In this document: positions 1-64,000 of the stretch, one piece after another
How the letters are laid out: each line of letters starts with the position of its first letter
Numbering within the stretch: the first letter of the stretch is position 1
From: an uncultured Planctomycetota bacterium
GTDB lineage: Bacteria > Planctomycetota > Phycisphaerae > Sedimentisphaerales > UBA12454
Assembly: GCA_903847315.1 (NCBI GenBank)
Contig: CAINDG010000038.1
Location: forward strand, 67,750-131,749
Direction: 5' to 3'
Length of the DNA: 64,000 nucleotides
Program-made: the position numbers and the translations under genes
Notes under the pieces: model-generated
The model's input: the letters and a program-made list of their open reading frames with translations, nothing else
The model's database searches: none
What the model was told of the DNA's origin: nothing

Positions 1-170
1 TGTACAGCAGAAATGTTGCGCATAGTAAATACCCTGACGCGGATAGGCAGATTAACATCCTGTTGCGGAGCTGATAATACGCGGACATTCAGAGCGGATA
101 GGATTAGACATAAAGACAGCATCGCACCTTTCAGCCGATGCCTTTTGTTCCGCTCTTTAATAAAGGGCAT
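1..170 (-). CDS. Secreted protein, N-terminal fragment (ORF runs off the window start)
   Basis: Not in the ORF track because it is partial. ATG at 170-168 has GGAG 6 nt upstream. 56 stop-free codons reach position 1: MPFIKERNKRHRLKGAMLSLCLILSALNVRVLSAPQQDVNLPIRVRVFTMRNISAV. The basic n-region plus hydrophobic core looks like a signal peptide. It lies on the same strand, 146 nt downstream of the GspC/PilP-like gene. Confidence 0.4.
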   Translation of the reverse strand, partial: MPFIKERNKRHRLKGAMLSLCLILSALNVRVLSAPQQDVNLPIRVRVFTMRNISAV

Positions 171-316
171 CTGGGTCTCCGAACATCGTTTTGCCCTGCC
201 TTGAGGGCTTATATATTGTTTTATCGGACAAAATGGCATAAGATGCTTAAAAATAATATAGTTAGCTTGATTTTCCCGCCTCCCTGCGGCTGAACGTAAT
301 TTTTATCCTACCGGCC

Positions 317-1282
317 TTATCTTCTTCTTGACCGTTCCGGCAAATTTGAATCCTGTGTTGGCTGTTTTTTCAGAGAATTGCTATCGCCTGGGGCATTAGA
401 ATCCTGTGCCTCTTTTTCAAGTGATTGCAAAAGCTTTCCCAGTACGCCAAGCTCATTTGCCTCCCGGGCCGTAATACCTAAAGAATTGGGGTCTTGCTTA
501 AGTTTTCTGATCCATTCGATACTCTCTTGTGCCGACTGACGTTGCTGCTCTTCAGGACTAATTTCTGGTTTAGACGGTATGTTGGGCTCTGGTTTTGGCG
601 CAGCAACCGTTTTAACATTAGCATCGGGAATTCCCGCATTATCAGTATTGATAACAGGGGTTTTGGCGGGAACCGGCTCAACAGATTCTACCTGCCCGGT
701 TTCTTTTTTTACTCCACCCCAAAGATTAAGAGGTTTATCGCTATTAAGAGTTCCGCTGTAAGATTTAACCAAATTCGGCTTTGTCTGACGCTCGGCTGTA
801 AGTTCATAACTTTTTCCGTTATCGTTAATCAGAACACTGCCGTCGCCAACCTTTTCTATTGTTAGATAACCTATTTTGCTGCCTTGCTTTACCCAATGCA
901 CGCCCTTGCCAACTTCGTCTATAAGAGCCCAGGAATCGGCTTCGCTGTCAGCGTAATAACTGGTGCCAATAAGCTTAAACTTGGCAGTTATAGCGGCTTT
1001 TGGATGAGGAGTTTCGGCTGAAGGTTTCACTACCGGCTCAGGCGGAGGAGGCGGGTTAATACGCAGCGCAAATGCTTTGGCCTGCTTGAGTAACGGCGTC
1101 TCCTGGTCGGCATTAATGGTTTTTTTGCCGCTGGAATCGGCCTGCATTTTATCGGCTATACCCTGAGTTTTAAGCAGATTTTCAACCTTTTCATTGGCCA
1201 AAGACGAATTGACTGTAAATACAAAAAAGCCCAAAACAAAAAGGGCTGCTGAAAAGCTCGTTATCTTCTGAATTTTAAACAT
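317..1282 (-). CDS. Secretion-associated protein: N-terminal membrane anchor, Pro-rich linker, GspC-HR/PilP-like beta domain
   Basis: 321 aa. Hydrophobic N-terminus SFSAALFVLGFFVFTV and a PPPPPEPVVKP linker. The segment KFKLIGTSYYADSEADSWALIDEVGKGVHWVKQGSKIGYLTIEKVGDGSVLINDNGKSYEL matches the pattern of T2SS protein C / PilP domains by eye; no HMM was run. Confidence 0.4.
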   Translation of the reverse strand: MFKIQKITSFSAALFVLGFFVFTVNSSLANEKVENLLKTQGIADKMQADSSGKKTINADQETPLLKQAKAFALRINPPPPPEPVVKPSAETPHPKAAITAKFKLIGTSYYADSEADSWALIDEVGKGVHWVKQGSKIGYLTIEKVGDGSVLINDNGKSYELTAERQTKPNLVKSYSGTLNSDKPLNLWGGVKKETGQVESVEPVPAKTPVINTDNAGIPDANVKTVAAPKPEPNIPSKPEISPEEQQRQSAQESIEWIRKLKQDPNSLGITAREANELGVLGKLLQSLEKEAQDSNAPGDSNSLKKQPTQDSNLPERSRRR

Positions 1283-1370
1283 TTTATGAAAGTTCCATAA
1301 TAAACGCCGATAAAATATCTACACCTAATTTGACATCGGAAAACCACTTAAGTTCCCTGCAATCTAAATT

Positions 1371-1468
1371 AAAAGTGAAAAGTGAAGAGTGAAGCGTGAA
1401 AAGTTGTTAAAGTCGTTAAAGGCGTTAAAGGCTAACGAGTGAAAAGTGAATAGTGAATAGTGAAAAGT
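1371..1468. repeat. Short tandem word repeats: (A/C)GTGAA(A/G/T) heptamers flanking three GTTAAAGnC nonamers
   Basis: 1371-1404 aaaaGTGAAAAGTGAAGAGTGAAGCGTGAAAAGT. 1405-1432 tGTTAAAGtcGTTAAAGgcGTTAAAGgc. 1437-1468 GAGTGAAAAGTGAATAGTGAATAGTGAAAAGT. Confidence 0.85.
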
Positions 1469-1483
1469 AATATAACTCCATTG

Positions 1484-1576
1484 TTTACGTTGTTGGAAAT
1501 GCTATCCCCGCAGTTTTTTCAAAACTAAGCGCGGGGATACACATAACTTCTTATTTTACGTTGTAGGAAATGTTAT
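1484..1576. repeat. 22-nt direct repeat pair flanking a hairpin
   Basis: DR1 at 1484-1505 is TTTACGTTGTTGGAAATGCTAT and DR2 at 1555-1576 is TTTACGTTGTAGGAAATGTTAT (20/22 identical). Between them TATCCCCGC (1503-1511) pairs with GCGGGGATA (1531-1539). An inner AGTTTT/AAAACT stem lies at 1512-1526. Confidence 0.85.
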
Positions 1577-1617
1577 AAGTCATTATTATTTTTAGAGAAT
1601 AAAGGGGTTATGGCGAT

Positions 1618-1659
1618 TTTTTTCAGCCAAAAGCGCAGTTTTTTCAGCCAAACGCGCAA
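1618..1659. repeat. Tandem 21-nt duplication
   Basis: TTTTTTCAGCCAAAAGCGCAG (1618-1638) is followed directly by TTTTTTCAGCCAAACGCGCAA (1639-1659), 19/21 identical. Confidence 0.85.
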
Positions 1660-1849
1660 GTTGGGTCAAAATGAGGGTACTTTTTGCCACAGAACTCGAA
1701 TATTTTCGCTTAAAATTGGAAAAAATCGGATTTTTTTAGGGGTTTTTTAGCTTTTTTGTCAAATTTCGCGCACTACGACTTGCGCGCTTTTGGTTATTCG
1801 GATGAAAGATAGCCACCAAGGCACTAAGACGCGAAGACAAAAAAGATAT

Positions 1850-2875
1850 TTAGCAAAGATTTACACTTTTGCATATTGGACAACCACCGAGGCAAATCTT
1901 TCTATGAGAACAATCCGGGCAATTATCTGCAAACAATTTCTCTCGGAATTCTCTAAACATATTTGAATTCTGCCATGTGTCTAGAATGTTACCATCATTG
2001 ACAGGAACACCTACCTTAGTTGGTTCCATGAACGAGCATGGATACATTCGCATATCTTCTGATATGAACATTGAAAATCTAGCTGCTTCACATGCATCGT
2101 AGAATGATGGTTTAATGTTTGTAAAATATGCAAGGCCAGACACCATACAACTATCGAAACCAATTCGAAAAGATTGTTCTCGATTTTGTACTAATTCGAA
2201 AAAACATTCTAAATCTTTTTTGTTTACTGATGAAAGTTGTTTTGAAGTTTGTCTGCCAATTGGTTTATAGTTTAAAAATATAATAGCATTTACACCAGAA
2301 AGAAATGGCGGAGGTTCTTTCAGCCAAGAAATTGCGGTACCTATGCTCAGAGAATCAAGAACGAAATGAATATTTGTCTTCATACCGACATTGATAAGCT
2401 TTTTTAAAGCCGCCTCAAACTCATTATAAGGACTGTATGCGCTTACGGCAACGGCGCCACAGTATTTACATGATGCTTTAATTACATCAGAGAATAACCC
2501 TCGCCCGTTTGACGTATAAGAAGGAATAATGCCATATTTCTCTCTGGTCAGTTTCAGGATTTCAGCAAACTTCGGATGCTGATTGGGGTTTCCACCTCCA
2601 AGAGCAACTTGTAAAACTCCCATTGCAGCCGCTTGCTTCATTATAATTTCGTAATTTGCAAGACTTATATGTTTACCTTTAGTGCTTGAATTACGATAAC
2701 AGATTAAACAATTTCGATCACACCATCCAGTTATAGATATATCCATCAACTCAGGTCCATGTTGAGACCATTTAGGCTCAAGGAATCCTTGTTCCTCAAT
2801 CCTAGCGAAAAAGCCTGTATGAAGATTAAATACAGTGGTGTAGTGTTCATTGGCGAAATGTTTAATATGGAGCAT
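1850..2875 (-). CDS. Radical SAM enzyme with C-terminal SPASM (auxiliary 4Fe-4S) domain; gene 4 of the island operon
   Basis: 341 aa. CX3CX2C motif WCDRNCLICY (C52/C56/C59, nt 2699-2722). GGGNP resembles the GGE-type SAM motif. C-terminal CPDCSHRKICLGGC is the CX2CX5CX3C SPASM signature (nt 1880-1921), with extra Cys at 335 and 341. The ATG lies 6 nt after the upstream stop. Confidence 0.85.
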   Translation of the reverse strand: MLHIKHFANEHYTTVFNLHTGFFARIEEQGFLEPKWSQHGPELMDISITGWCDRNCLICYRNSSTKGKHISLANYEIIMKQAAAMGVLQVALGGGNPNQHPKFAEILKLTREKYGIIPSYTSNGRGLFSDVIKASCKYCGAVAVSAYSPYNEFEAALKKLINVGMKTNIHFVLDSLSIGTAISWLKEPPPFLSGVNAIIFLNYKPIGRQTSKQLSSVNKKDLECFFELVQNREQSFRIGFDSCMVSGLAYFTNIKPSFYDACEAARFSMFISEDMRMYPCSFMEPTKVGVPVNDGNILDTWQNSNMFREFREKLFADNCPDCSHRKICLGGCPICKSVNLC

Positions 2876-2881
2876 AAAATA

Positions 2882-3301
2882 CTACCAACCACACTCCAAA
2901 GCATTTATATATAATTCAGGACGATCTATTTCGAAGATCTCAGTACACAAAAAGCTCTCTGGCGATTCACCCTCGCTGCGTAAAGTACCAATGTAAACAT
3001 CCATACCCACTTCGAGAGCATGCTCTGCTCGTTTAGCGGTTGATGGAGAGTGAATGTGTCGTTTCAGTAAAGACTTAATATCTGATGTTGGCCCCCAATA
3101 TTCGGATTTAGCTGCATCTTGTACATTTTCCATCTTTGAACAGAGCAACTCAAACAATTCCTTTCCAAAGGATTCTAAATGTGAACCTTGCTTTATCCCC
3201 AAGGCTTCTAGAAATACTTCCTTATTCGGTTTTCCTTTAGAGATGATAATAAATGAAGTCGATGAACTATTCGTAACATAATCAAATCTAATTTTCATCA
3301 T
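2882..3301 (-). CDS. Orphan 139-aa protein; gene 3 of the island operon
   Basis: No family recognised. N-terminus is MMKIRFDYVTNSSSTSFIIIS and the C-terminus ends ...ELYINALECGW. The ATG at 3301 overlaps the preceding gene by 14 nt and has GGAGAAG immediately upstream. Confidence 0.7.
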   Translation of the reverse strand: MMKIRFDYVTNSSSTSFIIISKGKPNKEVFLEALGIKQGSHLESFGKELFELLCSKMENVQDAAKSEYWGPTSDIKSLLKRHIHSPSTAKRAEHALEVGMDVYIGTLRSEGESPESFLCTEIFEIDRPELYINALECGW

Positions 3302-3737
3302 CTTCTCCTATGAGTTCAGCATTTAAGGTTTTCAAAATAACCTTGCGACCATTTTCCGTGTCTTCCCAAAGCGTATCTATTTGATAATCTCTGCCCCACC
3401 GAAAACTTTTAAGTAAAAGCAAGCAATTATGTGATTTAACCAATTTAGATATTTCTGACAAATAGATTTCATCGATAGCATATTTATGATAAAGGAAGCT
3501 TAGTATATTTGTGTACTCTTCCTTGTAAAATTTTAAATATTCGGCTCTTAAATCAATAGATGTATCAATAAAATATGCATATATTCTTTCAACAAGTTCT
3601 GACATATATGTCCCCGGTATTACATTGGCATTTTTTAAAATATTTTTAAGCTTGGGACGATTTTTTGAAATAACAATAATTCCATTATTTGTCCTTACAA
3701 GAAAAATTTTTCCATTTTGTTGCATTTTCTCTTTCAT
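3288..3737 (-). CDS. Orphan 149-aa protein with acidic C-terminal tail; gene 2 of the island operon
   Basis: No family recognised. It ends ...AELIGEDDEN. The ATG lies 3 nt after the NTPase stop (TAA-agt-ATG, 3743-3735). Confidence 0.7.
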   Translation of the reverse strand: MKEKMQQNGKIFLVRTNNGIIVISKNRPKLKNILKNANVIPGTYMSELVERIYAYFIDTSIDLRAEYLKFYKEEYTNILSFLYHKYAIDEIYLSEISKLVKSHNCLLLLKSFRWGRDYQIDTLWEDTENGRKVILKTLNAELIGEDDEN

Positions 3738-3740
3738 ACT

Positions 3741-6668
3741 TTAAATACAATCCTTTTTAAAACCTCGAAGATGTTGCATAATATGGTTGTTCATAATCTG
3801 TGTTGCAATTTTTGGACGGCGTTGCTTAAATTCCCAAAAGATATCCTGAACTGGGTGCATATAGTCATATCCTTCTATATTCCAAAGATATAACAAAATC
3901 CTAACTAAACCTTTATATGCAGCATCCCATTTATTACCAAGTAATAATGGTTTTAGATGTTCTACAAGTCTATCAATAGGATAAATTCCCAGATATTTGT
4001 CGAATGTATATTTACACAAAAATTGAAAAGTATCGTCATTCACGGTATCGAAAATATCAAATAAAAGGAAGATATTTGCATGTGGGTATATTTGAGAATC
4101 GTACCGACAAAGCAAGTTGGCAACAATATGCGGCGCTGTAGGATTATTCTGATTACATGCTTCTTTTAACACTTTGTCATCGTCCGCAGTGATTGCTTCT
4201 TCATCCAGTTCAAAGATATGTTCATAAAAGACATTTTGGTACCATGGTAAATATTTTATTATATCAATAGCGTTATTTTCTTTTTTTTGTCGTAAAGCGA
4301 AAAAGAGATATTCTTGTAATCCTTCTGCTACAGTGAGCTTAGGAACAGTTAATTTTTCGACGAGATGTTTAAATTTAGCAGCATCTTCTTTTAAAACAAT
4401 ATTTATAAGGTAGTTAGAAATCAGAAAATCTCTACAAGTATCGAATGTAAAATTTATGACTTCATTTTGGACAAATATTTTATTTGTATCGATGTCTTTT
4501 CTTAGCAAAATGTCTTCATCTATCAACTCTAGTAGTAACTTTGATTGATCTGTGTCAAAAATCGAAAATGGCACATCTGAATAAATATTTTGCTTTATCA
4601 TCCAACTGATAATCTTTTTTAGGATAGCCCAATAAGGTCTTTGTTTTCCTATAGGAGTATTTATTGAAGGGGTCTGATCATTAAAATCGCCGAATTTCTT
4701 CTGGAAATATTTATGAAAGATTTCTTCCCGTCTTATATGACGGATAAATGGAATTCGTTTCAATGATTTTGCGGTATGGTCGCCATAAGCCTCACAGAAA
4801 ACTCTTAACAAAAAGGGGTCATTTTCAAATTGTTTAAAAGCATGTTCCGATATTCTATTGGCATATATTTTGAAAAATTTTAAATAACCCCTAACTAATC
4901 GTTGTTTGTGTTCTTCAGACATATGCCGATGGATTTCGCGTTCTATAATCATTTTGTTTGCGAAACTGCTTTTGAGCAAATTTCCAAATCTGATGTCAAA
5001 ATATTCTGAGCGGCAAGTTAATATTACCCGAATATGAGAGTATTCAATACATTTTTCGATAAATCTTTCTATTTCAGATGAAAAGACCTTTATTTCTGGA
5101 TGTTCATTGATAGCATCAAACAAAATAATACCTGCTGTGCCTCTTCTTCTTGCTTCTTCATTTATATCCTGCAATACAGTATCAAATAAACCATTATTTC
5201 CATATATACCTCGTGCAAAATAATTTTGCAGTTCACCATGACTAACATTTGCTAATTCCTTGCCAGTAAAAAAGACGCACGGAATACTACGTTTGGTAAG
5301 ACAATTTTCGGCTAAGTCGCATACGAAATTAGTTTTTCCTTGGCCCGCCTTTGAAACAATGGCGAATACTTTAGCTTTAGCTATTTCACTTTTTTCAAGA
5401 AAAAGTTCCTTAACATGTTCGTTAAGAGAGTGTGCTTTGTCACAAAAATGCCATGAAGTTTCTTCAATAATATGCCTTTTTAATTTTGGAGCTTGACGGA
5501 TTAGGGATGTGCGACTTTTACGGTCCAATGCAGATAATTTTCGGGAAATATTCTCTACAATTTTTTGAAAACGAATAATGTTTTTATCTGTATGTTCAAA
5601 GTTAAATTTGAATTTTTTAAAATTTAAATTGAATTCTAGAGGTTTGAGCCCCGAATGCTTAAGTAAACGATTAATTTCATACAAATTGATACTTTCGAAT
5701 TCATAGAGTAACTTTTCCAAAAAAAGAGCTGGATGACAGAATATTCTTGCTTTTTCTTTGACATCACCTACTTCAATAAATATTTCCGGAATGTATTTTT
5801 TGCTGTTTTTTTCAGCGGCAATGCGATTTTGCAGACGTTTGGTCAAAATAGCCGTGATACTTTCTCCGGCTTGTTGTAGGACTGGTACTTTAAAAGTTGC
5901 TTCTGCCGAAATCCTTTCCGCTAAAGAGTTTCTTGTAATCTCTCCACCATTTATTGCAAAGTCGGTAGCCATTTTATACAAAATGGCATGTAAACTCGTT
6001 GCCTTACGAAAATCTTTGTCACCAACGGTTTCTTGTAGGAGATGAATACAATCTAAAGTGTCGCGTCCTGTTCTTGCGGTAAAATCGAAAGATAGAACAA
6101 TAAAATGTTTTAGTAAATGATGAACTTGAATTTTGGTTGGTTTTTTCCCAATTACTTTTTTTATTCCTGCTTCAAATGCATTCAATATATTTGTTTTAGT
6201 TTTAAACTTCAGCGTTTTCTGGTAAAATGCGTCGGGAGTGGATGATGTTTTAGCCCATTCAAGCAATTCCGCAACATGCCTTTTGACAGTTGAATTATTA
6301 CACACTTCACCAATTGCCAATCCTACACTATCATCATTCTTAAAATTTTTATCGGATAATTGATCCCAAACTTCGTTTACTACTTTGATAAAATCATCGT
6401 TCTTTGAAAATGTGATATTGTGTTTAACTTGCAAACATAATCGCTTTTTTATGCCTGTCGAAGTTTCACAATACAAAACAATATCATCAATGGGACAATC
6501 TCTATTTTTTTGTTGTAAACCAACTTCTTTGATTAAAGCATCTGGCATGCCACGAGGTGCTTCTTGACGCATGAGTCGGAGCAAGTAATAAATAGCTACT
6601 AGGCGGTCGAAGTAATCTCCACCACCACCCATAGAAAACGGATTTACTGCTGCTGCTTTCTTAGCCAT
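3741..6668 (-). CDS. NACHT-like STAND P-loop NTPase with PD-(D/E)xK-like (Cap4/DUF4297-like) N-terminal module and long helical C-terminal region; gene 1 of the island operon
   Basis: 975 aa. Walker A is SKAGQGKT (aa 439-446, nt 5331-5354). Walker B is IILFDAINE (aa 514-522, nt 5103-5129). A downstream RVILTCRSE block resembles the NACHT TSRP segment. The N-terminus has GGGGDYFDRLVAIYYLLRL, then PIDDIVLY..(x)..LCLQVKH (aa 59-83, nt about 6423-6491), a D..QxK arrangement like restriction-fold nucleases. About 350 C-terminal aa are unassigned. Confidence 0.8.
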   Translation of the reverse strand: MAKKAAAVNPFSMGGGGDYFDRLVAIYYLLRLMRQEAPRGMPDALIKEVGLQQKNRDCPIDDIVLYCETSTGIKKRLCLQVKHNITFSKNDDFIKVVNEVWDQLSDKNFKNDDSVGLAIGEVCNNSTVKRHVAELLEWAKTSSTPDAFYQKTLKFKTKTNILNAFEAGIKKVIGKKPTKIQVHHLLKHFIVLSFDFTARTGRDTLDCIHLLQETVGDKDFRKATSLHAILYKMATDFAINGGEITRNSLAERISAEATFKVPVLQQAGESITAILTKRLQNRIAAEKNSKKYIPEIFIEVGDVKEKARIFCHPALFLEKLLYEFESINLYEINRLLKHSGLKPLEFNLNFKKFKFNFEHTDKNIIRFQKIVENISRKLSALDRKSRTSLIRQAPKLKRHIIEETSWHFCDKAHSLNEHVKELFLEKSEIAKAKVFAIVSKAGQGKTNFVCDLAENCLTKRSIPCVFFTGKELANVSHGELQNYFARGIYGNNGLFDTVLQDINEEARRRGTAGIILFDAINEHPEIKVFSSEIERFIEKCIEYSHIRVILTCRSEYFDIRFGNLLKSSFANKMIIEREIHRHMSEEHKQRLVRGYLKFFKIYANRISEHAFKQFENDPFLLRVFCEAYGDHTAKSLKRIPFIRHIRREEIFHKYFQKKFGDFNDQTPSINTPIGKQRPYWAILKKIISWMIKQNIYSDVPFSIFDTDQSKLLLELIDEDILLRKDIDTNKIFVQNEVINFTFDTCRDFLISNYLINIVLKEDAAKFKHLVEKLTVPKLTVAEGLQEYLFFALRQKKENNAIDIIKYLPWYQNVFYEHIFELDEEAITADDDKVLKEACNQNNPTAPHIVANLLCRYDSQIYPHANIFLLFDIFDTVNDDTFQFLCKYTFDKYLGIYPIDRLVEHLKPLLLGNKWDAAYKGLVRILLYLWNIEGYDYMHPVQDIFWEFKQRRPKIATQIMNNHIMQHLRGFKKDCI

Positions 6669-6721
6669 GTTTAACTTTTACCTGCGAGTATTTCATAGTT
6701 TCCGTACCTCGGATTGATGTA

Positions 6722-6751
6722 ATTATACGGTGGAGATAAGGGAAAAGGCAA
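6722..6751 (-). promoter_or_regulatory. Putative sigma70-type promoter of the island operon
   Basis: Minus strand reads TTGCCT (6751-6746), an 18-nt spacer, then TATAAT (6727-6722). This sits about 55 nt upstream of the ATG at 6668. An AGGT SD-like sequence lies 12 nt before the ATG. Confidence 0.35.
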
Positions 6752-6861
6752 AGGGAAAACCTCCGGAATTATTGTTGCCGTAACGGTAGTTTCGGGTAAA
6801 TTAAGATAATGACAAAGAAACCAATAGAACAAATAATTGACGAATTGAAGCAATAGGAAAG

Positions 6862-6881
6862 AGACGCACGGCCGTGCGTCT
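6862..6881. repeat. Perfect 20-bp palindrome (REP-like hairpin or operator candidate)
   Basis: AGACGCACGGCCGTGCGTCT is its own reverse complement. It lies in the divergent intergenic region, 13 nt upstream of the ATG at 6895. Confidence 0.9.
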
Positions 6882-6894
6882 GTACAGGTGAGAA

Positions 6895-7497
6895 ATGACG
6901 AAACACCCTGAAGATGTTTTATATAAATTAAAAATGGATGTTGAAAACGAGTTTTTTGCGGAGAATCCAATTAAAAAATTTCCGGAGGATTTTTTAAGCG
7001 GCCGAATGAAAAAAGAATTGGCGAAACGTATTTCTTATCCTCGTCTTTTCAAATCAAATATCAGGCTTACCAAGGACCATCGGATTAGGTATAAGAAGAA
7101 AATAAGCATTGCAGAAGCGATGGCGGGGACTGCGCTGGTTGGGGCGATGGAGGGAAAGTCGAAAGCGAAGTATGTGGAGATAGGACTGCCGGCGGGCAGG
7201 CTTAAATTAAAGATGGAAAGGAAAGTTCAAATCTGCTTTGAAAGCGGAGCGGTACTTATGGAGTTTTCAAGTTTAGAGCGGGCGAAATATGTGCTTTACT
7301 CAAGGAAGATCCGTTCGACAAGCTCAGGACAGGCCGTATATAAAGTGCCAAAGAGCGAAATTGCGGTCAAAAGGGCTGTGGCGAGATACGAAAAGTATCG
7401 GGCAGAAATACGGGAGAAACTTGTAAAGGCGTTTATGGCGAGAAATGTGGAAAGAGGAGCTGCAGAAGGGTTTGCGGGGTTAGTGATTGAAGAGTAA
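6895..7497 (+). CDS. Hypothetical protein (200 aa)
   Basis: Long ORF with AGGTGAG 6 nt upstream of the ATG. No recognisable motifs. It is divergent from the island operon and intermediate in composition. Confidence 0.55.
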   Translation: MTKHPEDVLYKLKMDVENEFFAENPIKKFPEDFLSGRMKKELAKRISYPRLFKSNIRLTKDHRIRYKKKISIAEAMAGTALVGAMEGKSKAKYVEIGLPAGRLKLKMERKVQICFESGAVLMEFSSLERAKYVLYSRKIRSTSSGQAVYKVPKSEIAVKRAVARYEKYRAEIREKLVKAFMARNVERGAAEGFAGLVIEE

Positions 7498-7578
7498 ATA
7501 GAGGCGAGGTAAACTATCGCCTTTCATTGGATAATCTGGTAAGATACTTTTGTAAAAACTGTCGGGACAAGAGAATAT

Positions 7579-9123
7579 ATGGCGAAAGAAAATCAGGAAC
7601 GAAAACAAAAAGATTACGTGGGCCTGGCGATAGTGATTTATCTTATAGCCGGGTTCTCCATACTCAAATACTATCGCTACCTAATCGATCCCGATGCCGT
7701 AAGCTATATTGGTATCGCCCAAAAATATTTGGCGGGCAACTTCGGCGACGCCATTAACGGATACTGGAGTCCGCTGCTGAGCTGGCTGCTGGCGCCTTTG
7801 CTCTTTATCGGGATAGAGCCGCTGCTTGCGATAAGGATATTGAATTTGCTTATCGGCCCCGTGGTAATCCTGGTCATGGCTTTAATATTGCGTCAATTTT
7901 CGATATCCGCCGGCGTCAGAAGAGCGATATTATTAATCACTATCCCCGCAACGTTATCATTTGCTATGGTAACTGTCACGCCAGATTTGCTGATAACATT
8001 GATAATACTGATTTATTTTCTGATTGTGTTTAAAACAGATTACGCGGCCACAAAACGCAACGGGATACTTTGCGGGTTTTGGGGCGGACTCGCTTATCTA
8101 ACAAAAAGCTACTGCTTCCCATTTTTCATAAGTCATTTTGTTTTAATGAATCTTTTTTGCTGCCTGAAATATCAGGACAGGGAGACGAGATTAAAAGTCG
8201 TTACTAATTTTATCTGCGGACTGGCCGTTTTCGGCGTAATCAGCGGTATATGGATAACGACTTTGAGCCTGAAATACCATAAGCTGACGTATTCAACGGC
8301 GGGAAACTATAATATATCCCTCATACATCCCAAAGAAGGCGAAAGCAAGCATCCTATGCTTTACCAGGGATTGCTTGTGCCGCCGAATCCAACCGCGATA
8401 AGTATGTGGGAGGACCCTTCGTTTATAAAAATCTCAAAATGGAGTCCGTTTGAATCGCCGGACGCATTCAAATATTATCTGAATCATATTGGAAAGAATA
8501 TCGGCAAAACTTACGACTTCTTCAAAGAGATTTCAATTTGGGTTATACCTATAATTATCGCAGGGATTTTATTTTTATTACAAAAACCGGAAAAGATTCT
8601 CACACAACACCAGATACTCTATCCCATTGTAAGCATATTTTTGTACGCCCTGGGATATAATCTGGTTATGGTGGAACGAAGGTATTTATGGCCAATATTT
8701 TTCCTGATATTGATTTTGGGCGGTTATATAACAGATAAATTATTTCAAAGCAGTTTTTTTACGAAAACACGAAAAGCCGGTTTGTATATTTTATTTATTA
8801 TTCCATTTATATACGGGCCGATTGTGCCGGGATTACTATCCACGGCAGATGCAAACAAAACTTATTATTCTTTAAGCCAGTATATGAAAACATCTATTCG
8901 TCCCGGCGACCGGATTGCCTCGAACGACGAGTGGGAGCCGTCTTTATATGCGGCTTACTACCTGAATGTGCAGTACTACGGGATTCCAAAAAATAATATC
9001 GACAAGCAAATTTTGTATGAAGAATTGCGCAAGTATAACATCAACCGTTACCTGATATGGGACAGGAAAGTACTCAATGGTGTTGAAGATCTACACGTAA
9101 ACGTGGGAACTATTCAATGGTAA
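7579..9123 (+). CDS. Polytopic membrane protein, GT-C / glycosyltransferase family 39 (ArnT/PMT-like)
   Basis: 514 aa with more than 10 hydrophobic segments. The first-loop DPDAVSYIGIAQ region and overall layout resemble GT39/PMT_2 proteins by eye. Confidence 0.5.
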   Translation: MAKENQERKQKDYVGLAIVIYLIAGFSILKYYRYLIDPDAVSYIGIAQKYLAGNFGDAINGYWSPLLSWLLAPLLFIGIEPLLAIRILNLLIGPVVILVMALILRQFSISAGVRRAILLITIPATLSFAMVTVTPDLLITLIILIYFLIVFKTDYAATKRNGILCGFWGGLAYLTKSYCFPFFISHFVLMNLFCCLKYQDRETRLKVVTNFICGLAVFGVISGIWITTLSLKYHKLTYSTAGNYNISLIHPKEGESKHPMLYQGLLVPPNPTAISMWEDPSFIKISKWSPFESPDAFKYYLNHIGKNIGKTYDFFKEISIWVIPIIIAGILFLLQKPEKILTQHQILYPIVSIFLYALGYNLVMVERRYLWPIFFLILILGGYITDKLFQSSFFTKTRKAGLYILFIIPFIYGPIVPGLLSTADANKTYYSLSQYMKTSIRPGDRIASNDEWEPSLYAAYYLNVQYYGIPKNNIDKQILYEELRKYNINRYLIWDRKVLNGVEDLHVNVGTIQW

Positions 9124-9599
9124 CGAAACTTGAAGATATAAAAAAACTGATAATATGCTGCGGAGCGGTTTTGGCGGTCGGGTTTGCGGGGGCATTTTTT
9201 ACAAACTCCGGGCTCGACTGGTATCAGGGACTTGCGAAACCAGTCTTTACTCCGCCTAACCGGATATTCGGGCCGGTCTGGACGATTCTTTATCTATTGA
9301 TGGGCATAGCCCTGTTTTTAGTGTGGCGAAAAGGATTTGCAAACGCGGCGGGCAAGACGGCGCTGGCGGCGTTTATCCTGCAGTTTGTTTTTAACGCGCT
9401 TTGGACGCCGATTTTTTTCTGGGCGAAACAACCTTTGATTGCGCTTGGCGATATCGTAATATTGTGGCTGGCGATAATAGCAACTATAGTCAGCTTCTGG
9501 AAGGTTTCGAGGGCGGCGGGGATTTTACTTGTGCCATATATAATATGGGTGAGTTTCGCGGCTGTTTTAAACGCCGTGATTTGTATGCTTAACCGCTAA
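9117..9599 (+). CDS. tspO: TspO/MBR family tryptophan-rich sensory protein
   Basis: 160 aa with five TM segments. WYQGLAKPVFTPPNRIFGPVWTILYLLMG matches the TspO signature. It overlaps the upstream gene by 7 nt. Confidence 0.85.
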   Translation: MVTKLEDIKKLIICCGAVLAVGFAGAFFTNSGLDWYQGLAKPVFTPPNRIFGPVWTILYLLMGIALFLVWRKGFANAAGKTALAAFILQFVFNALWTPIFFWAKQPLIALGDIVILWLAIIATIVSFWKVSRAAGILLVPYIIWVSFAAVLNAVICMLNR

Positions 9600-9612
9600 G
9601 ACGAAAAACAAA

Positions 9613-9888
9613 TCAGAAACCGCTGTTTTGCAAATCGCCCATCTGCTTCATCAAAGACTGGTATAAATCTATGGATTTGATGCAGAGCCAAATAGTAACA
9701 ATGATAGCTACCACGCTTACAATCCACTTTGTCATGGGTTTATAGCGAGGGTTATACCAGATAAGGGGCAGTGCCAAAGGACCAACACCCAAAAAAGCGA
9801 TTACAACCCAATAAGTGGTAAAATACCATTTGACTTTCGGCTGAGCTTTTTCGTCAAAGTCCTTGCCGCAAAAAGGACATTTTATCAT
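9613..9888 (-). CDS. Zinc-ribbon membrane protein (hypothetical)
   Basis: 91 aa. MIKCPFCGKDF (a CxxC half-ribbon) followed by two hydrophobic helices. Confidence 0.55.
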   Translation of the reverse strand: MIKCPFCGKDFDEKAQPKVKWYFTTYWVVIAFLGVGPLALPLIWYNPRYKPMTKWIVSVVAIIVTIWLCIKSIDLYQSLMKQMGDLQNSGF

Positions 9889-9903
9889 AAAAATCCTTTT
9901 TTA

Positions 9904-11016
9904 TTATTTTTCGGGTTTGTAAAAACCCCTACAGGGAATAGTAATCTCTTCCTTGCCCTTTATTTTGATGTGCAGCATATCGGCAAAAATCCTGGAATCT
10001 TTCGGTTGCGGGGGCGTGGTTATTTCCACATCAAACTGAAACTTGTTTGCCGTCTTATCCTGCTTAACAACCTTGACAGTCCCATTATCAGCGGCGACCG
10101 ACTCGATTTCTATCGGCTGATTGTAATTGTTGATAAGATATATAGACCTTTTTTCCACCTGGCCGGCAGTTACACTTCGCAGGATAATCACGGACGGGGA
10201 AGTCTCAAACTCCTTGAGACAGGTAAACCTGACCGTTATTTCCTGACACTTGGGGTGATTTAAAACGAAAACTATATTACCATTCAAACCATTCAAATTT
10301 TTACGGAGATTATTCATATTCACTATCGGCTTGAAAACGTGCTTTTCCGAAACATCATTCGGGTCACAGGCAATAGATATGATGTCAGCAGTAGAAGTAA
10401 CCTTAAGTACGGCAAATTTTCCCTTTTCAAGACTGGTAAGCGTTATCGGGGTGCCGACATTTGGGTCCAGCAGTGATAAAGCTATCTGGTCCGGAGAAGT
10501 CTCAACCTCAAACTGGACATAAGCTTTGATTTCCAGATCGGCCCTTGGGGTGTTTGAATCATTACTGAAAACCATAACGTGCTGGGCAGCATCGCCCTTA
10601 AAATTCGGAGCGTGATATTCAACGACGATTTCGCCCGATTCGCCCGGGGCGTATTCCTTCTTCTGTAAATCCGGGACCGTACACTTACAACTGCCCTGGG
10701 CACGGTCGATTTTAAGAATATCTTTTCCGACATTTGTAAAAGCAAATTTGCAGGTATTAAGACTGTTGGGAGAAACCTTGCCGAAATTGTGACTGAGACT
10801 ATCAAACTTTATTCTGGCCTTCGAGGGGGGAGCGACCTGGGGCTGATTGACTTCGCTCTTTGCCGGCTCCGCCGGTTTTGCCGGTTCTGTCTTTTTCGCA
10901 GGTTCGGCTTTGTCCGGCTTGCTAAAAAGCTTCAGACCCTTGGCCTGAGAAAAGGCAACAAAAAACAAACATAAAATCAATCCAATAACCAGAACTTTTG
11001 AAAATCTGCCGTTCAT
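9904..11016 (-). CDS. Secreted DUF1573 domain protein
   Basis: 370 aa with a signal peptide and a PAKKTEPAKPAEPAK low-complexity linker. FDSLSHNFGKV..FAFTNVGKDILKIDRAQGSCKCTV..PGESGEIVVEY fits the DUF1573 pattern. Confidence 0.7.
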   Translation of the reverse strand: MNGRFSKVLVIGLILCLFFVAFSQAKGLKLFSKPDKAEPAKKTEPAKPAEPAKSEVNQPQVAPPSKARIKFDSLSHNFGKVSPNSLNTCKFAFTNVGKDILKIDRAQGSCKCTVPDLQKKEYAPGESGEIVVEYHAPNFKGDAAQHVMVFSNDSNTPRADLEIKAYVQFEVETSPDQIALSLLDPNVGTPITLTSLEKGKFAVLKVTSTADIISIACDPNDVSEKHVFKPIVNMNNLRKNLNGLNGNIVFVLNHPKCQEITVRFTCLKEFETSPSVIILRSVTAGQVEKRSIYLINNYNQPIEIESVAADNGTVKVVKQDKTANKFQFDVEITTPPQPKDSRIFADMLHIKIKGKEEITIPCRGFYKPEK

Positions 11017-11173
11017 AATAAATTCTCCAATTAAAAAACTCTGAAAAAATTGAAGATATTATTGTAGCACAAAAAAATCTGTATATCAACAATAAATTGG
11101 CGAAGTTAAAACCCTTGAGAAAGCTCCGGCACTGTGGTAAATTACCTCAAAATATAAACAAATGAGGTAAAAA

Positions 11174-12451
11174 ATGAATGTATTATTGGTCGGAAACGGC
11201 GGACGTGAACACGCGATAGCGTGGAAACTGGCACAATCCAAAGAACTTAAAAAACTCTTTATAGCGCCCGGCAACCCGGGGACAGCCAAATGCGGCATAA
11301 ATATCGACATAAAAGCCGATGACTGCGATAAACTTCTGGCCTTTGCCAAAGAAAACAAGGTCGGCCTTGCGATTATAGGGCCGGAAGACCCGCTGGCGGC
11401 AGGAATCGTTGACAGATTCGAGAAGGCGGGCATAAAAGTGTTCGGGCCAAGCGGAGCGGCGGCACAACTGGAGGCGGACAAGGCCTTCGCCAAACAAATT
11501 ATGAAGGCAAATTCGATACCCACAGCGGAGAGCAGAATATTCGATAATTTTCAGGATGCCAAGGCTTATATCGCAAGCAGAGATGAGGCGGTTGTGGTAA
11601 AGGCCACAGGACTGGCAAAAGGAAAAGGAGTTTTTGTCTGCGACGAGCCGTCAGAGGGGATTATCGCCGCTGAAAAAATTATGGAGGGAAAAATTTTCGG
11701 CAAGGCAGGCGAAAAAATCTTAGTCGAAGACAAACTGCTCGGACAGGAGGCGTCGATACTTGCATTTGTCGATGGAAGAAATATTTATGTTCTGGAAACT
11801 TCGCAGGACCATAAGGCAATCGGCGACGGAGACACAGGCCCCAATACCGGCGGTATGGGAGCATACAGCCCTGCGCCTGTCGTTACGGATAAACTGATGG
11901 ACCAGATTACGCGGGAAATACTTGTGCCCGCGGTAGATGGTATGAATAAAAACGGCACACCATACAAAGGCGTACTCTATGCGGGGGTTATGATTACACA
12001 GGGCGGGCCGCGAGTATTGGAATTTAATGTGCGGTTCGGCGACCCGGAAACGCAGCCTGTTCTGGCAAGACTCAAAAGCGATTTGCTCGAAGCGATGATT
12101 GCGACCTGCGACGGGACGCTCGATAAAATCACACTCGAATGGGACGATAGGGCCGCGGTATGCGTCGTTATGGCGTCAGGCGGATACCCGGACGATTATG
12201 AAAAAGGAAAAGTCATAACCGGTCTTGAGGATGCGGACAAATTGCGGGATGTTATCGTATTTCACGCGGGAACCGCGGAGAAGAACGGAAAAATCGTAAC
12301 CGCAGGCGGAAGAGTGCTTGGCGTAACGGCATTGGGGAACAAAATCGCCGATGCAAAGGCGAAGGCATACGAAGCGGTCGAAAAAATAAAATTCGAAAAG
12401 GCATATTACAGAAAAGATATCGCCGACAAAGCAATAAAAGTAAAAAAGTAA
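11174..12451 (+). CDS. purD: Phosphoribosylamine-glycine ligase
   Basis: 425 aa. MNVLLVGNGGREHAIAWKL N-terminus and ATP-grasp core (GPNTGGMGAYSP, VLEFNVRFGDPE). Confidence 0.95.
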   Translation: MNVLLVGNGGREHAIAWKLAQSKELKKLFIAPGNPGTAKCGINIDIKADDCDKLLAFAKENKVGLAIIGPEDPLAAGIVDRFEKAGIKVFGPSGAAAQLEADKAFAKQIMKANSIPTAESRIFDNFQDAKAYIASRDEAVVVKATGLAKGKGVFVCDEPSEGIIAAEKIMEGKIFGKAGEKILVEDKLLGQEASILAFVDGRNIYVLETSQDHKAIGDGDTGPNTGGMGAYSPAPVVTDKLMDQITREILVPAVDGMNKNGTPYKGVLYAGVMITQGGPRVLEFNVRFGDPETQPVLARLKSDLLEAMIATCDGTLDKITLEWDDRAAVCVVMASGGYPDDYEKGKVITGLEDADKLRDVIVFHAGTAEKNGKIVTAGGRVLGVTALGNKIADAKAKAYEAVEKIKFEKAYYRKDIADKAIKVKK

Positions 12452-12462
12452 AAGAATTCTAA

Positions 12463-15400
12463 ATGTCAAACAACGAAGCACACAAATTCCATCCCGATTT
12501 CGGGAATAATACTCAGGGACGATACTACGCGGCCAGGAAAAAAAGGGTTATCCGCTGGATAATAGCGATTGTCGCCGTTGTTTTTTTGTGGTTTTTGTAT
12601 AACTGGGGCGGCAATCTGTTAAAACCGATTGCCATAAATCAGATTAAACAACTGACCGGCGCCAGGGTCGATATCGATACGGTTGAGTTCCGGCTGAGCG
12701 GAAAGATAACCCTTGGAAATATACGTATCGGGCCGCTGGAAAAAACAACTCCCGACAACGCGATACTGACCGCCAAAAAGCTCGACGCGTATTTCGCTCC
12801 GACAAGTTTCCTGAAATTCAAGCCGCAATTAAAAAGTCTGAAAATCGAAGACTTCAGCCTTAATATCCAATATAACGGCGATGAAAAACAGTGGAATGTC
12901 GCAGCACTGAAACTGCCGGCGCAGGGCAAAGGCGAATTTTTGCCTGAACTGATATTCAGGCGAGGCGAAATAAAATTTACACAAATCAATAAAGGCGCAG
13001 AAATAAAAACCGTTGCCTGCAATATCGGCGGCGGCAATGCCAAGGCAACCAATGAGAACGAGGTTTACCATTTTGCGGTAACCGAGGAAAACGGCAGAGA
13101 AGATACAGGTAACAGGATACTTATAAAATGGGCACAAAAAGAAATACAGGAAATTGAAATCGAAGGCTATCTGCCGAAGCTTAAGATGACCCTGTTCGGC
13201 AGTAAATGCAATATAAACAGTTTTTACTCAAAAATTACTTCCGATAAGGAAAAAGTAACCTTCGAAAAAGCTACTATCGCAATCGGCCCGGAGACTGTGA
13301 TAGACGTTAACGGAACGGTAAGAGATTTTTCAGACCCCTCATTTGTTTTCGGCGTAAGGATGAAAAATCTAAATGTCCGGCACGAGCCTGCGGACAACTG
13401 TTTTGCGCACGGAAGCAGGATTTTTGAAAGTTTCATTCCCCTGCTGCAGATTTTCTTCGACAATTTCAACCCGCAGGGACTGCTCGACCTTGACGTCATA
13501 CTGACCGGCAAAGCGTCGCAGATAGCAAAGACGCATTGCAACGGATACCTGGGCTGCAAAGACATCTCCATCAAATATTTTGAGTTTCCATATCTCGTTG
13601 AACATCTGGCCGGAAAAATCGACGTGACCGAAACCAGTATGACAATGAAAGACCTCAAGGCATCGCACGGCAAAGTCGATATCACGATGAAAGGATACTG
13701 CAATGGATTCGGCGAAACGATGGACAGCAACGTCGTTCTTTCGAGCAATAATATGCTTTTGGACGAAGAACTTTACACCGCCCTGCTGGAATATCATAAA
13801 AAACTCTGGTATATCTTCGCACCGACAGGAGCTGTTTCGGGAGATTTTATCTACTCGGCAAAACCGCCTAACATAAGACGGCTGCGGTTGTACGCCAACC
13901 TGCTGGACGTATCGATTATGTGCCAGTATTTTCCGTATCCGATAACGGGGATTACCGGCAAAATATCCGTCGATGAAGGCCTGATAGAATTAAAAGATGT
14001 TTTAAGCCATCAGGCCAACGGAACTATTAAAATGCAGGGAAGAATAACCAAGTCAAATACGCCCCACCCTGAATATAATTTCAAAATCCAGGCCAATGAC
14101 GTAGCTATCGACAACAAATTAATAAGCGCCTTTCCGCAGGAACAGAAAAAATTCTTCAGCAACTTCGATATGCAGGCGAAAGGCGATGCGAATATTTATA
14201 TTCATTCGATCGAGAACAACGAAATGCCGATTGACTATACGGCCAAGCTCAATATAAAGGCAGATTCCGTAAAGCATCCGATGCTGCCTGAACCGCTGAA
14301 AAACGTGGTACTGGATGCAAATCTTACGCCGACGGCGTTAGAAGTAAAAAAATTCAATGCGGATTTCAATACCAGTCCCATCAGTGCCGCGGGAATTATA
14401 TGGACAGGCTCCGGCAAAGAACCGCTTGGCTACTGTATGCGGATAACGGCTGAGAAACTGACTCTCGACAGTAATTTCATCAAACCATTTATCGGAGACG
14501 AGAGCGTAAAGATGCTGGAAGATTTCCAGTTCAAAGGAAATGTAAATATTGACGCTGCGATTGGGAAAAACGCCAAGGCAAAATGTCCGGAATACGAAAT
14601 ATCCGTTGATTGCCTCAGCGACACCGCAGTTCTGAACAAATTGAATCTGCCGCTGAAAGATATTTCCGGGAAAATAATCGTAAGGCCGGAAAATATCGAA
14701 CTTGTTTCGCTGTCGGCTTCGCCTGCCGGTGATTTCCCATCGGAAAGTCCGGGGAAAATCACGCTGGACGGAAAAATAAAAATGACCAAGGGTGAAGTCG
14801 ATTCGGCAGAACTTAAACTGAACGCCATCGACCTGAATCTTGATAAAAGATTTATCACGTTCCTGGGAAAAGCGGAAAGTTATTACACGAAACTAACGCC
14901 TGAAGGAAAATTCGACCTGAGTTTCGACAGGATAAAATTTTATAAAAGCGACGCCGGCGACAAAATGCTCGACCTCGACGGAACCGCTATGTTCAAAAAC
15001 TGCTCTATCGGAAAATCAAAGACGATTTCCAAAATATACGCGGCGCTAAATATCAACGCTGAGTACGCTATCGGCAAAGAAATGAAGAACTGCAGATTGC
15101 GTCTCGATATGCAAAGTCTTGCGTTCAAGGAAAGACCGATTAAAAATCTCAAACTGTCGATTCCTTATGATATCAACGACCCGAAAATTGTCGTCAAAGG
15201 TTTCGTAGGCGATTGCTTTGGCGGAAAAATTTCAGGCGACGCCATATTCGAGACCGACAGCAACGGCAATTTTGCGAATTACAAGGTTGACATAGCTCTT
15301 ATAGGGGTCGGCACCGAACAGTTTGTCTCTGCCGGGGCGGACACAACAGCAGATACAGGCGGAGCAATAAACGGCGAACTGCATATAGAGGGAGATATGC

Positions 15401-15834
15401 AAAAGCCGCAGGCAGCACGAGGAAGACTTATCGCCCAGGCAACAGGCATTAAGCCCCGTCAGACGGGAGTAGTGGCGCAAATAAGAACCGCGATATTCGA
15501 GACGGTTAAAAAAGACCTCGCGTTCGACAATATAAAAATCCAGGCGTTTGTAAAGGGAAGCGTACTTGAAATAAGCAGATTCGACCTGTACGGACCAACG
15601 GCATCGCTGAGAGGAACGGGAACTTACGAGCCTGCAACGGATTCGGTAAATATCAAATTCACCGCATACAGCGCCGCGGGAAAAGAAGAGCCGGGCTTTA
15701 TCGAATCTCTTACAGCAGGGTTCGGGCCGGCGTTTTTAAAGGTCGAAATGACGGGGAAACTCGAAAAACCGGAAATAAAAGTCATACCGCTGCCGATTTT
15801 TCAGCAATCGCTCGAAATAATCGGGACGAAATAA
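12463..15834 (+). CDS. AsmA/TamB-like large envelope protein
   Basis: 1123 aa. A single N-terminal TM (WIIAIVAVVFLWFLY) is followed by LTGARVDIDTVEFRLSGKITLGNIRI, typical of AsmA-family N-termini. The rest looks beta-rich. Confidence 0.5.
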   Translation: MSNNEAHKFHPDFGNNTQGRYYAARKKRVIRWIIAIVAVVFLWFLYNWGGNLLKPIAINQIKQLTGARVDIDTVEFRLSGKITLGNIRIGPLEKTTPDNAILTAKKLDAYFAPTSFLKFKPQLKSLKIEDFSLNIQYNGDEKQWNVAALKLPAQGKGEFLPELIFRRGEIKFTQINKGAEIKTVACNIGGGNAKATNENEVYHFAVTEENGREDTGNRILIKWAQKEIQEIEIEGYLPKLKMTLFGSKCNINSFYSKITSDKEKVTFEKATIAIGPETVIDVNGTVRDFSDPSFVFGVRMKNLNVRHEPADNCFAHGSRIFESFIPLLQIFFDNFNPQGLLDLDVILTGKASQIAKTHCNGYLGCKDISIKYFEFPYLVEHLAGKIDVTETSMTMKDLKASHGKVDITMKGYCNGFGETMDSNVVLSSNNMLLDEELYTALLEYHKKLWYIFAPTGAVSGDFIYSAKPPNIRRLRLYANLLDVSIMCQYFPYPITGITGKISVDEGLIELKDVLSHQANGTIKMQGRITKSNTPHPEYNFKIQANDVAIDNKLISAFPQEQKKFFSNFDMQAKGDANIYIHSIENNEMPIDYTAKLNIKADSVKHPMLPEPLKNVVLDANLTPTALEVKKFNADFNTSPISAAGIIWTGSGKEPLGYCMRITAEKLTLDSNFIKPFIGDESVKMLEDFQFKGNVNIDAAIGKNAKAKCPEYEISVDCLSDTAVLNKLNLPLKDISGKIIVRPENIELVSLSASPAGDFPSESPGKITLDGKIKMTKGEVDSAELKLNAIDLNLDKRFITFLGKAESYYTKLTPEGKFDLSFDRIKFYKSDAGDKMLDLDGTAMFKNCSIGKSKTISKIYAALNINAEYAIGKEMKNCRLRLDMQSLAFKERPIKNLKLSIPYDINDPKIVVKGFVGDCFGGKISGDAIFETDSNGNFANYKVDIALIGVGTEQFVSAGADTTADTGGAINGELHIEGDMQKPQAARGRLIAQATGIKPRQTGVVAQIRTAIFETVKKDLAFDNIKIQAFVKGSVLEISRFDLYGPTASLRGTGTYEPATDSVNIKFTAYSAAGKEEPGFIESLTAGFGPAFLKVEMTGKLEKPEIKVIPLPIFQQSLEIIGTK

Positions 15835-15837
15835 TTT

Positions 15838-16431
15838 TTAATGCTTAAACCAAATCGACATCGCCTGCTTGAGTATGCAAGGCAGCAGATACAGCAAACA
15901 ATGAAGCTCGGCGATTACCGATGCGGTAAAGTTCTCGTTTTTTAGACCTAAATTTTTTAAGTGCAGGCTGCGGGGAATCCAGCGGGGAATATCAGACATA
16001 AATTTTTGATAAGGTTCGCCATAACGAGCAAGAAGATGCATCTCCTCATAATGAACGACAAAAGAATATACCGCTGCGCTCCAAACCAGAGTAATGGGGA
16101 CAAGCCAGAGAAGCTTAAAAAGTATAGTCATCCCCAAAAAAATTATAATAGTGCCGACATAGACGGGATTTCTTACAAACTGATACGGACCGGCGAGAGT
16201 CAAATCCTTATGAACCTTCAGCCGATACCGTAAATGCTGCTGTGCCCAGACGCGAATAGCCATACCGATAAAAAACACGCAGAGGCCGACCGGCCAGATA
16301 TATGCATTCTCCGTCTGGCCGCGAAACCAGAAAGTCGCGAAAACCAAAGGCACCGCGACGAGAAAACCTCTTAAAAGATAAACCAGTTTCCATGCCGACA
16401 TCTTAGAAATATCTCTATTTGTATCATTCAT
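15838..16431 (-). CDS. Isoprenylcysteine carboxyl / phospholipid methyltransferase family membrane protein
   Basis: GPYQFVRNPVYVGTIIIFLG ... HYEEMHLLARYGEPYQKFMSDIPRWIP is the ICMT/PEMT signature. I moved the start to the ATG at 16431 (alternative 16401). The track start at 16533 would overlap the thiC promoter and riboswitch. Confidence 0.75.
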   Translation of the reverse strand: MNDTNRDISKMSAWKLVYLLRGFLVAVPLVFATFWFRGQTENAYIWPVGLCVFFIGMAIRVWAQQHLRYRLKVHKDLTLAGPYQFVRNPVYVGTIIIFLGMTILFKLLWLVPITLVWSAAVYSFVVHYEEMHLLARYGEPYQKFMSDIPRWIPRSLHLKNLGLKNENFTASVIAELHCLLYLLPCILKQAMSIWFKH

Positions 16432-16480
16432 ATATATTAAACTGCCAGAATTGCGGTGAAATTGCAAACATTTTTTCCCC

Positions 16481-16509
16481 TTGACCTGCTTATGCGGCAG
16501 ATTTATACT
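16481..16509 (+). promoter_or_regulatory. Putative sigma70 promoter of the thiC leader
   Basis: TTGACC (16481-16486), a 17-nt spacer, then TATACT (16504-16509), immediately upstream of riboswitch P1. Confidence 0.55.
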
Positions 16510-16510
16510 C

Positions 16511-16700
16511 TTTTTCGCAGGGGTGCCCCACACCTATTTGTACTGTGCAGAAAACAGTAAAAATCGAAACGGCATCGACTGTTGCAGCGAATTATCTTTT
16601 AGGCTGCCTGGTACAAATAGGTGTGGGGCTGAGAAAATACCCTTTGAACCTGAACAGGATTATCTGCCCCCGGCAGAATGCCTGCGTAGGAAGCGATAAA
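16511..16700 (+). promoter_or_regulatory. TPP (THI-box) riboswitch with extended P3 and an L5 insertion
   Basis: GGGGTGC (16521-16527), then an 18-bp P3 stem CCCCACACCTATTTGTAC (16526-16543) pairing with GTACAAATAGGTGTGGGG (16611-16628). Next come CTGAGA (16629-16634), ACCC, and GAACCTGAACAGGAT[tatCTGCCcccGGCAGa]ATGCCTGCGTAGGAAG. The order matches the thiM-type consensus GGGGUGC-P3-CUGAGA-ACCC-ACCUGA..GG.UAAUGCC.GCGUAGGGAA. Confidence 0.85.
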
Positions 16701-16711
16701 AAAAAGATTTT

Positions 16712-16747
16712 AAAAGGTCGCTTTCAGCGGAGGCGACCTTTTTTATT
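16712..16747 (+). terminator. Intrinsic terminator (riboswitch expression platform)
   Basis: GGTCGC (16716-16721) pairs with GCGACC (16733-16738) around an 11-nt loop, followed by TTTTTT (16739-16744). It ends 10 nt before the thiC ATG. Confidence 0.75.
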
Positions 16748-16756
16748 GGAAGAAAT

Positions 16757-18061
16757 ATGACGACACAAATTAAATCGGCTCGCGGCGGTATTATTACAAA
16801 AGAAATGAAAGCTGTCGCAAAAACAGAGAACATCTCTGCGCAGAGCGTCCGCAAGGAAATCGCTGCCGGCAAAGTCGTCATCCCCGCAAATAAAATACAT
16901 ATCAAAAATAATCTAAAACCAATCGGTATCGGCAGAGCTGCAACCATAAAAGTCAATGCCAATATTGGCACAAGCAGCGCAAGCTCATCGGTCAAAAACG
17001 AACTTAAAAAATTAAAAGCAGCCCTTGATGCCGGCACTGATACCGTAATGGATTTAAGCACCGGCGGAAACCTCGATAAAATCCGCACGGAAATAATTGA
17101 CAACTGCCCTGTGCCTTTCGGAACTGTGCCAATCTACGAAATGATTATCGGCAGAGATGTGGAAGATATAAATTCCAAAATTATCCTTAAAACAATCGAA
17201 AAACAGGCCGAGCAGGGAGTCGATTTCTTCACCATTCACGCAGGCGTATTGAAGCAATATCTGCCGATGGCTGTTAAAAGAGTCTGCGGAATTGTAAGCA
17301 GAGGCGGAGCGTTAATCGCAAAATGGATGGCACTGCACAACAAGCAAAATCCGTTTTATGAATTGTTCGACGATATCTGCGACATTATGGCAGAGTATGA
17401 CGTTTGTTTTTCCTTAGGCGATGGGCTGCGGCCCGGCTGTATCGCCGATGCGACAGATAAGGCGCAAATTGCGGAATTAAAAACGCTGGGCGAATTGACG
17501 CTGCGGGCGAGAGAAAAAAATTGTCAGGTGATGGTCGAAGGGCCGGGGCATGTTCCATTTAACCAGATACAAAAAAATATGGAGCTTCAGCGGAAATACT
17601 GCCATAACGCGCCTTTCTATGTGCTTGGGCCGCTGGTAACGGATATCGCGCCGGGCTACGACCACATAACAAGCGCAATCGGCGGGACGGCGGCGGGCTA
17701 CTGGGGCGCATCGTTTTTGTGCTATGTAACGCCGAAAGAGCATTTGGGACTGCCTGATATTGAAGATGTAAGACAAGGAGTTATCGCAGCCAAAATAGCC
17801 GCCCATGCGGCCGATGTCGCAAGAGGATTTCCAAACTGTGCGGACAGAGATAAAAAATTAAGTATCGCAAGGGCAAATTTCGACTGGAAAAATCATATAG
17901 CCCTGTCGCTGGACCCGAAAACCGCAAACAAATTTCATCAACAGGCGTGCGCTAAAAGCAAAAAAACTTCCGCCGATGACGATTTCTGTACGATGTGCGG
18001 AAAAAACTGGTGCAGTTTGAGAATAAATAAAGAACTGGCGGAAATGTACGGAAAAAAATAA
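16757..18061 (+). CDS. thiC: Phosphomethylpyrimidine synthase
   Basis: 434 aa. Conserved ThiC core and C-terminal CTMCGKNWC (CX2CX4C) cluster motif. A TPP riboswitch lies upstream. Confidence 0.95.
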   Translation: MTTQIKSARGGIITKEMKAVAKTENISAQSVRKEIAAGKVVIPANKIHIKNNLKPIGIGRAATIKVNANIGTSSASSSVKNELKKLKAALDAGTDTVMDLSTGGNLDKIRTEIIDNCPVPFGTVPIYEMIIGRDVEDINSKIILKTIEKQAEQGVDFFTIHAGVLKQYLPMAVKRVCGIVSRGGALIAKWMALHNKQNPFYELFDDICDIMAEYDVCFSLGDGLRPGCIADATDKAQIAELKTLGELTLRAREKNCQVMVEGPGHVPFNQIQKNMELQRKYCHNAPFYVLGPLVTDIAPGYDHITSAIGGTAAGYWGASFLCYVTPKEHLGLPDIEDVRQGVIAAKIAAHAADVARGFPNCADRDKKLSIARANFDWKNHIALSLDPKTANKFHQQACAKSKKTSADDDFCTMCGKNWCSLRINKELAEMYGKK

Positions 18062-18078
18062 AGAAGGACTAACGGTAT

Positions 18079-19752
18079 ATGCTGCCAAAATTTATATTTG
18101 AAATGAACGATGTCAGCAAGAGCTTCGGCAAACAGGAAGTTCTAAAAAATATTTCACTGTCGTTTTTTTATGGCGCAAAAATCGGCGTTATCGGCGAAAA
18201 CGGTTCAGGCAAAACCACGCTCCTGAAAATAATGGCAGGTCTCGATAAAGATTTTCAGGGCGAGACGAAACTTGCCGCAAATATGAAACTGCGATACGTC
18301 GCCCAGGAACCACAGCTTGAATTGGAAAAGACCGTTAGGGAAAATCTGCTTACCGCGATAAAACCAACACTCGATATGGTCGAGCGGTACAACGAAATTT
18401 CGCATCAGCTTGCCGAGCCGCAGTCCGATGAGCAAATGAATAAACTGCTTGGGGAACTGGCGGTTTATCAGGATAAAATCGATGCCTGCGATGGCTGGGA
18501 AACCGACAGGCTCATCGATATTGTTTCCGACGCGATGGTCCTGCCGCCCGATGATACACCCGTCGGCAGATTGTCCGGCGGTGAGCGAAGACGCGTTGCG
18601 CTGTGTATGGCTCTGCTGGAAAAACCGGATTTGCTCCTGCTCGACGAGCCGACAAACCACCTCGACGCTGAAACCGTCCAATGGCTCGAAATGGCTCTTC
18701 GCGAATATTACGGCACGGTGATTATCGTAACTCACGACCGATATTTTCTCGATAACATTACAAAATGGATTCTCGAACTCGATAAGTGCAGAGGGCTTCC
18801 GTTCGAGGGGAATTATTCCTCCTGGTTAAAACAAAAGACCGAGCTTCTTCGCGTAACGGAAAAGAAGGAATCGCAGCGGCAGAAGACTCTGGCCCGTGAA
18901 CTTGAATGGATTAACACCTCCGCCAGAGCACGCAATAAGAAAAACCAGGCGCGTATAAATGCTTACGGCAATTTGGTCAGCCAGTCCGACGAAGACAGGC
19001 AAAGTGAAATACTGATACAAATACCGTCAGGTCAGCGGCTCGGCAACAAAGTGATTTCGTTTGCCGGAGTCTGCAAAAAATTCGGCGATAGTCCGCTCAT
19101 CGACAGCTGCTCATTTGAACTGCCCGTAAACGCAATCGTCGGCGTAATCGGCCCAAACGGCATCGGTAAAACAACGCTTTTCAGATTGATAACCGGCCAG
19201 GAAAAACCCGACAGCGGCAAAATCGAAATCGGTGCGACCGTCTCAATCGGCTATGTTGACCAGCACCGCGATGCTCTCGATGACGGCAAAACAATCTTCG
19301 AGGAAATCTCCGACGGCAAGGATTCTATCGTTGTCGGCGGCGTTTCTGTCGCTTCACGCGCCTATGTCGCTAAATATAATTTCTCCGGCACACAGCAGCA
19401 GAAAAAAGTTTCAGAATGCTCAGGCGGCGAACGAAACAGAATCCATCTGGCCAAAATGCTCCGGCAAGGCGGCAACCTTTTACTGCTCGATGAACCGACA
19501 AACGACCTCGACGTCAGCACTATGCGGATTCTTGAGCAGTCGATAATCAACTTTCAGGGCTGCGCGATGGTAATCAGCCACGACAGATTTTTCCTCGATA
19601 GAATATGTACGCATTTGCTTGTTTTTGAAGGCGATGGCAAAACCAAGTGGTTTGTGGGCAATTTCGCCGCTTACGAGGAAAAGATACAGGCCGAGAATCC
19701 CGACCGCCTCGCCCACCGCCGCGGAAAATACAAGCAGCTTAAATTGAGATAG
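18079..19752 (+). CDS. ettA: ABC-F ATPase, energy-dependent translational throttle EttA type
   Basis: 557 aa with two ABC cassettes and no TM domain: GENGSGKTT/LSGGERRR/LLLLDEPTNHLD and GPNGIGKTT/CSGGERNR/LLLLDEPTNDLD. The N-terminus is similar to EttA. Confidence 0.85.
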   Translation: MLPKFIFEMNDVSKSFGKQEVLKNISLSFFYGAKIGVIGENGSGKTTLLKIMAGLDKDFQGETKLAANMKLRYVAQEPQLELEKTVRENLLTAIKPTLDMVERYNEISHQLAEPQSDEQMNKLLGELAVYQDKIDACDGWETDRLIDIVSDAMVLPPDDTPVGRLSGGERRRVALCMALLEKPDLLLLDEPTNHLDAETVQWLEMALREYYGTVIIVTHDRYFLDNITKWILELDKCRGLPFEGNYSSWLKQKTELLRVTEKKESQRQKTLARELEWINTSARARNKKNQARINAYGNLVSQSDEDRQSEILIQIPSGQRLGNKVISFAGVCKKFGDSPLIDSCSFELPVNAIVGVIGPNGIGKTTLFRLITGQEKPDSGKIEIGATVSIGYVDQHRDALDDGKTIFEEISDGKDSIVVGGVSVASRAYVAKYNFSGTQQQKKVSECSGGERNRIHLAKMLRQGGNLLLLDEPTNDLDVSTMRILEQSIINFQGCAMVISHDRFFLDRICTHLLVFEGDGKTKWFVGNFAAYEEKIQAENPDRLAHRRGKYKQLKLR

Positions 19753-20085
19753 GTTTTATAATCACTGATTCCGCTGGTTTCACCGATAACTGATAACTGC
19801 TTTCATAACTCGTTTATTTTAAGGCTGTTAGGCGAATAATCGCCAAAAATGCAACAAAGATTTCACCACGAAGACGCTGTTTAAGGCAGCAGACAGGGAA
19901 TATTGAAAAAATAAAAGGCAACTCGATGAAAATTTTGATATAATTGTGAAATTAAAACGCTTGGTTGCGTAGCCAAGCGTTTGACTCGTGCTACATAGTA
20001 TACTCTCTTCTTCGCTCTGCATAACGGGCTTCGCAGAGCAGGAACACAAGTATAGTGTCCCCAGAATTCTGAAGGAGGAAATATA

Positions 20086-20814
20086 TTGAGCTTCTGGAAA
20101 AGACTTGTTAACAAAATGATGGCCTCTTCCAAAAAGCCGACCTCCCAAAAGGCAAAAAGAACTCGGCAGGAAAAGAAAAAGTCGTCAAATGTTCAAACTC
20201 TCAGCACCCATGATCCGGTGTGTAACATAGTCCATGGGTTATTGATCCAGCGTGATGGAACGTGGGTTCGAGTAGGAGACCAAGACCAAAATGCTAAGGC
20301 AGCATGGCCTTGCTTCGTCGAATGGAAGTTATTCTTGGGGAGCAAGTTCCGCGGTGCGTTAGTTTTTCAAGATGCGGATTATCTGACCAGCTTCTTCCAG
20401 TCAGAAATATCTTTAGACTCCTTAGAATCCTTGGGAGGATTCAAAGTACTAAACTTATCAAACGTAGGTGAGAATCGACTGTTTGATAGTTTAAACAAGA
20501 GTAACACATTCTTTTTGTTGACGGTGCCGTTACTAGAAGCGATTCACAGTCGTGCAGTCACCATGAGGTGTGGGGGAAAGAAAGACACCAGTGGTTTGGT
20601 AACTCTTTGGCGTCCTATGCATGTAGTAATTTTGGTACGCAATCCTTCAAAGATAACTGTGAGTAAAATTGACCGTCGCAGTACAAAACCATGTTGTGCA
20701 TCACTTAGTTCTCTAATGGGTTTGGTAGGACTTCTGCGAGAGGGCAAGGAAATGCGTCTCGATGAGAAGAGTTGTATGGAAGCACAGAAAGTTTTGAAAC
20801 GTTTTGATATATAA
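20086..20814 (+). CDS. Orphan hypothetical protein (242 aa) with basic N-terminus, AT-rich
   Basis: TTG start with GAAGGAGG 7 nt upstream. No recognisable motif. Sampled line 20401 is 33% GC. Confidence 0.55.
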   Translation: MSFWKRLVNKMMASSKKPTSQKAKRTRQEKKKSSNVQTLSTHDPVCNIVHGLLIQRDGTWVRVGDQDQNAKAAWPCFVEWKLFLGSKFRGALVFQDADYLTSFFQSEISLDSLESLGGFKVLNLSNVGENRLFDSLNKSNTFFLLTVPLLEAIHSRAVTMRCGGKKDTSGLVTLWRPMHVVILVRNPSKITVSKIDRRSTKPCCASLSSLMGLVGLLREGKEMRLDEKSCMEAQKVLKRFDI

Positions 20815-20890
20815 GCGCGGCATTATAGGCCAGTTTAATTAAGTTCTATATTTTTTATCTCTGTGTCCTCTGTGAACTCTGTGGCTAATT

Positions 20891-22018
20891 TCAAACTTTC
20901 AACAGCGGAACTTCGTCGCTTTTGAGCAGTGAAGTTAAAATTTCGCAGCCAGATTCGGTAATCAGCACATCATCCTCAATTCTTATTCCGAATTTGCCGG
21001 CGAGGTAAACGGCAGGCTCAACCGTAATAACATTGCCGTTCTGCAAAGATGCCTTTGAAAGAAATGAAACCCTCGGTTGCTCATGAACATCCAAACCTAT
21101 GTCGTGGCCAAGGCCGTGGCCGTAAGGCGGCAGTTTCGACGCCGTGATAATTTCCTTTGCTGACGCATCGGCTTTTTTCGCCTCAATGCCGGATTTCAAA
21201 ACGTTTATTGCATTAGTCTGCGAATCAAGTACTGTTTTATAAACTTTGGCGTAAAAATTATTTACCTTTCCGACAGCGAAACATCTGGTTATATCACAGC
21301 AATAGCCATTAAATTTGGCGCCGTAATCGATAAGAATTGTATCGATTTTCTTTAATTTTCTCATCGTTGGCCGATGATGCGGCATCGCGGAATTACTTCC
21401 GAAGGCAACGCTAGTTTCAAAGGCAAGATTTGCGCCTGCTTTTTTCATTTCAAATTCGAGCATCGCGGCAACTTCGGTTTCGCTTATGCCGATATGAATT
21501 TTTGGCAAAACTTTAGCAAGCGATTTTTCCGAGATTTCAATCGCCTTTTTAATCGCAGCGATTTCAGATTCGTCTTTTACGGCCCTGACGGATTCGACAA
21601 GATTTTTTACAGGTTTGACGCGGACGGCAAGTTTTTTTCGCAGGATTTTAAATACAGTCAGTTCGATTTTATCTTCAACCGCGACAGTTTTAACGGCGCG
21701 AAATTCTTTCAACAAACCGCTGACAGCGTCTATCATCGAGCCTTTTCGCTGGTAAATTTTGCAGGCGGGACATTCTTTTTTTGCCTGGAGCGTATATCTG
21801 CTGTCGGTAACAAGGACGATTTGTTTGCCTGTCAAAATCAGCCAACTGTCGTCGCCGCCAAAGCCGCTCAGATACGAAACGTTCGAGCCGGCAGTTACTA
21901 TCAGGGTGTCGGCTTTTTGAGTCCTGAGCAGTTTCCTGACTTTTTCTATTCGATTTTTCAAAATATCGGTTTTCATTTGCGTTTTTGGCCAGCGTTTATT
22001 ACTTGTATCCGGCTCCAT
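20891..22018 (-). CDS. M24 family Xaa-Pro aminopeptidase/dipeptidase
   Basis: Creatinase-like N-domain plus pita-bread domain with HGLGHDIGLDVHEQP and VITVEPAVY..GIRIEDDV. An alternative start is the ATG at 21976 (MKTDILKN). Confidence 0.85.
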   Translation of the reverse strand: MEPDTSNKRWPKTQMKTDILKNRIEKVRKLLRTQKADTLIVTAGSNVSYLSGFGGDDSWLILTGKQIVLVTDSRYTLQAKKECPACKIYQRKGSMIDAVSGLLKEFRAVKTVAVEDKIELTVFKILRKKLAVRVKPVKNLVESVRAVKDESEIAAIKKAIEISEKSLAKVLPKIHIGISETEVAAMLEFEMKKAGANLAFETSVAFGSNSAMPHHRPTMRKLKKIDTILIDYGAKFNGYCCDITRCFAVGKVNNFYAKVYKTVLDSQTNAINVLKSGIEAKKADASAKEIITASKLPPYGHGLGHDIGLDVHEQPRVSFLSKASLQNGNVITVEPAVYLAGKFGIRIEDDVLITESGCEILTSLLKSDEVPLLKV

Positions 22019-22077
22019 AAGACATTAAAATACCACTTTTACCTGACGATTTCGAGACTTTTTTATAAAGAAAGAAT

Positions 22078-23259
22078 ATGCTTTTACCCTTAAGGACGAA
22101 TATCAAGCCATGGCGAACGCCATATATGAATTATGCGTTAATAGCCGTCAACGTGATTATCTTCGCTTTGATGTACGCCGGCAGTGGAAAATCGCTTCAA
22201 AAATGGGCTGACATCTATATGCTTACGCCGGCGTATCCGTTTATATGGCAGTTTATCACATACGCGTTTCTTCACAGCAGCCTCATGCACATTCTGGGCA
22301 ATATGTTTTTCCTTTATCTTTTCGGAAATAATGTAAACGACAGGCTCGGCCATATCGGCTATTTGCTGTTCTATCTGGCGGGAGGAGTGTTTAGCGCAAT
22401 CGGGCATATTCTCGCCGCCTCGTTCTTTGGCGCAAGCGTGGCAACGCCGGTGCTTGGCGCAAGCGGAGCAATTTCGGCGGTGATTGGAGCATATCTCGTC
22501 TTGTATCCGCAGACACTCATAACCGTTGTTTACTGGTTATTCTTTATAGGAACAATAGAAATACCGGCAATATACCTGATAATTATCAAAATGATTTTCT
22601 TCGATAATATCATTTCGAGAAGCGCGCAGAACGTCGCTTATGATGCTCATCTTTCCGGTTACGCATTTGGGATATTGGCGATACTGCTGCTGCGGGCGGT
22701 GAACCTGCTGGAGCCGGACCAGTTCGATTTGTGGTCGATGATGAGACGATGGAAGCACAGGAATGTCTATCAGAATATGGCTGCCGAGGGTGTTGACCCG
22801 TTCGGGGGCAGAATCAGCAAAAAAATTGAGGCGATAGAAGTAAAAACCGAAGAGCAAAAACAGGCGGAAGAGAAAGTTCTCTCGCTGCGTCAGGAAATAA
22901 TGACACGCATAGGTCAGGGTAATCTGGCCTCGGCGGCAGATTTGTACCTGGAGCTGGTAAAAGAAAACGTCACCCAGCCTCTGCCAAGACAGTCGCTGCT
23001 GGATATCGCCAACCAATTTATGTCCGCAGGGAAATGGTCCGATGCGGCGGCGGCTTATGAAAAATTTATGGCATTTTACAGCGGCTGCGAATATTCCGAG
23101 CAGGTAATGCTAATGCTCGGAATCATTTACGGCAGGTATCTCGCGGACCCCAAAAAGGCTATGGAATATCTTAAAAAGGCCTACGGGAAACTCAGCGACG
23201 CAGGTCAGAAAAAGATGTGCGAAAACGAGATGCAGCGCATAGAATCGCAAAAGAAATAA
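22078..23259 (+). CDS. Rhomboid family intramembrane serine protease with C-terminal TPR-like helical domain
   Basis: 393 aa. HILGNMFFLYLFG, the catalytic GASGAISAVIGAY and HLSGYAFG. Confidence 0.85.
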   Translation: MLLPLRTNIKPWRTPYMNYALIAVNVIIFALMYAGSGKSLQKWADIYMLTPAYPFIWQFITYAFLHSSLMHILGNMFFLYLFGNNVNDRLGHIGYLLFYLAGGVFSAIGHILAASFFGASVATPVLGASGAISAVIGAYLVLYPQTLITVVYWLFFIGTIEIPAIYLIIIKMIFFDNIISRSAQNVAYDAHLSGYAFGILAILLLRAVNLLEPDQFDLWSMMRRWKHRNVYQNMAAEGVDPFGGRISKKIEAIEVKTEEQKQAEEKVLSLRQEIMTRIGQGNLASAADLYLELVKENVTQPLPRQSLLDIANQFMSAGKWSDAAAAYEKFMAFYSGCEYSEQVMLMLGIIYGRYLADPKKAMEYLKKAYGKLSDAGQKKMCENEMQRIESQKK

Positions 23260-23335
23260 TTGACAATAAACCGGCCTTTGCGATAATTAAACATCAGAAA
23301 AAAGCCATTAATCTCCTCACGGAAAGGGAAGAAAT

Positions 23336-24568
23336 ATGAAACGGATTAGACTTTTCAAGTTAGCGATATTATTAATAGTTTCTATATCTGTAATCGCGAC
23401 AGCGGAAGAAGGAAAAAGACCCGCAGCGATGGGGGCTCCCGAAACTGCGCCGGCTGAAGTAAACCAGGCCCAGTTTCCCTATGTCGGCGAAATTACAGGC
23501 GCCGACCTTAATATCCGCTCAGGGGCCGGAATGAATTACTACAGCTGCGGAAAAATTTCGGCGCCGGCAAGGGTCGTCGTCGTCGGACAAAAATTCAGCT
23601 GGTCGCAAATCCTCCCGCCTCAGGGAAGTTTCTCGTGGATTTTCAGACAATCGGTGCAAACCGATGTCAATAACACCGGCGTGGGCACAGTCAACAGCGA
23701 TAACGTCCGCGTTTACGCAGGCGCAGACGACCGCGACGCGATGGTGAGCGACAGCTTGCAGGTTGCACTTAACAAAGGACAAAAGGTACGCATAATCGGC
23801 GCAGCCGTCGGAGACTATTACAAAATCAGGCCGCCGCAGGGAGCAGCACTGTGGACGAGCAGTCAATATATAAAATTCGTCCGCAAGGCCGATGAAATAG
23901 ATATAAAAGTACCGAAAGCCACCGACGCAAACTCAGGCTCCGCAACGCCGGGCGTGCTTATGGAGCAGGTCCCTGCCACCAGCAGACAAATGGAACAATA
24001 TTACAGCATTGCGAAAAAGTTAGACGAAGAAAAAGCAAAACCGCTCGCTGAACAGGATTTTTCAAAAATCAGGGCTGAACTCGAATCGCTCGCGGCAGAT
24101 GCCAATAGCGGCAAAGCAGGACAATATTCAAAATATCTTCTTAAAACTGTAACACGATGCGAACTTGCAAAAGAATCCATAGGCGTGGTAGAAGGCCAAA
24201 AAACAGAACTGAATAAGCAGCTGGAAGATATTCAAAAAGGTCAGGAACAGCAAAAACAGGGTATTACAAACCATAGCAAATACGGCATAATCGGGATATT
24301 TAAACAGTCCCTCGTTTACGCGGAACAGCCGACCGCTAAACGGTTTCTCGTTGTCGATAGCAATGATACCCCCATCTGCTACGCGGAAGCAACCGGCGCC
24401 ATTGCAGACGCCAACCTGGCGGAATACTTCGGCCAGAAGGTCGGGCTGGCAGGCGAAATCACAAGCGATATCCTGAGCAATTTCGTATTGATTAAATTTA
24501 CAGAAATAGAACTCTACGAAAAGATAGCCGCAGAGACCCCTGCTTCAGAGAACACAGAGAAAAAATAA
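23336..24568 (+). CDS. Secreted SH3-domain protein
   Basis: 410 aa with a signal peptide. Two bacterial-SH3-like segments (ADLNIRSGAGMNYYSCGKI..; DNVRVYAGADDRD..KGQKVRIIG..GDYYKIRPP). Confidence 0.5.
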   Translation: MKRIRLFKLAILLIVSISVIATAEEGKRPAAMGAPETAPAEVNQAQFPYVGEITGADLNIRSGAGMNYYSCGKISAPARVVVVGQKFSWSQILPPQGSFSWIFRQSVQTDVNNTGVGTVNSDNVRVYAGADDRDAMVSDSLQVALNKGQKVRIIGAAVGDYYKIRPPQGAALWTSSQYIKFVRKADEIDIKVPKATDANSGSATPGVLMEQVPATSRQMEQYYSIAKKLDEEKAKPLAEQDFSKIRAELESLAADANSGKAGQYSKYLLKTVTRCELAKESIGVVEGQKTELNKQLEDIQKGQEQQKQGITNHSKYGIIGIFKQSLVYAEQPTAKRFLVVDSNDTPICYAEATGAIADANLAEYFGQKVGLAGEITSDILSNFVLIKFTEIELYEKIAAETPASENTEKK

Positions 24569-24594
24569 CAAAATACAGGAAAAATTCTATCTGA

Positions 24595-24623
24595 CCCCGC
24601 TGATACCTCGGCGGGGTTTTTTT
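24595..24623 (+). terminator. Intrinsic terminator
   Basis: CCCCGC-tgatacctcg-GCGGGG followed by TTTTTTT. Confidence 0.8.
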
Positions 24624-24705
24624 ATCACCCAAATTCAATGCAGTGGAGCTATTATCGCGGATTTTGTGATTTTTTCAGGATATTTACAGATATTTAATAT
24701 TATTG

Positions 24706-24733
24706 TTGACTTTTTTAATTCAGTTAATACAAT
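24706..24733 (+). promoter_or_regulatory. Putative sigma70 promoter of the csp gene (about 100-nt leader)
   Basis: TTGACT (24706-24711), a 16-nt spacer, then TACAAT (24728-24733). Confidence 0.45.
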
Positions 24734-24841
24734 GGGTTTTTTGGTGTGTATCCTTTCATCTCTCAAGAGTATACTTCCAATTAATTAAAACCAGAGAGAT
24801 ATTATTTAAAAGAGCCTATATAAAGGCCAAGGAGCAGTAAA

Positions 24842-25045
24842 GTGAGTACAGGTACAGTAAAATGGTTCAATTCAGACAAGGGATATGGTTTTATTACTCC
24901 GGATGACGGCGGCAATGATTTGTTCGTCCATCACTCAGAAGTTAAGACCACAGGCTACGCAAACCTCAGTGAAAACCAGAAGGTTAACTTTGAGGTCGGA
25001 CAGGGCAAAAAAGGCCCATGTGCCAACAACGTAACCCCAGTCTAA
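24842..25045 (+). CDS. Cold-shock protein, CspA family
   Basis: 67 aa. GTG start with AAGGAG upstream. [17 protein letters not shown] (RNP1) and DLFVHHSEV (RNP2). Confidence 0.95.
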
Positions 25046-25070
25046 GCAACAACAATTGCATGAATCGTAT

Positions 25071-25099
25071 GGCCCTGCTAATTAGCGGGGCCTTTTTTT
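25071..25099 (+). terminator. Intrinsic terminator
   Basis: GGCCCTGC-taatta-GCGGGGCC (one G-U pair) followed by TTTTTTT. Confidence 0.75.
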
Positions 25100-25136
25100 G
25101 CGCATATTCTTAACCGCCAGGACACAAAGCGAATTT

Positions 25137-26867
25137 TTAATTTTTAATTTTTAATGATGAATTGTGGAGTTTTTGCTTTTCGGCCAGAGCGATATTGAGA
25201 TTATCCCTTGCAATCGAATAATTCGGATTGATTTTGATTGCCTGGTTAAAATGCGCGATGGCATCATCTAATCTGCCCTGCCGGGATAATATTATGCCAA
25301 GGTCGTTGTAGGCGAGAAAATTTTTAGGCTCCAGACGCAGGACCTGCTGGTACTCTTTTGCGGCTTCTTCAAATTTGCCGCTGTCAACCAGAGCAACGCC
25401 GAGATTAAGATGTATGACGGCGCTGTCGGGCGAGATTTTTAGGGCTTTGTTATAAAGCGAAATAGCCTGGTCAAATTGGCCTTTGGCCACCAGAGCTGCG
25501 CCAAGATTGGGATAAATCGTGATGAGGCTGGGGTTTATTTCGAGCGCCTTATTATAACAGTCAATAGCCTCGTCAATCCGGCCCGACTTGAAAAGAGCAA
25601 TTCCAATATTATTCGCCATATAATTATTTCCGGTTACATTTATCGCATGCTGACAAAGCGATATGCTGTCTTTCCAGTATTGCAGTTGAATGCAGGTACT
25701 TACGGTCAATAGAGATAAAACTATCAGCGCGGCCGGCCAAAGCACGATTTTTCGATGCGGCCATTTTGACAACAATTCAGGTATGCCCCATGCGATGATA
25801 ATGAATAAACCCGTCAGAGTAATATAGCTGTAGCGGTCGGCCATTGCCTGAGCGCCTACCTGCACAAAACCGATGATGGGCACAAACGTTCCAAGGAACC
25901 AGAACCATCCAGTGGCAAGGTATTTATGGTTTTGAGCCAGACGAAGAATAACGATTGTTACGGCAAGCAGAAAACCGGCTGACATTACGGCATATAAAAC
26001 TGAGACGTTTTGGCCGGGATGCGGATAAAATACGGCCAACCGGCACGGCCAGAGCATTTTCTCAATATATTCCAGATAGGAAATAAGAGCATTGGAAATC
26101 CGCACTTTTAGAGGAAACGCGTCAAGTGATACTACCGCTTCACTGCTCCGCTGCACAAGAAAGGTAATAACGCTTGAAACAGCAGAAATAATAATGAAAG
26201 GAATTTTTTCCAGAATTAACCGATAAAATACCCGCCATTGAAAGCTGTTGATACGATTAAGCGGCCAATAGTCCAGCAGTAAAAGCACAAACGGCAAAGT
26301 AACAAGCATAGGTTTTGCCATAAGACCGAGAGCAAAAATCAATAGCGTCAGCAGATAACGGGAAATATTTGGTTGTTTGACATATCGCAGATAAGCAGCC
26401 ATTGTGAGCAGCCAAAAGAAAGCGCTCAGGACATCTTTGCGTTCAGCCACCCAGGCAACAGATTCAACGTGAAGCGGATGAAGGGCAAACAAAGCCGCTA
26501 CAAACGCACTTTGCCAAATCGCATTTGTCATTTGTTTCAGGATAATGAAAAGGAGCAGAGTATTAATAATGTGAAAAAGAAGATTAGTAAGGTGATGGCC
26601 GCCTGCATTAGAGCCAAAAAGCTGCCAGTCTAATATATGTGAAAGCCAGGTTAATGGATGCCAGTTGGCAGAATGGCTGGTAGTAAATGCCCATTCGATA
26701 GCTTTGGGTATGATACCAGCCTGGACATTTGGGTTTTCAGAAACGTAGCTGAAATCGTCAAAACTAACGAACTCGAAACTGCGCACCCGATGATAAACGG
26801 CAAAAGTAACTAATGCTAATATCAGGCAAATTAAAAGAATCCGGCTTTTATCTGATTTTTTAACCAT
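25137..26867 (-). CDS. Polytopic membrane protein with C-terminal TPR repeats (TMTC/DUF1736-like GT-C candidate)
   Basis: 576 aa. N-terminal FVSFDDFSYVSENPNV..WHPLTWLSHILDWQLFG, about 10 TM segments, then four or more TPR units (AIDCYNKALEINP, AISLYNKALKISP, EYQQVLRLEP, AIAHFNQAIKINP). Confidence 0.65.
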   Translation of the reverse strand: MVKKSDKSRILLICLILALVTFAVYHRVRSFEFVSFDDFSYVSENPNVQAGIIPKAIEWAFTTSHSANWHPLTWLSHILDWQLFGSNAGGHHLTNLLFHIINTLLLFIILKQMTNAIWQSAFVAALFALHPLHVESVAWVAERKDVLSAFFWLLTMAAYLRYVKQPNISRYLLTLLIFALGLMAKPMLVTLPFVLLLLDYWPLNRINSFQWRVFYRLILEKIPFIIISAVSSVITFLVQRSSEAVVSLDAFPLKVRISNALISYLEYIEKMLWPCRLAVFYPHPGQNVSVLYAVMSAGFLLAVTIVILRLAQNHKYLATGWFWFLGTFVPIIGFVQVGAQAMADRYSYITLTGLFIIIAWGIPELLSKWPHRKIVLWPAALIVLSLLTVSTCIQLQYWKDSISLCQHAINVTGNNYMANNIGIALFKSGRIDEAIDCYNKALEINPSLITIYPNLGAALVAKGQFDQAISLYNKALKISPDSAVIHLNLGVALVDSGKFEEAAKEYQQVLRLEPKNFLAYNDLGIILSRQGRLDDAIAHFNQAIKINPNYSIARDNLNIALAEKQKLHNSSLKIKN

Positions 26868-26913
26868 CTAATCAAGAAAACCAAGTTTTGAAAAAATCCT
26901 GACGTTTTAAATT

Positions 26914-27729
26914 CTACTTCACTGCGATAATATCGACAAGTTTCCTGTGGACTGTTTTGTTCGCGGCTAAGACCTCAATAGTCTGGCCGTTATAAGTTTT
27001 CATATCGACAGGCCAGATTTCTTTGCCTTTCCAATCAGTAACGATTCCGCCTGCGGACTGGATCAAATACGCCCCTGCCGCTATGTCCCAAAGTTTGGGT
27101 TTTTGTACCGCGGCGGCAATAAACGAGCCTTTCGCGACATAAGCAAGGTGCATAGCCGTCGTGCCAAGACCCCGGCAGCGAAGAGTTTTCATCAGGAAAG
27201 TTATCCACGAAGGCACACCATCGGTGAATATGCTTTCAATGCCGATGGTTTGGAAAAGATGAATATCGTTATCATTTACTGAAATTTTTGTGCCGTTATA
27301 TTGCGGAGGCAGGTCTCCGGCGACTGTGAACATCGAATCGGTCGAGGGCTCAAAGATAACGCCGAGAACCGGCCTGCCCTGATGGATTACGCCGATGCTT
27401 ACTGCAAAATTTAAAATCCGCTGTGAAAAATTATTTGTGCCGTCGATTGGGTCTATGACCCACCATATATCAACGCCTGAGGGGGCCTGTTTGAAGAGTT
27501 TATTGTCTTTGCCTTCCTCGGCTACGATACCGTGGTTGGGAAAGTTTTGCATAATGGCATCGATTATAATCTTCTGGCATCGCGGGTCGGCTTCGGTAAC
27601 GATTTCAGAGGGGCTTTTCGCATAGGATTTTACATGGTTTATTTCGTCAAGGGCGTATCGGCCTGCAAGTCTTGCAGCGGAAACAGCCGTCTGGAGCATC
27701 TGGTTTAAAGTTTTATTGTCAAGAGCCAT
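26914..27729 (-). CDS. Inositol monophosphatase family protein (SuhB-like)
   Basis: VAEEG and WVIDPIDGTNNF motifs. I chose the ATG at 27729 (MALDNKTL) as the start; the track ORF begins 45 nt upstream. Confidence 0.85.
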   Translation of the reverse strand: MALDNKTLNQMLQTAVSAARLAGRYALDEINHVKSYAKSPSEIVTEADPRCQKIIIDAIMQNFPNHGIVAEEGKDNKLFKQAPSGVDIWWVIDPIDGTNNFSQRILNFAVSIGVIHQGRPVLGVIFEPSTDSMFTVAGDLPPQYNGTKISVNDNDIHLFQTIGIESIFTDGVPSWITFLMKTLRCRGLGTTAMHLAYVAKGSFIAAAVQKPKLWDIAAGAYLIQSAGGIVTDWKGKEIWPVDMKTYNGQTIEVLAANKTVHRKLVDIIAVK

Positions 27730-27899
27730 CAGGAAAACCTTTCTCTGTCTTTGTGTAACGTGATAACATATCACAGGAAGTTTAAAATTAAAAATTTAAA
27801 ATTAAACGCACTTTTTGCGAATAATTTTTTATTTTTTTGCTTTTTATCTTTTTGTACCTGCTTGACATAATATTTTATCATCAGTAACCTTAAATCCAA

Positions 27900-28352
27900 A
27901 TGACGGAACAAAAAAAATCAGGATGGTTTGCCAAATCCACGCTGGAGGACCGGCTGATTTTTCTGTCGATTTTTTTATCGATTTGCTTTGTGTTTTTGCT
28001 TTTTTACCTTGTAAAAGCCGGTTTTATCCGCATCGGTCCTGCCAGTGGATGTGCATTTAAGAGAAATTTCGGAATCCCCTGCCCAACGTGCGGATGGACA
28101 ACAGCAATAGGCCTTTTTGTGACAGGCGGAACAATAAAAGCCTTCTTTGTGCAACCTGCTGCGACGATGAGTTGCATTATTCTGGTTTTGGTTGCGTTTT
28201 TTTCTTTACTTAGTGCTGTACTGGGGATAAACTTCTCTTTCCTGCCGCCGGTTAGACTGTGGCAACCAAAGTACATAATAATAGCAGGTGCGGTAATTCT
28301 GGGCGGCGGCTGGGCGGTAACGATAGCCAGGGCGCTGGCGGAACTGCCGTAA
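27900..28352 (+). CDS. DUF2752-like membrane protein
   Basis: 150 aa. CAFKRNFGIPCPTCGWTTA followed by TM helices. Confidence 0.6.
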   Translation: MTEQKKSGWFAKSTLEDRLIFLSIFLSICFVFLLFYLVKAGFIRIGPASGCAFKRNFGIPCPTCGWTTAIGLFVTGGTIKAFFVQPAATMSCIILVLVAFFSLLSAVLGINFSFLPPVRLWQPKYIIIAGAVILGGGWAVTIARALAELP

Positions 28353-28404
28353 GAAAAACAGGCCTCTGATAAATCAGGGTGTTAAACAAAATTTTAATAA
28401 AGAG

Positions 28405-29088
28405 ATGTCTATGACTAAAAAAAATATCCTTATAACAATATGTATCGCAGCGGCGACCGTTTTTGCGGCAGGCTGCTCGACTGTGGGCGGTTTGGGAGGA
28501 AATCTTGCATCTGAAAGAGATTCCGAAAAGATAACGCCTGCGGAATTCAAGCTGGCCGAGACGGAAGGCAAAATCGTTGTCTTCGTTATTCAGCCGGGCT
28601 GGATAAAAAGCCCAATGGATTTACGAATTTTACTGACAACTTCAATCAACGCCGCACTTGTAGCAAAGGTGGAAATAAAAAAGGAGCGATTGACCGAATA
28701 CGCGGACATCCAGAAAATCCGGATGACGATGGCGGAAGACAAAAAAGACGACCCTGTTGAAATCGTGCAGAAACTAAATGCCCAATATGTGCTGGCGGTA
28801 CAGATAACCGATTTTGATTTGAGTACGTTCGCCGAGAAAAACTTTTATAATGGAATGATGCTGACAAAAACCTGTCTTTACGACGCAAAAGGCGAGAAGA
28901 TATGGCCGAGCAGTGAAGGATGCAGAGAAGTAACGGTAGGCTTCGAGACTGAAGCCGGTACGATGCAATCCTCCGTTGAAAGGCTGTCAAACGCGGCGGC
29001 TTTCTGCATCACAAGATATCTATATAACTGCAAACTCGCCAATTTCCATATTACTGAAGAACAAAAAGAACTTGATACGTATAAATGA
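28405..29088 (+). CDS. Lipoprotein (hypothetical)
   Basis: 227 aa. Signal peptide ending in the lipobox VFAAGC. Confidence 0.6.
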   Translation: MSMTKKNILITICIAAATVFAAGCSTVGGLGGNLASERDSEKITPAEFKLAETEGKIVVFVIQPGWIKSPMDLRILLTTSINAALVAKVEIKKERLTEYADIQKIRMTMAEDKKDDPVEIVQKLNAQYVLAVQITDFDLSTFAEKNFYNGMMLTKTCLYDAKGEKIWPSSEGCREVTVGFETEAGTMQSSVERLSNAAAFCITRYLYNCKLANFHITEEQKELDTYK

Positions 29089-29115
29089 TAAAAAAACACT
29101 TATAAGGAGAAAGAA

Positions 29116-30708
29116 ATGATTAAGATTCTTATTACCGACAAGCTGGCAAAAGAAGGTATTGAACTGCTCAAATCGATGAAAGACGTTGAGCCGGTAGTAA
29201 AGACCGGAATCAGTCCTGAAGAACTGATATCCATAATCGGAGAGTATGATGGACTTATCGTAAGAAGCGAGACGAAAGTAACGGCTAAGGTTCTGGAAAA
29301 GCCGGGCAAACTTCGCGGCATCGCAAGAGCGGGAGCCGGCGTCGATAATATCGATGTGCCGATGGCGACAAAAAAAGGCATACTGGTAATGAACACGCCG
29401 GGCGGAAATACGCTCAGCGCGGCAGAACATACAATGGCGCTGATGCTGGGGATGAGCAGACATATCGCGCCGGCAAGCACCAAATTTAAAGGCGGGGTAT
29501 GGGACAAGAAAAGCTTTATGGGCAACCAGCTTAACAATAAAGTCCTGGGCATAATCGGACTGGGACGAATCGGAATGGCAGTGGCGAAGATGGCAACGGG
29601 GTTCAATATGAAAATCCTGGGATATGACCCTGTCGCGACGCCGCCGGATGCGGAAAAACTCGGAATTCAAATTACCGATAACCTCGAAAAAATCTTCAAG
29701 GAAGCCGACTATATCACGGTACATGTACCGAAAAACGACAAAACGCTAAATATGATAGGCGAAGCACAGCTTAAGATGATGAAACCGACGACAAGACTTA
29801 TTAATTGCGCACGCGGCGGAATCATAAATGAGGACGCGCTGTATGACGCACTCGAGAACAAGACAATCGCGGCGGCGGCATTGGATGTATTTACGGAAGA
29901 ACCGCCGGTGAAAAACAAGAGATATGAAAAAATCGCCAATCTGCTTGTTACGCCGCACCTTGGAGCAAGCACAGAAGAGGCACAGGTTGAGGTTGCAATC
30001 GAGGCGGCACAAATTCTGGCCGATTTTCTGAAAACCGGAGCAATCAAAAACGCGGTCAATGCACCGGCAACCGGCGGAGCAACACCGCCTGTCGTAAATC
30101 TCTATGCAACACTGGCGAAAAGAATCGGGACGCTTGTTGGCGCTATCGGCGGCGGACAGATAAAGAAGGTCGAGCTGCAATATCGCGGCGCTATCGCAGA
30201 ACACAGCGTCGGCCTGATAACCAGCTCATTCCAGATTGGTCTGCTGCAGCCATATTCGGATGACCCGGTTAATATAGTAAACGCATCGGCGCTGGCAAAG
30301 GAAAAAGGCATCAGCATCGATGTAACTAAAAATCCGGAAGCGAAAAACGTCGCTTCGGGATTCGGCGCAAAAGTTACGACGGCAAATGGCACCTGCACCT
30401 TTACAGGTACGGTTTTCAGTGATAAGATAATGCGAATTATCGAAATCAACGGATTCGACGTGGAACTGACGCCTGCTGATAACATAATGATTATCTTCAA
30501 TGACGACAAGCCCGGCGTTATCGGCGCAGTCGGCACTGTTCTGGGCAAACACGGCATCAATATCCAGACGATGGGCGTAGGCCAAAAGGCCGCTGAGAAA
30601 AAAGCGATTCTGGCAGTCAGCCTCGACGCTATGCCGGACGAGAAAGCAGTAAAAGAAATAAAAGAGCTTGGATTTGTTAACGAAGTCCATTTGTGCAAAC
30701 TGGGCTAA
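29116..30708 (+). CDS. serA: D-3-phosphoglycerate dehydrogenase with ACT domain
   Basis: 530 aa. GIIGLGRIG NAD fold, the RGGIINE..TPHLGAST catalytic region, and a C-terminal ACT-like segment (MIIFNDDKPGVIGAVGTVLGKHGINI). Confidence 0.9.
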   Translation: MIKILITDKLAKEGIELLKSMKDVEPVVKTGISPEELISIIGEYDGLIVRSETKVTAKVLEKPGKLRGIARAGAGVDNIDVPMATKKGILVMNTPGGNTLSAAEHTMALMLGMSRHIAPASTKFKGGVWDKKSFMGNQLNNKVLGIIGLGRIGMAVAKMATGFNMKILGYDPVATPPDAEKLGIQITDNLEKIFKEADYITVHVPKNDKTLNMIGEAQLKMMKPTTRLINCARGGIINEDALYDALENKTIAAAALDVFTEEPPVKNKRYEKIANLLVTPHLGASTEEAQVEVAIEAAQILADFLKTGAIKNAVNAPATGGATPPVVNLYATLAKRIGTLVGAIGGGQIKKVELQYRGAIAEHSVGLITSSFQIGLLQPYSDDPVNIVNASALAKEKGISIDVTKNPEAKNVASGFGAKVTTANGTCTFTGTVFSDKIMRIIEINGFDVELTPADNIMIIFNDDKPGVIGAVGTVLGKHGINIQTMGVGQKAAEKKAILAVSLDAMPDEKAVKEIKELGFVNEVHLCKLG

Positions 30709-30736
30709 AAGATAAATAGACCAAATAAAGAAATAT

Positions 30737-32509
30737 TTGAATACAGTCAAGGATATGCCAACAAAGATAACACGTCAGACAAATCAAATGAACTTTGGGT
30801 TTGCCGAGCAGGCGGAGTCTGAAACGAAAAATAAAAAATCGAAAAAAAGCGTAAAAGCAAAGAAAAAGACTGAAAGCCGCTCGGAATCAGCGAAGGAAAC
30901 TACCGCTAAAACCAAACCCGTTGCCGCTGCGGCAACCGCAGAGACAATGGCGGCGAAACAGCGGGATATCAGTATAAGCGAATTCTTCGCCAAAAACAGA
31001 CACCTGCTGGGCTTCGATAATACGCGAAAGGCACTACTGACGGCTGTAAAAGAAGCGGTGGATAATTCGCTGGACGCCTGCGAAGAAGCTCATATCCTGC
31101 CTGAAATACTCGTAACCATAAAACAGCTTACCGAGAAAAAATTTACGATAATAATACGGGACAATGGGCCGGGAATCGTCGATAAGCAAATTCCAAATAT
31201 TTTCGCCAAGCTGCTGTACGGCAGCAAATTTCACAGTTTAAAAATGAGCCGCGGCCAGCAAGGCATCGGCATATCGGCTGCGGGAATGTATGGCCTGTTG
31301 ACGACGGGCGAGCCTGTGCAAATAATTTCCAGAACGGATAAACACAAAAAGGCATCTCACTGCCATGTGCTGATTGACACAAGCAAAAACAAACCGCAGG
31401 TAGTTCTCGATGAAGCCTGCGATTTTGAGTTGCCGAAAGGCACACAGGTAATAATAACACTTGAAGGAAAATACCAGAAGGGGAAACAATCCGTCGATGA
31501 ATACATCGCCCAGACGGCGATGGCCAACCCGCATGCCACAATAATTTATAATGCAGCGGACGGTACGACATACGAATACAAGCGGCAAAGCAATAAATTG
31601 CCGTTTATGCCGATTGAAATAAAACCGCATCCCTATGGCGTCGAACTGGGCTTGCTTTATAAAATGGCAAGAGAAAGCATAGCCAAGCGTCTTTCGGCGT
31701 TTCTGCAGCATGATTTTTCGCGGGTAAGCTCAAGACTGGCAGGCGAAATCTGCAAGAAGGCTAATCTTTCTAAAAATATGCGGCCGACAGCTTTGAGTTT
31801 AAAAGAGGCCGAAGCGATGCATACCGCCATCAACGAGACAAAAATAATGGCGCCGCCTGTAAACTGCATCGGACCTATCGGCGAAAATGAACTCGAACAG
31901 GGACTGAAAAGAACTGTCGAGGCGGAATTTTACGCTGCGTGCACAAGAAAACCGACCGTTTACCGGGGCAATCCGTTTCTTATCGAGGCCGCAATCGCAT
32001 ACGGTTTTAAAACCGAGCAGGATAACGGGAACGGCGACGACGACAAGGATAAACAACCGCAAATGGAGCTGAAACGGTTTGCGAACCGAGTGCCCCTGCT
32101 CTATCAGCAGGGAGCGTGCGCTATTCACAAAGCGGTTACCGAAATCAACTGGCGAAATTACAGCCTGTCGCAATCGAAAGGCGCTTTGCCGACGGGGCCA
32201 ATCGTCCTGATGGTGCATATCGCATCGGTATGGGTGCCGTTTACATCGGAAAGCAAAGAGGCGATAGCGCATTACCCGGAAATAATAAAAGAAATAAAAC
32301 TTGCGGTGCAGGAATGCGGGCGTAAACTTGGTATGCATCTGCGAAGACAAAACCGCATCCGGCAGGAACTGGTAAAAAGAAGCTATATCGAAATTTACCT
32401 GCCATATATTGGCGAAGCACTGCAGGAAATACTTTCACTTAAAGATGTACAGGTAAAAACAATAGTTTCGAGACTTAAAGAAGTACTCGAAAAGACAAGA
32501 CAAATCTAA
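30737..32509 (+). CDS. top6B: DNA topoisomerase VI subunit B
   Basis: GHKL N-box EAVDNSLDACEE. DNGPGI, SRGQQGIGISAA and ISISEFFAKNRHLLGF. Transducer-type HIASVWVPFTSESKEAIAHYPEI. The start is uncertain: the track ATG adds a Lys-rich extension of about 70 aa, and an internal ATG at 30947 (MAAKQRDISISEFF) is also possible. Confidence 0.85.
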   Translation: MNTVKDMPTKITRQTNQMNFGFAEQAESETKNKKSKKSVKAKKKTESRSESAKETTAKTKPVAAAATAETMAAKQRDISISEFFAKNRHLLGFDNTRKALLTAVKEAVDNSLDACEEAHILPEILVTIKQLTEKKFTIIIRDNGPGIVDKQIPNIFAKLLYGSKFHSLKMSRGQQGIGISAAGMYGLLTTGEPVQIISRTDKHKKASHCHVLIDTSKNKPQVVLDEACDFELPKGTQVIITLEGKYQKGKQSVDEYIAQTAMANPHATIIYNAADGTTYEYKRQSNKLPFMPIEIKPHPYGVELGLLYKMARESIAKRLSAFLQHDFSRVSSRLAGEICKKANLSKNMRPTALSLKEAEAMHTAINETKIMAPPVNCIGPIGENELEQGLKRTVEAEFYAACTRKPTVYRGNPFLIEAAIAYGFKTEQDNGNGDDDKDKQPQMELKRFANRVPLLYQQGACAIHKAVTEINWRNYSLSQSKGALPTGPIVLMVHIASVWVPFTSESKEAIAHYPEIIKEIKLAVQECGRKLGMHLRRQNRIRQELVKRSYIEIYLPYIGEALQEILSLKDVQVKTIVSRLKEVLEKTRQI

Positions 32510-32535
32510 ATTAGACAGAAGGAAGAAAAGAAATA

Positions 32536-33906
32536 ATGACACAGGAATTAATTATATCTATCAGCGGAATGAGAGGCATTATAGGAGAAAATCTCAACGC
32601 TTCCATCGCGGCAGCATACGCATGCGCCTTCGGGACATTTCTCAAGAATTCAAAAGGCAAACAAAAACTTACTATCGCCATCGGCACAGACAGCAGGCCA
32701 AGCGGAGATATGCTTAAATTGGCCGTAGCGGCTGGATTGTGCTCGATTGGCGCGGATGTAATCGATTTAGGTATGGTAACCACTCCCACAGTAGGCATTA
32801 TGGTCAGGGAATTGGTATGCGACGGCGGCATGGTCATTACCGCTTCGCATAACCCGATTGAATACAACGGAATCAAGCTGCTTACAAGCAAGGGCATCGC
32901 CCCGCCGGCGGGAATGGCGGAAAAAGTAATATCGATTTTCCACGACGCAAAATTCAAATTTGCCGACGCGGTAAACTGCGGAAAAATTTCCATAGACCAC
33001 GGCGGCGATTCGGTTCATATCAAAAAAGTCCTTGCCTGTGTGGACAGAAAAGCGATAGCATTAAAAAGATTCAAGGTTGTTCTGGATAGTATAAACGGAG
33101 CGGGTACAAGACCGGGCAAGAAACTTCTCGCATCTTTCGGCTGTCATACTATCGCTATCAACGACGAGGCGAACGGTCTGTTTGCCCATAAACCCGAACC
33201 GCTGGCGGAAAATCTGGAGCAGTTGTGTCAGGCTGTGAAAAAAACAGGTGCCAATATAGGCTTTGCGCAGGACCCCGATGCCGACAGGCTCGCAATCGTA
33301 GATGAAAACGGCAGATATATCGGCGAAGAATACACGCTCGCTCTGGCCGCGAAGTATATTTTCAGTCATGAAAAAGGCACTGCAGCCGCAAATCTTTCCA
33401 CGTCGCGTATGATTGACGATATCGCCCAACAGGCAGGATGCAGGGTTATTCGAACGCCGGTCGGCGAGGCAAACGTGGCAGGTGCGATGATTAAAAACAA
33501 CTGCGTAATCGGCGGCGAAGGAAACGGCGGAGTCATCGACCTAAGAGTCGGCCCTGTGCGGGATAGTCTTATCGCCATCGCTTTTATACTGCAGCTTTGC
33601 ACTGAAACAGGTAAAAAAATCAGTCAGCTTGTCGATGAGATACCGGCTTATCAAATGATAAAGCAAAAATTTGCCGCAGATAAAAAAGAGGCCGGCAAGA
33701 TAATCATACAGGTAAAAAAAATATTCAAAAAAGCCCAAGTCGATGAAAGCGACGGATGCAGATTTGATTTCGAGGACGGCTGGATTCATCTGCGGACAAG
33801 CAACACCGAGCCTGTGATGAGACTAATCGCGGAATTCAAAGAAGATGTGGAGCCGAAAAAATATTTAGATAAAATTACGGCTATAATAGAAAAAGTTACA
33901 GGTTGA
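32536..33906 (+). CDS. Alpha-D-phosphohexomutase (phosphoglucosamine/phosphomanno-mutase type)
   Basis: 456 aa. SGMRG, the catalytic TASHNPIEYNG, the metal loop FAQDPDADR and GGEGNGG. Confidence 0.85.
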   Translation: MTQELIISISGMRGIIGENLNASIAAAYACAFGTFLKNSKGKQKLTIAIGTDSRPSGDMLKLAVAAGLCSIGADVIDLGMVTTPTVGIMVRELVCDGGMVITASHNPIEYNGIKLLTSKGIAPPAGMAEKVISIFHDAKFKFADAVNCGKISIDHGGDSVHIKKVLACVDRKAIALKRFKVVLDSINGAGTRPGKKLLASFGCHTIAINDEANGLFAHKPEPLAENLEQLCQAVKKTGANIGFAQDPDADRLAIVDENGRYIGEEYTLALAAKYIFSHEKGTAAANLSTSRMIDDIAQQAGCRVIRTPVGEANVAGAMIKNNCVIGGEGNGGVIDLRVGPVRDSLIAIAFILQLCTETGKKISQLVDEIPAYQMIKQKFAADKKEAGKIIIQVKKIFKKAQVDESDGCRFDFEDGWIHLRTSNTEPVMRLIAEFKEDVEPKKYLDKITAIIEKVTG

Positions 33907-33909
33907 TAA

Positions 33910-34797
33910 ATGTCCAAGCAGCAAAAAAACGACGAGGCTTTTGAACAAATCATAAAAGTTACCTGGCTCGGGATAATAATCAACGTCACTCTCGTGATTG
34001 CCAAAATTATTACGGGCATCCTAGTATCGTCTATGGCGATGATAGCTGACGGGTTTCATTCTCTTTCGGACCTCGTGACAGATTTTGCGATTATTCTCGG
34101 CGTGCGCATAAGCAAAAAAGAACCAGACGAAGACCATCCTTACGGTCACGGCTGGGCTGAAAATTTTATAACTTTTTTTACTGCCGTTCCGCTGGCTGTC
34201 GCGGGCGGATATATGGTTATCAAGGCGGTTCACAGCATTGCAGACCACGTAATGACAAAAATTGGCTATCCGGTTCTGACTGTCGCCGTAATCGCCATAA
34301 TTCTTAAAGAATATTCATTCGTTATAACCAAAAAAGTAGCTGTTAGATTATCCAGCTCAATGCTTTACGCCAACGCCTGGGACCATCGCTCCGACGCGCT
34401 AAGTTCGCTTGCGGTAGCAATAGGAGCAATATCTTCAATGTTCGGCCTTGCTTACGCAGACCAGATAGCTGCGATTGTTGTTGGACTGATGATTGTTTTC
34501 GTGGCAATTAAAATATTAAAAGACTCACTCGGGCAGTTTACGGCAAGAGCTGTTGACGAAAAAACACACCAGCAGATAAAACAAATTATCTCATCGCAGC
34601 CGCAAATCCGCAACTGGCACAAACTGCGGACAAGAACGGTCGGCAGAGAACTGTTTATGGATTTGCATATTCTTGTTGACCCGACATTAAATATAACCCA
34701 GGCTCACGATATCGCGGAGGCACTTGAAAACGAATTGCACCAGCAAATTTCTCAGCCGGTAAATATTGTCATTCATATCGAACCGAATGGCGGGTAA
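33910..34797 (+). CDS. Cation diffusion facilitator family transporter
   Basis: 295 aa with six TM segments. HSLSDLVTD and a C-terminal ...VIHIEP. Its 3' end overlaps addA convergently by 25 nt. Confidence 0.85.
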   Translation: MSKQQKNDEAFEQIIKVTWLGIIINVTLVIAKIITGILVSSMAMIADGFHSLSDLVTDFAIILGVRISKKEPDEDHPYGHGWAENFITFFTAVPLAVAGGYMVIKAVHSIADHVMTKIGYPVLTVAVIAIILKEYSFVITKKVAVRLSSSMLYANAWDHRSDALSSLAVAIGAISSMFGLAYADQIAAIVVGLMIVFVAIKILKDSLGQFTARAVDEKTHQQIKQIISSQPQIRNWHKLRTRTVGRELFMDLHILVDPTLNITQAHDIAEALENELHQQISQPVNIVIHIEPNGG

Positions 34798-37700
34798 ACC
34801 TGTACGGCAACGGCAGGAGCAAGAAAGTACAACCAGCCGGAAACATTTTTGGCGCCAAGGATATCGCCTGCCGCTTTGCAGTACCATTTCAACTGCGGCG
34901 CATAATGTTCACCTTTCTGCTGTGTCTGCGAAGAACTGATATGGTCAGTCTTAAAATCAATTATAACGATTCCGTCCGGCGTTTTAATCAGCATATCAAT
35001 AATGCCCTGAACGATGATTTTTTCATCGCCGCAATTTTTTAAATCGGGATACAACTCCGCAACAGATGCGGCGTAAGTAAACGGCCATTCCCTCATCACG
35101 GTATTGCTGCCGCTTTGCAAAAGTTTGCCTAAATCGCTGTTAAAAAATTTCAAAATCGACGAAATGTTAATTTTTTCTGCGGCTTGTTTTGTTATATAAC
35201 CCTTTTCAAACAAATCTGTTATGGTTCCGCTGATTATATTTTTGTCAACAGGAACAGTCAAATCCATATTCTTAATGACAAGATGAGTTGCGATGCCGAT
35301 GACGAGACTATTAGTTCTGTCGGTCAGTTTTTCAAATGATTCAAATGAAAAACTGTAATCGGCTCCGGCAAATTGTTTTTCTTCCTGCATAAGAGATGTT
35401 ACGGACTGCTTTGCTTTTATCCCGGCAGCTTTTTCAAACTGATACCGCCAGCTCAAATTTTTCGCGATGCCTTCAAGTAAAGCTTTGTCCGGCAAAGGCG
35501 ATTTGATTGTTTCATATCTGCTGACAGGATGTTTCTTCAGGAACTGTTTTTCAAGCTGCGAAATCTCATCGGGTCTGCATATTTTCAAATCGAAAAGATT
35601 GTCCTCTTTGCCTGTAATTTTCACCGGCAGTTCGAAATGAGAGTTTAATTTTTTATACGGCGCAAGGGACAATAGTATCCAGTCAAGCTCGCTTTTTGCA
35701 TCTTCTATCAGCCAATCAGGCAGTTTTTCAGAATCGCAAAGAGCCGCGTTGCTCAACAGCCGGATACAATTTTTTGATTCGGCTGCGCCGGAGACAATTA
35801 ACTTGTCTTTCGCACGCGTCATAGCGACATATAAAATTCTCATCTCCTCGGCAAGATTTTGTCCGGCCTGTTTTTGGCTGATTACCTGCCAGGTAAGCGA
35901 AGATAATTTTGTGCCGCTGTTTTCATCGATGATTTTAAGGCCGATAGTGTTCTGATTATCCGTTATGCAGTCGGTAGAATTGAAGCCGCCCTGAAATTTT
36001 CTGCTGGCCTCGGCCAAAATTACGATTGGAAACTCCAATCCTTTGCTTTTGTGCACACTCATTATCCTTACGGCGTTTGCGGCGGAGCTGTCGGGCTCGG
36101 CCGGAGCCCAGTCGCCGCCGGATTCGAGAAGTTTTTGCAGAAAATCAACGAACCGGGAAAGAGAAATAATATTAAAGCTGGATGTAAAGTTTTCAAATTG
36201 TATCGCCCGCTGATGCAGTTTCAATAAATTCGCCCGTCTTTGCGAACCGCCGGGCAGAGCGGAAACAAAAGATAATAAATCCGTCTGAGAATAAATCTGC
36301 CAGATTAAATCCGCAAGCGAACCGCGGCGGGCAAGAGTGCGCCAATCGTCAAGTTGCCGCAAAATATCAGAAATTTTCTTTTGTAAATTTTCGTCATCAG
36401 CTTTTTCAGCGACGGACTGGAGCAGCGAATAAAAATCGGTTTGTGATTTTTGATGCGATTTTATCTGCGAAAGTTCCGTATCAGAAAGGCCGAAAATCGG
36501 ACTTCTCAAAACAGAAGCAAGTGGAATGTCCTGGCAGGGATTATCCAAAACCTGCAGCAATGAAAGCATATCGTTAATTTCCGTGGCCGCAAAATAGCCT
36601 GCGGAACTGTCGCTAACGACAGGAATATTCGCAGAGCGAAGTATCTGAACATAATTATTCGCGCGCTGCTCAAATGCCCTGGTCAGAATTACAATATCGC
36701 TCCACCGGCACGGCCGGTAAGTATTGCCTGTTTTGTCATAGACCTGAAATTTTTCAATTTCCACAAGCTCTTTTATCCGGCGAGCAACCGTCAAGGCTCT
36801 GCAATTTATCGCTTCCGAAGAAACACTGTCATCCTCTTTTTCATCATTCTGTTCCTGTTCCGCGGGGTCCTGGTCAACGATAATCAGCTCCACATCTGGT
36901 TTTTGAACCTTGTCCGCGGAAGCGTTAAAAGGCTTCAAAGCGGCATTTTCGTCATAATCCACCGCCGCGACAGAAGCAGTCATAATGCGGGAGAAAACTT
37001 CATTGACGAAATTTAAAATACCGGCTCTTGAACGGAAGTTTTCATTCAAGTCGACACGGGATTTCGACCGGTCGATTTCGGTTTTGCCGAGACGTTCGAC
37101 AAACAGCCCGCAATCTGCGCCTCGCCAGGCGTAAATGCTCTGCTTGACATCGCCGACAACAAAAACTTTCGCCAGACCCGACAAGAGGTCGATTATCCTC
37201 TGCTGAACAGGGTTAATATCCTGATATTCATCAACAAAAATATATTTGTATTTTTTCTGCAGCTGCAAAGCAATATCGGACGGCCTGCCGCTATCAACGT
37301 CTTTGTTTTCAGACAACAACCTTAACATATATTGCTCAAGGTCGGCAAAATCGACGCTGCTCAATTGTTGCTTTCGCTGCTGATAGGCCAGACCGAATCT
37401 TTTGACAAGCTCAATTAAGACTTTTGTCTGCGAAGAACAGGCACCTGCGATAAGACCGGCGTAATCAGGATTGAGTATCGCAAGTTCAGAAAGTTTTTTG
37501 AAACCATCAATCGCTTTTCTCGCGGCAGCCTGAATAAACTCCTTTATTCCGTCTTCAAGACCTTTCGGTTTATTATCCCATTTAAATCCATCGAAACTGT
37601 TGAGAAATTCAATAAAAGATTCCAAATCGTCCTTTTGGAGAAAGTCAATCGCCAGTGTTACTGTCGGCAGACAATGACCTTCTATCTGATGTTTCCAATG

Positions 37701-38414
37701 ACCATCGGTAATTTTTTCATCGAGCTTTAAAGACCATTCAAACTGTTCTTTGAAAGTCTTGAGCTTATCGAGAATAATCTGCTTTTGACTTTTAACGGCA
37801 TCAGAAGAAACAGAAATTATCGCATCGTTCAAAATAACCGCTCTGTCGAACCAGTTTTGGCGTGATACGACAGAATCGAGGAAGTCGCTGATTTTAATAA
37901 TACAATTCAGGAAATTATTCTTTGGATTCGATATCGCCCTGTTCTGCAAAAGCTGCTGCATACCCTGCGGAAAATCGTCCCAGGCCTGTTCGATAACCTG
38001 CTGGAGAATTTCGGCTTTTATAAGTTTGCTTTCATCGCCGTCCATCACCCTGAAAGCGGGGTTGAGATTGAGACGATGAAAATGCTGAGCGATAACGCGT
38101 TTGCAGAATGAATGAATCGTGCTTATATCGGCGCCGTCGAGCATTAACAGCTGTTTGCGAAGATGAGCATTTTTCCCCTGCTGGGCAGAATCGCGCAGAT
38201 GCCGGGCTATACGCGTATTCATTTCGCCGGCGGCGGCATCTGTAAAAGTCAAAACGAGAATATCCGAAACGTCAGGACACAATTCCGGCATGCCGAGAAT
38301 CCTGACCGCCCGCTGAGACAGCACAGTGGTTTTGCCCGTGCCTGCGGAGGCGGCAACGGTTATATCGCCGCTTTGCGATTCGATTGCCTGCTTTTGTCCT
38401 TTAGTCCAGTTCAT
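34773..38414 (-). CDS. addA: ATP-dependent helicase/nuclease subunit A (UvrD-like helicase plus PD-(D/E)xK nuclease)
   Basis: 1213 aa. AASAGTGKTT, FVDEYQDINP and a C-terminal GIIDMLIKTPDGIVIIDFKTD. It overlaps addB by 4 nt. Confidence 0.9.
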   Translation of the reverse strand: MNWTKGQKQAIESQSGDITVAASAGTGKTTVLSQRAVRILGMPELCPDVSDILVLTFTDAAAGEMNTRIARHLRDSAQQGKNAHLRKQLLMLDGADISTIHSFCKRVIAQHFHRLNLNPAFRVMDGDESKLIKAEILQQVIEQAWDDFPQGMQQLLQNRAISNPKNNFLNCIIKISDFLDSVVSRQNWFDRAVILNDAIISVSSDAVKSQKQIILDKLKTFKEQFEWSLKLDEKITDGHWKHQIEGHCLPTVTLAIDFLQKDDLESFIEFLNSFDGFKWDNKPKGLEDGIKEFIQAAARKAIDGFKKLSELAILNPDYAGLIAGACSSQTKVLIELVKRFGLAYQQRKQQLSSVDFADLEQYMLRLLSENKDVDSGRPSDIALQLQKKYKYIFVDEYQDINPVQQRIIDLLSGLAKVFVVGDVKQSIYAWRGADCGLFVERLGKTEIDRSKSRVDLNENFRSRAGILNFVNEVFSRIMTASVAAVDYDENAALKPFNASADKVQKPDVELIIVDQDPAEQEQNDEKEDDSVSSEAINCRALTVARRIKELVEIEKFQVYDKTGNTYRPCRWSDIVILTRAFEQRANNYVQILRSANIPVVSDSSAGYFAATEINDMLSLLQVLDNPCQDIPLASVLRSPIFGLSDTELSQIKSHQKSQTDFYSLLQSVAEKADDENLQKKISDILRQLDDWRTLARRGSLADLIWQIYSQTDLLSFVSALPGGSQRRANLLKLHQRAIQFENFTSSFNIISLSRFVDFLQKLLESGGDWAPAEPDSSAANAVRIMSVHKSKGLEFPIVILAEASRKFQGGFNSTDCITDNQNTIGLKIIDENSGTKLSSLTWQVISQKQAGQNLAEEMRILYVAMTRAKDKLIVSGAAESKNCIRLLSNAALCDSEKLPDWLIEDAKSELDWILLSLAPYKKLNSHFELPVKITGKEDNLFDLKICRPDEISQLEKQFLKKHPVSRYETIKSPLPDKALLEGIAKNLSWRYQFEKAAGIKAKQSVTSLMQEEKQFAGADYSFSFESFEKLTDRTNSLVIGIATHLVIKNMDLTVPVDKNIISGTITDLFEKGYITKQAAEKINISSILKFFNSDLGKLLQSGSNTVMREWPFTYAASVAELYPDLKNCGDEKIIVQGIIDMLIKTPDGIVIIDFKTDHISSSQTQQKGEHYAPQLKWYCKAAGDILGAKNVSGWLYFLAPAVAVQVYPPFGSI

Positions 38415-41400
38415 TTGATTGTTTCAAAAAATTCCGTCTTTGAAATTTTCTTAACTTCCGCATAATCGTTTATCTGCCAGTCGAACCGGCAAAGCGATTT
38501 ATACGGACAATACGTACAGGCGATATTTTTTACATACCTGTAAGGTTTTACGTCAATTTCGCCTACAAGTATCCTGCCGCCAAGTTCTTTGAGCTTGTTT
38601 TCAGCAAAAGATAAAACTGCCGCAAAATGCTCGTCAGTCAAAAGCGAACTTGTTTCATAGGCGCTGAATTGCTTTTCCTTCTGTGTTATCCTGAAATTGT
38701 AAAAAGCGCTGTAGCCGGTTTGGATTTTGCCGTCGATAAGCTGGAAAAATTCGCCGTTGAAAATGCCTTTGGGTTTTCTTCTGATTTTTTCAGATTTTTT
38801 CTCAATTTCGCTCAAATCCGCCGAGTTCGGCGAGGTTTGAATCTGAAAATAAAACGCACTGAGAGGAATAAGATTTTTATATCCCAAAACAGTCAGATTT
38901 TTTACCGCGAGCAGATAAATTGGTAATTGCAAATCGAGACCTGCTGAAAACAGTGGCCAGTTAATTTTAGTTTCCGATGTTTTGTAATCGATAACCAGAC
39001 AATAGTTTGCGCCTGCTTTGGAAGCTATGTCGATTCTGTCGATTTTACCTTCGATGTGAAGTTTTTTGCCGTTTTCCAGTTTTATCTCAATGGCAGGCAA
39101 AGAATATTTGTCGCCAAAACCAATTTCAGATGCAATCTGAGAAAAACTTCCGGCAGAAGCAATCTGAGCAAATTCCAATACGGCGTTTTTGACCATCTGA
39201 GCGGCTGAAAGGATAATAAAACTGTTATGCTTCGTTCTCGCATTGAAACTTTTCAGAAACGAATCTTCAATAAGAAGTTTTTCAACTGCTCTGTCTGTAA
39301 GTCCTCCCAGCAAATCAGAGTCAGCATCGGAAAGACTGTGTTCTATGCTTTTGAGATTGTTAAATAATAATTCCAGAACTTTGTGAAAGAAAAGACCAAG
39401 ACTGAAAGGCTCCAATTCGAAAGTTTGTCTTTCCTCCAGCTCCAGGATATGTTTTGCGAAATACTGATATGGACAGCTTGCGAAAGACCTCAGCTTTGTT
39501 GCGCTGGCAGAAAGAATGTTCCTGACCGACAAATTATCAAGCCGGGCAATATTCTTATAATCTATCGCCGATTTAATCTTCCTTATATTGTCATTCCCGC
39601 AGGAATCAGAGCCGCGAATGTAAATGAGCGGTATTTCATCAATCAGCCATTTGCATCTGGCGTCCAAAGAATCGTCAGGCGATAAATTATCTCTGCCGAG
39701 ACGCGAGGCAAGCAGAGTAGTTAAATCGGAATTGCTTAAAATACTTTCAAAAGAATCGCTGCTTCCGAAATATTCTTTTTCCTGTAAGTCGTTGAATAAC
39801 GATTTTAACTGGCTGACAAGGAAACTGGGCTCAATCTTAGAACCTTTTTCGTTCCACATCGGATATGTAATATATAAATAATTGCTCGGACGCGTAAAAG
39901 CGATATAAGCAAGGTATCTGCGTTCGATAAGCTGCGATGAGCCTATGCGAGAAAGCTCAAATCCCGCATCTAAAGTAACTTTACGGTCGGCGTCGCTGAG
40001 AATATTGTCGTAATGAACCGGAATGGGAAACTGCTGCTGGGTTGCGCCGATGAGAAAAACCGCTTTCAGGTCGGGATGCCTGCTTCTTTCAATCGAGCCA
40101 ACAAGAACCTGGTCGAGTGCGGGCGGAATCAGGGCTACCGTCATATCGGAAAACGCGGAACTGATTATCGCGGCATACTGCTTTGCTGAAAATGAAGCGT
40201 TTTTGAAAATATAAGCGAAATCGTCCATCAACTGCGTAAACTGCGAGAAAAACTGCTGATGCAATTGCGCCTCATCGAGCCTGTTTGCCTCAAGTGCAGC
40301 TTTTGTCCAATCAGTCAATTGTCCTCTGACGTTCAGGCTATCGAGAAAATTAAAAAGTGCACTGCAAAATTTCTCGGCATCGATTGAACCGCTGCTTTGC
40401 AGCAAAGCCCTGAACTGCAAAAGATGTTCCGTCGCTTTGCGGCGGATTTTTTCTATTTGTTCATTATTGTAATCATCGTCAGGCGGCGCGAAATCCCATT
40501 CCTCGACGCCAAGCCAATCGTTTCCTTCAACTCCAAAGGCAAGGCAATAATTTTCAAGCTGGTCAACTTCATCCCGGCTTACAGGAACTAAATCGCTCTT
40601 TAGATAATTTATTACATCATTTGTAGTAAACCTGTCTGTCGCAATTTTCAGCGCACTTGTTATCAACTCAACTGCCGGGTATTGCTGAAGGTCTCGCCTG
40701 CGGTCGATAAAGAAAGGAATGCCGAAATCGCTGAATATCGCCTGTATGAAATGGCGATACTGGTCAATATCCGAAGCGATAACGGCTATATCGCGCCAGC
40801 GAAAACCTTTGTCCCTGACAAGGGAGCAAATCTGCCTGGCAACGTAATCGACTTCAAGCCTTGCCTTCGCACAGGCGGTAATTTTAATATTGTCCTGTGC
40901 TGAAACAGGCGGAATATCATCGAAACTGAAAATGTTTTTTTCAAGATGAGCCAGCGATTGTGAATTTTTGAAACGAGCCGGCTGGGTAAGGACAACAGGT
41001 TTTTCAACATTCAATTTTAACGACTTAATCAGGCCAAGAAGGTCGGCATAAGTTTTTGCCGTAGGCTCAAAGATGCCGGTATAGTCGTTCTCTGCTGCGG
41101 CGGGGTCAAGACACAGAGCAATTTTAGACGAAGCGGAAACTTTTAAAAGCTCCGTCAACAAAAGCATTTCAGAAGTAGTAAACCCCGCGAAACCATCGAC
41201 CCATAACAGGCAATTTTTGAGAAACGGCGTGCCGGCGACAGAATCTCTGGCAAGATTTAACTGGTTGTCGTTATTGAGGAAATTGCCTTCGACAAAGGCA
41301 AGATATTGTTTGTAAATCAGATTTATATCGGCAAGTTTGGAACAGGTCAGTTCCGAGGCGCCTGAACTTTTAAGATTTTCAAGAAGCCTGCCGACATCGT

Positions 41401-41815
41401 CAGGCGATTTGCCGAACTGCTGGAGCTCGGTTATGGCGTTCGCGACGCCGGCGGATGCAATGGAAGAAAAAATTGAAAGTTTTTCAGCATTTTCGCAAAG
41501 CAGTCTGTGAACAATCATATCCCTTGCCTGTGCGGTAAGCGGCCTCGCGGCAAGGTTCTTGCCGAAAATCAGATAACAGAGTCTTTGAAAAGACAGGATA
41601 TGTAATCGGCTGAAGCCTTTTATTCTCTTGTCCGAAAGGATTGCCCTTTCAGCCTGGTATGTCGCCTGCTCAGGAACAAGAAAGACAAGGTTTTGTTCAC
41701 TTTTATTTAGCCCCCAGCTCTGCCGGGGGTTCGCCTCAAGCAGACAATCGGTTATCTGCTTTATACAAAGCGTTGTCTTGCCAGTCCCGCTCCTGCCTAA
41801 TATAAATTGAACCAT
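38411..41815 (-). CDS. addB: ATP-dependent helicase/nuclease subunit B
   Basis: 1134 aa. GRSGTGKTT. C-terminal nuclease and Fe-S motifs CPYQYF, DRIDI..LVIDYKTS and CTYCPYKSLC. It contains an in-frame copy of the GC hairpin repeat (aa 27-39). Confidence 0.9.
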   Translation of the reverse strand: MVQFILGRSGTGKTTLCIKQITDCLLEANPRQSWGLNKSEQNLVFLVPEQATYQAERAILSDKRIKGFSRLHILSFQRLCYLIFGKNLAARPLTAQARDMIVHRLLCENAEKLSIFSSIASAGVANAITELQQFGKSPDDVGRLLENLKSSGASELTCSKLADINLIYKQYLAFVEGNFLNNDNQLNLARDSVAGTPFLKNCLLWVDGFAGFTTSEMLLLTELLKVSASSKIALCLDPAAAENDYTGIFEPTAKTYADLLGLIKSLKLNVEKPVVLTQPARFKNSQSLAHLEKNIFSFDDIPPVSAQDNIKITACAKARLEVDYVARQICSLVRDKGFRWRDIAVIASDIDQYRHFIQAIFSDFGIPFFIDRRRDLQQYPAVELITSALKIATDRFTTNDVINYLKSDLVPVSRDEVDQLENYCLAFGVEGNDWLGVEEWDFAPPDDDYNNEQIEKIRRKATEHLLQFRALLQSSGSIDAEKFCSALFNFLDSLNVRGQLTDWTKAALEANRLDEAQLHQQFFSQFTQLMDDFAYIFKNASFSAKQYAAIISSAFSDMTVALIPPALDQVLVGSIERSRHPDLKAVFLIGATQQQFPIPVHYDNILSDADRKVTLDAGFELSRIGSSQLIERRYLAYIAFTRPSNYLYITYPMWNEKGSKIEPSFLVSQLKSLFNDLQEKEYFGSSDSFESILSNSDLTTLLASRLGRDNLSPDDSLDARCKWLIDEIPLIYIRGSDSCGNDNIRKIKSAIDYKNIARLDNLSVRNILSASATKLRSFASCPYQYFAKHILELEERQTFELEPFSLGLFFHKVLELLFNNLKSIEHSLSDADSDLLGGLTDRAVEKLLIEDSFLKSFNARTKHNSFIILSAAQMVKNAVLEFAQIASAGSFSQIASEIGFGDKYSLPAIEIKLENGKKLHIEGKIDRIDIASKAGANYCLVIDYKTSETKINWPLFSAGLDLQLPIYLLAVKNLTVLGYKNLIPLSAFYFQIQTSPNSADLSEIEKKSEKIRRKPKGIFNGEFFQLIDGKIQTGYSAFYNFRITQKEKQFSAYETSSLLTDEHFAAVLSFAENKLKELGGRILVGEIDVKPYRYVKNIACTYCPYKSLCRFDWQINDYAEVKKISKTEFFETIK
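41706..41733. repeat. GC hairpin repeat, copy A (inside addB)
   Basis: TTTAGCCCCCAGctctgCCGGGGGTTCG. Confidence 0.9.
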
Positions 41816-41843
41816 ATTTTTTTAATCGCTGATTATGCTGATT

Positions 41844-42254
41844 TTACAGCCTGCCAGTTTTATAATATAAACGCTTGATATAGGATATGATTACAACAAT
41901 CCCATATATTACTATCGTATAAAATATTATCGAAAACACATATCCTAAAATCATGAACAATAGGGAATCCGGCATACAAAATAGTCGTGCTAAAAAACTA
42001 CCTGGATAAAAGAGCATACTAAATACTTTATCAATTAATTTAGTCTCTAATGAAGAACTTAACTGACTACCCGCTAATATTCCAAATATCACAATGACCG
42101 TAGAGGGTATCGAACAAAGAAACAAAGTTCTCATTTTGGGAAAGTGTTTTTGCAAAAACCACATCAATATAATAAACAAAACCGGAGGAAATACGAGTCC
42201 GATTATGAACAGGGCAAAATATATTGGTATATCTTTCCTGTTAAAAGTACTCAT
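41844..42254 (-). CDS. Orphan four-TM membrane protein (136 aa), strongly AT-rich
   Basis: Four hydrophobic segments and no motif recognised. Sampled line 41881 is 25% GC. Confidence 0.5.
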   Translation of the reverse strand: MSTFNRKDIPIYFALFIIGLVFPPVLFIILMWFLQKHFPKMRTLFLCSIPSTVIVIFGILAGSQLSSSLETKLIDKVFSMLFYPGSFLARLFCMPDSLLFMILGYVFSIIFYTIVIYGIVVIISYIKRLYYKTGRL

Positions 42255-42306
42255 AAAAGCCCTCTTTCATAACTTCAATCAAATAAAATTGTTTGTAACG
42301 ATGAAG

Positions 42307-43029
42307 TTAACCTCTGCCTTTCGGTACGGGCAAACCTAATTCGGCCAGGACGGTTTTCATATCTTCCCAGACTTTTCGCCTGTTTTCATCGGAATAATTT
42401 CGCAAGAGATACGCCGGATGAAAAGTCGGCATAAGCTTTATCGGAGGTGAAAAATCATCGAAATTAAAATCGTGAAATCTGCCGCGAAGCTGACCTATCG
42501 GCTTATTTGTTTCCAAAAGTGTTTTTGCGGCAGGCGCCCCGAGTGCGACAATCACTTTCGGCCTGATTAACCCAAGTTGTCTTTTCAAAAACGGCAGGCA
42601 GCTTATAATCTCCTCTGGTCTCGGCTCACGATTCTCCGGCGGCCGGCACTTTACAATATTACATATATATACATCGCTTCTCTTTAATCCCATAGCGTTT
42701 GTAATAATCTTGTCTAAAAGCTGGCCTGACCTGCCGACAAACGGTCTGCCCTGGGCATCTTCATCTGCGCCTGGACCTTCGCCGACAAAGACTATCTGGG
42801 CGTGAGGATTGCCTTCGCCGGGTACTGAATTTGTACGAGTAGTGCCAAGTACGCATTTTCGACAGGTATCGACTTCTTTAGCAAGCTGTTTAAGTTCATT
42901 GATTATGTCTTTTTGGGGCTGCTGAGGTGCAGCAGCAGGTTTGTCGGATTTTATCGCAAAGCCTGTAAAATACTCCTCCAGCTGGACGTGCTGGTTAAAA
43001 ACCTTCTTTAAATCTCCTTTTTCTGCCAT
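42307..43029 (-). CDS. Uracil-DNA glycosylase, family 4
   Basis: CRKCVLG..GEGNPHAQIVFVGEGPGADEDAQGRPFVGRSGQLL..NIVKCRPPENR. I prefer the ATG at 43029 as the start, because the track TTG at 43065 abuts the gdhA terminator. Confidence 0.85.
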   Translation of the reverse strand: MAEKGDLKKVFNQHVQLEEYFTGFAIKSDKPAAAPQQPQKDIINELKQLAKEVDTCRKCVLGTTRTNSVPGEGNPHAQIVFVGEGPGADEDAQGRPFVGRSGQLLDKIITNAMGLKRSDVYICNIVKCRPPENREPRPEEIISCLPFLKRQLGLIRPKVIVALGAPAAKTLLETNKPIGQLRGRFHDFNFDDFSPPIKLMPTFHPAYLLRNYSDENRRKVWEDMKTVLAELGLPVPKGRG

Positions 43030-43064
43030 AAACGTGATTTTAATCGCAATTCGTTCATTGGGCA

Positions 43065-43100
43065 ATAAAAAAGGGCGTTTGCCGTAAGGTAAACGCCCTT
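43065..43100 (-). terminator. Intrinsic terminator after gdhA
   Basis: Minus strand reads AAGGGCGTTT-accttacggc-AAACGCCCTT followed by TTTTATT. Confidence 0.8.
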
Positions 43101-43122
43101 CTAAACTTAAGATTTTTAATTT

Positions 43123-44529
<1,407 letters not shown>

Positions 44530-44710
44530 TTAAAATGAAATTGAACTAATCAAGCTGTAATTGCCTAATGGTAGGCCTTAAAAGTGCATAAATCAAACTT
44601 TAAAAGATTATACTTTGTATAAGTAAAACTTATAATATTAATAAAAACCCGAATTAACGACCTGCCGACAGCGGCAAAATTAAAATAATGGCCTATTCGA
44701 AGGTAAAGCT

Positions 44711-47320
44711 ATGAAACCGAACGAAAGATTAAGCACAGGTTTGCCTGGGTTTGATAAGGTAATCAAACAGGTTTTGCCGGGAGATAATATCGTCTGGCAG
44801 GTGGACAGCCTCGATGATTTCAGACCGATTGTAGAGGCATACTGCGAAAACGCCCTGAGCAGCGGGTGGGAGCTTGTTTATTTCAGATTCGGAAAACATG
44901 CGCCGTTTGTAACCGCAGAGCAGGGAGCAAACGTCATTGAACTCGACGCCGAACAGGGATTCGAAACATTCACCACAAAAATTCACAACGTAATAAACCA
45001 GTTCGGCAAGGGACATTATTATCTTTTCGACTGTCTGAGCGAACTTGCGCAAGCATGGTGTAACGACAGAATGCTGGGCAACTTTTTTATGCAGGTCTGC
45101 CCATATTTATATTACGCTCAGACCGTAACGACTTTCGCCCTGCTTAGGAATTTTCATTCATACCACGCCATAAGACCCATACTCGATACAGCGCAGGTTA
45201 TATCCAACGTTTATAAATACAAAGGCGATATTTATGTTCATCCGCTAAAAGTGGACGCCAGATATTCAACTACAATGAATATGATACATCTGTGGAAGGA
45301 CGAAGATTTTCTGCCGGTGCGCGACAGCGGAACAATCACTGAAATTCTGACAAACGTAAGCAGCATCGAGCTTGACAGCGCAAATGAAAGGCTGGATTTC
45401 TGGGCCAGGACTTTTCTCGACGCCGAGCAGGTCTTAAAAGATTATGAAAATAAACAATGCACCGCGAGCGAGCTTGACAAACGGTTCGAGCAGGTGGCCA
45501 GGATGGCTGTTTCGCGTGATGAGCGAATTTTAAAAATGGTCCGTAAGTATCTGAATCTGGCCGATATTATACGCATAAGAAACAGAATGATAGGAACTGG
45601 TTTTATCGGCGGCAAAAGCGTCGGTATGCTGCTGGCAAGAGCAATACTGGAAAAAACAGACGACAAACTCAAACAAGTTCTCGAAGCGCATGATTCATTC
45701 TTCATCGGCTCGGATGTTTTTTACACATACCTTGTAAGAAATAAAATCTGGTGGATAAGACAGAAGCAGCGAATCAGCACCAACTTTCTGGACGGAGCGG
45801 CGGAGGGCAGGCAAAGGATCCTTCAGGGAGATTTTCCGGATTATATCATAAAGCAGTTCAGCGATGTGCTCGATTACTTCGGACAAAGCCCGATTATCGT
45901 CCGCTCAAGCTCGCTACTCGAAGATAATTATGGAAATGCCTTCGCGGGTAAATACGAAAGCTTTTTCTGCACAAACCAGGGAACAAGGCAGCAAAGACTT
46001 GCGGAATTTACCGACGCTGTAAGAAAAATATACGCAAGCAGTATGAGCGAAGACGCCCTTATGTACAGGGCAAAATGGGGACTTCTGGAAAAAGACGAGC
46101 CGATGGGGCTTTTGGTACAGAGAGTTTCCGGCGCACCGCACGGCAGATACTTTTTCCCGCAGGCGGCAGGCGTCGCCCTTTCGTACAATCCTTATGTATG
46201 GAATGAAAATATAGACCCTAAAGCGGGAATGATAAGGCTTGTATTCGGATTGGGCACAAGGGCTGTTGACAGGCACGACGACGATTACGCGAGAATCGTC
46301 GCACTGAACGCACCGGCAAGAAGGCCTGAAACAAGCGAGACGGCGAGAAAATACACGCAGCAAAAGGTTGACTGCATAGACCTCGAAGCGAGAGAATTTA
46401 TTTCAAGGCCGTTTGCGGAAATAGCGACTGCTCCGGCAGAAGACAATCTGCAACTGGAACTTTTCGCGTCCCGCGACAGGGAGATGGAAAAACGTGCTGC
46501 GCAGTTAGGCCGAAAAGAAATATTCAGCTGGTCGATAACCTTTGAAAAACTCCTGACAAAAACCAATTTCGCAAAAGATATGAGAGAAATGCTGAAAACT
46601 CTTCAAGACATTTATGACTCGCCGGTAGATGTGGAATTTACGGTAAACTTTCTGAGCGAAACGGATTATAAAATAAACCTTCTCCAGTGCAGACCGCTGG
46701 AACAAAAGGGAGGCAAAACGATAATAAATCCGAATATGGAAAAAGAATCAAAGGATTTGATTATCGACGCGTTGGGGCCGGTTGTAGGACAAAGCAGACA
46801 TATTATCATAGACCAGATAATCTATATTTCACCGGAACAGTATATAAAACTGAAAATTTCAGACCGATATGAATTGGCAAGACTTATCGGCAGATTGAGC
46901 CATATTGAGACCGAAAAAGGCAAAACAATAATGCTGTTGGGACCGGGCAGATGGGGGACAAGCACGCCATCGCTGGGAGTGCCGGTATCGTATCCGGAAA
47001 TAAATACAATCAGCGTACTGGTGGAAATAGTAATGCTGAATAAGGAAATGTCAGCGGATATCTCGCTTGGTACACATTTCTTTAACGACCTGATTGAAAG
47101 CGATACGCTGTACCTTGGGCTATTGTCTCACAGGCAGAGTAATACCTTCAGGACGGATTTCTTTGAAAATTCGCCGAATATGCTGACTGAAATCTTCCCG
47201 GATTCTCAGGCATGGACAAGCGTTTTAAAGGTAATAGACCCGCAAAAGGCCTGTCCCGGCAAGAACCTGAACCTTTACGCCGACGCCATAGAACAAAAAT
47301 TTATTTGTTATTGTAAATAA
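44711..47320 (+). CDS. PEP/pyruvate-binding (PPDK_N-like) domain protein with a degenerate KaiC/RecA-like N-terminal region
   Basis: 869 aa. IGGKSVGMLLA, IVRSSSLLEDNYGNAFAGKYESF, LVFGLGTRAVD and VEFTVNF..INLLQCRPL match the ATP-grasp N-domain of PEP synthase and PPDK. The N-terminus LSTGLPGFDKVI..LPGDNIVWQV lacks a Walker A. No phosphohistidine (TSHAAI-type) segment was seen. Confidence 0.65.
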   Translation: MKPNERLSTGLPGFDKVIKQVLPGDNIVWQVDSLDDFRPIVEAYCENALSSGWELVYFRFGKHAPFVTAEQGANVIELDAEQGFETFTTKIHNVINQFGKGHYYLFDCLSELAQAWCNDRMLGNFFMQVCPYLYYAQTVTTFALLRNFHSYHAIRPILDTAQVISNVYKYKGDIYVHPLKVDARYSTTMNMIHLWKDEDFLPVRDSGTITEILTNVSSIELDSANERLDFWARTFLDAEQVLKDYENKQCTASELDKRFEQVARMAVSRDERILKMVRKYLNLADIIRIRNRMIGTGFIGGKSVGMLLARAILEKTDDKLKQVLEAHDSFFIGSDVFYTYLVRNKIWWIRQKQRISTNFLDGAAEGRQRILQGDFPDYIIKQFSDVLDYFGQSPIIVRSSSLLEDNYGNAFAGKYESFFCTNQGTRQQRLAEFTDAVRKIYASSMSEDALMYRAKWGLLEKDEPMGLLVQRVSGAPHGRYFFPQAAGVALSYNPYVWNENIDPKAGMIRLVFGLGTRAVDRHDDDYARIVALNAPARRPETSETARKYTQQKVDCIDLEAREFISRPFAEIATAPAEDNLQLELFASRDREMEKRAAQLGRKEIFSWSITFEKLLTKTNFAKDMREMLKTLQDIYDSPVDVEFTVNFLSETDYKINLLQCRPLEQKGGKTIINPNMEKESKDLIIDALGPVVGQSRHIIIDQIIYISPEQYIKLKISDRYELARLIGRLSHIETEKGKTIMLLGPGRWGTSTPSLGVPVSYPEINTISVLVEIVMLNKEMSADISLGTHFFNDLIESDTLYLGLLSHRQSNTFRTDFFENSPNMLTEIFPDSQAWTSVLKVIDPQKACPGKNLNLYADAIEQKFICYCK

Positions 47321-47321
47321 T

Positions 47322-48218
47322 ATGCAGATTGAAACATTACAGATTTTTTGCGATTTAGCGGAACTGAAAAGTTTTTCCCGCGCGGCGGAGAAAAATATGA
47401 TAAGCCAGTCCGCGGTCTCGCAGCAATTGGCGCAGCTTGAAAAATCATTTAATACTCCTTTAATTGACCGGCATAAAAAATCGTTCGGCCTGACTCCGGC
47501 GGGAGAACTATTTTATAATACGAGCAAGGACCTGCTGAGCCGATATGAAAATTTTCAGAGCAGTTTAAATTATCTGAAAAATTCAGCCAAAAGCAAAATC
47601 AGCATAGCGGCTATTTACAGCATAGGAATGTACAGTCTCCAGAGTTATATAAAGAAATTCATCGCGATTCATCCGGAGGTTCATCTGGATATCGAATATC
47701 TCGACGATGCAGAGATTTATAACAGGCTGCTGCTGGGCAAAATCGACATCGGACTGGTTGCCCTGCCGAGAACAAACCCGGATATTCAGGTATTTGATTT
47801 TGTTTCCGAGCCGCTGGTATTTGTTTGCAGCCCGCAGCATCAGTTCGCTAAAAAAAGCTCCATCGATGTTTATATGCTGCAATATCAGCCTTTCATCGCA
47901 TTTGAACGAAATCTGCCGACGAGAAACTGCATAGACCAGTTTTTGCTGCGATATAATGTAGCGGTAAAGCCTGTAATGGAATTCGACAATGTCGAAATAA
48001 TTAAACGCGTTGTGGAAATAAACGCAGGCGTGAGTATAATGCCGGAAACAACAATAAAAAATGAATTGGCAAACGGAACATTAAAAACAATACCATTCTA
48101 TAATCCAGAATCACCAAGATTCAAAAGACAGACAGGCATAATAATCCGAAAAAACCGGGCGATGAACGATAATTTAAAAGCATTTATCGAGATACTCTGC
48201 GGGAAACGCGTTAAATAA
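47322..48218 (+). CDS. LysR family transcriptional regulator
   Basis: 298 aa. N-terminal wHTH LQIFCDLAELKSFSRAAEKNMISQSAVSQQLAQLE plus a substrate-binding domain. Confidence 0.9.
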   Translation: MQIETLQIFCDLAELKSFSRAAEKNMISQSAVSQQLAQLEKSFNTPLIDRHKKSFGLTPAGELFYNTSKDLLSRYENFQSSLNYLKNSAKSKISIAAIYSIGMYSLQSYIKKFIAIHPEVHLDIEYLDDAEIYNRLLLGKIDIGLVALPRTNPDIQVFDFVSEPLVFVCSPQHQFAKKSSIDVYMLQYQPFIAFERNLPTRNCIDQFLLRYNVAVKPVMEFDNVEIIKRVVEINAGVSIMPETTIKNELANGTLKTIPFYNPESPRFKRQTGIIIRKNRAMNDNLKAFIEILCGKRVK

Positions 48219-48221
48219 ACA

Positions 48222-48812
48222 ATGAAAATTAAGGCAGTAATATTCGACCTTGACGGCACAATAACAAAGCCATATCTTGATTTTGACAAAATAAGACAAG
48301 AGATGGGACTTGCCGCCGATGCAGGGCCGCTACTGGAAATAATGGAGAAAATGAATCCTGCCGAGAGAAAAAAAGCGGAAAAAATTCTGTACAAATACGA
48401 GCAGGCGGCAATCGAACATTCCACCCTGAATAAAGGCGCAGCGGAAACACTTAAACAACTGAGAAAAATGAAAATACCAATCGGCATCCTGACGCGTAAT
48501 ACCCGTTCAAACGCCTCGGCTGTGGCTCAAAAGCATAATATCAAATTCGACGCGGTGGTTGACCGTAACGATGGGCCTGTAAAACCAGACCCGTTCGGAG
48601 TAAAAAAACTCTGCAAGCATTTTAAAGTCAAGCCGCAGGAAGCACTCGTCGTAGGAGATTATCTGTTTGACCTGCAAAGTGCAAAGGCGGCAAAAGCTAT
48701 CGCAGTTTTAATGAAAAATTCAGAAAAATCCCGGCAGTTTTCCTCCTTTGCGGATTATACCATTGACAGTTTGACAGAAATAATAGATATAATAGTCAGT
48801 AGAAAAAAATGA
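48222..48812 (+). CDS. HAD superfamily hydrolase
   Basis: 196 aa. AVIFDLDGTIT, ILTRN and VGDYLFD motifs. Confidence 0.85.
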   Translation: MKIKAVIFDLDGTITKPYLDFDKIRQEMGLAADAGPLLEIMEKMNPAERKKAEKILYKYEQAAIEHSTLNKGAAETLKQLRKMKIPIGILTRNTRSNASAVAQKHNIKFDAVVDRNDGPVKPDPFGVKKLCKHFKVKPQEALVVGDYLFDLQSAKAAKAIAVLMKNSEKSRQFSSFADYTIDSLTEIIDIIVSRKK

Positions 48813-49531
48813 AAAATGGAATTGTAATATTGATTGTTCTTTTTGTGTGTCAGCGATTCGTTTGGGCCGGCGAGCCCAACGACAGCGTTCTATCTGCATC
48901 AAAAGAAGTTATTAAAACAATAGAGAAACTAAATTCGGCTGTCGGCAAACTCAAACAACTAACCGCTCAAATTGAATACACGCATGCTCAGCCTTTATTC
49001 GAAACACAGACGATCCGGACCGGCAGGATTTTTTATATTAAAGATACAAATAATTCTGCACTGAGAATAAATTTCCTGACTATAAAGCAAGATGAGTCGA
49101 ATGAGCAGAATTACAGGGAAGATTATATCTTCGATGGGAGAAAAATAACAAAAATCGATTATCAGGGCAAATCGGCGACTACAGAACAGGTTGCCAAAGA
49201 AAAACCAATCGAGCCTTTTGAACTTGTGCAGGATTATTTTCCCATTATCGGCCTGTCAAAGCCTGATGAAATGACCGGGCAGTTTAATATAACCGCTTTA
49301 AAAAACACTCTTCGTCTGATACCAAAAGAAAATTCCAAGTTTTTCAAAACATACAAACAAGTTGAAATAACAATAAATCCTGAAAATTATCTTCCATTTG
49401 ATTTTTCAGCAATAACCGGCGAAGACGAAAAGATAACAATCAAACTATCTCAAATCGATACTTTGGCTGTTGTTAAAAAAACTGTGTTCGATGTAAATAT
49501 ACCCGCTGATTTTACGCAGATGCAAAAATAA
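48809..49531 (+). CDS. Secreted LolA-like / lipoprotein-sorting-fold protein (hypothetical)
   Basis: 240 aa with a signal peptide. Weak resemblance by eye to LolA/DUF2092-type proteins. It overlaps the HAD gene by 4 nt. Confidence 0.35.
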   Translation: MKNGIVILIVLFVCQRFVWAGEPNDSVLSASKEVIKTIEKLNSAVGKLKQLTAQIEYTHAQPLFETQTIRTGRIFYIKDTNNSALRINFLTIKQDESNEQNYREDYIFDGRKITKIDYQGKSATTEQVAKEKPIEPFELVQDYFPIIGLSKPDEMTGQFNITALKNTLRLIPKENSKFFKTYKQVEITINPENYLPFDFSAITGEDEKITIKLSQIDTLAVVKKTVFDVNIPADFTQMQK

Positions 49532-49539
49532 AGAATTGT

Positions 49540-50517
49540 TTACTCGCTGTCTACTTCCGGGCACATCATTATATATTCACGAATCGCATCCATATTGGCC
49601 ATTGCTACCGCGATTTTGTCGTCTGCCGCTCCATAATAAAGATAGAGGCGGTTATTTTCCTCATTGACTGTTGCGCCGGTAACAAAAACGACATCGCTCA
49701 CGTCGCCGATTCTTTCGTAATCAGCCCACGGGCCGAGAACCCATTCTTCACTTCTGCGAAGAACCTTCCACGGCTCCTCAATGTCCAGCAAAGCTATGCC
49801 GATTCGATATATCTGGCCCGCAGCGGTGGCTCTTACACCATGATAAAAAATCAGCCAGCCTTCAGGAATCTCTATCGGCTGACAGGCAAGACCTACCCTC
49901 TGGCCGTCCCAGAAGGCGTGACGAGTCCTCATCAAAACTCTATGGTCGCCCCAGTGTTTCAAGTCCGGCGACATACTAATCCAGATGTGCGCTTCGCCCT
50001 GAACTATCGGGCGATGAATGAGAGCAAATCGGCCATCGAACCTGCGGGGAAAGAGGCAGGCGTCTTTGTCCTCAGGCGGAAGCATCGGACCCATTCTGGC
50101 GAATGTATGGAAATTCTTGGTGATAGCCAGCGAGACCAAAGGACCGCCCTCGCTGAATGACACGTAAGTTATCGCGAAATGTCCCTGCTCCTCGAGCCAA
50201 ACGATGCGCGGGTCTTCCAGTCCCCATCGCTCCTCGCGAGTATCATGGTCGGCCTCCATAGTCGGCTTTTCATCAATCTGCCAGTTTGTAAGGCCGTCCT
50301 TGCTCTTGCACAAAGTCAGATGCGAAAATCCTCTCATATCCTCAACACGTGCGAGCAGCAATGTACCGTCAGGCAGTTTTATCGCGGCGGGATTGAAAAC
50401 CGAATTAACCGGATAAGGCCAGTCTTTCGCCTCGAGTATCGGATTGCCTTCATACCTTCTGAAAAGGTCGTGAGCGAGTTGTTCCCGAGAGATATCGGCC
50501 ATTAGTCGTTCCTTCAA
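49540..50517 (-). CDS. Glycoside hydrolase family 130 (mannoside phosphorylase-like)
   Basis: 325 aa. NPILEAKDWPY..SVFNPAA, WGLEDPRIVW, KDACLFPRRFDGRFALIHRP and YLYYGAADDKIAVA. Confidence 0.8.
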   Translation of the reverse strand: MKERLMADISREQLAHDLFRRYEGNPILEAKDWPYPVNSVFNPAAIKLPDGTLLLARVEDMRGFSHLTLCKSKDGLTNWQIDEKPTMEADHDTREERWGLEDPRIVWLEEQGHFAITYVSFSEGGPLVSLAITKNFHTFARMGPMLPPEDKDACLFPRRFDGRFALIHRPIVQGEAHIWISMSPDLKHWGDHRVLMRTRHAFWDGQRVGLACQPIEIPEGWLIFYHGVRATAAGQIYRIGIALLDIEEPWKVLRRSEEWVLGPWADYERIGDVSDVVFVTGATVNEENNRLYLYYGAADDKIAVAMANMDAIREYIMMCPEVDSE

Positions 50518-50682
50518 ACCTTAACTAAAAACAGTATTTGCGCAAAATTTCCACTAATCAATTCGGCAAAAAAAGACCTCTGCTGAAGCCGGATTTGACG
50601 GTTTTCAAAGAAAATTACCGGACTAGCGATTTAGGTCTTATAAAAAATGCCTCACTAAAATCAAAATCAAGTTACCGCATAT

Positions 50683-50710
50683 TTGACAAAATTCCATCTT
50701 CTGCTATAGT
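50683..50710 (+). promoter_or_regulatory. Putative sigma70 promoter of the MBL hydrolase gene
   Basis: TTGACA (50683-50688), a 16-nt spacer, then TATAGT (50705-50710). Confidence 0.4.
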
Positions 50711-50756
50711 CCGGCAAAGGCGGATGGATTCCCCTCTTTAAAAAAGGATTTGTAAA

Positions 50757-51401
50757 ATGCATATTGATAAACTGATTTTAGGCGAATATGAAAACAACTC
50801 ATATATAGTTCGCAGAGATGAAAAAACAACAACCTGCGTTATAATCGATACTGGTTTGAGCTCGGAACCTTTGATAGATTTTCTAAAGAAAAAAAATCTC
50901 AATCCCCAGGTACTTATTCTCACTCACGGACATGGCGACCATATCGCAGGAGTCAGCCTGCTACGAAAGAATTTCAGCGAAATAAAAGTCTGTATTCATA
51001 AAGCCGATTCTCATATGCTCACAGATTCGGTGAGTAATTTTTCAAGTTTTTTGGGAAAAAAGATAGAAAGCCTGCCGGCAGATATCATCTTTGACAAAGA
51101 AGAGGAAATTGAATTCGCCAATCTCAAGTTTAAGCTTATTCATACGCCCGGCCATACGCCAGGCGGGATTTGCCTTTATAACAGCGAAGAAAAAATTCTC
51201 TTTAGCGGCGATACGCTTTTCGCTGGGTCGGTCGGAAGAACGGATTTTTCCGGCTACGATGAAGAAAAGTGTTTCAAGCAGATTATCAGTAATATCAGAA
51301 ATAAACTGCTTATTCTGCCGGATGATACGGCTGTGCTGCCGGGACATGGGCCGGCCTCCACAATCAAGCGGGAAAAACTATACAATCCTTATTTGAGATG
51401 A
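50757..51401 (+). CDS. MBL-fold metallo-hydrolase (glyoxalase II-like)
   Basis: 214 aa. LTHGHGDHIAG, HTPGHTPGG and GDTLF. Confidence 0.85.
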   Translation: MHIDKLILGEYENNSYIVRRDEKTTTCVIIDTGLSSEPLIDFLKKKNLNPQVLILTHGHGDHIAGVSLLRKNFSEIKVCIHKADSHMLTDSVSNFSSFLGKKIESLPADIIFDKEEEIEFANLKFKLIHTPGHTPGGICLYNSEEKILFSGDTLFAGSVGRTDFSGYDEEKCFKQIISNIRNKLLILPDDTAVLPGHGPASTIKREKLYNPYLR

Positions 51402-51416
51402 AAAATATAAAAACTC

Positions 51417-51444
51417 TTGTCAAAAACAGGGAATTTCTTATAAT
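51417..51444 (+). promoter_or_regulatory. Putative sigma70 promoter of rpmH
   Basis: TTGTCA (51417-51422), a 16-nt spacer, then TATAAT (51439-51444). Confidence 0.45.
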
Positions 51445-51480
51445 AACTCCGAAAAAGAACTAATCGAGCCCGGAGGCACA

Positions 51481-51618
51481 ATGGAAAATCATCGTATCAG
51501 TAAGATTAAAAAGAAACGCAAAAGCGGATTTCTGGCGAGAATGAGAACCAAAAGCGGCAGAAATATCATGAAAAGAAGAAGACGCATAGGCAGGTCGCTG
51601 AAACTAAGAAAAACATAG
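51481..51618 (+). CDS. rpmH: 50S ribosomal protein L34
   Basis: Not in the ORF track (45 aa). GGAGG at 51472-51476. The translation MENHRISKIKKKRKSGFLARMRTKSGRNIMKRRRRIGRSLKLRKT matches the L34 consensus (..KRKR.HGFRARM.TK.GR.VL.RRR.KGRK.L). Confidence 0.9.
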   Translation: MENHRISKIKKKRKSGFLARMRTKSGRNIMKRRRRIGRSLKLRKT

Positions 51619-51626
51619 ACAAATAT

Positions 51627-52280
51627 TTATAGCAGGTTTTTAAATACTTCTCCGAAATTATCGCATACCTTTGCGCCGCAGGCAATGAGTCTTTCTTTTG
51701 CCTGATGGCCGGCGGGCAAAAGCAGACAATCGGCACCCAATTGACAGGCAACCTGATAATCGTGCGTCGTATCGCCTATCAGAAGAATTTCCTTTCCGCC
51801 AACCGCAAGATTTTTCAACAGTTTCCTGCCGGCATCTATCTTGCTATGGGCATAGTAATCATCGAGGCCTGCTATATTCTCAAAAAAATCTTTAAGGCCG
51901 AACACTTTGAGCGCCTCGATTAGAGAAGATTCCTGCGAAGCGGAGAGAACCGATTGCAAAAGACCTTTTGTTTTTAATTTTTTTATAATATCAACAACCC
52001 CGTCCCGCAGACGGCATTTATCGCGCTGCGACTCATAAGCACAGATATATTCACGGGCAATATCGTCAAAAGACTCTTTGGTAAAGTCGAAACCGAGCTT
52101 TACATAATAATCAATTACAGGAAAATCAAAATCCATCTGGTATTGGGCGAGTGTCATCGTTTTCATTTGACGGCGGACAAGCATCCGGTTGAGGATTTCG
52201 ACACAGAGCCAGGCGTCGTCCAGCAGTGTGCCGTTCCAGTCCCAGATAATATGTTTGTATTTGGCGAAATCTGAAATCAT
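51627..52280 (-). CDS. HAD superfamily hydrolase (phosphoglycolate phosphatase-like)
   Basis: 217 aa. IIWDWNGTLLDD, SASQ and IGDTTHD motifs. Confidence 0.75.
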   Translation of the reverse strand: MISDFAKYKHIIWDWNGTLLDDAWLCVEILNRMLVRRQMKTMTLAQYQMDFDFPVIDYYVKLGFDFTKESFDDIAREYICAYESQRDKCRLRDGVVDIIKKLKTKGLLQSVLSASQESSLIEALKVFGLKDFFENIAGLDDYYAHSKIDAGRKLLKNLAVGGKEILLIGDTTHDYQVACQLGADCLLLPAGHQAKERLIACGAKVCDNFGEVFKNLL

Positions 52281-52321
52281 TCGGCAGGAGATTCTGACAG
52301 ATTTGATAAATTAATTCAAGG

Positions 52322-54592
52322 CTAATTATTGACAGACGCTTTTCGTGAATTCTGATCTGACGGGGCATTCGATTCGGCAGGTACAGCTTTCAAAAGTTTT
52401 TGCCAACTATCGAGCCGACTCGACCATAACGGACGCGGGGCGTTAACCGGAACTTTTATAGTAGAAAGAGCAAGTAAAATTTGTTTTGCCACCTCTTTTT
52501 CCTGTTTCTCCGAAAAATACCTGTCGAGCACTTTCGAAATCTCCGCATCCGGTCCGATATCAGACGAAAGCAGGACATTGGCCAAAAGCTGCTTGGCAGA
52601 TTCAGTCTGGCCCGCGCGTAAATTCACATCAAGCAGTTTAGCGGTCAACTGTTCTTTTTCATTAGGGTCTGTAGCAACAAGTAAAAGCATTCCATAATAT
52701 TTTGTCGCCAGGCCGTACAGCGAACTGGCAGCGTAGTGCTCGGCAAGCGTGCGCCGCAGGGAAGTCAGCGTATTTACGTCCTGCTCGGCCTCGGCTTTCT
52801 TCTCGGCTGTTTCAAACAATATCCTGGCTCTTGCAAGAAGAAATTCGTCTTTTTTCAACTTTGCCTGATTGGACAATTGCTGCGCCCATGAAACCAGAAC
52901 ATCGGTCTTGCAGTATTGGAAGATATTCATCATCGCATCGGCGGCGTGCTGCCGTTCATCGTCTGAGGTGGCAGTAGTCACCAGGGTGCCAAGCCAGTCA
53001 AGGTCCTGCTGGGTGCCAATCTGGCCGGCTACTGCGATAAGTTCATCGCGTATTTTGCTGCTCGAATGACTGGTAAAGCCCTTGCTTTTTAGTATTTCAA
53101 AAGCTCCGGCCCGATCAATCCTAAGAAGGCCGGTAGCGGCAGGCGTCGCAATCTGATCGTTTTTGTCATCTATAGCCCCAAGAAAAATATCTTTGAACAC
53201 TTCGCCGGCAATAGTTTTGTAAAAACTGTCATTGCCGCATAATCGTGCCATCTCTTCTATAAGGCGGGCCTTTTTCTGTTCTTCCTTTGTCTGACGATAA
53301 CTGGCAGCAATAAGTTCGAAGTAAGGTTTTACCTGCGATGCCTCAAGGCCGTCCTGCAAAAGCAGGTTTCGTATAACCTCCGCGGCAGTTACGGGATTTG
53401 TATCCTTGAAAAACTCGGCGGCGATATTCAAGGCCTCGATTCTGACCTGCGGGTCTATTTTTACTTCGGCTCCGGGCGAAAGGGCAAAATTACAGACATG
53501 GCCCATCGCGACAAGTATCTCGGTTTTGACATCGGCATTTGTTTCTGTCTTTAGCTGCGCAAGCAGTGCATCTGCCGAATTGATATTGGTCAGCAGTCCG
53601 AGCAGTTTTGCCGCGGCAAGTCTCACCATAGGGTTTGGGTCGGAAACGAGTAAAATAAGAGGTTTTTGCAGAACATCGAGAGGCAAAGGTTTGCCGCTCT
53701 TTTGCCACATATTAATTTTTTCAATTGCCCAAAGCCTTACTGAGCTGTGCTCAAAGGTAAGATTTTCAGAGACGAATTTTGCGCGTGCGCTGTCATCCGT
53801 TGTCGCCTGATAAGTATTGTCCAGGGCCGTCAGATATCTTTTCTGCCATTTTGTAACTTCATCGTTATACAGACTTATCTTGTCCTGCTGGGAAAGCAGT
53901 CTTTCACGAATAATATCCACTCGGCCTCTTTCGATATCCCTGCGGATTCTTCGCCATTCCTGTTTGTCTTTGGTGCCTGGCATCCATTCCTGCAGCGCAT
54001 CCGATGCAGCCGAGACAACTACACTGTCTTCACTGTCAAGCAGAGTTATAAGCAGCAGGATGGTTTCTTTGTCAGGACGAATCTGAAAAGCATAAATCGC
54101 ATTCTTTTTCGCCGCAGCCGGAAGGCTTGAGGTTCTTATTATTTCCTCAAGATGGTCTTTAACCTCTCTGTATGTGAAAATCAAAGAGGCCTGAGCCGCG
54201 AGGTTTGCCACTTCAGCGTTCTGACCCTTAATAATATTCATCAGAGGGTCCATAAAATCCCCTCTGTCGGAAATAAGCTGTGACAAACTCCTGAACCGGA
54301 TTATGGCCTTGCAGACAGAACTTTGAGCGGCAATATTATCGGTCGAGGAAAGGGCTTCGAGAAGAACGCCTCTTGCCTGCGTACCGGGATTTTTCAAAAG
54401 TTCAACTGCCGTATCTATCCGTATTTGCTCGTCATTTGAATTAAAAAGCGTCCATTTATTGATTTTCAGCTGACTGCTGTTTTCCTGCGGAGCTTGACTG
54501 TCCGCATAAAGCGAAGAAGTAAGGCTAAAAAGCAGGAACAACAATAAAATTATGTCTTTGGTGTCCGGTTTTTTGGGGTAAATCGAGTTCAT
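52322..54592 (-). CDS. Secreted HEAT-repeat protein
   Basis: 756 aa with a signal peptide. Recurrent HEAT/PBS-lyase-like units (..VRLWAIEKI.., ..PMVRLAAAKLLG.., ..ARGVLLEALSS..). Confidence 0.55.
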   Translation of the reverse strand: MNSIYPKKPDTKDIILLLFLLFSLTSSLYADSQAPQENSSQLKINKWTLFNSNDEQIRIDTAVELLKNPGTQARGVLLEALSSTDNIAAQSSVCKAIIRFRSLSQLISDRGDFMDPLMNIIKGQNAEVANLAAQASLIFTYREVKDHLEEIIRTSSLPAAAKKNAIYAFQIRPDKETILLLITLLDSEDSVVVSAASDALQEWMPGTKDKQEWRRIRRDIERGRVDIIRERLLSQQDKISLYNDEVTKWQKRYLTALDNTYQATTDDSARAKFVSENLTFEHSSVRLWAIEKINMWQKSGKPLPLDVLQKPLILLVSDPNPMVRLAAAKLLGLLTNINSADALLAQLKTETNADVKTEILVAMGHVCNFALSPGAEVKIDPQVRIEALNIAAEFFKDTNPVTAAEVIRNLLLQDGLEASQVKPYFELIAASYRQTKEEQKKARLIEEMARLCGNDSFYKTIAGEVFKDIFLGAIDDKNDQIATPAATGLLRIDRAGAFEILKSKGFTSHSSSKIRDELIAVAGQIGTQQDLDWLGTLVTTATSDDERQHAADAMMNIFQYCKTDVLVSWAQQLSNQAKLKKDEFLLARARILFETAEKKAEAEQDVNTLTSLRRTLAEHYAASSLYGLATKYYGMLLLVATDPNEKEQLTAKLLDVNLRAGQTESAKQLLANVLLSSDIGPDAEISKVLDRYFSEKQEKEVAKQILLALSTIKVPVNAPRPLWSSRLDSWQKLLKAVPAESNAPSDQNSRKASVNN

Positions 54593-54676
54593 ATTCTTAA
54601 TTCGTCTTTTTTGTAATATACGCTTTAACAGTATTTTATGTTCTGCAAGAATGATTTCAAATAAAAATAATAATTA

Positions 54677-55783
54677 TCAGTAATTTAGCAATTTTTGTGC
54701 GATTTGAGCCGCTGCATCGGGTCGGGCAAGGCCGGCACAACTTTGCCTCATTTTGGAACGCTTTTCATCCGAGCTGATAAGCTCGCAAAGGACAGGCCAT
54801 AAAAGCTTTGCGGTCTTTTCCGTATCGCATAAATCTTCGACTAAACAGGCACAACCGGCCTCGACAAGGAATTGTGCATTTAATTTCTGATGTTCGTCGG
54901 CATGGTAAGGATAAGGCAGACATATCGCAGGAGTGCCGGAGGCGGCAAACTCCGCAATACTCATCGCGCCTGCCCTGCCGATGACAATGTCCGCCGCGGC
55001 GAGCAAATTCGGCATATCATCGTAATAATCCAGAACCTTATTGGTTATCTTCGTCTGATTATAAAGCGTCCGGACAGAGTCGTAATGGATAATACCGGCC
55101 AGATGAACAATCTGCCAACTGGACGCAAAAACTTCCAGCCTGTCCAAAATATAGCCGATAACATTATTTATATTTGCCGCCCCGCCGGATGCCCCTGTTA
55201 TAAGCAGAATATTTTTTTTCGGACTTAAACCCAGCGTCTCAACTACCTTATTTTTGTCGGGATTAAAAAAATCCTCTCGCAGTGGACAGCCTGTTACCGT
55301 AACTTTCTTATTATTCAAGCCGAAATAATGGCTGGTTTTTTCGAATTGAACGAAAATATCTTTCGCATAACGGGCAAGAAAGCTATTTGCCTTGCCCGGC
55401 ACCGCATCAATATTAAGCATCGCAACCGGTATTTTCAAATCCCATGCGGCCAGAACTGGCCCTGCGGAAACAAAACCGCCCATACTGAAAAGAACGGCTT
55501 TTTCCGGTTTATCGCCCAGTATTGTCTGTTTCACAATTTTTTTAGAGGTGAAAATAGACCTTAAAAATAAAAAAAACTGGTAAGGATTCTTTGAAAACCC
55601 CCTGGCCGGCAAAGGAATAAAACGCAAACCTGTTCCGGCAAGAATTCTCGCGTCTATCGGCCTGTCGCTGCAGAAAAAAGTTATCTTACAGGACGGCTCG
55701 GCTTTTAAAAGCTCCTGCGCCACCGTAACAGCCGGATAAATATGACCGCCGGTGCCTCCGCCGGCAAAATAAAAATGCCTCAT
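54677..55783 (-). CDS. murG: UDP-N-acetylglucosamine-N-acetylmuramyl-(pentapeptide) pyrophosphoryl-undecaprenol GlcNAc transferase
   Basis: 368 aa. FAGGGTGGHIYPA and the ..RAGAMSIAE.. C-domain. It is adjacent to ftsW. Confidence 0.9.
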   Translation of the reverse strand: MRHFYFAGGGTGGHIYPAVTVAQELLKAEPSCKITFFCSDRPIDARILAGTGLRFIPLPARGFSKNPYQFFLFLRSIFTSKKIVKQTILGDKPEKAVLFSMGGFVSAGPVLAAWDLKIPVAMLNIDAVPGKANSFLARYAKDIFVQFEKTSHYFGLNNKKVTVTGCPLREDFFNPDKNKVVETLGLSPKKNILLITGASGGAANINNVIGYILDRLEVFASSWQIVHLAGIIHYDSVRTLYNQTKITNKVLDYYDDMPNLLAAADIVIGRAGAMSIAEFAASGTPAICLPYPYHADEHQKLNAQFLVEAGCACLVEDLCDTEKTAKLLWPVLCELISSDEKRSKMRQSCAGLARPDAAAQIAQKLLNY

Positions 55784-55893
55784 CCCGCACCTTCAAAATA
55801 TTCGATAAAACATTTCGGAAAAATGGATAGTTTATCAAAAAAAAGGATTATATTCATTTTAAGGAAAATTGAATAGATAAGAAGGTGCGGGAT
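55782..55893. repeat. 112-bp element with perfect 13-bp terminal inverted repeats (MITE-like), copy 1, between ftsW and murG
   Basis: ATCCCGCACCTTC (55782-55794) and GAAGGTGCGGGAT (55881-55893) flank an 86-nt AT-rich core. The left arm overlaps 2 nt of the murG ATG and the right arm overlaps 1 nt of the ftsW stop. Confidence 0.9.
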
Positions 55894-57053
55894 CATACCG
55901 CTTCACTCCTTCGAGCTATGGCCGCAAGAATCCCCGCGGCGGCGGCGGTAAGAAACAGATGGGTTCCGCCGGCGCTTATAAAAGGAAGAGCGATGCCCTT
56001 TGTGGGTAAAAGACGGGTAACAACGCCAAGATTCATTGCCGCTTGCGCAGTAATTGACAGGACAATTCCAAATGCGAGCAATTTGCCGAAGTCGTCATTG
56101 CATCTGCGAATTATGATAATGCCAAGCACAATAAAAAGTGAAAACAGCAAAATCAGGAAGCAGACGCCGACAAAACCGAGCTCTTCGGCGATTATCGCAA
56201 AAATAAAATCGGTGGTATCCTCCGGCAGATGGCCATACTTGCTGACGCCGCTGCCCAGGCCCTTGCCTAAAATTCCGCCGGTTGAAACGGCAATAAGAGA
56301 CTGCTTGATTTGATAGCCGGAGGTCTGTGCTGTCGAATCGCCCGGCCGGATGAAAGACTTTATTCTTTCAATTCTCTCAGGAGAAGAAAATATCGCAAGG
56401 GCAAAAACAATAACCAAAACCGGCAATGGCGTGAGGAAATGCCACCATTTTCCGCCCGCTACAAATAAAATCACAAGACCGACAAATGTTACAAATACAG
56501 CGGTGCCGAAATCCTGAATGAGTATAAGTACCGCCATAACACCTATAAGCGAACAAATCGGAACAAATCCTTTTAGAAAATCCTTAAGCTTTTCGCCAAG
56601 CATTACCGACACCGCGGGAACAAATAAAACAAGCGACCACTTCGCAAGTTCCGACGGCTGAAAACTGATTTCCACCGGCCCCAGCGGTATTCTCAACCAG
56701 CGGCGGGCATTGTTAATCTCCACTCCTATGCCGGGGATAAGCACTGCGATAATCAATACAAGACTAATGCCGACAAGATAAACCGTGGGGTTTTTAGCCC
56801 AGCTTGCAAGAGTATTGTCGGACAAAGCAAGTTTTCGATAATCAAACAGACTAAAACCAACCGCAAATAGAATCGCTGCAAGAAAAAACAATGTCTGGCG
56901 AAATTCAGGATACGAATAAAATCTGGTAAGGTCGTATTCAACATCGATTCTGGCGCTCGCGCTGAAAACAAAAATCGCTCCAATCGCCATAAGCGTAACC
57001 GCAAGGCAAACTGTTATATTCGCAATCGTTTGGTTGTCAGGTATTATCTTCAC
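55893..57053 (-). CDS. ftsW: FtsW/RodA/SpoVE family peptidoglycan glycosyltransferase
   Basis: 386 aa and polytopic. GLGSGVSKYGHLPEDTTDFIFAIIAEELGFVG. It lies upstream of murG. Confidence 0.85.
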   Translation of the reverse strand: MKIIPDNQTIANITVCLAVTLMAIGAIFVFSASARIDVEYDLTRFYSYPEFRQTLFFLAAILFAVGFSLFDYRKLALSDNTLASWAKNPTVYLVGISLVLIIAVLIPGIGVEINNARRWLRIPLGPVEISFQPSELAKWSLVLFVPAVSVMLGEKLKDFLKGFVPICSLIGVMAVLILIQDFGTAVFVTFVGLVILFVAGGKWWHFLTPLPVLVIVFALAIFSSPERIERIKSFIRPGDSTAQTSGYQIKQSLIAVSTGGILGKGLGSGVSKYGHLPEDTTDFIFAIIAEELGFVGVCFLILLFSLFIVLGIIIIRRCNDDFGKLLAFGIVLSITAQAAMNLGVVTRLLPTKGIALPFISAGGTHLFLTAAAAGILAAIARRSEAV

Positions 57054-57158
57054 GACAAAAGATTATCCGCAAAACAAAACAAATAATCAATCACAAAACT
57101 AAAAAGACACATTGTAGTTTTTGATAGACTTAAACGCCAATAAAACTATAATCCGTAT

Positions 57159-57656
57159 ATGCCGATGACACCATTTCATTTCGGACCTTCAGGACTAATT
57201 GGGTATATTTTCAGAAAATGGATAGACCTGCCGGTGTTTGTGCTTGCAAACGTGGCAGTGGATACTGAAGTACTGCTGGTAAGATGTATGCAACTCGGCT
57301 GGCCTTATCACAGGCTCGGCCATACTTTTCTCATAGGTTCAGCCATCGGGGCAGTATGGGGATTGATTGCTTACGCTGGGCTGCCGGTTCTGAACCGGCT
57401 TATGAAAAAAATCAGGATACCATACCAGACAAACATCTTTAAAATGGTTATTTCGGGAATTCTGGGAGTCTGGCTTCATGTGTTTATTGATGGAATTTAT
57501 CATTACGACGTAAAGCCTTTCTGGCCGATAAGAAAAAATTGCCTGTGGAGATTACTATCGCAAAATCAGGTTAAATGGATATGTATCATCTGCCTTGTAA
57601 TATTTGCGATACTGTACGTGCTGTCGCTGAAAAAACAATCCGCCAAAAAACAATAA
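57159..57656 (+). CDS. Membrane protein, possibly a DUF457/YdjM-like metal-dependent hydrolase
   Basis: 165 aa. YHRLGHTFL and HVFIDGIYHYDVKPFWP resemble the His-rich motifs of that family by eye only. Confidence 0.4.
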   Translation: MPMTPFHFGPSGLIGYIFRKWIDLPVFVLANVAVDTEVLLVRCMQLGWPYHRLGHTFLIGSAIGAVWGLIAYAGLPVLNRLMKKIRIPYQTNIFKMVISGILGVWLHVFIDGIYHYDVKPFWPIRKNCLWRLLSQNQVKWICIICLVIFAILYVLSLKKQSAKKQ

Positions 57657-57659
57657 CTT

Positions 57660-58409
57660 TTATTTTTCCGGCTTAATATATATTTTAAGCTGCTTATCTT
57701 CAAAGACTACTTGTTCTTTGCCGTCATAGATTATTGTTTTACTGCTTGTGCTTACGGCGTTTTGGCCGATTGGAACGGTTATCGTAAAGTTGTACATATC
57801 GGCATTTTCTTTTTTACCGGCAAACTGCCATTTTATTTCCACAGGCGCCCGCTCTTTCGGACCGCAGGTCATACCCATTGTAATCGCCAAATCATTCGCC
57901 TTAAACTGCTCAGGCGTAAATAAAGCCTCGGCACAGTTATCCGCGGGATTGGCCTTATCGTTGACGATGCAAATCCATCCATTAACAGCCGGTTTCTCAC
58001 CGGCCGGAATCGGCGACACAATGCCGGAGTGCATTTTTAGTTTTTTGTGCAAAGAAATTGTCGTCGCGGAATTAATGAACAAAAGCACCCCGATAACCGT
58101 CAGCAGAACCGCAAGACCCGCCGATGAAGTCGCTATACCGGAAATCGCAAAGCTTTTACCCCGGAGTTGCCCGCCGGACCTATTGATGCGATTAAGCGCG
58201 ATTATTCCGAAAACAAGGCTGATTATCCATACAACGCCGAACACTCCCAGCAATGGAAAACTGCTTATGCTCAGTATCATTGAGGTAATAGCCATACCGC
58301 TGGTTCTAATCGGCTTGCTGTAAACAAACACTCCGCCGCAGCTTTGGCAAATCGCAGCGTTTTCAAGATTTTCCGCACCGCATTTTTGACAGTACATTTT
58401 CCACCTCAC
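57660..58409 (-). CDS. Zinc-ribbon plus DUF4190-like membrane protein
   Basis: 249 aa. YCQKCGAEN..CQSCGG ribbon, then two TM helices with the LNRINRSGGQLRGKSFAISGI pattern. Confidence 0.6.
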   Translation of the reverse strand: MRWKMYCQKCGAENLENAAICQSCGGVFVYSKPIRTSGMAITSMILSISSFPLLGVFGVVWIISLVFGIIALNRINRSGGQLRGKSFAISGIATSSAGLAVLLTVIGVLLFINSATTISLHKKLKMHSGIVSPIPAGEKPAVNGWICIVNDKANPADNCAEALFTPEQFKANDLAITMGMTCGPKERAPVEIKWQFAGKKENADMYNFTITVPIGQNAVSTSSKTIIYDGKEQVVFEDKQLKIYIKPEK

Positions 58410-58459
58410 CTAAAAATATATCGTAATCATTTTAATATAGCGACAAAGGATATTCAACC

Positions 58460-61075
58460 TTATTGTTTTCGCAGAAAATCCTTTATTTCGTTGAGCAGAT
58501 TAATCGCCTGTATCGGCGTAAGATTATTAACATCAAGGCCTTTGAGCTTTTCGAGAACATCTTTTTCCTTCTGGTCGAAAAGCTGGGCAGAATCGGGCTC
58601 TTTCGTTCTCTGTTTTGTGAGTTTATCGCCCGAGGCTTCTTTTTGGAAAGTATTTTCCAGCTCGGCGAGAATTTCTTTACTGCGTTCGAGAATAGATTTT
58701 GGAATACCGGCAAGTTTCGCAACGTGTATGCCGTAACTTTTGTCTGTGCCGCCGGGAACAATCTTGTGCAGAAATACCACCTCGTCCATCCATTCACGAA
58801 CCGCTACATTGCAATTCTTGACATTGACTAAAAGTTCTGCGAGAGCCGTAAGTTCGTGATAATGCGTCGCGAAAAGCGTTCTGCATTTAATTTTATTCGC
58901 GATATGCTCCGTAATCGCCCATGCAAGAGACAGGCCGTCATAAGTGCTTGTTCCCCTGCCGACCTCATCGAGAATCACAAGAGATTTTTCAGTGGCGTTG
59001 TTGACGATATTTGCCGTTTCTGTCATCTCGACCATAAAAGTCGATTGCCCTCTGACAATCTCATCAGAAGCGCCGACACGCGTAAAGATTCTGTCAACCA
59101 GCCCTATCGTCGCCTGCTTTGCGGGAATAAAACTTCCCGTCTGAGCAAGCAATACAAGCAGTGCCGTTTGCCTGATATAAGTGCTTTTACCGCTCATATT
59201 GGGGCCTGTGATAATTATTACATCGCCTTTATCTGCGCCAAGTTCGACATCGTTCGGCACAAATTCGCTTCCCAAAATTTCAGCAAGAACAGGATGCCTG
59301 CCGTCATTGATAATCAACTCTGTGCCGTTTGTTATCCGCGGCCTTGTATAATTTTGCGACAAGGCCAAATGTGCGAAAGCACAAAGACAATCGACTGTCG
59401 CGACAACTTCCGCAAGCGATTGAATCTTGTCAATATATTCTGCGCACTGAACACGAAGCTGTTCAAATAGCCGCTGCTCAAGTTCAAGACTCTTTTCGCC
59501 CGCGGTAAGAATTTTCTCTTCATATTTCTTTAATTCATCCGTTATATACCGCTCTGCATTTTTTATCGTCTGCTTGCGAACATAATCGGCAGGTGCTTTA
59601 TCCGCGTAAGAATTGGTAATTTCGATATAATAGCCGAAAACATTATTAAATCCGACTTTGAGATTTGTTATGCCGGTGCGTTCAATCTCCTTCTGCTGGT
59701 ACTGCGCAAGCCAGGCCCTGACATCCTTCGATATATTCCGTAACTCGTCAAGTTCAGGATTAAAACCTGCCCTTATCACTCCGCCGTCGCGAAGATGATT
59801 GGGACAGACCGGCTCAATCGCCGACTCCAAAACCTGTGCAAGCTGCGGCATACAATCGCAATTCTGCGAAAGTTTCACGAAAATATCGGCAGTTAACTCT
59901 GAAAGCAGTTTTTTAAGCGGCTCTGCTTTTTTCAGACTTTGCGAAAGAGCCAAAAGGTCTCTTGGGCCTGCCCTTTGCGTACTAATCCTCGCGGCTATTC
60001 TTTCGAGGTCGGCAAAATTTTTCAAAATGCCGCGTATCTGCTCAAGTGCGTTCTTTTTCTCAATCAATTCTTCAACAGCGCCTTGTCTTAACTCTATTGA
60101 CCCCGCATCACACAAAGGCATACATATCCAGTATCGCAGCATCCTGCCGCCCATTCCCGTCAGCGTCCGGTCTATCGTTTCAATCAAAGAACCCCTGCCG
60201 CCGCGAATCGTCGAAAGAACTTCGAGACTTCGCAGCGTCGTCTGGTCTATCTGAAGAAATTTTTTCTGCTCGACAAGTTTTATCCCGGAAATATGACCCA
60301 GCGCGGTCTTCTGCGTCTCTTTCAAATATTCAATTACCGCACCGGCGGGACTGATAACGCCGCTGCCGTCTTTTATGCCGAACCCTTCAAGCGTCTTGGT
60401 ACCGAATTGGCTTATAAGCCTCTTATAAGCATCGTAAGGCTCAAAATACCATCCGGGCCGATATGTTATCGCTGTATTGCCGGATTGCTCAATCTGTGCC
60501 GCGAGCTTTTTAATCTCCTCGCTGAAAAGTTCGCCGCGCCCGTCAGGCAAAATACATTCTGCCGGCGAAATCCTGAGAATTTCATCGACCACAGCGTTTT
60601 CAGGAACAACACGTGCGAAAAAATGACCTGTCGAAACATCCACCCAGCTTATCGCGGCTGTTTTTGCATTGAGACTTACCGCACAAAGAAAATTGTCCTG
60701 CTTTTCTTCCAGCAGCATATCGTCTGTAAGTGTGCCGGGCGTGATAATCCGGATTACATCGCGTTTCACAACGCCCTGCGCAAATTTTGGATTTTCGATT
60801 TGTTCGCAGACGGCAACTTTGTAGCCTGCCTTAATCATTTTTTTAAGATAGCCGTCAACCGCGTGGAAAGGAACACCCGCAAGCGGCACAGGATTTTCGC
60901 CTTTACTTCTGCTGGTCAGTGTCAGCCCGCAGACCTGCGAGCAGGTTTTAGCATCCTCGAAAAAAGTCTCATAAAAGTCCCCCATCCTGAAAAACAATAT
61001 GCAGTCAGGGTATTTCTTCTTGAAGTTGTCGTATTGCTTCATCGCCGGCGTTAATTTGTCCTGCTGGATATTCAT
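58460..61075 (-). CDS. mutS: DNA mismatch repair protein MutS
   Basis: 871 aa. TPAMKQY..FFRMGDFYE, GPNMSGKST and DEVGRGTSTYDG. Confidence 0.95.
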   Translation of the reverse strand: MNIQQDKLTPAMKQYDNFKKKYPDCILFFRMGDFYETFFEDAKTCSQVCGLTLTSRSKGENPVPLAGVPFHAVDGYLKKMIKAGYKVAVCEQIENPKFAQGVVKRDVIRIITPGTLTDDMLLEEKQDNFLCAVSLNAKTAAISWVDVSTGHFFARVVPENAVVDEILRISPAECILPDGRGELFSEEIKKLAAQIEQSGNTAITYRPGWYFEPYDAYKRLISQFGTKTLEGFGIKDGSGVISPAGAVIEYLKETQKTALGHISGIKLVEQKKFLQIDQTTLRSLEVLSTIRGGRGSLIETIDRTLTGMGGRMLRYWICMPLCDAGSIELRQGAVEELIEKKNALEQIRGILKNFADLERIAARISTQRAGPRDLLALSQSLKKAEPLKKLLSELTADIFVKLSQNCDCMPQLAQVLESAIEPVCPNHLRDGGVIRAGFNPELDELRNISKDVRAWLAQYQQKEIERTGITNLKVGFNNVFGYYIEITNSYADKAPADYVRKQTIKNAERYITDELKKYEEKILTAGEKSLELEQRLFEQLRVQCAEYIDKIQSLAEVVATVDCLCAFAHLALSQNYTRPRITNGTELIINDGRHPVLAEILGSEFVPNDVELGADKGDVIIITGPNMSGKSTYIRQTALLVLLAQTGSFIPAKQATIGLVDRIFTRVGASDEIVRGQSTFMVEMTETANIVNNATEKSLVILDEVGRGTSTYDGLSLAWAITEHIANKIKCRTLFATHYHELTALAELLVNVKNCNVAVREWMDEVVFLHKIVPGGTDKSYGIHVAKLAGIPKSILERSKEILAELENTFQKEASGDKLTKQRTKEPDSAQLFDQKEKDVLEKLKGLDVNNLTPIQAINLLNEIKDFLRKQ

Positions 61076-61083
61076 AGGTGATA

Positions 61084-62244
61084 TTATACAACAAATTCGC
61101 CTTTTAACAACTCTTGTATAAGCCCCTCAATTTGCTGTTTTGTGTCCGCGGAAACAGCTTTTTCTAATATTTTTTTCTGCCTGTCTGTAAAACAGACGGT
61201 CTTTCTAATGTCGAAATCGACAACGCCGAGGGTTTGTTCTATTTCATCAATAAGTTCTTTTACTCCGCTGCCGGTTTTTGCGCTGATTTTCAAACCATCG
61301 ACAAGTAAATTATTCGCCAAATCACATTTGTTATAAACAACAAGTTTGTTTAGCCCCCGCACCTGTGGCGGGGGTTCGTTATCCCCGCGAAAACAGCAAT
61401 CCAGCACATACAATACCAAATCACAATTTTTTATTAATTCAATAGCTTGTTTCTGTGATTGTGCTTCAACTATATTTTTTTCACTTAACGTCTCATCGAG
61501 ACCGGCCGTATCGAAAAATTCCGCTTGTATTCTTTTCAATCGGATTTTCGCACTGAGCCAGTCCCGCGTTGTGCCTGCGATATCCGTTACAATCGCTTTT
61601 TCTTTTCCGCAAAGACGATTAAACAATGTGCTTTTGCCGCTGTTGGGCGGGCCCGCAATGACAATCTTTGCGCCATTAATAAAAAAGTTAGAAATCTTAC
61701 TATCGCTCAAAACCTGCTCTGCGCCTGCTTTAATATCGTCAATCTGCATTGTGTTAATATTTTTCAGCCACCACTGGCAGCTCTGCAAAAGACCCATCTT
61801 CGTCTGATGACGGATTATCTTCGCTCCGTAAATTGTCGCAGCTTTTGTTTCCGCGATATCAGCCTCTATCGCAATTGTGTTATCGCCGTGTTTCTGCCTG
61901 CCCAAGTATGTTAGAATTTCCTGCGGCTCTGCAATCTCTGCCCCCTGCTTTTTCAGCAGTTCAAGAATATTTTCAACAATAATCGGATTGCCATGACAGT
62001 TTATACTGAAACAATCTGCCTGTTCACAGCCGATTATCACCTCGTCAATCGGAGTATTGCCGTCAAAGATATTGCCGTGAAGAATTGAACCGATTGAAAA
62101 AACTGGAGGTTTGTCGCTTAATGGTTTAAAAATTTTCTTTAAAATATTCTCGCAATCAGTCCCAACAAGCTGAATGCTCGATATCGCACTGGCGGCTTTT
62201 GCCGTCATCAGAGCCGCTATACATTTATGTTTTTTCGCCGACAT
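61084..62244 (-). CDS. MnmE/TrmE-like GTPase (divergent, lacks the C-terminal CIGK motif)
   Basis: GPPNSGKSTLFNRL, DTAGL and NKCDL form the G domain. The N-domain resembles MnmE (CIAALMT..ISSIQLVG; IDEVII..INCHGNPIIVENILELL). I moved the start to the ATG at 62244. The track start at 62394 would overlap coaX by 170 nt. It contains hairpin repeat copy B in frame. Confidence 0.65.
   Translation of the reverse strand: MSAKKHKCIAALMTAKAASAISSIQLVGTDCENILKKIFKPLSDKPPVFSIGSILHGNIFDGNTPIDEVIIGCEQADCFSINCHGNPIIVENILELLKKQGAEIAEPQEILTYLGRQKHGDNTIAIEADIAETKAATIYGAKIIRHQTKMGLLQSCQWWLKNINTMQIDDIKAGAEQVLSDSKISNFFINGAKIVIAGPPNSGKSTLFNRLCGKEKAIVTDIAGTTRDWLSAKIRLKRIQAEFFDTAGLDETLSEKNIVEAQSQKQAIELIKNCDLVLYVLDCCFRGDNEPPPQVRGLNKLVVYNKCDLANNLLVDGLKISAKTGSGVKELIDEIEQTLGVVDFDIRKTVCFTDRQKKILEKAVSADTKQQIEGLIQELLKGEFVV
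61349..61378. repeat. GC hairpin repeat, copy B (inside the mnmE-like gene)
   Basis: TTTAGCCCCCGCacctgtgGCGGGGGTTCG, with a 7-bp stem. Confidence 0.9.
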
Positions 62245-63022
62245 ATTTCTTATACGCAAGGACAATTCCTTTGACCACAAGGTTATCGACAAATGAATCT
62301 GCAAAATCGCATCCGCTCCTGATAATTTCCATATTTCCGCCGGTAACAACCGTCTGCGGCCATTTGCCCAGATGCTCCGAATAGAGCCTTCCAATTATTT
62401 CAAGAGCGCCTATCGCGGAATAATACAAGCCGTTATTAATTGCCTCGGCGGTATTTTTGCCGAATGGTTTTTTCGGAATTTTGACTTTGCCGATTTTAGG
62501 CAGTCCTGCCGTGTACCTGTTCAGCGCCTCAGCCGATATATCGAAGCCCGGCATAATAGTGCCGCCCAGAAAAACGCCTTTGTCATCGACAACATCAATC
62601 GTTACCGCTGTGCCGAAATCGGCGACAATAACCGCATCTTCGACAACGCTGTACGCCGTAAATGCCGCCAGAATCCTGTCAACGCCAATCTGCCCCGGCC
62701 CGTCAACGTCAAGCTCCATCGGCAGCGGTACATCTTTGCCGAATCCTATCTCAAGAATTTTTTCGCCCAATTGTTCCTGTACAATTTTTTTTACTGTATC
62801 CATCCAGTCGGGTTTTACGCTTGCGATAACAATTACGCCGTCGCGTTTTGTCTTATCTCTGCTGGCTTTCGCCAATGGAATCCTGTCCCAGTAGTTTTTC
62901 AAAACCGCGGCAATTTCTTCTGGCTTATCGCCCTTGGTCTTTTCAATCGTCGCTTCCGCGTCACCGATAAAAAGCCCCGCCGTTATATTCGTATTACCTA
63001 TATCTATCGCGATAATGTTCAT
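62225..63022 (-). CDS. coaX: Type III pantothenate kinase
   Basis: 265 aa. MNIIAIDIGNTNITAGLF and the GVDR..DFGTAVT pattern. Confidence 0.9.
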   Translation of the reverse strand: MNIIAIDIGNTNITAGLFIGDAEATIEKTKGDKPEEIAAVLKNYWDRIPLAKASRDKTKRDGVIVIASVKPDWMDTVKKIVQEQLGEKILEIGFGKDVPLPMELDVDGPGQIGVDRILAAFTAYSVVEDAVIVADFGTAVTIDVVDDKGVFLGGTIMPGFDISAEALNRYTAGLPKIGKVKIPKKPFGKNTAEAINNGLYYSAIGALEIIGRLYSEHLGKWPQTVVTGGNMEIIRSGCDFADSFVDNLVVKGIVLAYKKYVGEKT

Positions 63023-63132
63023 CCCGCACCTTCTTTTTATTCAATTTTATTTAAACCTGTTATAATTCTATTATTTTTTCGATTAATTAAAAAATATACG
63101 CAATATATCGAATATTTAGAAGGTGCGGGATT
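63021..63132. repeat. 112-bp element with perfect 13-bp terminal inverted repeats, copy 2 (inverted relative to copy 1), upstream of coaX
   Basis: ATCCCGCACCTTC (63021-63033) and GAAGGTGCGGGAT (63120-63132) flank an 86-nt AT-rich core. The left arm overlaps 2 nt of the coaX ATG. Confidence 0.9.
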
Positions 63133-63198
63133 CATTCCGTCCCTTTCTAATGCCGGAAGCTTATCGGAAAACAGATAAATAATCAATCACAAAAGAAA

Positions 63199-63294
63199 CA
63201 GAGCCGCGACCGTAAGCGAGCGGTATGTTTTCGCGTTTTATTTAGCCCCCGGTTTTACCGGGGGTTCAGAGCCGCGACAGTTATGGAGCGGTAT
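63199..63294. repeat. Composite repeat: 28-nt direct repeats flanking GC hairpin repeat copy C
   Basis: CAGAGCCGCGACCGTAAGCGAGCGGTAT (63199-63226) and CAGAGCCGCGACAGTTATGGAGCGGTAT (63267-63294) are 24/28 identical. Between them lies TTTAGCCCCCGGttttaCCGGGGGTTCA (63241-63268). Confidence 0.9.
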
Positions 63295-63583
63295 TTTAAT
63301 ATTGTTTAGCCGTCGCCGGCACGGCGATGTCGTTTGCCCCGTGAGATGCCGTTTCGGCTATCTCATCGGGGTCATTGCGAGGCTTGCCCGCCGTAGGCGT
63401 GGCCGAAGCCGAAGCAATCTCAGTTAAGGCCATTCCCTTATATCGCAGTTTTGACACATAATATATGTTATGGGACAAGCATCGGAAATCCCATTTCGTC
63501 ATTTCGAGCGGAGGTCCTTTATGGCCGGAGTCGAGAAATCTCTGAAATTTCAAATCTTAAATTCGTCCCTCCTGCTCTACTGT

Positions 63584-64000
63584 TCACCTGTTCTCCGCTT
63601 CGGCTATACTATTCGGCTCTTTGGCATTGGGATCTGTCAGGAATATTTTTGACCTTGCCGCCATCGCACTGCCATACTCTGCATGCAGAGGATTGTTATG
63701 GTCAGCGTTCGGGACTAATCTGAATAACCACTTAAAGGTTGTCTGTAGTTTTAGAGCTTCGGCTTTGGCTATTCCATAGAAACGCTTGGCCATCCATACC
63801 CTGTCATATTCATGAAATTGACCTTCTTTCGGCATGGTTTTAGACATCAGGTCTCTGGCGCCCATAAGAATTACCATCTCTTTTGCAAACGATTTTTTAA
63901 GAGACTCTTTTGTGACGTATGTGCCTTTAAGCCCTTCATAAGGTATCTTATCAAAAACTGGTGCTGTATAATCGCCCGCCCCATTGGCGATTGCCAGTGA
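63584..64000 (-). CDS. Hypothetical protein, C-terminal fragment (ORF enters from beyond the window end)
   Basis: 139 stop-free codons run from position 64000 to the stop at 63584 (SLAIANGAGDYTAPVFDKIPYEGLKGTYVTKESLKKSFAKEMVILMGARDL...). The track shows only the part after an internal Met. No family recognised. Confidence 0.55.
   Translation of the reverse strand, partial: SLAIANGAGDYTAPVFDKIPYEGLKGTYVTKESLKKSFAKEMVILMGARDLMSKTMPKEGQFHEYDRVWMAKRFYGIAKAEALKLQTTFKWLFRLVPNADHNNPLHAEYGSAMAARSKIFLTDPNAKEPNSIAEAENR

Follow-up and report, generated by a model that had tools for sequence, protein, structure and literature searches.

A cassette of four minus-strand genes in an uncultured Planctomycetota bacterium, encoding a STAND-type NTPase, two small proteins, and a radical SAM enzyme, raises the question of what these proteins do together and whether they defend their host against phages. 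The window analyzed here is the whole 64-kb stretch of DNA around the cassette, in which the copy is intact, and the cassette itself is widespread and undescribed. It is very probably a STAND-type conflict or defence module, with a probable predicted role against phages.

Operon organization

The four genes, all from ORF calls, and a candidate promoter are as follows.

3741..6668, minus strand: gene 1, 975 aa, a short Avs2-like STAND NTPase carrying an effector domain at its N-terminus
3288..3737, minus strand: gene 2, 149 aa
2882..3301, minus strand: gene 3, 139 aa
1850..2875, minus strand: gene 4, 341 aa, a radical SAM enzyme with a full SPASM domain
6722..6751, minus strand: weak candidate sigma-70-like promoter, TTGCCT-18-TATAAT, upstream of gene 1, with 10 of 12 positions matching

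Direct reading of the sequence bears out the preliminary description in its ORF lengths and in junctions of +3, -14, and +6 nt. Genes 1 and 2 meet at TAA(3743-3741)-agt-ATG(3737-3735), genes 2 and 3 overlap by 14 nt, with the gene-3 ATG at 3301 lying inside gene 2 and preceded by GGAGAAG, and genes 3 and 4 are joined by TAG(2884-2882)-tatttt-ATG(2875-2873). Gene callers use the fifth codon of gene 2 as its start, giving 145 aa, and judging by the family alignment, gene 3 truly starts at its second ATG, at 3298. The promoter claimed at 6751-6722 is present, but the region holds 21 promoter-like sites versus 22 expected from shuffled sequence, so it is statistically indistinguishable from chance and by itself carries no weight.

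Conservation of the four-gene unit

The 80 loci collected with the radical SAM protein (gene 4) alone as anchor span over 12 phyla of bacteria and three lineages of archaea, and the four-gene order is the same throughout. Gene 3 adjoins the radical SAM gene in all 80, gene 1 lies upstream in 79, the sole exception being a 2.6-kb contig, and gene 2 sits between genes 1 and 3 in essentially all of them; a gene-2 ORF was found in 79 of 83 loci. At the three junctions the median spacing is -4, -11, and +3 nt, and most junctions overlap. Because the arrangement is kept across 80 loci, the co-occurrence is more than chance, and the notion that the four genes are merely accidental neighbors in this genome, already refuted by the shared order and overlapping junctions, has nothing in its favor and retains a negligible probability. 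The genes had been proposed to form one tightly coupled unit that should recur in the same order in unrelated genomes, and this is what the loci contain.

No conserved fifth gene recurs among 813 flanking ORFs, and the four genes appear to make up a complete unit with no further conserved partner. Median identity is 50% for gene 4, 35% for gene 3, 28% for gene 1, and 31% for gene 2, the last covering only the 36 loci with a tblastn-detected gene 2. Gene 4 is thus the most conserved component, a gradient consistent with an enzyme whose substrate lies within the system and does not vary.

Gene 1, an Avs2-like STAND NTPase

All motifs originally claimed for genes 1 and 4 were located at the residues assigned to them. 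Those of gene 1 include LTCRSE at aa 550-555, DD at aa 61-62, and QVK at aa 80-82, together with the following features.

5331..5354, minus strand: Walker A SKAGQGKT (aa 439-446, K445), within the Avs2 and NACHT model matches
5103..5129, minus strand: Walker B IILFDAINE (aa 514-522), by motif position
5829..6668, minus strand: N-terminal domain of ~280 aa, a putative PD-(D/E)xK-type nuclease effector

The protein had been described as a NACHT-clade STAND NTPase. The STAND assignment and the N-terminal effector position hold, but profile comparisons indicate that it is better called Avs2-like than NACHT, since the proposed search with the Pfam NACHT model gives 12 bits, below its cut-off of 26.7, whereas PADLOC Avs2 models match aa 280-834 with E 3e-23 to 5e-17. 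With the NCBIfam Avs2 model the score is 76 bits, where the cut-off is 1000. Homology to Avs2 is further indicated by hhalign between the gene-1 and KpAvs2 families (99.6%, E 4e-24), in which gene-1 aa 427-967 align to KpAvs2 residues 325-846 of 1358. Unlike KpAvs2, gene 1 stops at the equivalent of residue ~846 and lacks the last ~510 residues, including the phage-recognition domain at residues 1066-1352 (PMC11564622).

The N-terminal domain carries the motifs GGGxxFE, D61-D62, and Q80-x-K82-H83, invariant or nearly so in 10 homologues. The motif of the nuclease-like module proposed earlier is therefore conserved, but the domain matches neither Pfam nor PDB sequences, nor the KpAvs2 Mrr domain by hhalign, and its assignment as a nuclease, based on the conserved motif, is putative. 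Some members of the domain family have weak PADLOC matches (PDC-M54A, 7.6e-9; LmuA, 2e-4). At other loci the same position is occupied by SMEK_N (2.7e-43), Trypsin_2 (1.3e-11), PNP_UDP_1 (1.5e-17), an alpha/beta hydrolase, a transglutaminase-like domain, NNH5, or membrane helices; the N-terminal domain is thus swapped among homologues.

Genes 2 and 3, a pair of small proteins

Genes 2 and 3 had been regarded as orphans, a view that no longer stands: gene 3 has relatives in at least 1,163 50%-clusters (E<=1e-3), and the gene-2 and gene-3 families align to each other by hhalign (98.2%, E 5e-14) with their predicted secondary-structure elements in the same order, which identifies the two as paralogues. 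The invariant residues of gene 3 are N11, S12, S13, T15, G35, S109, C119, and the C-terminal W139, and its most recognizable segment is the following.

3251..3271, minus strand: NSSSTSF motif of gene 3 (aa 11-17), invariant in family alignments

Gene 2 evolves quickly and is without this Ser-rich motif. A gene-2 HMM built from tblastn-detected members only recovers 41 of 41 held-out ORFs, and at two loci, one from Anaerolineae and one from Myxococcales (L006 and L015), an in-frame fusion places gene 2 at the C-terminus of gene 1. Gene 3 matches nothing in Pfam, NCBIfam, or PADLOC, and the AF2 models of gene 2 (pLDDT 74.6) and gene 3 (pLDDT 83.8, pTM 0.81) match no PDB fold; neither protein resembles a known RiPP recognition element or a solved fold. 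Gene 2 is proposed to be an adaptor at the gene-1 C-terminus, and gene 3 to serve the radical SAM enzyme as substrate or partner.

Gene 4, a radical SAM/SPASM enzyme

2699..2722, minus strand: CX3CX2C cluster motif CDRNCLIC (aa 52-59), with C52, C56, and C59 invariant in 25 homologues
1853..2092, minus strand: SPASM region (aa 262-341), with C262, C280, C319-X2-C322-X5-C328-X3-C332, and C341

The earlier reading of gene 4 as a radical SAM/SPASM enzyme is corroborated by matches above curated cut-offs to Pfam Radical_SAM (45.3 bits, cut-off 29.5), Pfam SPASM (22.9, cut-off 21.5, spanning aa 262-322), and TIGR04085 (33.8, cut-off 27), and the SPASM domain is full. The stretch CPDCSHRKICLGGC lies at aa 319-332, and across the 25 homologues C243, C262, C280, C322, C328, C332, and C341 are invariant and C319 nearly so. 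A total of 1,969 homologues were found, with identity across phyla of about 50%, and no NCBIfam equivalog cut-off was reached. The nearest solved structures are SuiB (58.8 bits), PqqE (37), and anSME (24), and other near relatives are GeoRSP, WgkB, and mycofactocin maturases; by these scores gene 4 is nearest to peptide- or protein-modifying SPASM enzymes, such as the peptide cross-linkers SuiB and PqqE.

Relation to the KpAvs2 operon

No model of a named system in PADLOC or NCBIfam covers all four genes, in agreement with the initial statement that the combination maps to none. The closest known system, and the only described relative, is the three-gene Klebsiella operon KpAvs2-Avap1-Avap2 (2024), in which full defence needs a radical SAM protein and a small Avs2-binding protein (PMC11564622). 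Prokaryotic viperins had been named as the only radical SAM family known to have a documented antiphage role, but Avap1 is a STAND-linked radical SAM protein with such a role documented, so viperins are not the sole precedent (PMC11564622). Defence against T2 requires Avap1, defence against SECphi18 does not, and deletion of Avap2 was not possible in the presence of Avap1 and Avs2 (PMC11564622). The operon differs from the four-gene cassette in gene order, and Avap1 aligns only to gene-4 aa 14-178 and, unlike gene 4, has no SPASM domain. Avap2 shares no similarity with genes 2 and 3 (hhalign 0.1-1.1%), so the precedent is not transferable to these two proteins.

Proposed mechanism and alternatives

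The best overall explanation, which has about an even chance of being right, is an anti-phage, abortive-infection-type unit of four proteins built around a short Avs2-like STAND NTPase. Gene 1 would be an ATP-driven oligomerization switch with an exchangeable N-terminal killing domain, here the putative PD-(D/E)xK nuclease. Canonical Avs2 clasps phage proteins with a distal recognition domain of ~500 residues; in gene 1, which is without it, the paralogous ~140-aa products of genes 2 and 3 may dock at the C-terminal end and replace the missing sensor or regulatory domain. Gene 4 would be a protein maturase adding a post-translational modification that arms or gates the receptor, its likeliest partner being gene 3, with the unvarying NSSSTSF motif, Cys119, and C-terminal Trp. 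On infection, the complex would oligomerize and the N-terminal effector would destroy the cell or phage DNA. This split-sensor and maturase mechanism is offered tentatively, its chances as stated being nearer one in three.

Gene 4 might instead produce an antiviral or signaling metabolite on activation, with genes 1-3 regulating or responding to it, an unlikely but not trivial alternative. Viperins make chain-terminating nucleotides, and PADLOC pVip models match the gene-4 radical SAM core (E 1.6e-8); however, the match extends over nothing but the generic core (aa 47-162), the score with the NCBIfam viperin model is 27.7 against a cut-off of 180, and the top-scoring characterized relatives are peptide cross-linkers. 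Some SPASM-type enzymes do use non-peptide substrates, including NirJ and AhbD (haem) and tetraether lipid synthase, and T4-like phages carry a gene-4 relative that is closer than Avap1 and has no gene-2 or gene-3 relative alongside, so the natural substrate of the enzyme may not be a system protein. A metabolite is less expected given that gene 1 already has its own exchangeable effector domain, and in the related Avap1 modified nucleotides were undetected and no NTP pocket was predicted (PMC11564622).

Gene 4 could also be the sensing arm, continuously modifying gene 3 (or gene 2), such that a phage blocking SAM, Fe-S, or reducing power, for example with a SAM lyase, would leave an unmodified small protein that releases the STAND protein. 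Phage SAM lyases exist, and a highly conserved enzyme strictly coupled to a receptor without its own distal sensor fits indirect sensing. The phage-dependent need for Avap1 and the undeletable Avap2 (PMC11564622) hint at a restraining role, but neither small protein of the cassette is related to Avap2, and the proposal, to which roughly a one-in-ten chance is given, is purely inferential and indistinguishable from the maturase model by present data. Slimmer still are the chances of a RiPP-like natural-product cassette, with gene 3, perhaps also gene 2, as a large-leader precursor, gene 4 as its maturase, and the STAND protein as regulator. Gene 4 groups with RiPP maturases, and the invariant C-terminal residue, Cys, and Ser of gene 3 recall MftA and similar precursors, in which a SPASM enzyme modifies the C-terminus. 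However, the 813 flanking ORFs include no conserved transporter, protease, or immunity gene, neither gene 2 nor gene 3 showed an RRE-like fold, and the 139 aa of gene 3 are predicted to form a folded domain. Gene 1, moreover, has no DNA-binding domain, swaps toxic-type enzymatic and membrane domains at its N-terminus like immune STANDs, and is homologous to a validated defence protein, KpAvs2.

Genomic context and probable horizontal acquisition

The operon is the 4.8-kb stretch of minimum GC within the window, at 34.2% versus 44.7% for the rest; its low GC had been noted before, although the 48-57% then given for the flanks is too high. Within the window it is flanked by genes of housekeeping type (purD, TspO, type II secretion) rather than by defence genes, which counts against a defence role. 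In favor of one, several of the other loci have mobile or defence genes nearby, including Mrr_cat, AAA_13, PIN, integrases, IS1595, ArdC/Prim-Pol, and another NACHT-WD40 protein. The unit looks horizontally acquired, as had been suggested, because of its low GC, patchy distribution among phyla, variable flanks, and the integrases or IS elements near several loci. A further low-GC segment lies downstream of gene 4.

1283..1849, no strand assigned: repeat-rich, non-coding stretch, GC 34-40%

This stretch matched nothing in Rfam or a tRNA search; it contains GTGAA-type heptad repeats, a 34-nt repeat pair, and 20-nt repeats, and is probably part of the inserted segment.

Operon layout and composition

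The four open reading frames (ORFs) of the module lie on the minus strand exactly where the preliminary description had placed them, and every motif quoted there was found at its residues.

3741-6668, minus strand: gene 1, ORF of 975 aa, STAND NTPase
3288-3737, minus strand: gene 2, ORF of 149 aa, small protein
2882-3301, minus strand: gene 3, ORF of 139 aa, small protein
1850-2875, minus strand: gene 4, ORF of 341 aa, radical SAM/SPASM enzyme

Read directly from the sequence, the first junction is TAA-agt-ATG, the second an overlap of 14 nt with GGAGAAG ahead of it, and the third TAG-tatttt-ATG, again as first described. The operon has a GC content of 34.2%, compared with 44.7% in the rest of the window, and is the lowest 4.8-kb stretch in the 64 kb; the claim of low GC content was therefore correct in direction, but the values of 48-57% given for the flanks were too high. 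The single promoter proposed for the operon, TTGCCT-18-TATAAT, is present as a site, but the region holds 21 promoter-like sites compared with 22 in shuffled sequence. In the window the module is flanked by housekeeping genes, namely purD and TspO at one end and a type II secretion operon at the other.

Two further features adjoin the operon. Downstream of gene 4 lies a 567-nt low-GC non-coding stretch (1283-1849) full of short repeats, including GTGAA(A/T)A heptads at 1374-1468, a 34-nt repeat pair (1472-1505 and 1543-1576) flanking a GC-rich hairpin, and 20-nt copies of TTTTTTCAGCCAAA(A/C)GCGCA at 1618-1658. Neither the region nor the whole window gave any match in Rfam and tRNA scans, and the repeat-rich stretch may be an insertion-site remnant or a regulatory element. 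Next to the upstream region of the operon, a divergent 200-aa ORF with strong purine skew (6895-7497, plus strand) is accepted by gene callers and has no match in Pfam, NCBIfam, PADLOC, or PHROGs.

Conservation and spread of the four-gene module

The module is a distinct, widespread, and unnamed four-gene family in which an Avs2-like STAND protein is combined with a radical SAM accessory. Gene 4, its slowest-evolving component, has 1,969 homologues, the best 120 of which share 52% identity or more with it over the full length. A one-genome-per-species collection scanned with an alignment of gene 4 homologues yielded 178 matching genome stretches, and 80 of these were kept as loci with 10-kb flanks, with gene 4 alone as the anchor. 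More than 12 phyla and three archaeal lineages are represented among the 80 loci: the bacterial loci come from Verrucomicrobiota, Chloroflexota, Cyanobacteria, Desulfobacterota, Myxococcota, Acidobacteriota, Bacteroidota, Nitrospirota, Alpha-, Gamma- and Zetaproteobacteria, Campylobacterota, Bacillota, Hydrogenedentes, and Chlamydiae, and the archaeal loci from Methanoregula, Methanosarcinales, and Micrarchaeota. A genome of the Phycisphaerales (Planctomycetota), found separately through a gene 3 homologue, has an identical layout. A blastn search of E. coli genomes with a gammaproteobacterial copy of the module returned no result.

Table. Occurrence of the four genes in the 80 loci and median identity to the window protein
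Gene 1: upstream in 79 of 80 loci, the exception being a 2.6-kb contig; 28%
Gene 2: 36 loci by tblastn; 31%, in tblastn-detected loci only
Gene 3: adjoins gene 4 in 80 of 80 loci; 35%
Gene 4: anchor of the 80 loci; 50%

A hidden Markov model built from the 36 tblastn-detected members of gene 2 recovers all 41 of the further ORFs found at the gene 2 position. The gene order and tight junctions (median -4, -11, and +3 nt) recur across the loci, which bears out the assignment of the four genes to one operon and the coupling of a STAND protein with a radical SAM/SPASM enzyme within it. No conserved fifth gene was found among 813 flanking ORFs, where no family occurs in more than six loci, and the four genes therefore constitute the complete conserved unit. 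The flanking families that do recur are generic, such as LysR regulators, histidine kinases, integrases, HNH-HIT proteins, and HerA. Judged by conservation, the STAND family is strictly dependent on its three companion genes.

In two cyanobacteria, gene 1 is preceded on its own strand, at a distance of ∼18 nt, by a gene of ∼480 aa (Nostoc, L087:4510-5958; Mojavia, L007:4518-5951). The Nostoc protein has lipase-type domains (LCAT, and PGAP1 weakly), and the gene could be a fifth component specific to the lineage or else a stand-alone effector.

Genomic neighbourhoods differ among the copies. The copy on an Agrobacterium pAt plasmid adjoins a HerA-like ATPase, a (p)ppGpp synthetase, an integrase, and VapB; that of Rhodobacter adjoins IS elements and a DUF3883 protein; that of Nostoc an integrase, a DEAD/ResIII helicase, and a second NACHT-WD40 protein; that of a member of the Syntrophobacteraceae Mrr_cat, AAA_13, PIN, and an integrase; and that of Methanoregula an IS1595 transposase. 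One copy adjoins ArdC/Prim-Pol and ParA, and another adjoins Bro-N and HNH-AP2 genes. On a soil metagenome contig (L171:5335-12303), the module is inserted between ruvA and ruvC, housekeeping genes that are normally linked, and this is a clean example of cassette-like insertion. Such varied neighbours fit a mobile cassette located frequently, though not invariably, in defence or mobile neighbourhoods, and the horizontal origin proposed in the preliminary description is upheld.

Gene 1, an Avs2-like STAND NTPase

Gene 1 had been placed in the NACHT clade, a label in need of correction towards Avs2; Pfam NACHT (PF05729) scores 12.1 bits at aa 436-596, compared with a gathering score of 26.7. Six PADLOC Avs2 models match gene 1 with E-values from 3.4e-23 to 1.7e-6, aligning aa ∼280-834 with model positions ∼259-742 of ∼1500. 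The NCBIfam Avs2 model NF041813 matches aa 354-800 at its positions 86-530 of 1317 (76.1 bits, E 1.6e-21), far below its equivalog cut-off of 1000. Among the homologues, the Methanoregula protein has an unmarked precomputed NACHT match and the Nostoc protein a faint one. A phmmer search of the PDB with gene 1 gave no result.

Comparison of the gene 1 family with that of KpAvs2, the STAND protein of a Klebsiella defence operon, gave an hhalign probability of 99.6% (E 4e-24, 499 columns), with gene 1 aa 427-967 aligned to KpAvs2 325-846 of 1358. KpAvs2 847-1358, which takes in the segment 1066-1352, has no counterpart, so gene 1 is ∼510 residues short and its family lacks the recognition domain; as the PADLOC models are likewise matched only in part, the long terminase-binding sensor is absent. 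Members of the family are 734-1091 aa long, apart from an outlier of 1178 aa in which gene 1 is fused to gene 2. Gene 1 is thereby shown to be an Avs2-like switch with an exchangeable effector position, from which the distal sensor is missing.

The N-terminal ∼100-300 residues are exchanged among homologues. SMEK_N forms the N-terminus in 44 of 75 scorable gene 1 proteins (E 2.7e-43), which PGAP names 'SMEK domain-containing protein', and the type present in the window occurs in 12 of the 75, a count that includes the window protein itself and three redundant records of one Phycisphaerales locus. Further types comprise Trypsin_2, PNP_UDP_1, an alpha/beta hydrolase, a transglutaminase-like domain, NNH5, and membrane helices. 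The window-type domain has conserved GGGxxFE, DD, and QxKH motifs, with E21, D61, D62, Q80, and K82 kept in 10 homologues. Pfam detects no nuclease in it, whether searched with the single sequence or with ten homologues, a PDB profile search found no sequence match, and PADLOC gives weak matches for some members (LmuA 2e-4, REase_II 0.017, PDC-M54A 7.6e-9). With the motifs kept and these searches silent or weak, a nuclease is therefore plausible but unproven, and the N-terminus of gene 1 is best described as a putative nuclease effector. Two of the ten window-type homologues match PDC-M54A, which is a PADLOC candidate-system model, and two match PADLOC 'DUF626_VIII' (6.4e-6), suggesting that this effector domain may be common to other candidate defence systems.

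Genes 2 and 3, a pair of paralogues

The two small proteins had been called orphans, a term that fits neither their kinship with each other nor the abundance of gene 3. Profile-profile comparison identifies them as paralogues (98.2% probability, E 5e-14, 110 columns; 97.7% with larger alignments), and their AlphaFold models have strands and helices in matching order. The pLDDT is 83.8 for gene 3 and 74.6 for gene 2, for which the alignment was shallow (four sequences only) and one of five models was good and the others poor. A full HMMER scan found at least 1,163 clusters of gene 3 relatives at 50% identity (E<=1e-3), and the best 150 of these are all stand-alone proteins of ∼100-160 aa. Neither protein matches Pfam, NCBIfam, PADLOC, or PHROGs, and Foldseek searches of the PDB with both AlphaFold2 models gave no match at E<=0.001.

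Gene 3 has an invariant N-terminal NSSSTSF motif together with invariant G35, S109, and C119, and ends in tryptophan in 36 of 36 diverse sequences. The NSSSTSF motif has been lost from gene 2, the fastest-evolving component. Two metagenome-assembled genomes have gene 2 joined in frame to the C-terminal end of gene 1, one from Anaerolineae (L006:401-1720, E 4.5e-28) and one from Myxococcales (L015:6044-9580, 1178 aa, E 4.5e-18); the fusion may be a sequencing artefact, but it is seen in two independent lineages.

Two identities were considered for these proteins and rejected. Relation to Avap2 (DUF6375), the small protein of the KpAvs2 operon, is contradicted by the lack of any PF19902 match among 71 members scanned, by negative HMMER searches, and by hhalign probabilities against the Avap2 family of 1.1% for gene 3 and 0.1% for gene 2. 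A PqqD-like winged-helix RRE was likewise set aside, as there is no RRE among the top Foldseek PDB matches and no Pfam match.

Gene 4, a radical SAM enzyme with a SPASM domain

Gene 4 passes the thresholds of Pfam Radical_SAM (PF04055; 45.3 bits, gathering score 29.5), SPASM (PF13186; 22.9 bits vs 21.5), and TIGR04085 (33.8 vs 27). The CX3CX2C cysteines C52, C56, and C59 are invariant among 25 homologues, as are the SPASM cysteines C262, C280, C322, C328, C332, and C341, which belong to the C-terminal auxiliary-cluster motif CX2CX5CX3C and its flanking positions. The top NCBIfam matches are the GeoRSP, WgkB, and mycofactocin models, and none of the named equivalogs was reached, the best being the GeoRSP maturase at 61 bits compared with 400. 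The nearest solved structures are those of SuiB (5v1q; 58.8 bits, 286 columns), a peptide cross-linker, PqqE, and anSME. Taken together, these matches show gene 4 to be a radical SAM enzyme of the SPASM type, closest to modifiers of peptides and proteins. The NCBIfam viperin model NF038283 scores 27.7, far below its cut-off of 180, and PADLOC pVip matches are confined to aa 47-162 (E 1.6e-8).

Comparison with known systems

The nearest described system is the KpAvs2-Avap1-Avap2 operon of Klebsiella pneumoniae (Bechon et al. 2024, Nat Commun, PMC11564622), and it was the sole relevant precedent found in the literature on radical SAM proteins with STAND, NACHT, Avs2, or SMEK. In that operon, Avap2 binds KpAvs2, Avap1 is required against T2 and dispensable against SECphi18, no viperin-like products were found for Avap1, and deletion of KpAvs2 segment 1066-1352 abolishes phage-protein binding; the accessory proteins are required for full defence, with their roles unexplained (PMC11564622). 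Viperins had been named as the only radical SAM precedent in antiphage defence, and Avap1 supplies another (PMC11564622). The plasmid table of the preprint gives the first 400 nt of each gene of the operon, and the Avap1 fragment was used to recover the whole operon on a metagenome contig (L089) that is 100% identical over the fragment. A 762-aa ORF on that contig lies directly downstream of KpAvs2 and overlaps its stop codon (L089:13392-15680); its N-terminus, FEDLVRDLIGKEEG...DGRH...LQAKHY, has the look of a restriction-endonuclease-type domain. The Avap1 fragment also yielded 79 related loci from metagenomes.

The two systems have in common a STAND NTPase of the Avs2 type, with an effector of nuclease type at its N-terminus (putative in gene 1), and a tight operon that includes a radical SAM protein and an accessory protein of ∼135 aa. 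They differ in gene number (three in the KpAvs2 operon, four in the module) and in order, which is avap1-avap2-avs2 in L089 and related loci and is reversed in the module (STAND, gene 2, gene 3, radical SAM). KpAvs2 and its operon relatives are about 1330-1430 aa long, compared with 734-1091 aa in the module (975 in the window), and the N-terminal domains of KpAvs2 and gene 1 have no detectable relation (hhalign 0.2% for the gene 1 N-terminus against the KpAvs2 Mrr domain). The small partner in Klebsiella is Avap2, of 135 aa, whereas the module has genes 2 and 3, which are unrelated to it. Avap1, of 305 aa, has CX3CX2C and no SPASM cysteines, whereas gene 4, of 341 aa, has the full SPASM set; the two align by hhalign (99.0%, 158 columns) over gene 4 aa 14-178 only, and by BLAST with 26% identity over 121 aa. 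An orthologous relationship was rejected, as Avap1 lacks SPASM and aligns to half of gene 4. Differing in order, gene count, and partners, the module is thus a relative of the KpAvs2 operon in theme and in two parts, and not a member of that system.

Other known systems are more distant. Canonical single-gene Avs2 (AVAST type 2), reportedly the subject of work by Gao et al. in 2020 and 2022, shares with gene 1 the central NTPase and the helical region that follows, in a layout of effector, NTPase, and C-terminal region, but it has the long terminase-binding sensor that gene 1 lacks, and it is a single gene whereas the STAND protein of the module is tied by conservation to three others. Gene 4 shares CX3CX2C and the full SPASM cysteines with RiPP and protein maturases (SuiB/StrB, PqqE with PqqD, MftC, anSME), but it lacks an N-terminal RRE domain, no PqqD-like partner is detectable in the module, and it belongs to a STAND operon whereas the RiPP maturases belong to biosynthetic clusters. 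Prokaryotic viperins (pVips) are likewise radical SAM enzymes with a defence role, as is proposed for gene 4, and match in the generic core, but they lack the SPASM domain that gene 4 carries. They act on nucleotides and are not STAND-linked. The vWA-MoxR/FtsH ternary conflict systems in which a radical SAM effector is encoded by a gene of its own (Kaur et al. 2020, eLife, PMC7159879) have, by description, the same proposed logic; they are themselves a prediction only, and they use a MoxR AAA+ NTPase with vWA where the module uses a STAND NTPase.

No description of the module was found in the literature, and the family is unnamed in Pfam, NCBIfam, and PADLOC, in agreement with the initial failure to assign the four genes to a named system. 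A systematic STAND survey of 2026 discarded proteins with a post-NTPase region shorter than 400 aa (PMC13581612); about 380 aa are left in gene 1 after the Pfam NACHT match and, if so, the family was probably filtered out.

Proposed function and alternative explanations

To our knowledge, in every well-studied bacterial case a single polypeptide senses a phage protein through a long C-terminal domain. The module family appears instead to retain the switch and the exchangeable effector, with the distal sensor replaced by three obligatory partners. A STAND-type role in conflict or defence is quite likely. The mechanism by which it would operate is put forward more tentatively: genes 2 and 3 would bind to the C-terminal end of gene 1 and serve in sensing or gating; gene 4 would modify a protein of the system, the foremost candidate being gene 3, in which the Ser-rich motif, a Cys, and the terminal Trp are invariant; and activation would lead to oligomerisation and effector-mediated abortive infection. 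It is conceivable, if rather doubtful, that the whole represents an NLR-like receptor whose sensor is split into two paralogous subunits and made competent by a gene 4 modification, such as the cross-linking of gene 3 through its Ser-rich motif, Cys119, or C-terminal Trp. Enzymes of the gene 4 class are oxygen-sensitive radical enzymes that normally cross-link peptides. If true, this would be the first radical-SAM protein maturation integral to innate immune sensing, across bacteria and archaea. Knowledge of the role of gene 4 would also bear on why a radical SAM partner matters for defence against some phages, an effect that the KpAvs2 study demonstrated but could not explain (PMC11564622).

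Of the competing explanations, adjacency of the four genes by chance is refuted by their conservation across 80 loci. Gene 4 might produce a small molecule rather than modify a protein, which is considered unlikely, and it is more unlikely still that the module forms a guard circuit monitoring SAM or Fe-S status. Least probable is a RiPP-like cassette in which the STAND protein acts as regulator; the swapping of effectors in gene 1 speaks against it, as do the lack of a DNA-binding domain in gene 1 and the absence of export and protease genes.

A phage-encoded relative of gene 4

A radical SAM protein of 400 aa with the cysteine spacing CX7CX2C (phrog_7293) occurs in T4-like phages that infect Klebsiella, Enterobacter, Cronobacter, Citrobacter, and Escherichia. 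It is represented by KP15_135 (L169:2884-4086), RB43, and 176 other records, or 178 phage records in all. It matches the gene 4 family model at positions 8-329 with 168 bits (E 2e-53), compared with 54.6 bits for Avap1, and the match takes in the N-terminal extension and part of the SPASM region. By these scores, no other protein found outside the module comes as close to gene 4 as the KP15_135 type. No relatives of genes 1, 2, or 3 were found beside the phage gene, which could be a counter-defence or anti-defence mimic, a source of gene 4, or an enzyme of unrelated chemistry. That phages carry the closest outside relative of gene 4 hints at an arms-race link.

Follow-up and report, generated by a model that had tools for sequence, protein, structure and literature searches.

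The radical SAM enzyme (rSAM) encoded by the last gene of a STAND NTPase operon in an uncultured Planctomycetota bacterium most plausibly acts on a protein encoded beside it, and comparative sequence analysis points specifically to the small protein p139. The operon lies in a 64,000-nucleotide stretch of contig CAINDG010000038.1 (here called the window; Table 1). We give a probability of roughly 40% to the reading in which rSAM modifies or docks p139, which would then work with the STAND NTPase, the enzyme and p139 being the core unit of a four-gene, mobile, NLR-like (Avs2-related) and probably anti-phage cassette.

Table 1. Coordinates of the cassette genes and of their conserved segments in the window
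Feature	Position	Strand	Basis or remark
Radical SAM/SPASM enzyme (rSAM), 341 aa, last gene of the operon	1850..2875	(-)	Translated ORF and HMM matches
SPASM region, aa 243-341	1853..2149	(-)	C243, C262, C280, C319, C322, C328, C332, C341
GGGNP, SAM-binding "GGE"-type motif, aa 93-97	2585..2599	(-)	G93-G95, N96 and P97 invariant (family alignment)
CX3CX2C radical SAM cluster motif (C52, C56, C59)	2699..2722	(-)	Invariant in family alignment; 119/120 listed homologues
rSAM N-terminal extension, aa 1-45, predicted three-stranded beta-sheet	2741..2875	(-)	AF2 model and alignment
p139, TNSS(S)T-family small protein, candidate rSAM substrate or partner	2882..3301	(-)	HMM match in 80/80 loci
C-terminal Trp139 of p139 (last residue)	2885..2887	(-)	Trp ends 193/194 sequences
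NSSSTSF motif of p139, aa 11-17	3251..3271	(-)	190/194 sequences
p149, p139 paralogue without the NSSST motif	3288..3737	(-)	HMM match in 80/80 loci
975-aa STAND (NACHT/Avs2-like) NTPase, first in the operon	3741..6668	(-)	ORF and HMM matches
Walker A AGQGKT, STAND aa 441-446	5331..5348	(-)	A441, G444, K445, T446 invariant
Conserved pre-NTPase region, STAND aa 281-430, EKNSKKYIPxVF motif	5379..5828	(-)	Alignment across differing effectors
STAND N-terminal effector, aa 1-280, probable PD-(D/E)xK-type nuclease	5829..6668	(-)	Motif pattern
Weak promoter-like site ahead of the STAND gene	6722..6751	(-)	TTGCCT-18-TATAAT, 10/12 positions

The four-gene cassette and its STAND NTPase

The operon runs STAND, p149, p139, rSAM with gaps of +3, -14 and +6 nt, which bears out an earlier note on this DNA that had placed the radical SAM gene at the end of a STAND operon. 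The block forms a low-GC island (30 to 37%, against 44 to 47% in the flanks). Every one of the 80 genome loci, which span more than 15 phyla and include archaeal ones, carries the four genes in this order, and so do six predicted viral contigs; at the 80 loci and on the 6 contigs alike, p139 ends a few nucleotides ahead of the rSAM start. The distance matrices of the four components correlate with r of 0.88 to 0.95, indicating inheritance as a block. Mirror-tree partial correlations, a weak measure and not a decisive one, were 0.54 for p149 and STAND, 0.45 for rSAM and STAND, and 0.20 for rSAM and p139, so that the rSAM values favor STAND over p139 as the enzyme's partner. Promoter-like sites are no more frequent in this region than in shuffled sequence, and a terminator scan stayed at background; an Rfam search around the operon returned no RNA element, and a DNA search with the Orbus cassette for an Escherichia coli homologue gave no match.

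The first gene encodes a STAND/NACHT-like protein whose P-loop NTPase motifs (Walker A, Walker B and sensor) lie between an effector at the N terminus and a helical C-terminal region. Family members, typically of ~885 aa, match NACHT/NPHP3_N (22 to 24 of 36) or nSTAND1/3 (7 to 8), and the invariant residues include N521-E522 and R553 in addition to those of the Walker A motif, with D518 also conserved. Relatedness to Avs2 is confined to the NTPase region, where PADLOC Avs2 models match at 1e-17 to 3e-23; the NCBIfam Avs2 model NF041813 gives only a weak match, 76 bits where its cutoff is 1000, with residues 354 to 800 aligning to positions 86 to 530 of 1317. The protein is not a full-length Avs2 with the long C-terminal sensor, being ~400 aa shorter than KpAvs2.

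The effector in the window is probably a PD-(D/E)xK-type nuclease, an assignment made from its motif pattern rather than from an HMM match. This type is common to 8 of the 80 loci, and its invariant residues include P10, F11, G14, G16-17, Q52-53, D61-D62, Q80 and H83; K82, within LQVKH, is replaced by Arg in one of 9 sequences and kept in the other 8. Other members carry SMEK_N (16 of 36), trypsin-like (2), PNP_UDP (1) or alpha/beta-hydrolase (1) domains in this position, and the effector is thus exchangeable between members while the three accessory genes are constant. The region that follows is conserved across these different effectors, with no variation at Y292, K304 and R308 and almost none at K291, F297 and E299, and the PADLOC Avs2 model PDLC02162 aligns from residue 281 on. 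The equivalent helical bundle of KpAvs2 binds the small protein Avap2 (PMC11564622), and by analogy the pre-NTPase region may dock a partner here.

The cassette is horizontally mobile and, judging by its gene content and surroundings, probably an anti-phage system. It is carried on plasmids and proviral contigs, is patchily distributed across phyla at ~50% identity, and has BREX, Dpd, Lamassu, Avs1, DRT and other defense genes among its neighbors, often adjoining it; its NTPase region is also homologous to that of the validated KpAvs2. Cultured bacteria with the cassette include Vibrio atypicus DSM 25292, Orbus sasakiae JCM 18050, Agrobacterium tumefaciens Ach5 (on pAt), Clostridium puniceum DSM 2619 and Flavobacterium granuli. 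One could propose instead a non-immune, RiPP-like or protein-cofactor maturation cassette with the STAND ATPase as regulator or chaperone: the four-gene family has no PADLOC v2 model and no NCBIfam name, and the copy in the window sits outside any defense island, between the housekeeping genes gspC (T2SS) and purD. We consider this highly improbable given the Avs2/NACHT-like NTPase, the defense-gene neighbors, the plasmid and proviral carriage, the patchy distribution and the low GC content of the block, and the swapped N-terminal domains are nucleases, proteases and hydrolases rather than DNA-binding regulators.

The radical SAM enzyme

A protein search with rSAM returned 1969 proteins at E<=1e-5, and all 120 listed reach at least 52% identity along the full length; the gene is therefore not a chance ORF. 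Pfam Radical_SAM (PF04055) matches at 45.3 bits (cutoff 29.5), which assigns the enzyme to the superfamily, and the SPASM models PF13186 (22.9 bits against 21.5) and TIGR04085 (33.8 against 27) are also matched, the latter being the sole listed NCBIfam model above its own cutoff. Cysteines occupy positions 52, 56, 59, 136, 139, 224, 243, 262, 280, 319, 322, 328, 332, 335 and 341, and the motifs CDRNCLIC, GGGNP, CSFMEP and CPDCSHRKICLGGCPICKSVNLC start at residues 52, 93, 280 and 319, respectively. The core previously described from C52/C56/C59 and GGGNP proved invariant in the family alignment, as did C139, an extra Cys within the core. The accompanying list of SPASM cysteines needed amendment: C319, C322, C328, C332, C341 and the CSFMEP Cys stand, but C335 is not conserved in the family alignment and C262 had been missed. 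The conserved set is thus C262, C280, C319 (near-invariant), C322, C328, C332 and C341, with the seven-Cys spacing C262-x17-C280 ... C319-x2-C322-x5-C328-x3-C332-x8-C341, and C243 is a probable eighth ligand. Of the 120 listed homologues, 113 contain the CX2CX5CX3C portion. The textbook form of the first SPASM spacing is CX9-15GX4C; here it is a longer CX17C without GX4C.

The AF2 model of the enzyme (pLDDT 78.7, pTM 0.83) places the strands of the N-terminal extension at residues 2 to 7, 12 to 17 and 23 to 27, and Y12, F16, T20, G21, F22, R25, E27, P34, W36, G40 and E42 are invariant in this segment. Foldseek ranked SuiB first (E 5e-13, TM 0.68 to 0.72), and the nearest solved relatives by sequence and structure are SuiB, PqqE, CteB, SkfB and anSME. 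These matches support a place for rSAM in the peptide- and protein-modifying SPASM neighborhood, the kinship that the earlier note had described. Against NCBIfam models the enzyme falls into no curated family: the 25 best equivalog or exception models all score far below their cutoffs (best, TIGR04303, 61.5 bits against 400) in a comparison that covered GeoRSP, WgkB, MftC, ScmE, NirJ2, PqqE, anSME, PapB and others. Identity as a sulfatase maturase is ruled out by a score far below the family cutoff.

Mean pairwise identity is highest for rSAM (56%), followed by p139 (40%), STAND (30%) and p149, the fastest evolving of the four components (28%). The invariance of the catalytic and cluster residues, together with this rank, indicates that catalysis is under selection. 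There is accordingly minimal probability that rSAM is a catalytically dead scaffold kept for assembly only; Avap1-type and phage relatives have lost the whole SPASM domain, so related systems can do without parts of the fold, but across phyla the present family keeps CX3CX2C, GGGNP and every SPASM cysteine with little or no variation.

The chemistry might nevertheless be directed at a small molecule, rSAM serving, in the manner of viperins, as a second effector or a source of signal that makes an antiviral or signaling metabolite, with p139 and p149 as adaptors or regulators. Viperins are single-gene systems. The prokaryotic viperins (pVips) provide a precedent for radical SAM effectors in anti-phage defense, and rSAM resembles them weakly over the core (PADLOC 1.6e-8; NF038283 27.7 bits); viperins occur among the Foldseek matches, and AhbD, NirJ and BtrN, which are small-molecule SPASM or twitch enzymes, are also among the rSAM matches. 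Phage rSAM relatives exist without a TNSST protein, and Avap1, the rSAM of the KpAvs2 operon, is required against some phages only, which would fit an add-on activity (PMC11564622). However, the NF038283 score lies far under the cutoff of 180 and spans only residues 48 to 166 of the generic core, ruling out a viperin proper; rSAM, unlike pVips, has SPASM and has no nucleotide kinase partner. Its nearest full-length neighbors in structure and sequence are peptide maturases, and a small-molecule role would leave unexplained why TNSS(S)T proteins are conserved companions of the enzyme, in phage contigs even as tandem arrays. For Avap1, a distant relative, Bechon et al. found neither viperin-type nucleotides nor an NTP-sized pocket (PMC11564622). 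We judge a small-molecule role unlikely.

Two small proteins and their counterparts in phage contigs

The p139 and p149 profiles match one another by hhalign (probability 97.7%, E 2.5e-12), from which the two proteins are paralogues, with NSSSTSF kept only in p139. The earlier note had proposed either small protein, or the NTPase itself, as the target; p139 remains plausible, whereas p149 is an unlikely substrate because the conserved motif is lost. The N-terminal segment of p139 has the consensus MKIxxDFVTNSSSTSF, and TNSSST is still present in divergent representatives. Outside p139-type proteins the motif is scarce (~25 of ~6850 ORFs, essentially none in the first 30 residues). At the other end of the protein, W, Y or F is the final residue in 126 of 137 representatives. 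The second ATG is likely the true start of p139, and gene callers begin p149 at Met5, giving 145 aa.

The p139 family comprises 1085 representatives at 50% identity, and the 150 best of these are all standalone proteins of 81 to 161 aa, with no Rosetta-stone fusions to rSAM or STAND. Pfam scans of 65 p139 members and 52 p149 sequences matched nothing. The AF2 model of p139 (pLDDT 83, pTM 0.79) is least confident at its two ends, the first 10 residues (pLDDT 53) and the last 9 (pLDDT 71), and a fold search of PDB and BFVD gave no match (best E 0.59 and 0.76). A conserved thioether crosslink through Cys119 of p139 is unlikely, because this residue is not universal and is dropped in divergent members.

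Metagenomic phage contigs that carry no STAND gene encode rSAM relatives of the window enzyme (36% identity, E 3e-40), with an N-terminal extension resembling its own. At 24 of 33 phage rSAM loci, one to four tandem small ORFs lie directly upstream of the rSAM; these share a conserved N-terminal "..HSxxDxITNSST.." and have variable C termini, and the p139 profile matches theirs with a probability of 88 to 91% (E 1-3e-6). Such tandem small ORFs beside one rSAM have the classic layout of several precursors and one maturase. The whole SPASM domain is gone in these TNSST-linked relatives, and modules of this kind were found on metagenomic viral contigs only, with none in 50,697 GenBank phage records. 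Because related rSAMs occur with TNSS(S)T proteins even on STAND-less phage contigs, p139 is the specific candidate, and the pair of small protein and rSAM would be the core unit. Lone relatives are also found, in one phage (L100) at 38% identity and in RB43-like T4-type phages, which infect E. coli, at 27% identity (167 records). Neither has a TNSST protein in its vicinity, which means that enzymes of this clade can do without p139.

We hypothesize that the N-terminal beta-sheet of rSAM docks the flexible, invariant N terminus of p139, and that the 5'-deoxyadenosyl radical and two predicted auxiliary clusters install a post-translational modification on it. The likeliest site would lie in or next to the NSSST loop, with the invariant C-terminal aromatic residue as an alternative. 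Modified p139, probably paired with the motif-less p149, would bind the STAND region between effector and NTPase and so license or tune activation, upon which STAND would fire its exchangeable effector, here the putative nuclease. Against modification of p139, the invariant polar motif might instead serve p139 itself as a loop that binds a ligand or forms an active site. We put forward more tentatively that rSAM and the TNSS(S)T protein are an ancient module of phages and hosts, in which modification of p139 would yield a protein-borne cofactor or crosslink that the STAND nuclease requires for sensing or licensing.

A different division of labor would make the accessory trio the sensor. Because this STAND has no long Avs2 C-terminal sensor (975 aa, against 1352 to 1371 aa in the KpAvs2 type, the NTPase region alone being common to both), rSAM, p139 and p149 would detect infection and signal to STAND. 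The trio might modify or capture a phage protein, p139 might be bait for the rSAMs or TNSST proteins of phages, or the signal reported might be a depletion of SAM. Phage homologues are known for both rSAM and the small protein, and p149 and STAND evolve fastest and co-vary most, as at an arms-race interface. The case is contextual, however, with TNSST and rSAM modules absent from the GenBank phage records noted above, and such high conservation of both rSAM and the p139 motif fits a fixed endogenous reaction better than the recognition of varied invaders. We regard a sensor trio as decidedly unlikely, somewhat more so than a small-molecule enzyme, and retain p139 as substrate or docking partner as the preferred reading.

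Relation to known systems

A bacterial NLR-like (Avs/STAND) receptor normally consists of one protein, which binds a phage protein and then triggers its own effector, and KpAvs2 is, to our knowledge, the sole published exception with a radical SAM accessory. If p139 is indeed modified, the cassette would provide the first radical protein-maturation step within a prokaryotic NLR-type immune receptor, and the phage TNSST arrays with their own rSAM would be a mirror-image version of the same chemistry for offense or counter-defense. The p139-like proteins are an uncharacterized family on both the phage and the host side. The cassette keeps a full SPASM domain and offers a specific candidate substrate with an invariant motif, so the role of a radical enzyme in NLR-like immunity becomes testable by mass spectrometry and mutagenesis.

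Several SPASM families share parts of this arrangement. SuiB, the streptide Lys-Trp cyclase, is the best sequence match of rSAM (E 2e-15), and MftC and WgkB are among the top NCBIfam matches. Like the RiPP maturases SuiB, PqqE, CteB, SkfB and MftC, rSAM joins a radical SAM core to a C-terminal SPASM domain with two auxiliary clusters (predicted here) and has the gene of its likely substrate directly upstream. It differs in scoring 52 to 61 bits against family cutoffs of 265 to 650, in having a 45-aa beta-sheet extension but no PqqD-like RRE, and in its operon, where a STAND NTPase takes the place of transporters or peptidases; its candidate substrate is folded and of ~135 aa, whereas those of the RiPP enzymes are short peptides. 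The anaerobic sulfatase maturase anSME is likewise a SPASM enzyme with a folded-protein target, in which it oxidizes Ser or Cys, and the candidate motif here is Ser-rich. Structural similarity to anSME (TM 0.64) is accompanied by weak sequence similarity (E 4e-4), the (C/S)xPxR motif is absent from p139, and no sulfatase gene was found in the 80 neighborhoods.

The suggestion that modification of a co-encoded or an invader protein would be a new use of radical SAM chemistry in a STAND context does not hold, since both KpAvs2-Avap1-Avap2 (PMC11564622) and FxsB/AP-ATPase (PMC7159879) came earlier. Such a context is already known, and the cassette is set apart by its SPASM domain, its different small proteins and its shorter STAND. 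FxSxx-COOH/FxsB rSAM-SPASM modules with an AP-ATPase were predicted in VMAP ternary systems in 2020 (Kaur, Burroughs, Iyer, Aravind; PMC7159879). They resemble the cassette in that a SPASM rSAM is predicted to modify a small co-encoded protein in an NTP-dependent conflict system with a STAND ATPase. Their vWA-MoxR-VMAP, zincin peptidase and C-terminal FxSxx peptide are all missing here, the conserved motif of the cassette is N-terminal, and the FxsB model is absent from the 25 best NCBIfam matches.

The experimentally validated relative is the KpAvs2-Avap1-Avap2 operon, in which an Avs2 needs a small-protein and an rSAM accessory, the role of the latter being left unexplained (Bechon et al. 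2024, Nat Commun; PMC11564622). We compared the cassette with KpAvs2-type operons from a Vibrio parahaemolyticus plasmid (NZ_OQ622008.1, locus L086) and from two further loci (L088 and L090). Both kinds combine an Avs2-type STAND bearing an N-terminal nuclease with an rSAM and a small protein of ~130 aa, and the small proteins, similar in size, each have an invariant stretch in the N-terminal part. The KpAvs2-type genes run in the opposite order (rSAM-DUF6375-Avs2), and the KpAvs2-type Avs2, with its long C-terminal sensor, scores 242 bits with NF041813. The cassette family appears far commoner, occurring in more than 15 phyla, archaea, plasmids and proviruses, with more than 1,000 sequence clusters for p139 against 35 for DUF6375, counts that differ in reach because the former came from a profile and the latter from a single-sequence query.

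The KpAvs2-type small protein is a single copy of DUF6375 (153 bits), and the cassette has two small proteins. Neither p139 (65 sequences) nor p149 (52) matches PF19902 at E<=1, and a DUF6375 profile of 29 sequences gave hhalign probabilities of 0.9% and 0.2%, respectively, which does not support identity with Avap2; an anchored ungapped comparison of the N termini gave p ~0.001 to 0.004, a weak hint. Nor do the two proteins represent a detached Avs2 C-terminal sensor, as their HMMs miss the 1361-aa Vibrio Avs2. Operationally, Avap1 is defined as a PF04055 match at most two genes from an Avs2 (PMC11564622); the window enzyme matches PF04055 and lies three genes from its STAND, itself only a distant Avs2 relative. 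It is not an Avap1 ortholog: Avap1-type rSAMs, of 309 to 332 aa, lack any SPASM Cys and are 21% identical to it over the core (E 2e-8; 56.7 bits against the family profile). Residues F16, G21, W36 and P41 of the N-terminal extension are nonetheless common to both, which suggests shared ancestry rather than membership.

A radical SAM/SPASM enzyme in a conserved four-gene cassette

The radical SAM/SPASM enzyme of the window (rSAM) is a real and well-conserved feature. The intact radical SAM core and SPASM region described in the earlier note are borne out: the motifs are present, and the protein passes the thresholds of Pfam Radical_SAM (45.3 bits, threshold 29.5), SPASM PF13186 (22.9 bits, threshold 21.5), and TIGR04085 (33.8 bits, threshold 27). 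Across a 26-sequence family alignment, the auxiliary-cluster cysteines C243, C262, C280, C319, C322, C328, C332, and C341 are kept; the cysteines listed previously were thus correct except for C335, which is not conserved, and C262 had been overlooked. With these motifs in place, we regard it as highly improbable that the enzyme is a dead scaffold. As also proposed, the gene is terminal in a STAND operon, the last of four closely packed genes on the minus strand.

A protein search returned 1969 homologues at E<=1e-5, and the 120 matches listed all showed at least 52% identity over the full length; cyanobacteria, methanogens, and Desulfobacterota are among their sources. The enzyme fell within no curated family: the top NCBIfam equivalog, GeoRSP, reached 61.5 bits (cutoff 400), and WgkB, MftC, ScmE, NirJ2, PqqE, and viperin were rejected as identities with scores far under their cutoffs. 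The family profile matched the solved structures of SuiB (E 2e-15), PqqE, and anSME. An AF2 model (pLDDT 78.7, pTM 0.83) has an N-terminal extension forming a three-stranded beta-sheet (residues 2-27) before the core, and Foldseek placed SuiB first (E 5e-13, TM 0.68-0.72), followed by PqqE, CteB, SkfB, and anSME. Because no curated family was matched and SuiB, PqqE, and anSME are nearest, the enzyme is placed among the peptide- or protein-modifying SPASM enzymes as a member of no characterised family; it does not group tightly with a known one such as the sulfatase maturases, the outcome that the earlier note had set against its proposal.

Scanning one genome per species yielded 178 relatives, and in each of the best 80 loci, which we examined, the order STAND-p149-p139-rSAM was found on a single strand (80/80), with p149 requiring an HMM for detection throughout. 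These loci are distributed over Verrucomicrobiota, Chloroflexota, Cyanobacteria, Desulfobacterota, Acidobacteriota, Bacteroidota, Nitrospirota, Campylobacterota, Firmicutes, alpha-, gamma-, and zeta-proteobacteria, and Chlamydiae, as well as archaea (Methanoregula, Methanosarcinales, and Micrarchaeota). Gene spacing is constant across loci (+3, -14, and +6 nt at the junctions in the window), and, for the four proteins, the matrices of pairwise distance correlate with one another at r 0.88-0.95, which shows the block to be inherited as one. Mean pairwise identity is highest for rSAM (56%), followed by p139 (40%), STAND (30%), and p149 (28%).

With 30-37% GC versus 44-47% in its flanks, the block is a low-GC island; a gspC-like gene lies on one side and unrelated genes on the other. 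Downstream of rSAM, a 567-bp intergenic stretch dense in short direct repeats, with no Rfam match, may be an insertion scar of the island or a regulatory region. The cassette is also carried by the pAt plasmid of Agrobacterium tumefaciens, where the annotation goes no further than [quoted passage not shown] and six IMG/VR viral contigs have it too. Of the 128 ORFs that border it in about 33 loci, some gave strong matches to BrxL, PglZ, DpdF, PDC-S02, Avs1a, MzaA, LmuA, the mad3 (MADS system) model, a DRT reverse transcriptase, and SoFic; taken as raw matches, these flanking genes are a defence-island signature. We infer an anti-phage role from homology and this context, and consider a non-immune maturation cassette improbable.

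Features of the cassette and of compared loci. Positions are in the window unless a locus or accession is named.
Feature	Position	Strand	Remarks
rSAM	1850-2875	(-)	complete ORF, 341 aa
SAM-cluster motif CDRNCLIC	C52/C56/C59	(-)	translated rSAM ORF
GGGNP	aa 93-97	(-)	translated rSAM ORF
CSFMEP	begins aa 280	(-)	translated rSAM ORF
C-terminal SPASM stretch CPDCSHRKICLGGCPICKSVNLC	aa 319-341	(-)	translated rSAM ORF
p139	2882-3301	(-)	operon ORF; begins ATGATG, family consensus start is second Met (138 aa)
p149	3288-3737	(-)	operon ORF; Met5 start in gene callers (145 aa)
STAND NTPase	3741-6668	(-)	operon ORF, 975 aa
STAND effector domain	5769-6668		STAND aa 1-300
Repeat-rich stretch	1283-1849		intergenic
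AGTGAAA/AGTGAAT-type repeat units	1374-1468		intergenic, downstream of rSAM
34-nt repeat pair	1472-1505 and 1543-1576		intergenic, downstream of rSAM
20-nt repeat units	1514-1658		intergenic, downstream of rSAM
GC-rich hairpins, e.g.	1767-1786		intergenic, downstream of rSAM
Phage module examples	L111:1364-2996; L119:1187-2959; L106:1508-3001		L103-L132 are metagenomic IMG/VR viral contigs
rSAM homologue, viral contig	L100:5281-6450		131-kb contig
rSAM relative, phage RB43	L136, HE858210.2 92307-93452		381 aa
KpAvs2-type operon	L086, NZ_OQ622008.1 64474-69911		Vibrio parahaemolyticus plasmid
DUF6375 and 678-aa protein	L087:7001-9428
Radical SAM locus	L084, NZ_AP024147.1 56966-61260		Methylobacterium indicum plasmid

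Small proteins paired with radical SAM enzymes in cassettes and phages

Profile comparison with hhalign identifies p139 and p149 as paralogues (probability 97.7%, E 2.5e-12), and the p139 HMM cross-matches the p149 ORF in 25 loci; neither has a Pfam family. The motif NSSSTSF occurs in 190/194 p139 sequences, nine residues past the start (position 10) in 115/120 database homologues, and the final residue is exactly Trp in 193/194. Among 137 divergent representatives TNSSST is retained, 126 end in W, Y, or F, and Cys119 is not universal. p149 lacks the NSSST motif. The AF2 model of p139 (pLDDT 83) is of low confidence over the invariant N-terminal 10 residues, and its fold matched nothing in PDB or BFVD.

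Similar proteins precede radical SAM genes in phage contigs. On two viral contigs (L098 and L099), small proteins beginning "..HSFVDVITNSST.." stand right before a SPASM-less rSAM that shares 36% identity with the window enzyme (E 3e-40), and in a phage tail-gene region (L101) "MIIIQNHVGNSSSTSYYII" lies directly upstream of an rSAM/SPASM relative. With the phage rSAM as seed, we found 33 viral loci, 24 of which carry one to four tandem ORFs of 92-233 aa directly upstream of rSAM, conserved in an N-terminal HSxxDxITNSST and variable elsewhere. A profile of 41 such proteins, for which there is no Pfam family, matches the p139 profile over the N-terminal ~45 residues (probability 88-91%, E 1-3e-6). 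The motif is rare beyond p139-type proteins (about 25 of ~6850 ORFs, essentially none in the first 30 residues), and the array with SPASM-less rSAM has no counterpart in 50,697 GenBank phage records. These pairs define a minimal conserved unit of TNSS(S)T protein(s) plus rSAM, exposing an uncharacterised small-protein family common to phages and host cassettes.

Paralogues with a shared N terminus before one rSAM are a precursor-maturase layout and the strongest evidence that p139 may be a substrate or obligate partner of rSAM. There are, however, counter-examples: a full SPASM-bearing homologue (L100, 38% identity) is on its own in a phage genome, with no TNSST protein nearby, and RB43-like T4-type phages (167 GenBank records) encode a relative at 27% identity with no TNSST protein within 3 kb. 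The former adjoins four Lcl_C-domain proteins, an NAPRTase, and a small Cys-rich 71-aa ORF. The RB43 protein, which scores 146 bits against the family profile and carries the annotation "protein of unknown function," shares the N-terminal extension and has an unusual CX7CX2C-like cluster spacing; hosts of these phages are Klebsiella, Enterobacter, Cronobacter, Citrobacter, and Escherichia. The presence of homologues in phages, together with the short C terminus of the STAND protein, would also suit a role of rSAM, p139, and p149 as a sensor or bait, which we think rather unlikely.

The STAND protein, known precedents, and a proposed role for rSAM

Avs2 similarity of the window STAND is confined to the NTPase and adjoining helical region (76 bits to NF041813, cutoff 1000; 1e-17 to 3e-23 to PADLOC Avs2 models); the weak match recurs in 34/36 STAND members, and NACHT or NPHP3_N in 22-24. 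The N-terminal effector domain is exchangeable, being SMEK_N (a nuclease domain per the short-pAgo literature) in 16 of the 36, trypsin-like in 2, and PNP_UDP and alpha/beta-hydrolase in 1 each. The pre-P-loop region EKNSKKYIPxVF (K291, Y292, K304, R308) is kept whatever effector is attached. The N-terminal 300 residues of the window STAND are common to eight loci, and their motifs (PFSTGGGG, QQ, DD61-62, LQVKH80-83) suggest, without an HMM match, a PD-(D/E)xK-type nuclease. This domain, which has no Pfam match, recurs on other plasmid proteins (rhizobial, Pseudomonas, Hymenobacter, and Streptomyces; matches H16-H26) annotated "hypothetical," "ATP-binding," or "NACHT domain-containing," and appears to be a shared, unnamed effector module.

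The earlier note considered rSAM chemistry in a STAND context to be new, which was overstated. A full-text search turned up a single direct precedent, described by Bechon et al. (2024; PMC11564622): KpAvs2 (1352 aa, Mrr nuclease domain with catalytic K71, Walker A K337) is encoded with Avap2, an HHpred match to DUF6375 that binds the KpAvs2 helical bundle between nuclease and NTPase, is required for defence, and could not be deleted, and with Avap1, a radical SAM protein needed against T2 and dispensable against SECphi18. A second, purely computational precedent is the AP-ATPase-coupled FxSxx-COOH peptide and rSAM/SPASM module of VMAP ternary systems (PMC7159879). No description of the four-gene SPASM-bearing family turned up in the sources searched, and neither PADLOC v2 nor NCBIfam has a model for it.

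Equivalent operons, on which our comparison rests, occur on a Vibrio parahaemolyticus plasmid and two metagenome contigs, with the KpAvs2-type layout: rSAM (309-332 aa), DUF6375 (PF19902, 153 bits), and a 1361-1371-aa Avs2-like protein (NF041813, 242 bits). The window rSAM shares 21% identity (E 2e-8) and the N-terminal extension with Avap1-type enzymes, which, unlike it, have no SPASM Cys. The STAND proteins align over the NTPase only, and gene order and number differ. Neither p139 nor p149 shows profile similarity to DUF6375 (probability <1%), an anchored N-terminal comparison being weakly suggestive only. For Avap1, no viperin-type products were detected, and its predicted pocket does not have the size for an NTP (PMC11564622); we consider a small-molecule or viperin-like role for the window enzyme unlikely.

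The earlier proposal that rSAM modifies an operon partner was reasonable in direction, and the phage layout narrows the candidate target to p139. We hypothesize, with a probability of roughly 40%, that p139, docked on rSAM by its N-terminal segment, is modified by the enzyme, and that modified p139, probably with p149, would act on the conserved pre-NTPase region of STAND, a step modelled by analogy with Avap2-KpAvs2, and would thereby license the attached effector's activation or tune it. The cassette gives a tractable route to a question left open by the KpAvs2 work.

The Vibrio operon, with its 1361-aa Avs2-like protein named only "hypothetical protein" in RefSeq, occurs on 11 further Vibrio plasmid records; the plasmids are conjugative and confer multidrug resistance, and qnrVC6 and dfrA genes follow shortly after the operon. 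At L087, a protein of 678 aa that weakly matches the STAND profile comes after a DUF6375 gene; this pair adjoins type III CRISPR RAMP/Csx19 genes with no adjacent rSAM and represents the Avap2 association in a two-gene form. The Methylobacterium indicum plasmid encodes a 600-aa "ATP-binding protein," three small hypothetical ORFs, and a 442-aa radical SAM protein whose 33% identity to the window enzyme is limited to the core.

Follow-up and report, generated by a model that had tools for sequence, protein, structure and literature searches.

The closest published system to the locus analysed here is the KpAvs2 operon of Klebsiella pneumoniae, which has a proven anti-phage function and encodes KpAvs2 together with the radical SAM enzyme Avap1 and the accessory protein Avap2, the latter being defined by DUF6375 (PF19902) via HHpred (Bechon et al., Nat Commun 2024, PMC11564622). 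KpAvs2 requires Avap2, which binds to it before as well as after infection; Avap1 is required against phage T2, and its inactivation leaves the defence against phage SECphi18 unaffected (PMC11564622). Within the parts of that report covered here, its authors detected no nucleotides of the viperin type for Avap1, assigned no function to Avap1 and Avap2 and described no tag (PMC11564622). Avap1 being dispensable against SECphi18 implies that the accessory protein can in some cases function without the radical SAM enzyme.

The SPASM enzymes SuiB, SkfB, PqqE and anSME act on peptides or proteins. The pairs SuiB/SuiA (streptide), SkfB/SkfA and PqqE/PqqA resemble our locus in the class of the enzyme and in the enzyme adjoining its client, and leader-guided SPASM maturases are furthermore alike in serving several clients per enzyme by a common N-terminal recognition sequence followed by a variable remainder. 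SPASM enzymes lacking an RRE can also have serine residues and full-size proteins as targets, i.e. anSME, which converts Ser or Cys of sulfatases to formylglycine within the client motif (C/S)xPxR, and QhpD, which introduces thioether links into QhpC. Protein thioether crosslinks in methanogens are the subject of a 2026 paper (PMC13692751, covered here in part).

We analysed a window of 64,000 nucleotides from an uncultured Planctomycetota bacterium (contig CAINDG010000038.1, positions 67,750 to 131,749), in which a 139-aa protein is encoded beside a radical SAM (rSAM)/SPASM enzyme. Our data suggest, with a probability of about 0.55, that this protein serves the neighbouring enzyme as a tagged client in a four-gene anti-phage cassette organised around an Avs2-like STAND (NLR-like) NTPase, the enzyme modifying the tag and the product serving the STAND protein. 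The 139-aa ORF, third gene of the cassette (2882-3301), was confirmed next to the rSAM/SPASM gene and lies on the minus strand, which the preliminary description had not stated; the 6-nt gap reported there between its stop codon and the ATG of the 341-aa enzyme ORF reads tatttt (2881-2876). The ORF begins MMKIRFDYVTNSSSTSF and has ECGW as its last residues, MMKIRFDYVTNSSSTSFIIIS being the start of the protein and ELYINALECGW its end, followed by the stop codon TAG at 2884-2882. An AGGAG sequence is located 3 nt ahead of the first and 6 nt ahead of the second ATG, and this spacing together with the relatives beginning with MKI indicates that the second ATG (3298) is probably the true start, by which the spacing between N-terminus and tag becomes constant. 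Packing of the genes is tight, as the upstream 149-aa ORF (3288-3737) overlaps the start of the 139-aa ORF by 14 nt, or 11 nt counted from the second ATG. By comparative criteria the 139-aa ORF is a real gene and no chance frame; 222 cluster representatives match its product at E <= 1e-3, a relative is encoded at 258 places in species genomes and the tag motif occurs once among the 15,329 ORFs of at least 40 aa in the source genome. Beneath the conserved tag the third codon positions vary freely by synonymous codon variation, and conservation as a nucleotide-level element was rejected since all third positions under the tag vary.

The cassette has a conserved order, i.e. Avs2-like STAND NTPase, untagged paralog, tagged 139-aa protein and rSAM/SPASM enzyme, and was found across bacteria and archaea, also on plasmids of Agrobacterium, Rhizobium and Rhodobacter. 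The rSAM gene lies directly downstream of the 139-aa family gene at 80/80 genome loci, showing the proposed link between both genes being real and very strong. Upstream, a STAND homolog is encoded at 77 of the 80 loci, the exceptions being two short contigs and L076, and among the 77 parsed loci 76 have a small ORF between the STAND and the NSSS genes and 75 an ORF of 121-184 aa ending at the start of the NSSS gene. The GC content of the cassette is 0.30-0.37 compared to 0.42-0.48 in the flanks; being sporadic and low in GC, it looks like a defence island. The first gene (3741-6668, minus strand) encodes the STAND NTPase of 975 aa, termed Avs2-like for its homology by PADLOC and BLASTP, with E-values of 3.4e-23 to 1.7e-6 for the PADLOC Avs2 models; the NCBIfam Avs2 model scores 76 bits, well short of the cut-off of 1000. 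Its N-terminal ~270 residues match no family and constitute the part varying between loci: matches to STAND homologs at the 80 loci mostly begin near residue 265-290, and residues 1-280 have no sequence match in the PDB. A promoter-like site with 10/12 consensus matches upstream of the STAND gene (6722-6751, minus strand) is weak evidence only, the sites found by promoter and terminator scans of the region being no more numerous than in shuffled sequences.

The cassette resembles the KpAvs2 operon in combining an Avs2 or Avs2-like STAND protein, a small accessory protein and a radical SAM gene in one operon. The rSAM enzyme of a KpAvs2-type operon (L246) is homologous to the cassette enzyme (hhalign 98.8%, E 1e-16, 213 columns), and the respective STAND proteins show 24% identity over 356 aa by BLASTP (E 1e-8). 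In contrast, the KpAvs2 operon contains three genes instead of four, the STAND protein of the cassette is homologous to but much shorter than KpAvs2 (about 880-1065 aa versus about 1350), and the L246 rSAM enzyme (300 aa) has no SPASM domain in Pfam whereas the cassette enzyme has a full one. PF19902, the model of which is functional as shown by 107 bits on the L246 protein, was found in 0/148 members of the NSSS family, in 0/44 members of the paralog family and in neither the source genome nor five cassette genomes, and it was also absent from the 400 gammaproteobacterial genomes scored out of 401. Comparing the small cassette proteins with DUF6375 by hhalign resulted in a probability of 0.3%, with the DUF6375 profile being built from a single sequence. 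One true DUF6375 operon was found in the sample of the phylum, and a homolog search with its DUF6375 protein returned only itself; the plasmid hits H9, H26 and H46 were rejected as KpAvs2-type operons on inspection. As Avap2 shows no detectable similarity to the family of the 139-aa protein, binding to the STAND protein can be transferred to the latter by analogy only.

The last gene of the cassette (1850-2875, minus strand) encodes the 341-aa enzyme, which by its Pfam and TIGR04085 matches and its cysteine motifs is a SPASM-domain radical SAM maturase. It matches Radical_SAM (PF04055) with an E-value of 1.4e-11, the Pfam SPASM model with 22.9 bits (cut-off 21.5) and TIGR04085 with 33.8 bits (cut-off 27), and it carries the CxxxCxxC motif at C52, C56 and C59, the invariant C243, C262 and C280 and, conserved to at least 90%, C319, C328 and C332. 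None of the curated maturase models (NCBIfam equivalogs) was reached, the best being GeoRSP with 61.5 bits (cut-off 400), PqqE scored 38.8 bits (cut-off 381) and WgkB 54.8 bits, far below its cut-off; an assignment as MftC was rejected (TIGR03962, 52.5 bits compared to a cut-off of 265). The nearest solved relatives are SuiB (E 3.4e-17), PqqE (6.8e-11) and SkfB (5.9e-9), anSME is more distantly related (3.9e-5), and phrog_7293 is matched with 7e-24. The enzyme profile aligns to SuiB residues 135-441 only, i.e. without SuiB's N-terminal RRE, and no RRE or PqqD match was obtained with Pfam and NCBIfam in the enzyme or any of the four cassette genes.

The 139-aa protein is predicted to be a folded alpha/beta domain, with AlphaFold2 yielding a pLDDT of 90.0 and a pTM of 0.83, and its length is the norm of a family ranging from 120 to 148 aa. 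Neither the length nor the predicted fold is that of a short RiPP precursor composed of leader and core, for which the earlier remark had called 139 aa long. The earlier fallback of a folded partner or scaffold agrees with these data and with the constant presence of a paralog and of the STAND NTPase. The fold matches nothing known in the resources searched: Foldseek gave no match at E <= 1e-3 in the PDB and BFVD, VIA-align (wide) reached a Z of only 3.4 without a PDB fold match, and Pfam, NCBIfam and PADLOC contain no family for the protein. PHROGs returned weak matches only (phrog_12043, E 0.002; phrog_7397, E 0.22 on residues 2-23), a PDB sequence-profile search nothing convincing (best E 0.0079, an unrelated cyclodeaminase) and the ESM Atlas unnamed clusters only, with nothing usable for the 149-aa protein. 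Fused longer forms of the family were absent among 7998 candidates, which is weak evidence. The 149-aa protein encoded upstream (3288-3737, minus strand), which has neither the NSSS tag nor the YINA..W tail, is identified by profile-profile comparison as an untagged paralog (hhalign probability 97.9%, E 4e-13, 106 columns; 98% on repetition). This paralogy is seen by profile-profile comparison only, pairwise BLASTP of the two proteins returning nothing, and none of 44 members of the paralog family matches Pfam.

The C-terminal Cys-Gly-Trp had been put forward as the site of modification by analogy to MftA/MftC, where the rSAM/SPASM enzyme likewise adjoins a client with an aromatic last residue, the terminal aromatic being decarboxylated or crosslinked. 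We consider this improbable. The segment YINALECGW (residues 131-139; 2885-2911, minus strand) indeed ends in W, Y or F in 148/158 relatives (W 118, Y 21, F 9) and in W at 74/77 species loci, and the nearest characterised relatives of the enzyme include the Trp-crosslinking SuiB and WgkB, with MftC scoring 52.5 bits. This conservation of an aromatic residue at the exact end, with chemistry there conceivable within the defence subfamily, is the part of the proposed check on CGW invariance that held. The Cys at position -3 is present in only 81/158 relatives and, by manual count, at 11/77 species loci, and the Gly at -2 is variable. Moreover, the WgkB and MftC family scores lie far below the cut-offs, the C-terminal strands belong to the core that is modelled with confidence (pLDDT 84 for the last block) and the terminal aromatic is specific to the defence-cassette subfamily: W ends 1/160 phage tag proteins, the others having H, G, D, E and further residues at this position. 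In contrast to MftA/MftC the cassette also has no MftB/RRE, its client is a folded protein of 139 aa and the phage clients do not share an aromatic end.

Judged from what its neighbours have in common, the enzyme is linked to the N-terminal tag rather than to CGW. The tag MKIRFDYVTNSSSTSF comprises residues 2-17 (3251-3298, minus strand) and is by its conservation and its sharing with phages the proposed handle and modification site of the rSAM enzyme. The expectation that the NSSS motif is invariant among homologues is borne out for N-S-S: N11, S12 and S13 are present in 148/148 sequences, being the sole invariant residues of the protein, and M2, K3, S14, T15 and F17 are each conserved in at least 90% of these. 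Residues 1-10 are poorly placed in the AlphaFold model of the 139-aa protein, and low values are found in two independent models, that of the 139-aa protein and that of the phage F2 family (block means 49 and 35, bodies above 88), suggesting a flexible tag.

On large phage contigs the same rSAM family adjoins arrays of 2-6 tag-sharing proteins, the N-terminal tag with the consensus MK[IV][RK]xD[FY]VTNSSS[ST]S[FY] being the sole part common to them. Strict-tag ORFs are present in 66/68 phage loci, resulting in 160 distinct proteins, the bodies of which fall into 44 BLAST clusters. Eight phage records were searched in which the locus lacked the enzyme, and seven encode it elsewhere on the record. 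In the reverse test with 80 phage loci fetched via the enzyme alone, 53 have strict tag ORFs (150 ORFs, all on the strand of the enzyme) and 21 more a looser tag, summing up to 74/80 loci with tag genes and six without a tag within 6 kb. Among 400 genomes of the phylum, the enzyme family was found in one further genome, in line with a sporadic occurrence, this single other hit having a TNSS-tagged neighbour with a different body, i.e. an acidic linker and a membrane helix. The serine-rich tag thus almost always accompanies one rSAM enzyme family in the loci compared, for which reason the 139-aa protein is probably a client of the enzyme and not an ordinary peptide precursor.

The tagged bodies may alternatively constitute one very divergent superfamily, with the tag as its functional motif instead of a portable handle. 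According to this explanation, one small fold, enzymatic or ligand-binding, underlies all tagged proteins by distant homology, with the NSSS loop behind the first strand forming the active or binding site and the rSAM enzyme supplying or consuming the ligand instead of modifying the proteins. The AlphaFold models of the 139-aa protein and of phage family F2 do share a rough plan (first strand after the tag, helical insert, strand-helix-strand), the further invariant polar residues of F2 (E154, H170, H171 at the very C-terminus) resemble a site, and phage family F1 reaches an hhalign probability of 62% with the body of the 149-aa family. We nevertheless give this explanation little credence. 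Comparing 12 phage body families and the 149-aa and 139-aa families by hhalign, only the latter two reach 80% probability with each other, and 65/66 pairs among the phage families stay at or below 6%, F6-F12 having 40%. Residues 1-10 of the tag are unpacked in both models, the client consisting of an acidic linker and a membrane helix leaves no room for such a fold and no known fold or family was matched, VIA-align (wide) with the F2 model yielding a best Z of 5.7 for a helical hairpin only.

A further explanation regards the 139-aa protein solely as an adaptor, i.e. as an unmodified, Avap2-like subunit of the STAND protein with a structural or regulatory role. The tag would then serve for binding, e.g. 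as a strand adding to either the enzyme or the STAND protein, and the rSAM enzyme would have another target, be it a small molecule, a nucleic acid or a phage protein. The confident folded domain and the constant presence of the untagged paralog are in agreement with this, as are the binding of Avap2 to KpAvs2 before and after infection and the rSAM enzyme being dispensable against one phage, as far as covered from that report (PMC11564622). It leaves unexplained, however, why a near-identical 16-residue tag is carried by 160 dissimilar phage proteins beside the same enzyme, with no STAND homolog found in the phage contigs containing tag and enzyme. SPASM enzymes of the same branch, i.e. SuiB, SkfB, PqqE and anSME, moreover act on peptides or proteins, and a product of the viperin type was not found for Avap1 in the covered parts of the KpAvs2 report (PMC11564622). 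Taken together, we regard a role exclusively as an adaptor as unlikely, though deserving more weight than the C-terminal site or the single superfamily.

Our preferred reading, a client modified within its tag, differs in several respects from leader-guided SPASM maturation: the maturases act on peptides in natural-product synthesis whereas the clients in our case are folded proteins with lengths of 90-260 aa in a setting of phage-host conflict, the shared element comprises just 16 residues at the extreme N-terminus and the cassette has no RRE/PqqD domain or gene, no protease and no exporter. The enzyme probably recognises the tag and modifies it. According to this model the RRE-less enzyme would bind directly to the flexible N-terminal tag and subject it to radical chemistry, most likely at the invariant Asn-Ser-Ser-Ser stretch, with oxidation, epimerisation and an ether or C-C crosslink as candidate reactions; thioether chemistry within the tag is excluded as it contains no cysteine. 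Although anSME is a detectable relative of the enzyme, its client motif is absent from MKIRFDYVTNSSSTSF, which has neither Pro nor Arg in the corresponding register. The matured protein, probably paired with the untagged paralog, would dock on the STAND NTPase as a subunit with an accessory or regulatory role, in analogy to Avap2 and KpAvs2, and the conserved C-terminal aromatic residue might serve defence-specific docking or folding rather than the chemistry of the enzyme.

The phage data tentatively suggest a wider model, to which we assign somewhat less than even odds, according to which tag-directed rSAM protein modification is employed by phages and hosts alike in their conflict. A single rSAM/SPASM family would recognise and chemically alter a 16-residue N-terminal serine tag on many folded clients; large phages carry arrays of such clients, and bacteria and archaea would have connected an NLR-like STAND sensor with one client and its untagged paralog, the modification arming or gating the immune receptor. 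Neither the tag nor the four-gene cassette was found described in the openly accessible full-text literature searched. The model would provide a concrete role for the unexplained radical SAM accessory genes of Avs2-type immune operons, and it suggests that a short N-terminal tag can direct whole proteins to post-translational modification. Large phages commonly encode the pair of tag and enzyme, and many of their proteins annotated without a function bear the tag; the pair could thereby offer an entry to the dark matter of phages and defence systems, and radical chemistry of a new kind might come to light on serine or asparagine.

The 139-aa ORF (positions 2882-3301, minus strand; N-terminus MMKIRFDYVTNSSSTSFIIIS, C-terminus ELYINALECGW) is, judged by its conservation, a real gene, since 222 cluster representatives match its product (E <= 1e-3), nearly all of them 120-148 aa long and aligning over their full length, relatives are encoded at 258 places in species genomes and the third codon positions beneath conserved residues vary freely. 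The relatives start at MKI and an AGGAG box is better placed for the second ATG, so the tag, i.e. the conserved serine-rich N-terminal motif (residues 2-17, encoded at 3251-3298), probably begins at residue 1 of the true protein. The ORF stops with TAG, which is followed after six bases by the ATG of the rSAM/SPASM ORF (341 aa; 1850-2875, minus strand; Radical_SAM E 1.4e-11; SPASM 22.9 bits, cut-off 21.5). This direct adjacency, pointed out in the preliminary description, is a general feature, as tblastn of the four cassette proteins finds an rSAM homolog immediately after the 139-aa homolog at 80 of 80 genome loci, spanning Bacteroidota, Pseudomonadota, Bacillota, Chloroflexota, Cyanobacteria, methanogens and others.

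The four-gene cassette as a whole is conserved. A STAND NTPase (975 aa; 3741-6668, minus strand; PADLOC Avs2 models E 3.4e-23; NCBIfam Avs2 76 bits, cut-off 1000) has homologs upstream of the 139-aa homolog at 77 of the 80 loci, the exceptions being two short contigs and L076, a locus of a deltaproteobacterial MAG. The 149-aa ORF (3288-3737, minus strand) is tightly packed between the STAND gene and the 139-aa ORF. In 75 of 77 parsed loci an ORF of 121-184 aa ends where the tagged gene begins; L076 has no ORF there and L013, from a Paludibacteraceae MAG, has one of 953 aa. Most STAND matches begin around residue 265-290 of the STAND protein in the window, so the N-terminal domain is its variable part; the Agrobacterium version is annotated in RefSeq as 'SMEK domain-containing protein' and both small genes there as 'hypothetical'. 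The cassette has a GC content of 0.30-0.37 vs 0.42-0.48 in its flanks, consistent with horizontal acquisition, is also carried on plasmids, and its enzyme family occurs in just one other genome among 400 sampled from the phylum, all of which gives it the look of a mobile defence island. Upstream, on the plus strand (6895-9599), are an ORF of 200 aa that matches no family and two membrane proteins, one multi-pass of 514 aa and one of 160 aa.

Two loci deserve separate mention. At L013 (5156-8017) STAND and untagged paralog are read as a single 953-aa frame; this single case reflects either a missed stop or a natural fusion, and the latter would be an argument for the paralog acting on the STAND protein. 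L076 (6913-10582) has three tandem tagged copies (ending ..RY, ..RY and ..GY) followed by the rSAM gene, with no STAND homolog within the locus, a bacterial arrangement resembling the phage arrays described below.

The AlphaFold2 model of the 139-aa protein, based on an alignment of 148 relatives, is predicted with high confidence (pLDDT 90.0, pTM 0.83), residues 1-10 being of low confidence (block mean 49). It comprises strand 14-21, helices 27-33 and 43-56, a short strand 57-59, helices 60-63, 75-82 and 86-97, strand 101-108, helix 113-119 and strands 124-127 and 130-133. Comparison with solved and viral predicted structures gave no Foldseek match at E <= 1e-3 and a best VIA Z of 3.4, and Pfam, NCBIfam and PADLOC hold no family for the protein. 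In profile-profile comparison the 149-aa and 139-aa families match with 97.9% probability (E 4e-13, 106 columns), showing at the level of sequence profiles that the two small proteins are paralogs. Their alignment begins just past the tag and stops ahead of the YINA..W tail, so the 149-aa paralog lacks both ends.

The C-terminal Cys-Gly-Trp had been tentatively proposed as a site of rSAM modification; the conservation of the two ends differs. N11, S12 and S13 are the only invariant residues among the 148 aligned relatives, with M2, K3, S14, T15, F17, G35 and G105 conserved in at least 90%, and N[ST]S[ST] is found in 157 of 158 relatives of 115-150 aa. The last residue of these 158 is mostly aromatic (W 118, Y 21, F 9; W in 74 of 77 species loci), but position -3 is variable (Cys 81, Asn 26, Asp 14, Ser 14; Cys in 11 of 77 species loci by our own count from the printed ends). 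Thus the NSSS motif and the aromatic end are kept and Cys-Gly is not.

The tag is also widespread in phages. Six viral loci found by alignment of the 139-aa protein (L084-L089) carry this four-gene cassette; in the remaining 68 an rSAM/SPASM homolog (tblastn E about 1e-31 to 1e-63) lies beside tandem gene arrays, whose products each start MK[IV][RK]xD[FY]VTNSSS[ST]S[FY], are 46-262 aa long and end quite differently. Strict-tag ORFs are present in 66 of these 68 loci, the enzyme in 53 and both in 52; ten phage records have a locus lacking the enzyme, and in seven of the eight searched it is encoded elsewhere on the record. Because this viral set had been found through the tag, we ran a reverse test on 80 viral loci fetched by enzyme alignment alone, seeking the tag within 6 kb. 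Strict-tag ORFs (150, all on the enzyme's strand) occur in 53 loci and a looser tag, e.g. with Asp at position 6 replaced by Gly or with a different start, in 21 of the remaining 27, giving 74 of 80 in total, compared with one strict-tag ORF among 15,329 ORFs of the window's genome. The tag and one rSAM/SPASM family are thus near-obligately paired in both directions. The only other match in the phylum, a distant member of the enzyme family (L162:604-2206, minus strand; E 1.8e-56), is preceded by a 111-aa ORF; this ORF starts MKILRRHLGFTTNSSASS, with the variant tag ..GFTTNSSASS, and continues with an acidic linker and, at its C-terminus, a membrane helix. Phage tags use both AGY and TCN codons at every serine, arguing that the amino acid itself is kept; among 74 distinct tag DNA strings of defence cassettes (window 3251-3298 and genome loci L004-L083) AGY invariably encodes the first serine and TCN (almost) always the second and third.

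Outside the defence subfamily the aromatic end is absent, W being the last residue in one of the 160 distinct tag proteins from the 68 viral loci. Without the tag, 159 phage bodies fall into 44 BLAST clusters. hhalign of the 12 phage families with four or more members (F1-F12) together with the alignments of the two cassette small-protein families (A2, A3) gave at least 80% probability for the A2-A3 pair only, followed by F1-A2 (62%), F6-F12 (40%) and all others at 21% or less. The 12 family representatives match no Pfam family, and the sole PHROG match, to two of them, is phrog_7397 (function not known). The largest well-defined phage client family, F2 (alignment A5, 18 sequences, e.g. L107:6905-7417), ends ..FSHH with H170 and H171 invariant, as is E154 17 residues earlier, a pattern suggestive of a metal or active site. 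Its model (pLDDT 88.9; residues 1-10 below 50; strand from residue 13) has no fold match. Since the order of elements is alike in the F2 and 139-aa models (first strand, long helical insert, strand-helix-strand), tagged clients may possibly form one very old superfamily.

The enzyme has CxxxCxxC at C52, C56 and C59, and its set of conserved C-terminal cysteines is complete. It stays below the cut-off of every curated maturase model, scoring best with GeoRSP (61.5 bits vs 400). Among solved structures its nearest relative is SuiB (E 3.4e-17, alignment to SuiB 135-441), followed by PqqE, SkfB and anSME. Pfam and NCBIfam reveal no RRE/PqqD domain in the enzyme and no such gene in the cassette. 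Ahead of the cluster motif lie about 45 conserved residues (Y..FN..TGFF.R...EPFW..GPEL.DI), common to the phage enzymes and the rSAM protein of a KpAvs2-type operon, and this part might receive the tag.

According to the accessible text of Bechon et al. 2024 (PMC11564622), the anti-phage KpAvs2 operon encodes KpAvs2, Avap1 (radical SAM) and Avap2 (HHpred match to DUF6375); Avap2 binds KpAvs2 between nuclease and NTPase domains, is required for defence and resisted deletion, Avap1 is needed for defence against T2 but dispensable against SECphi18, viperin-type nucleotides were not detected, and the functions of both are left open there. For a different NTPase conflict system, the accessible text of Kaur et al. 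2020 (PMC7159879) describes a radical SAM domain that 'likely modifies a peptide-effector'. An operon of the KpAvs2 type in the window's phylum (L246, genome G462) encodes, in this order, an rSAM protein (300 aa), a DUF6375 protein (134 aa; PF19902 107 bits), a nuclease ORF and a STAND protein (1219 aa). Its rSAM protein is homologous to that of the window (hhalign 98.8%) but, unlike the latter, shows no SPASM domain, and the STAND proteins share 24% identity over 356 aa. The nuclease (134-aa ORF) and STAND parts are separate ORFs here (L246:8763-12851) but joined in one protein of 1352 aa in published KpAvs2. The DUF6375 protein has no similarity to either cassette small-protein family; on visual inspection, the first 20 residues show a layout similar to the tag (MK, Tyr at position 7, a Ser pair ahead of a hydrophobic strand), an impression and not a result. 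The searchable literature yielded no mention of the tag.

Our data suggest a model according to which the rSAM/SPASM enzyme would bind the tag and introduce a putative modification, the modified 139-aa protein, together with its paralog, would serve the STAND sensor, and the terminal Trp would belong to this defence-specific role.
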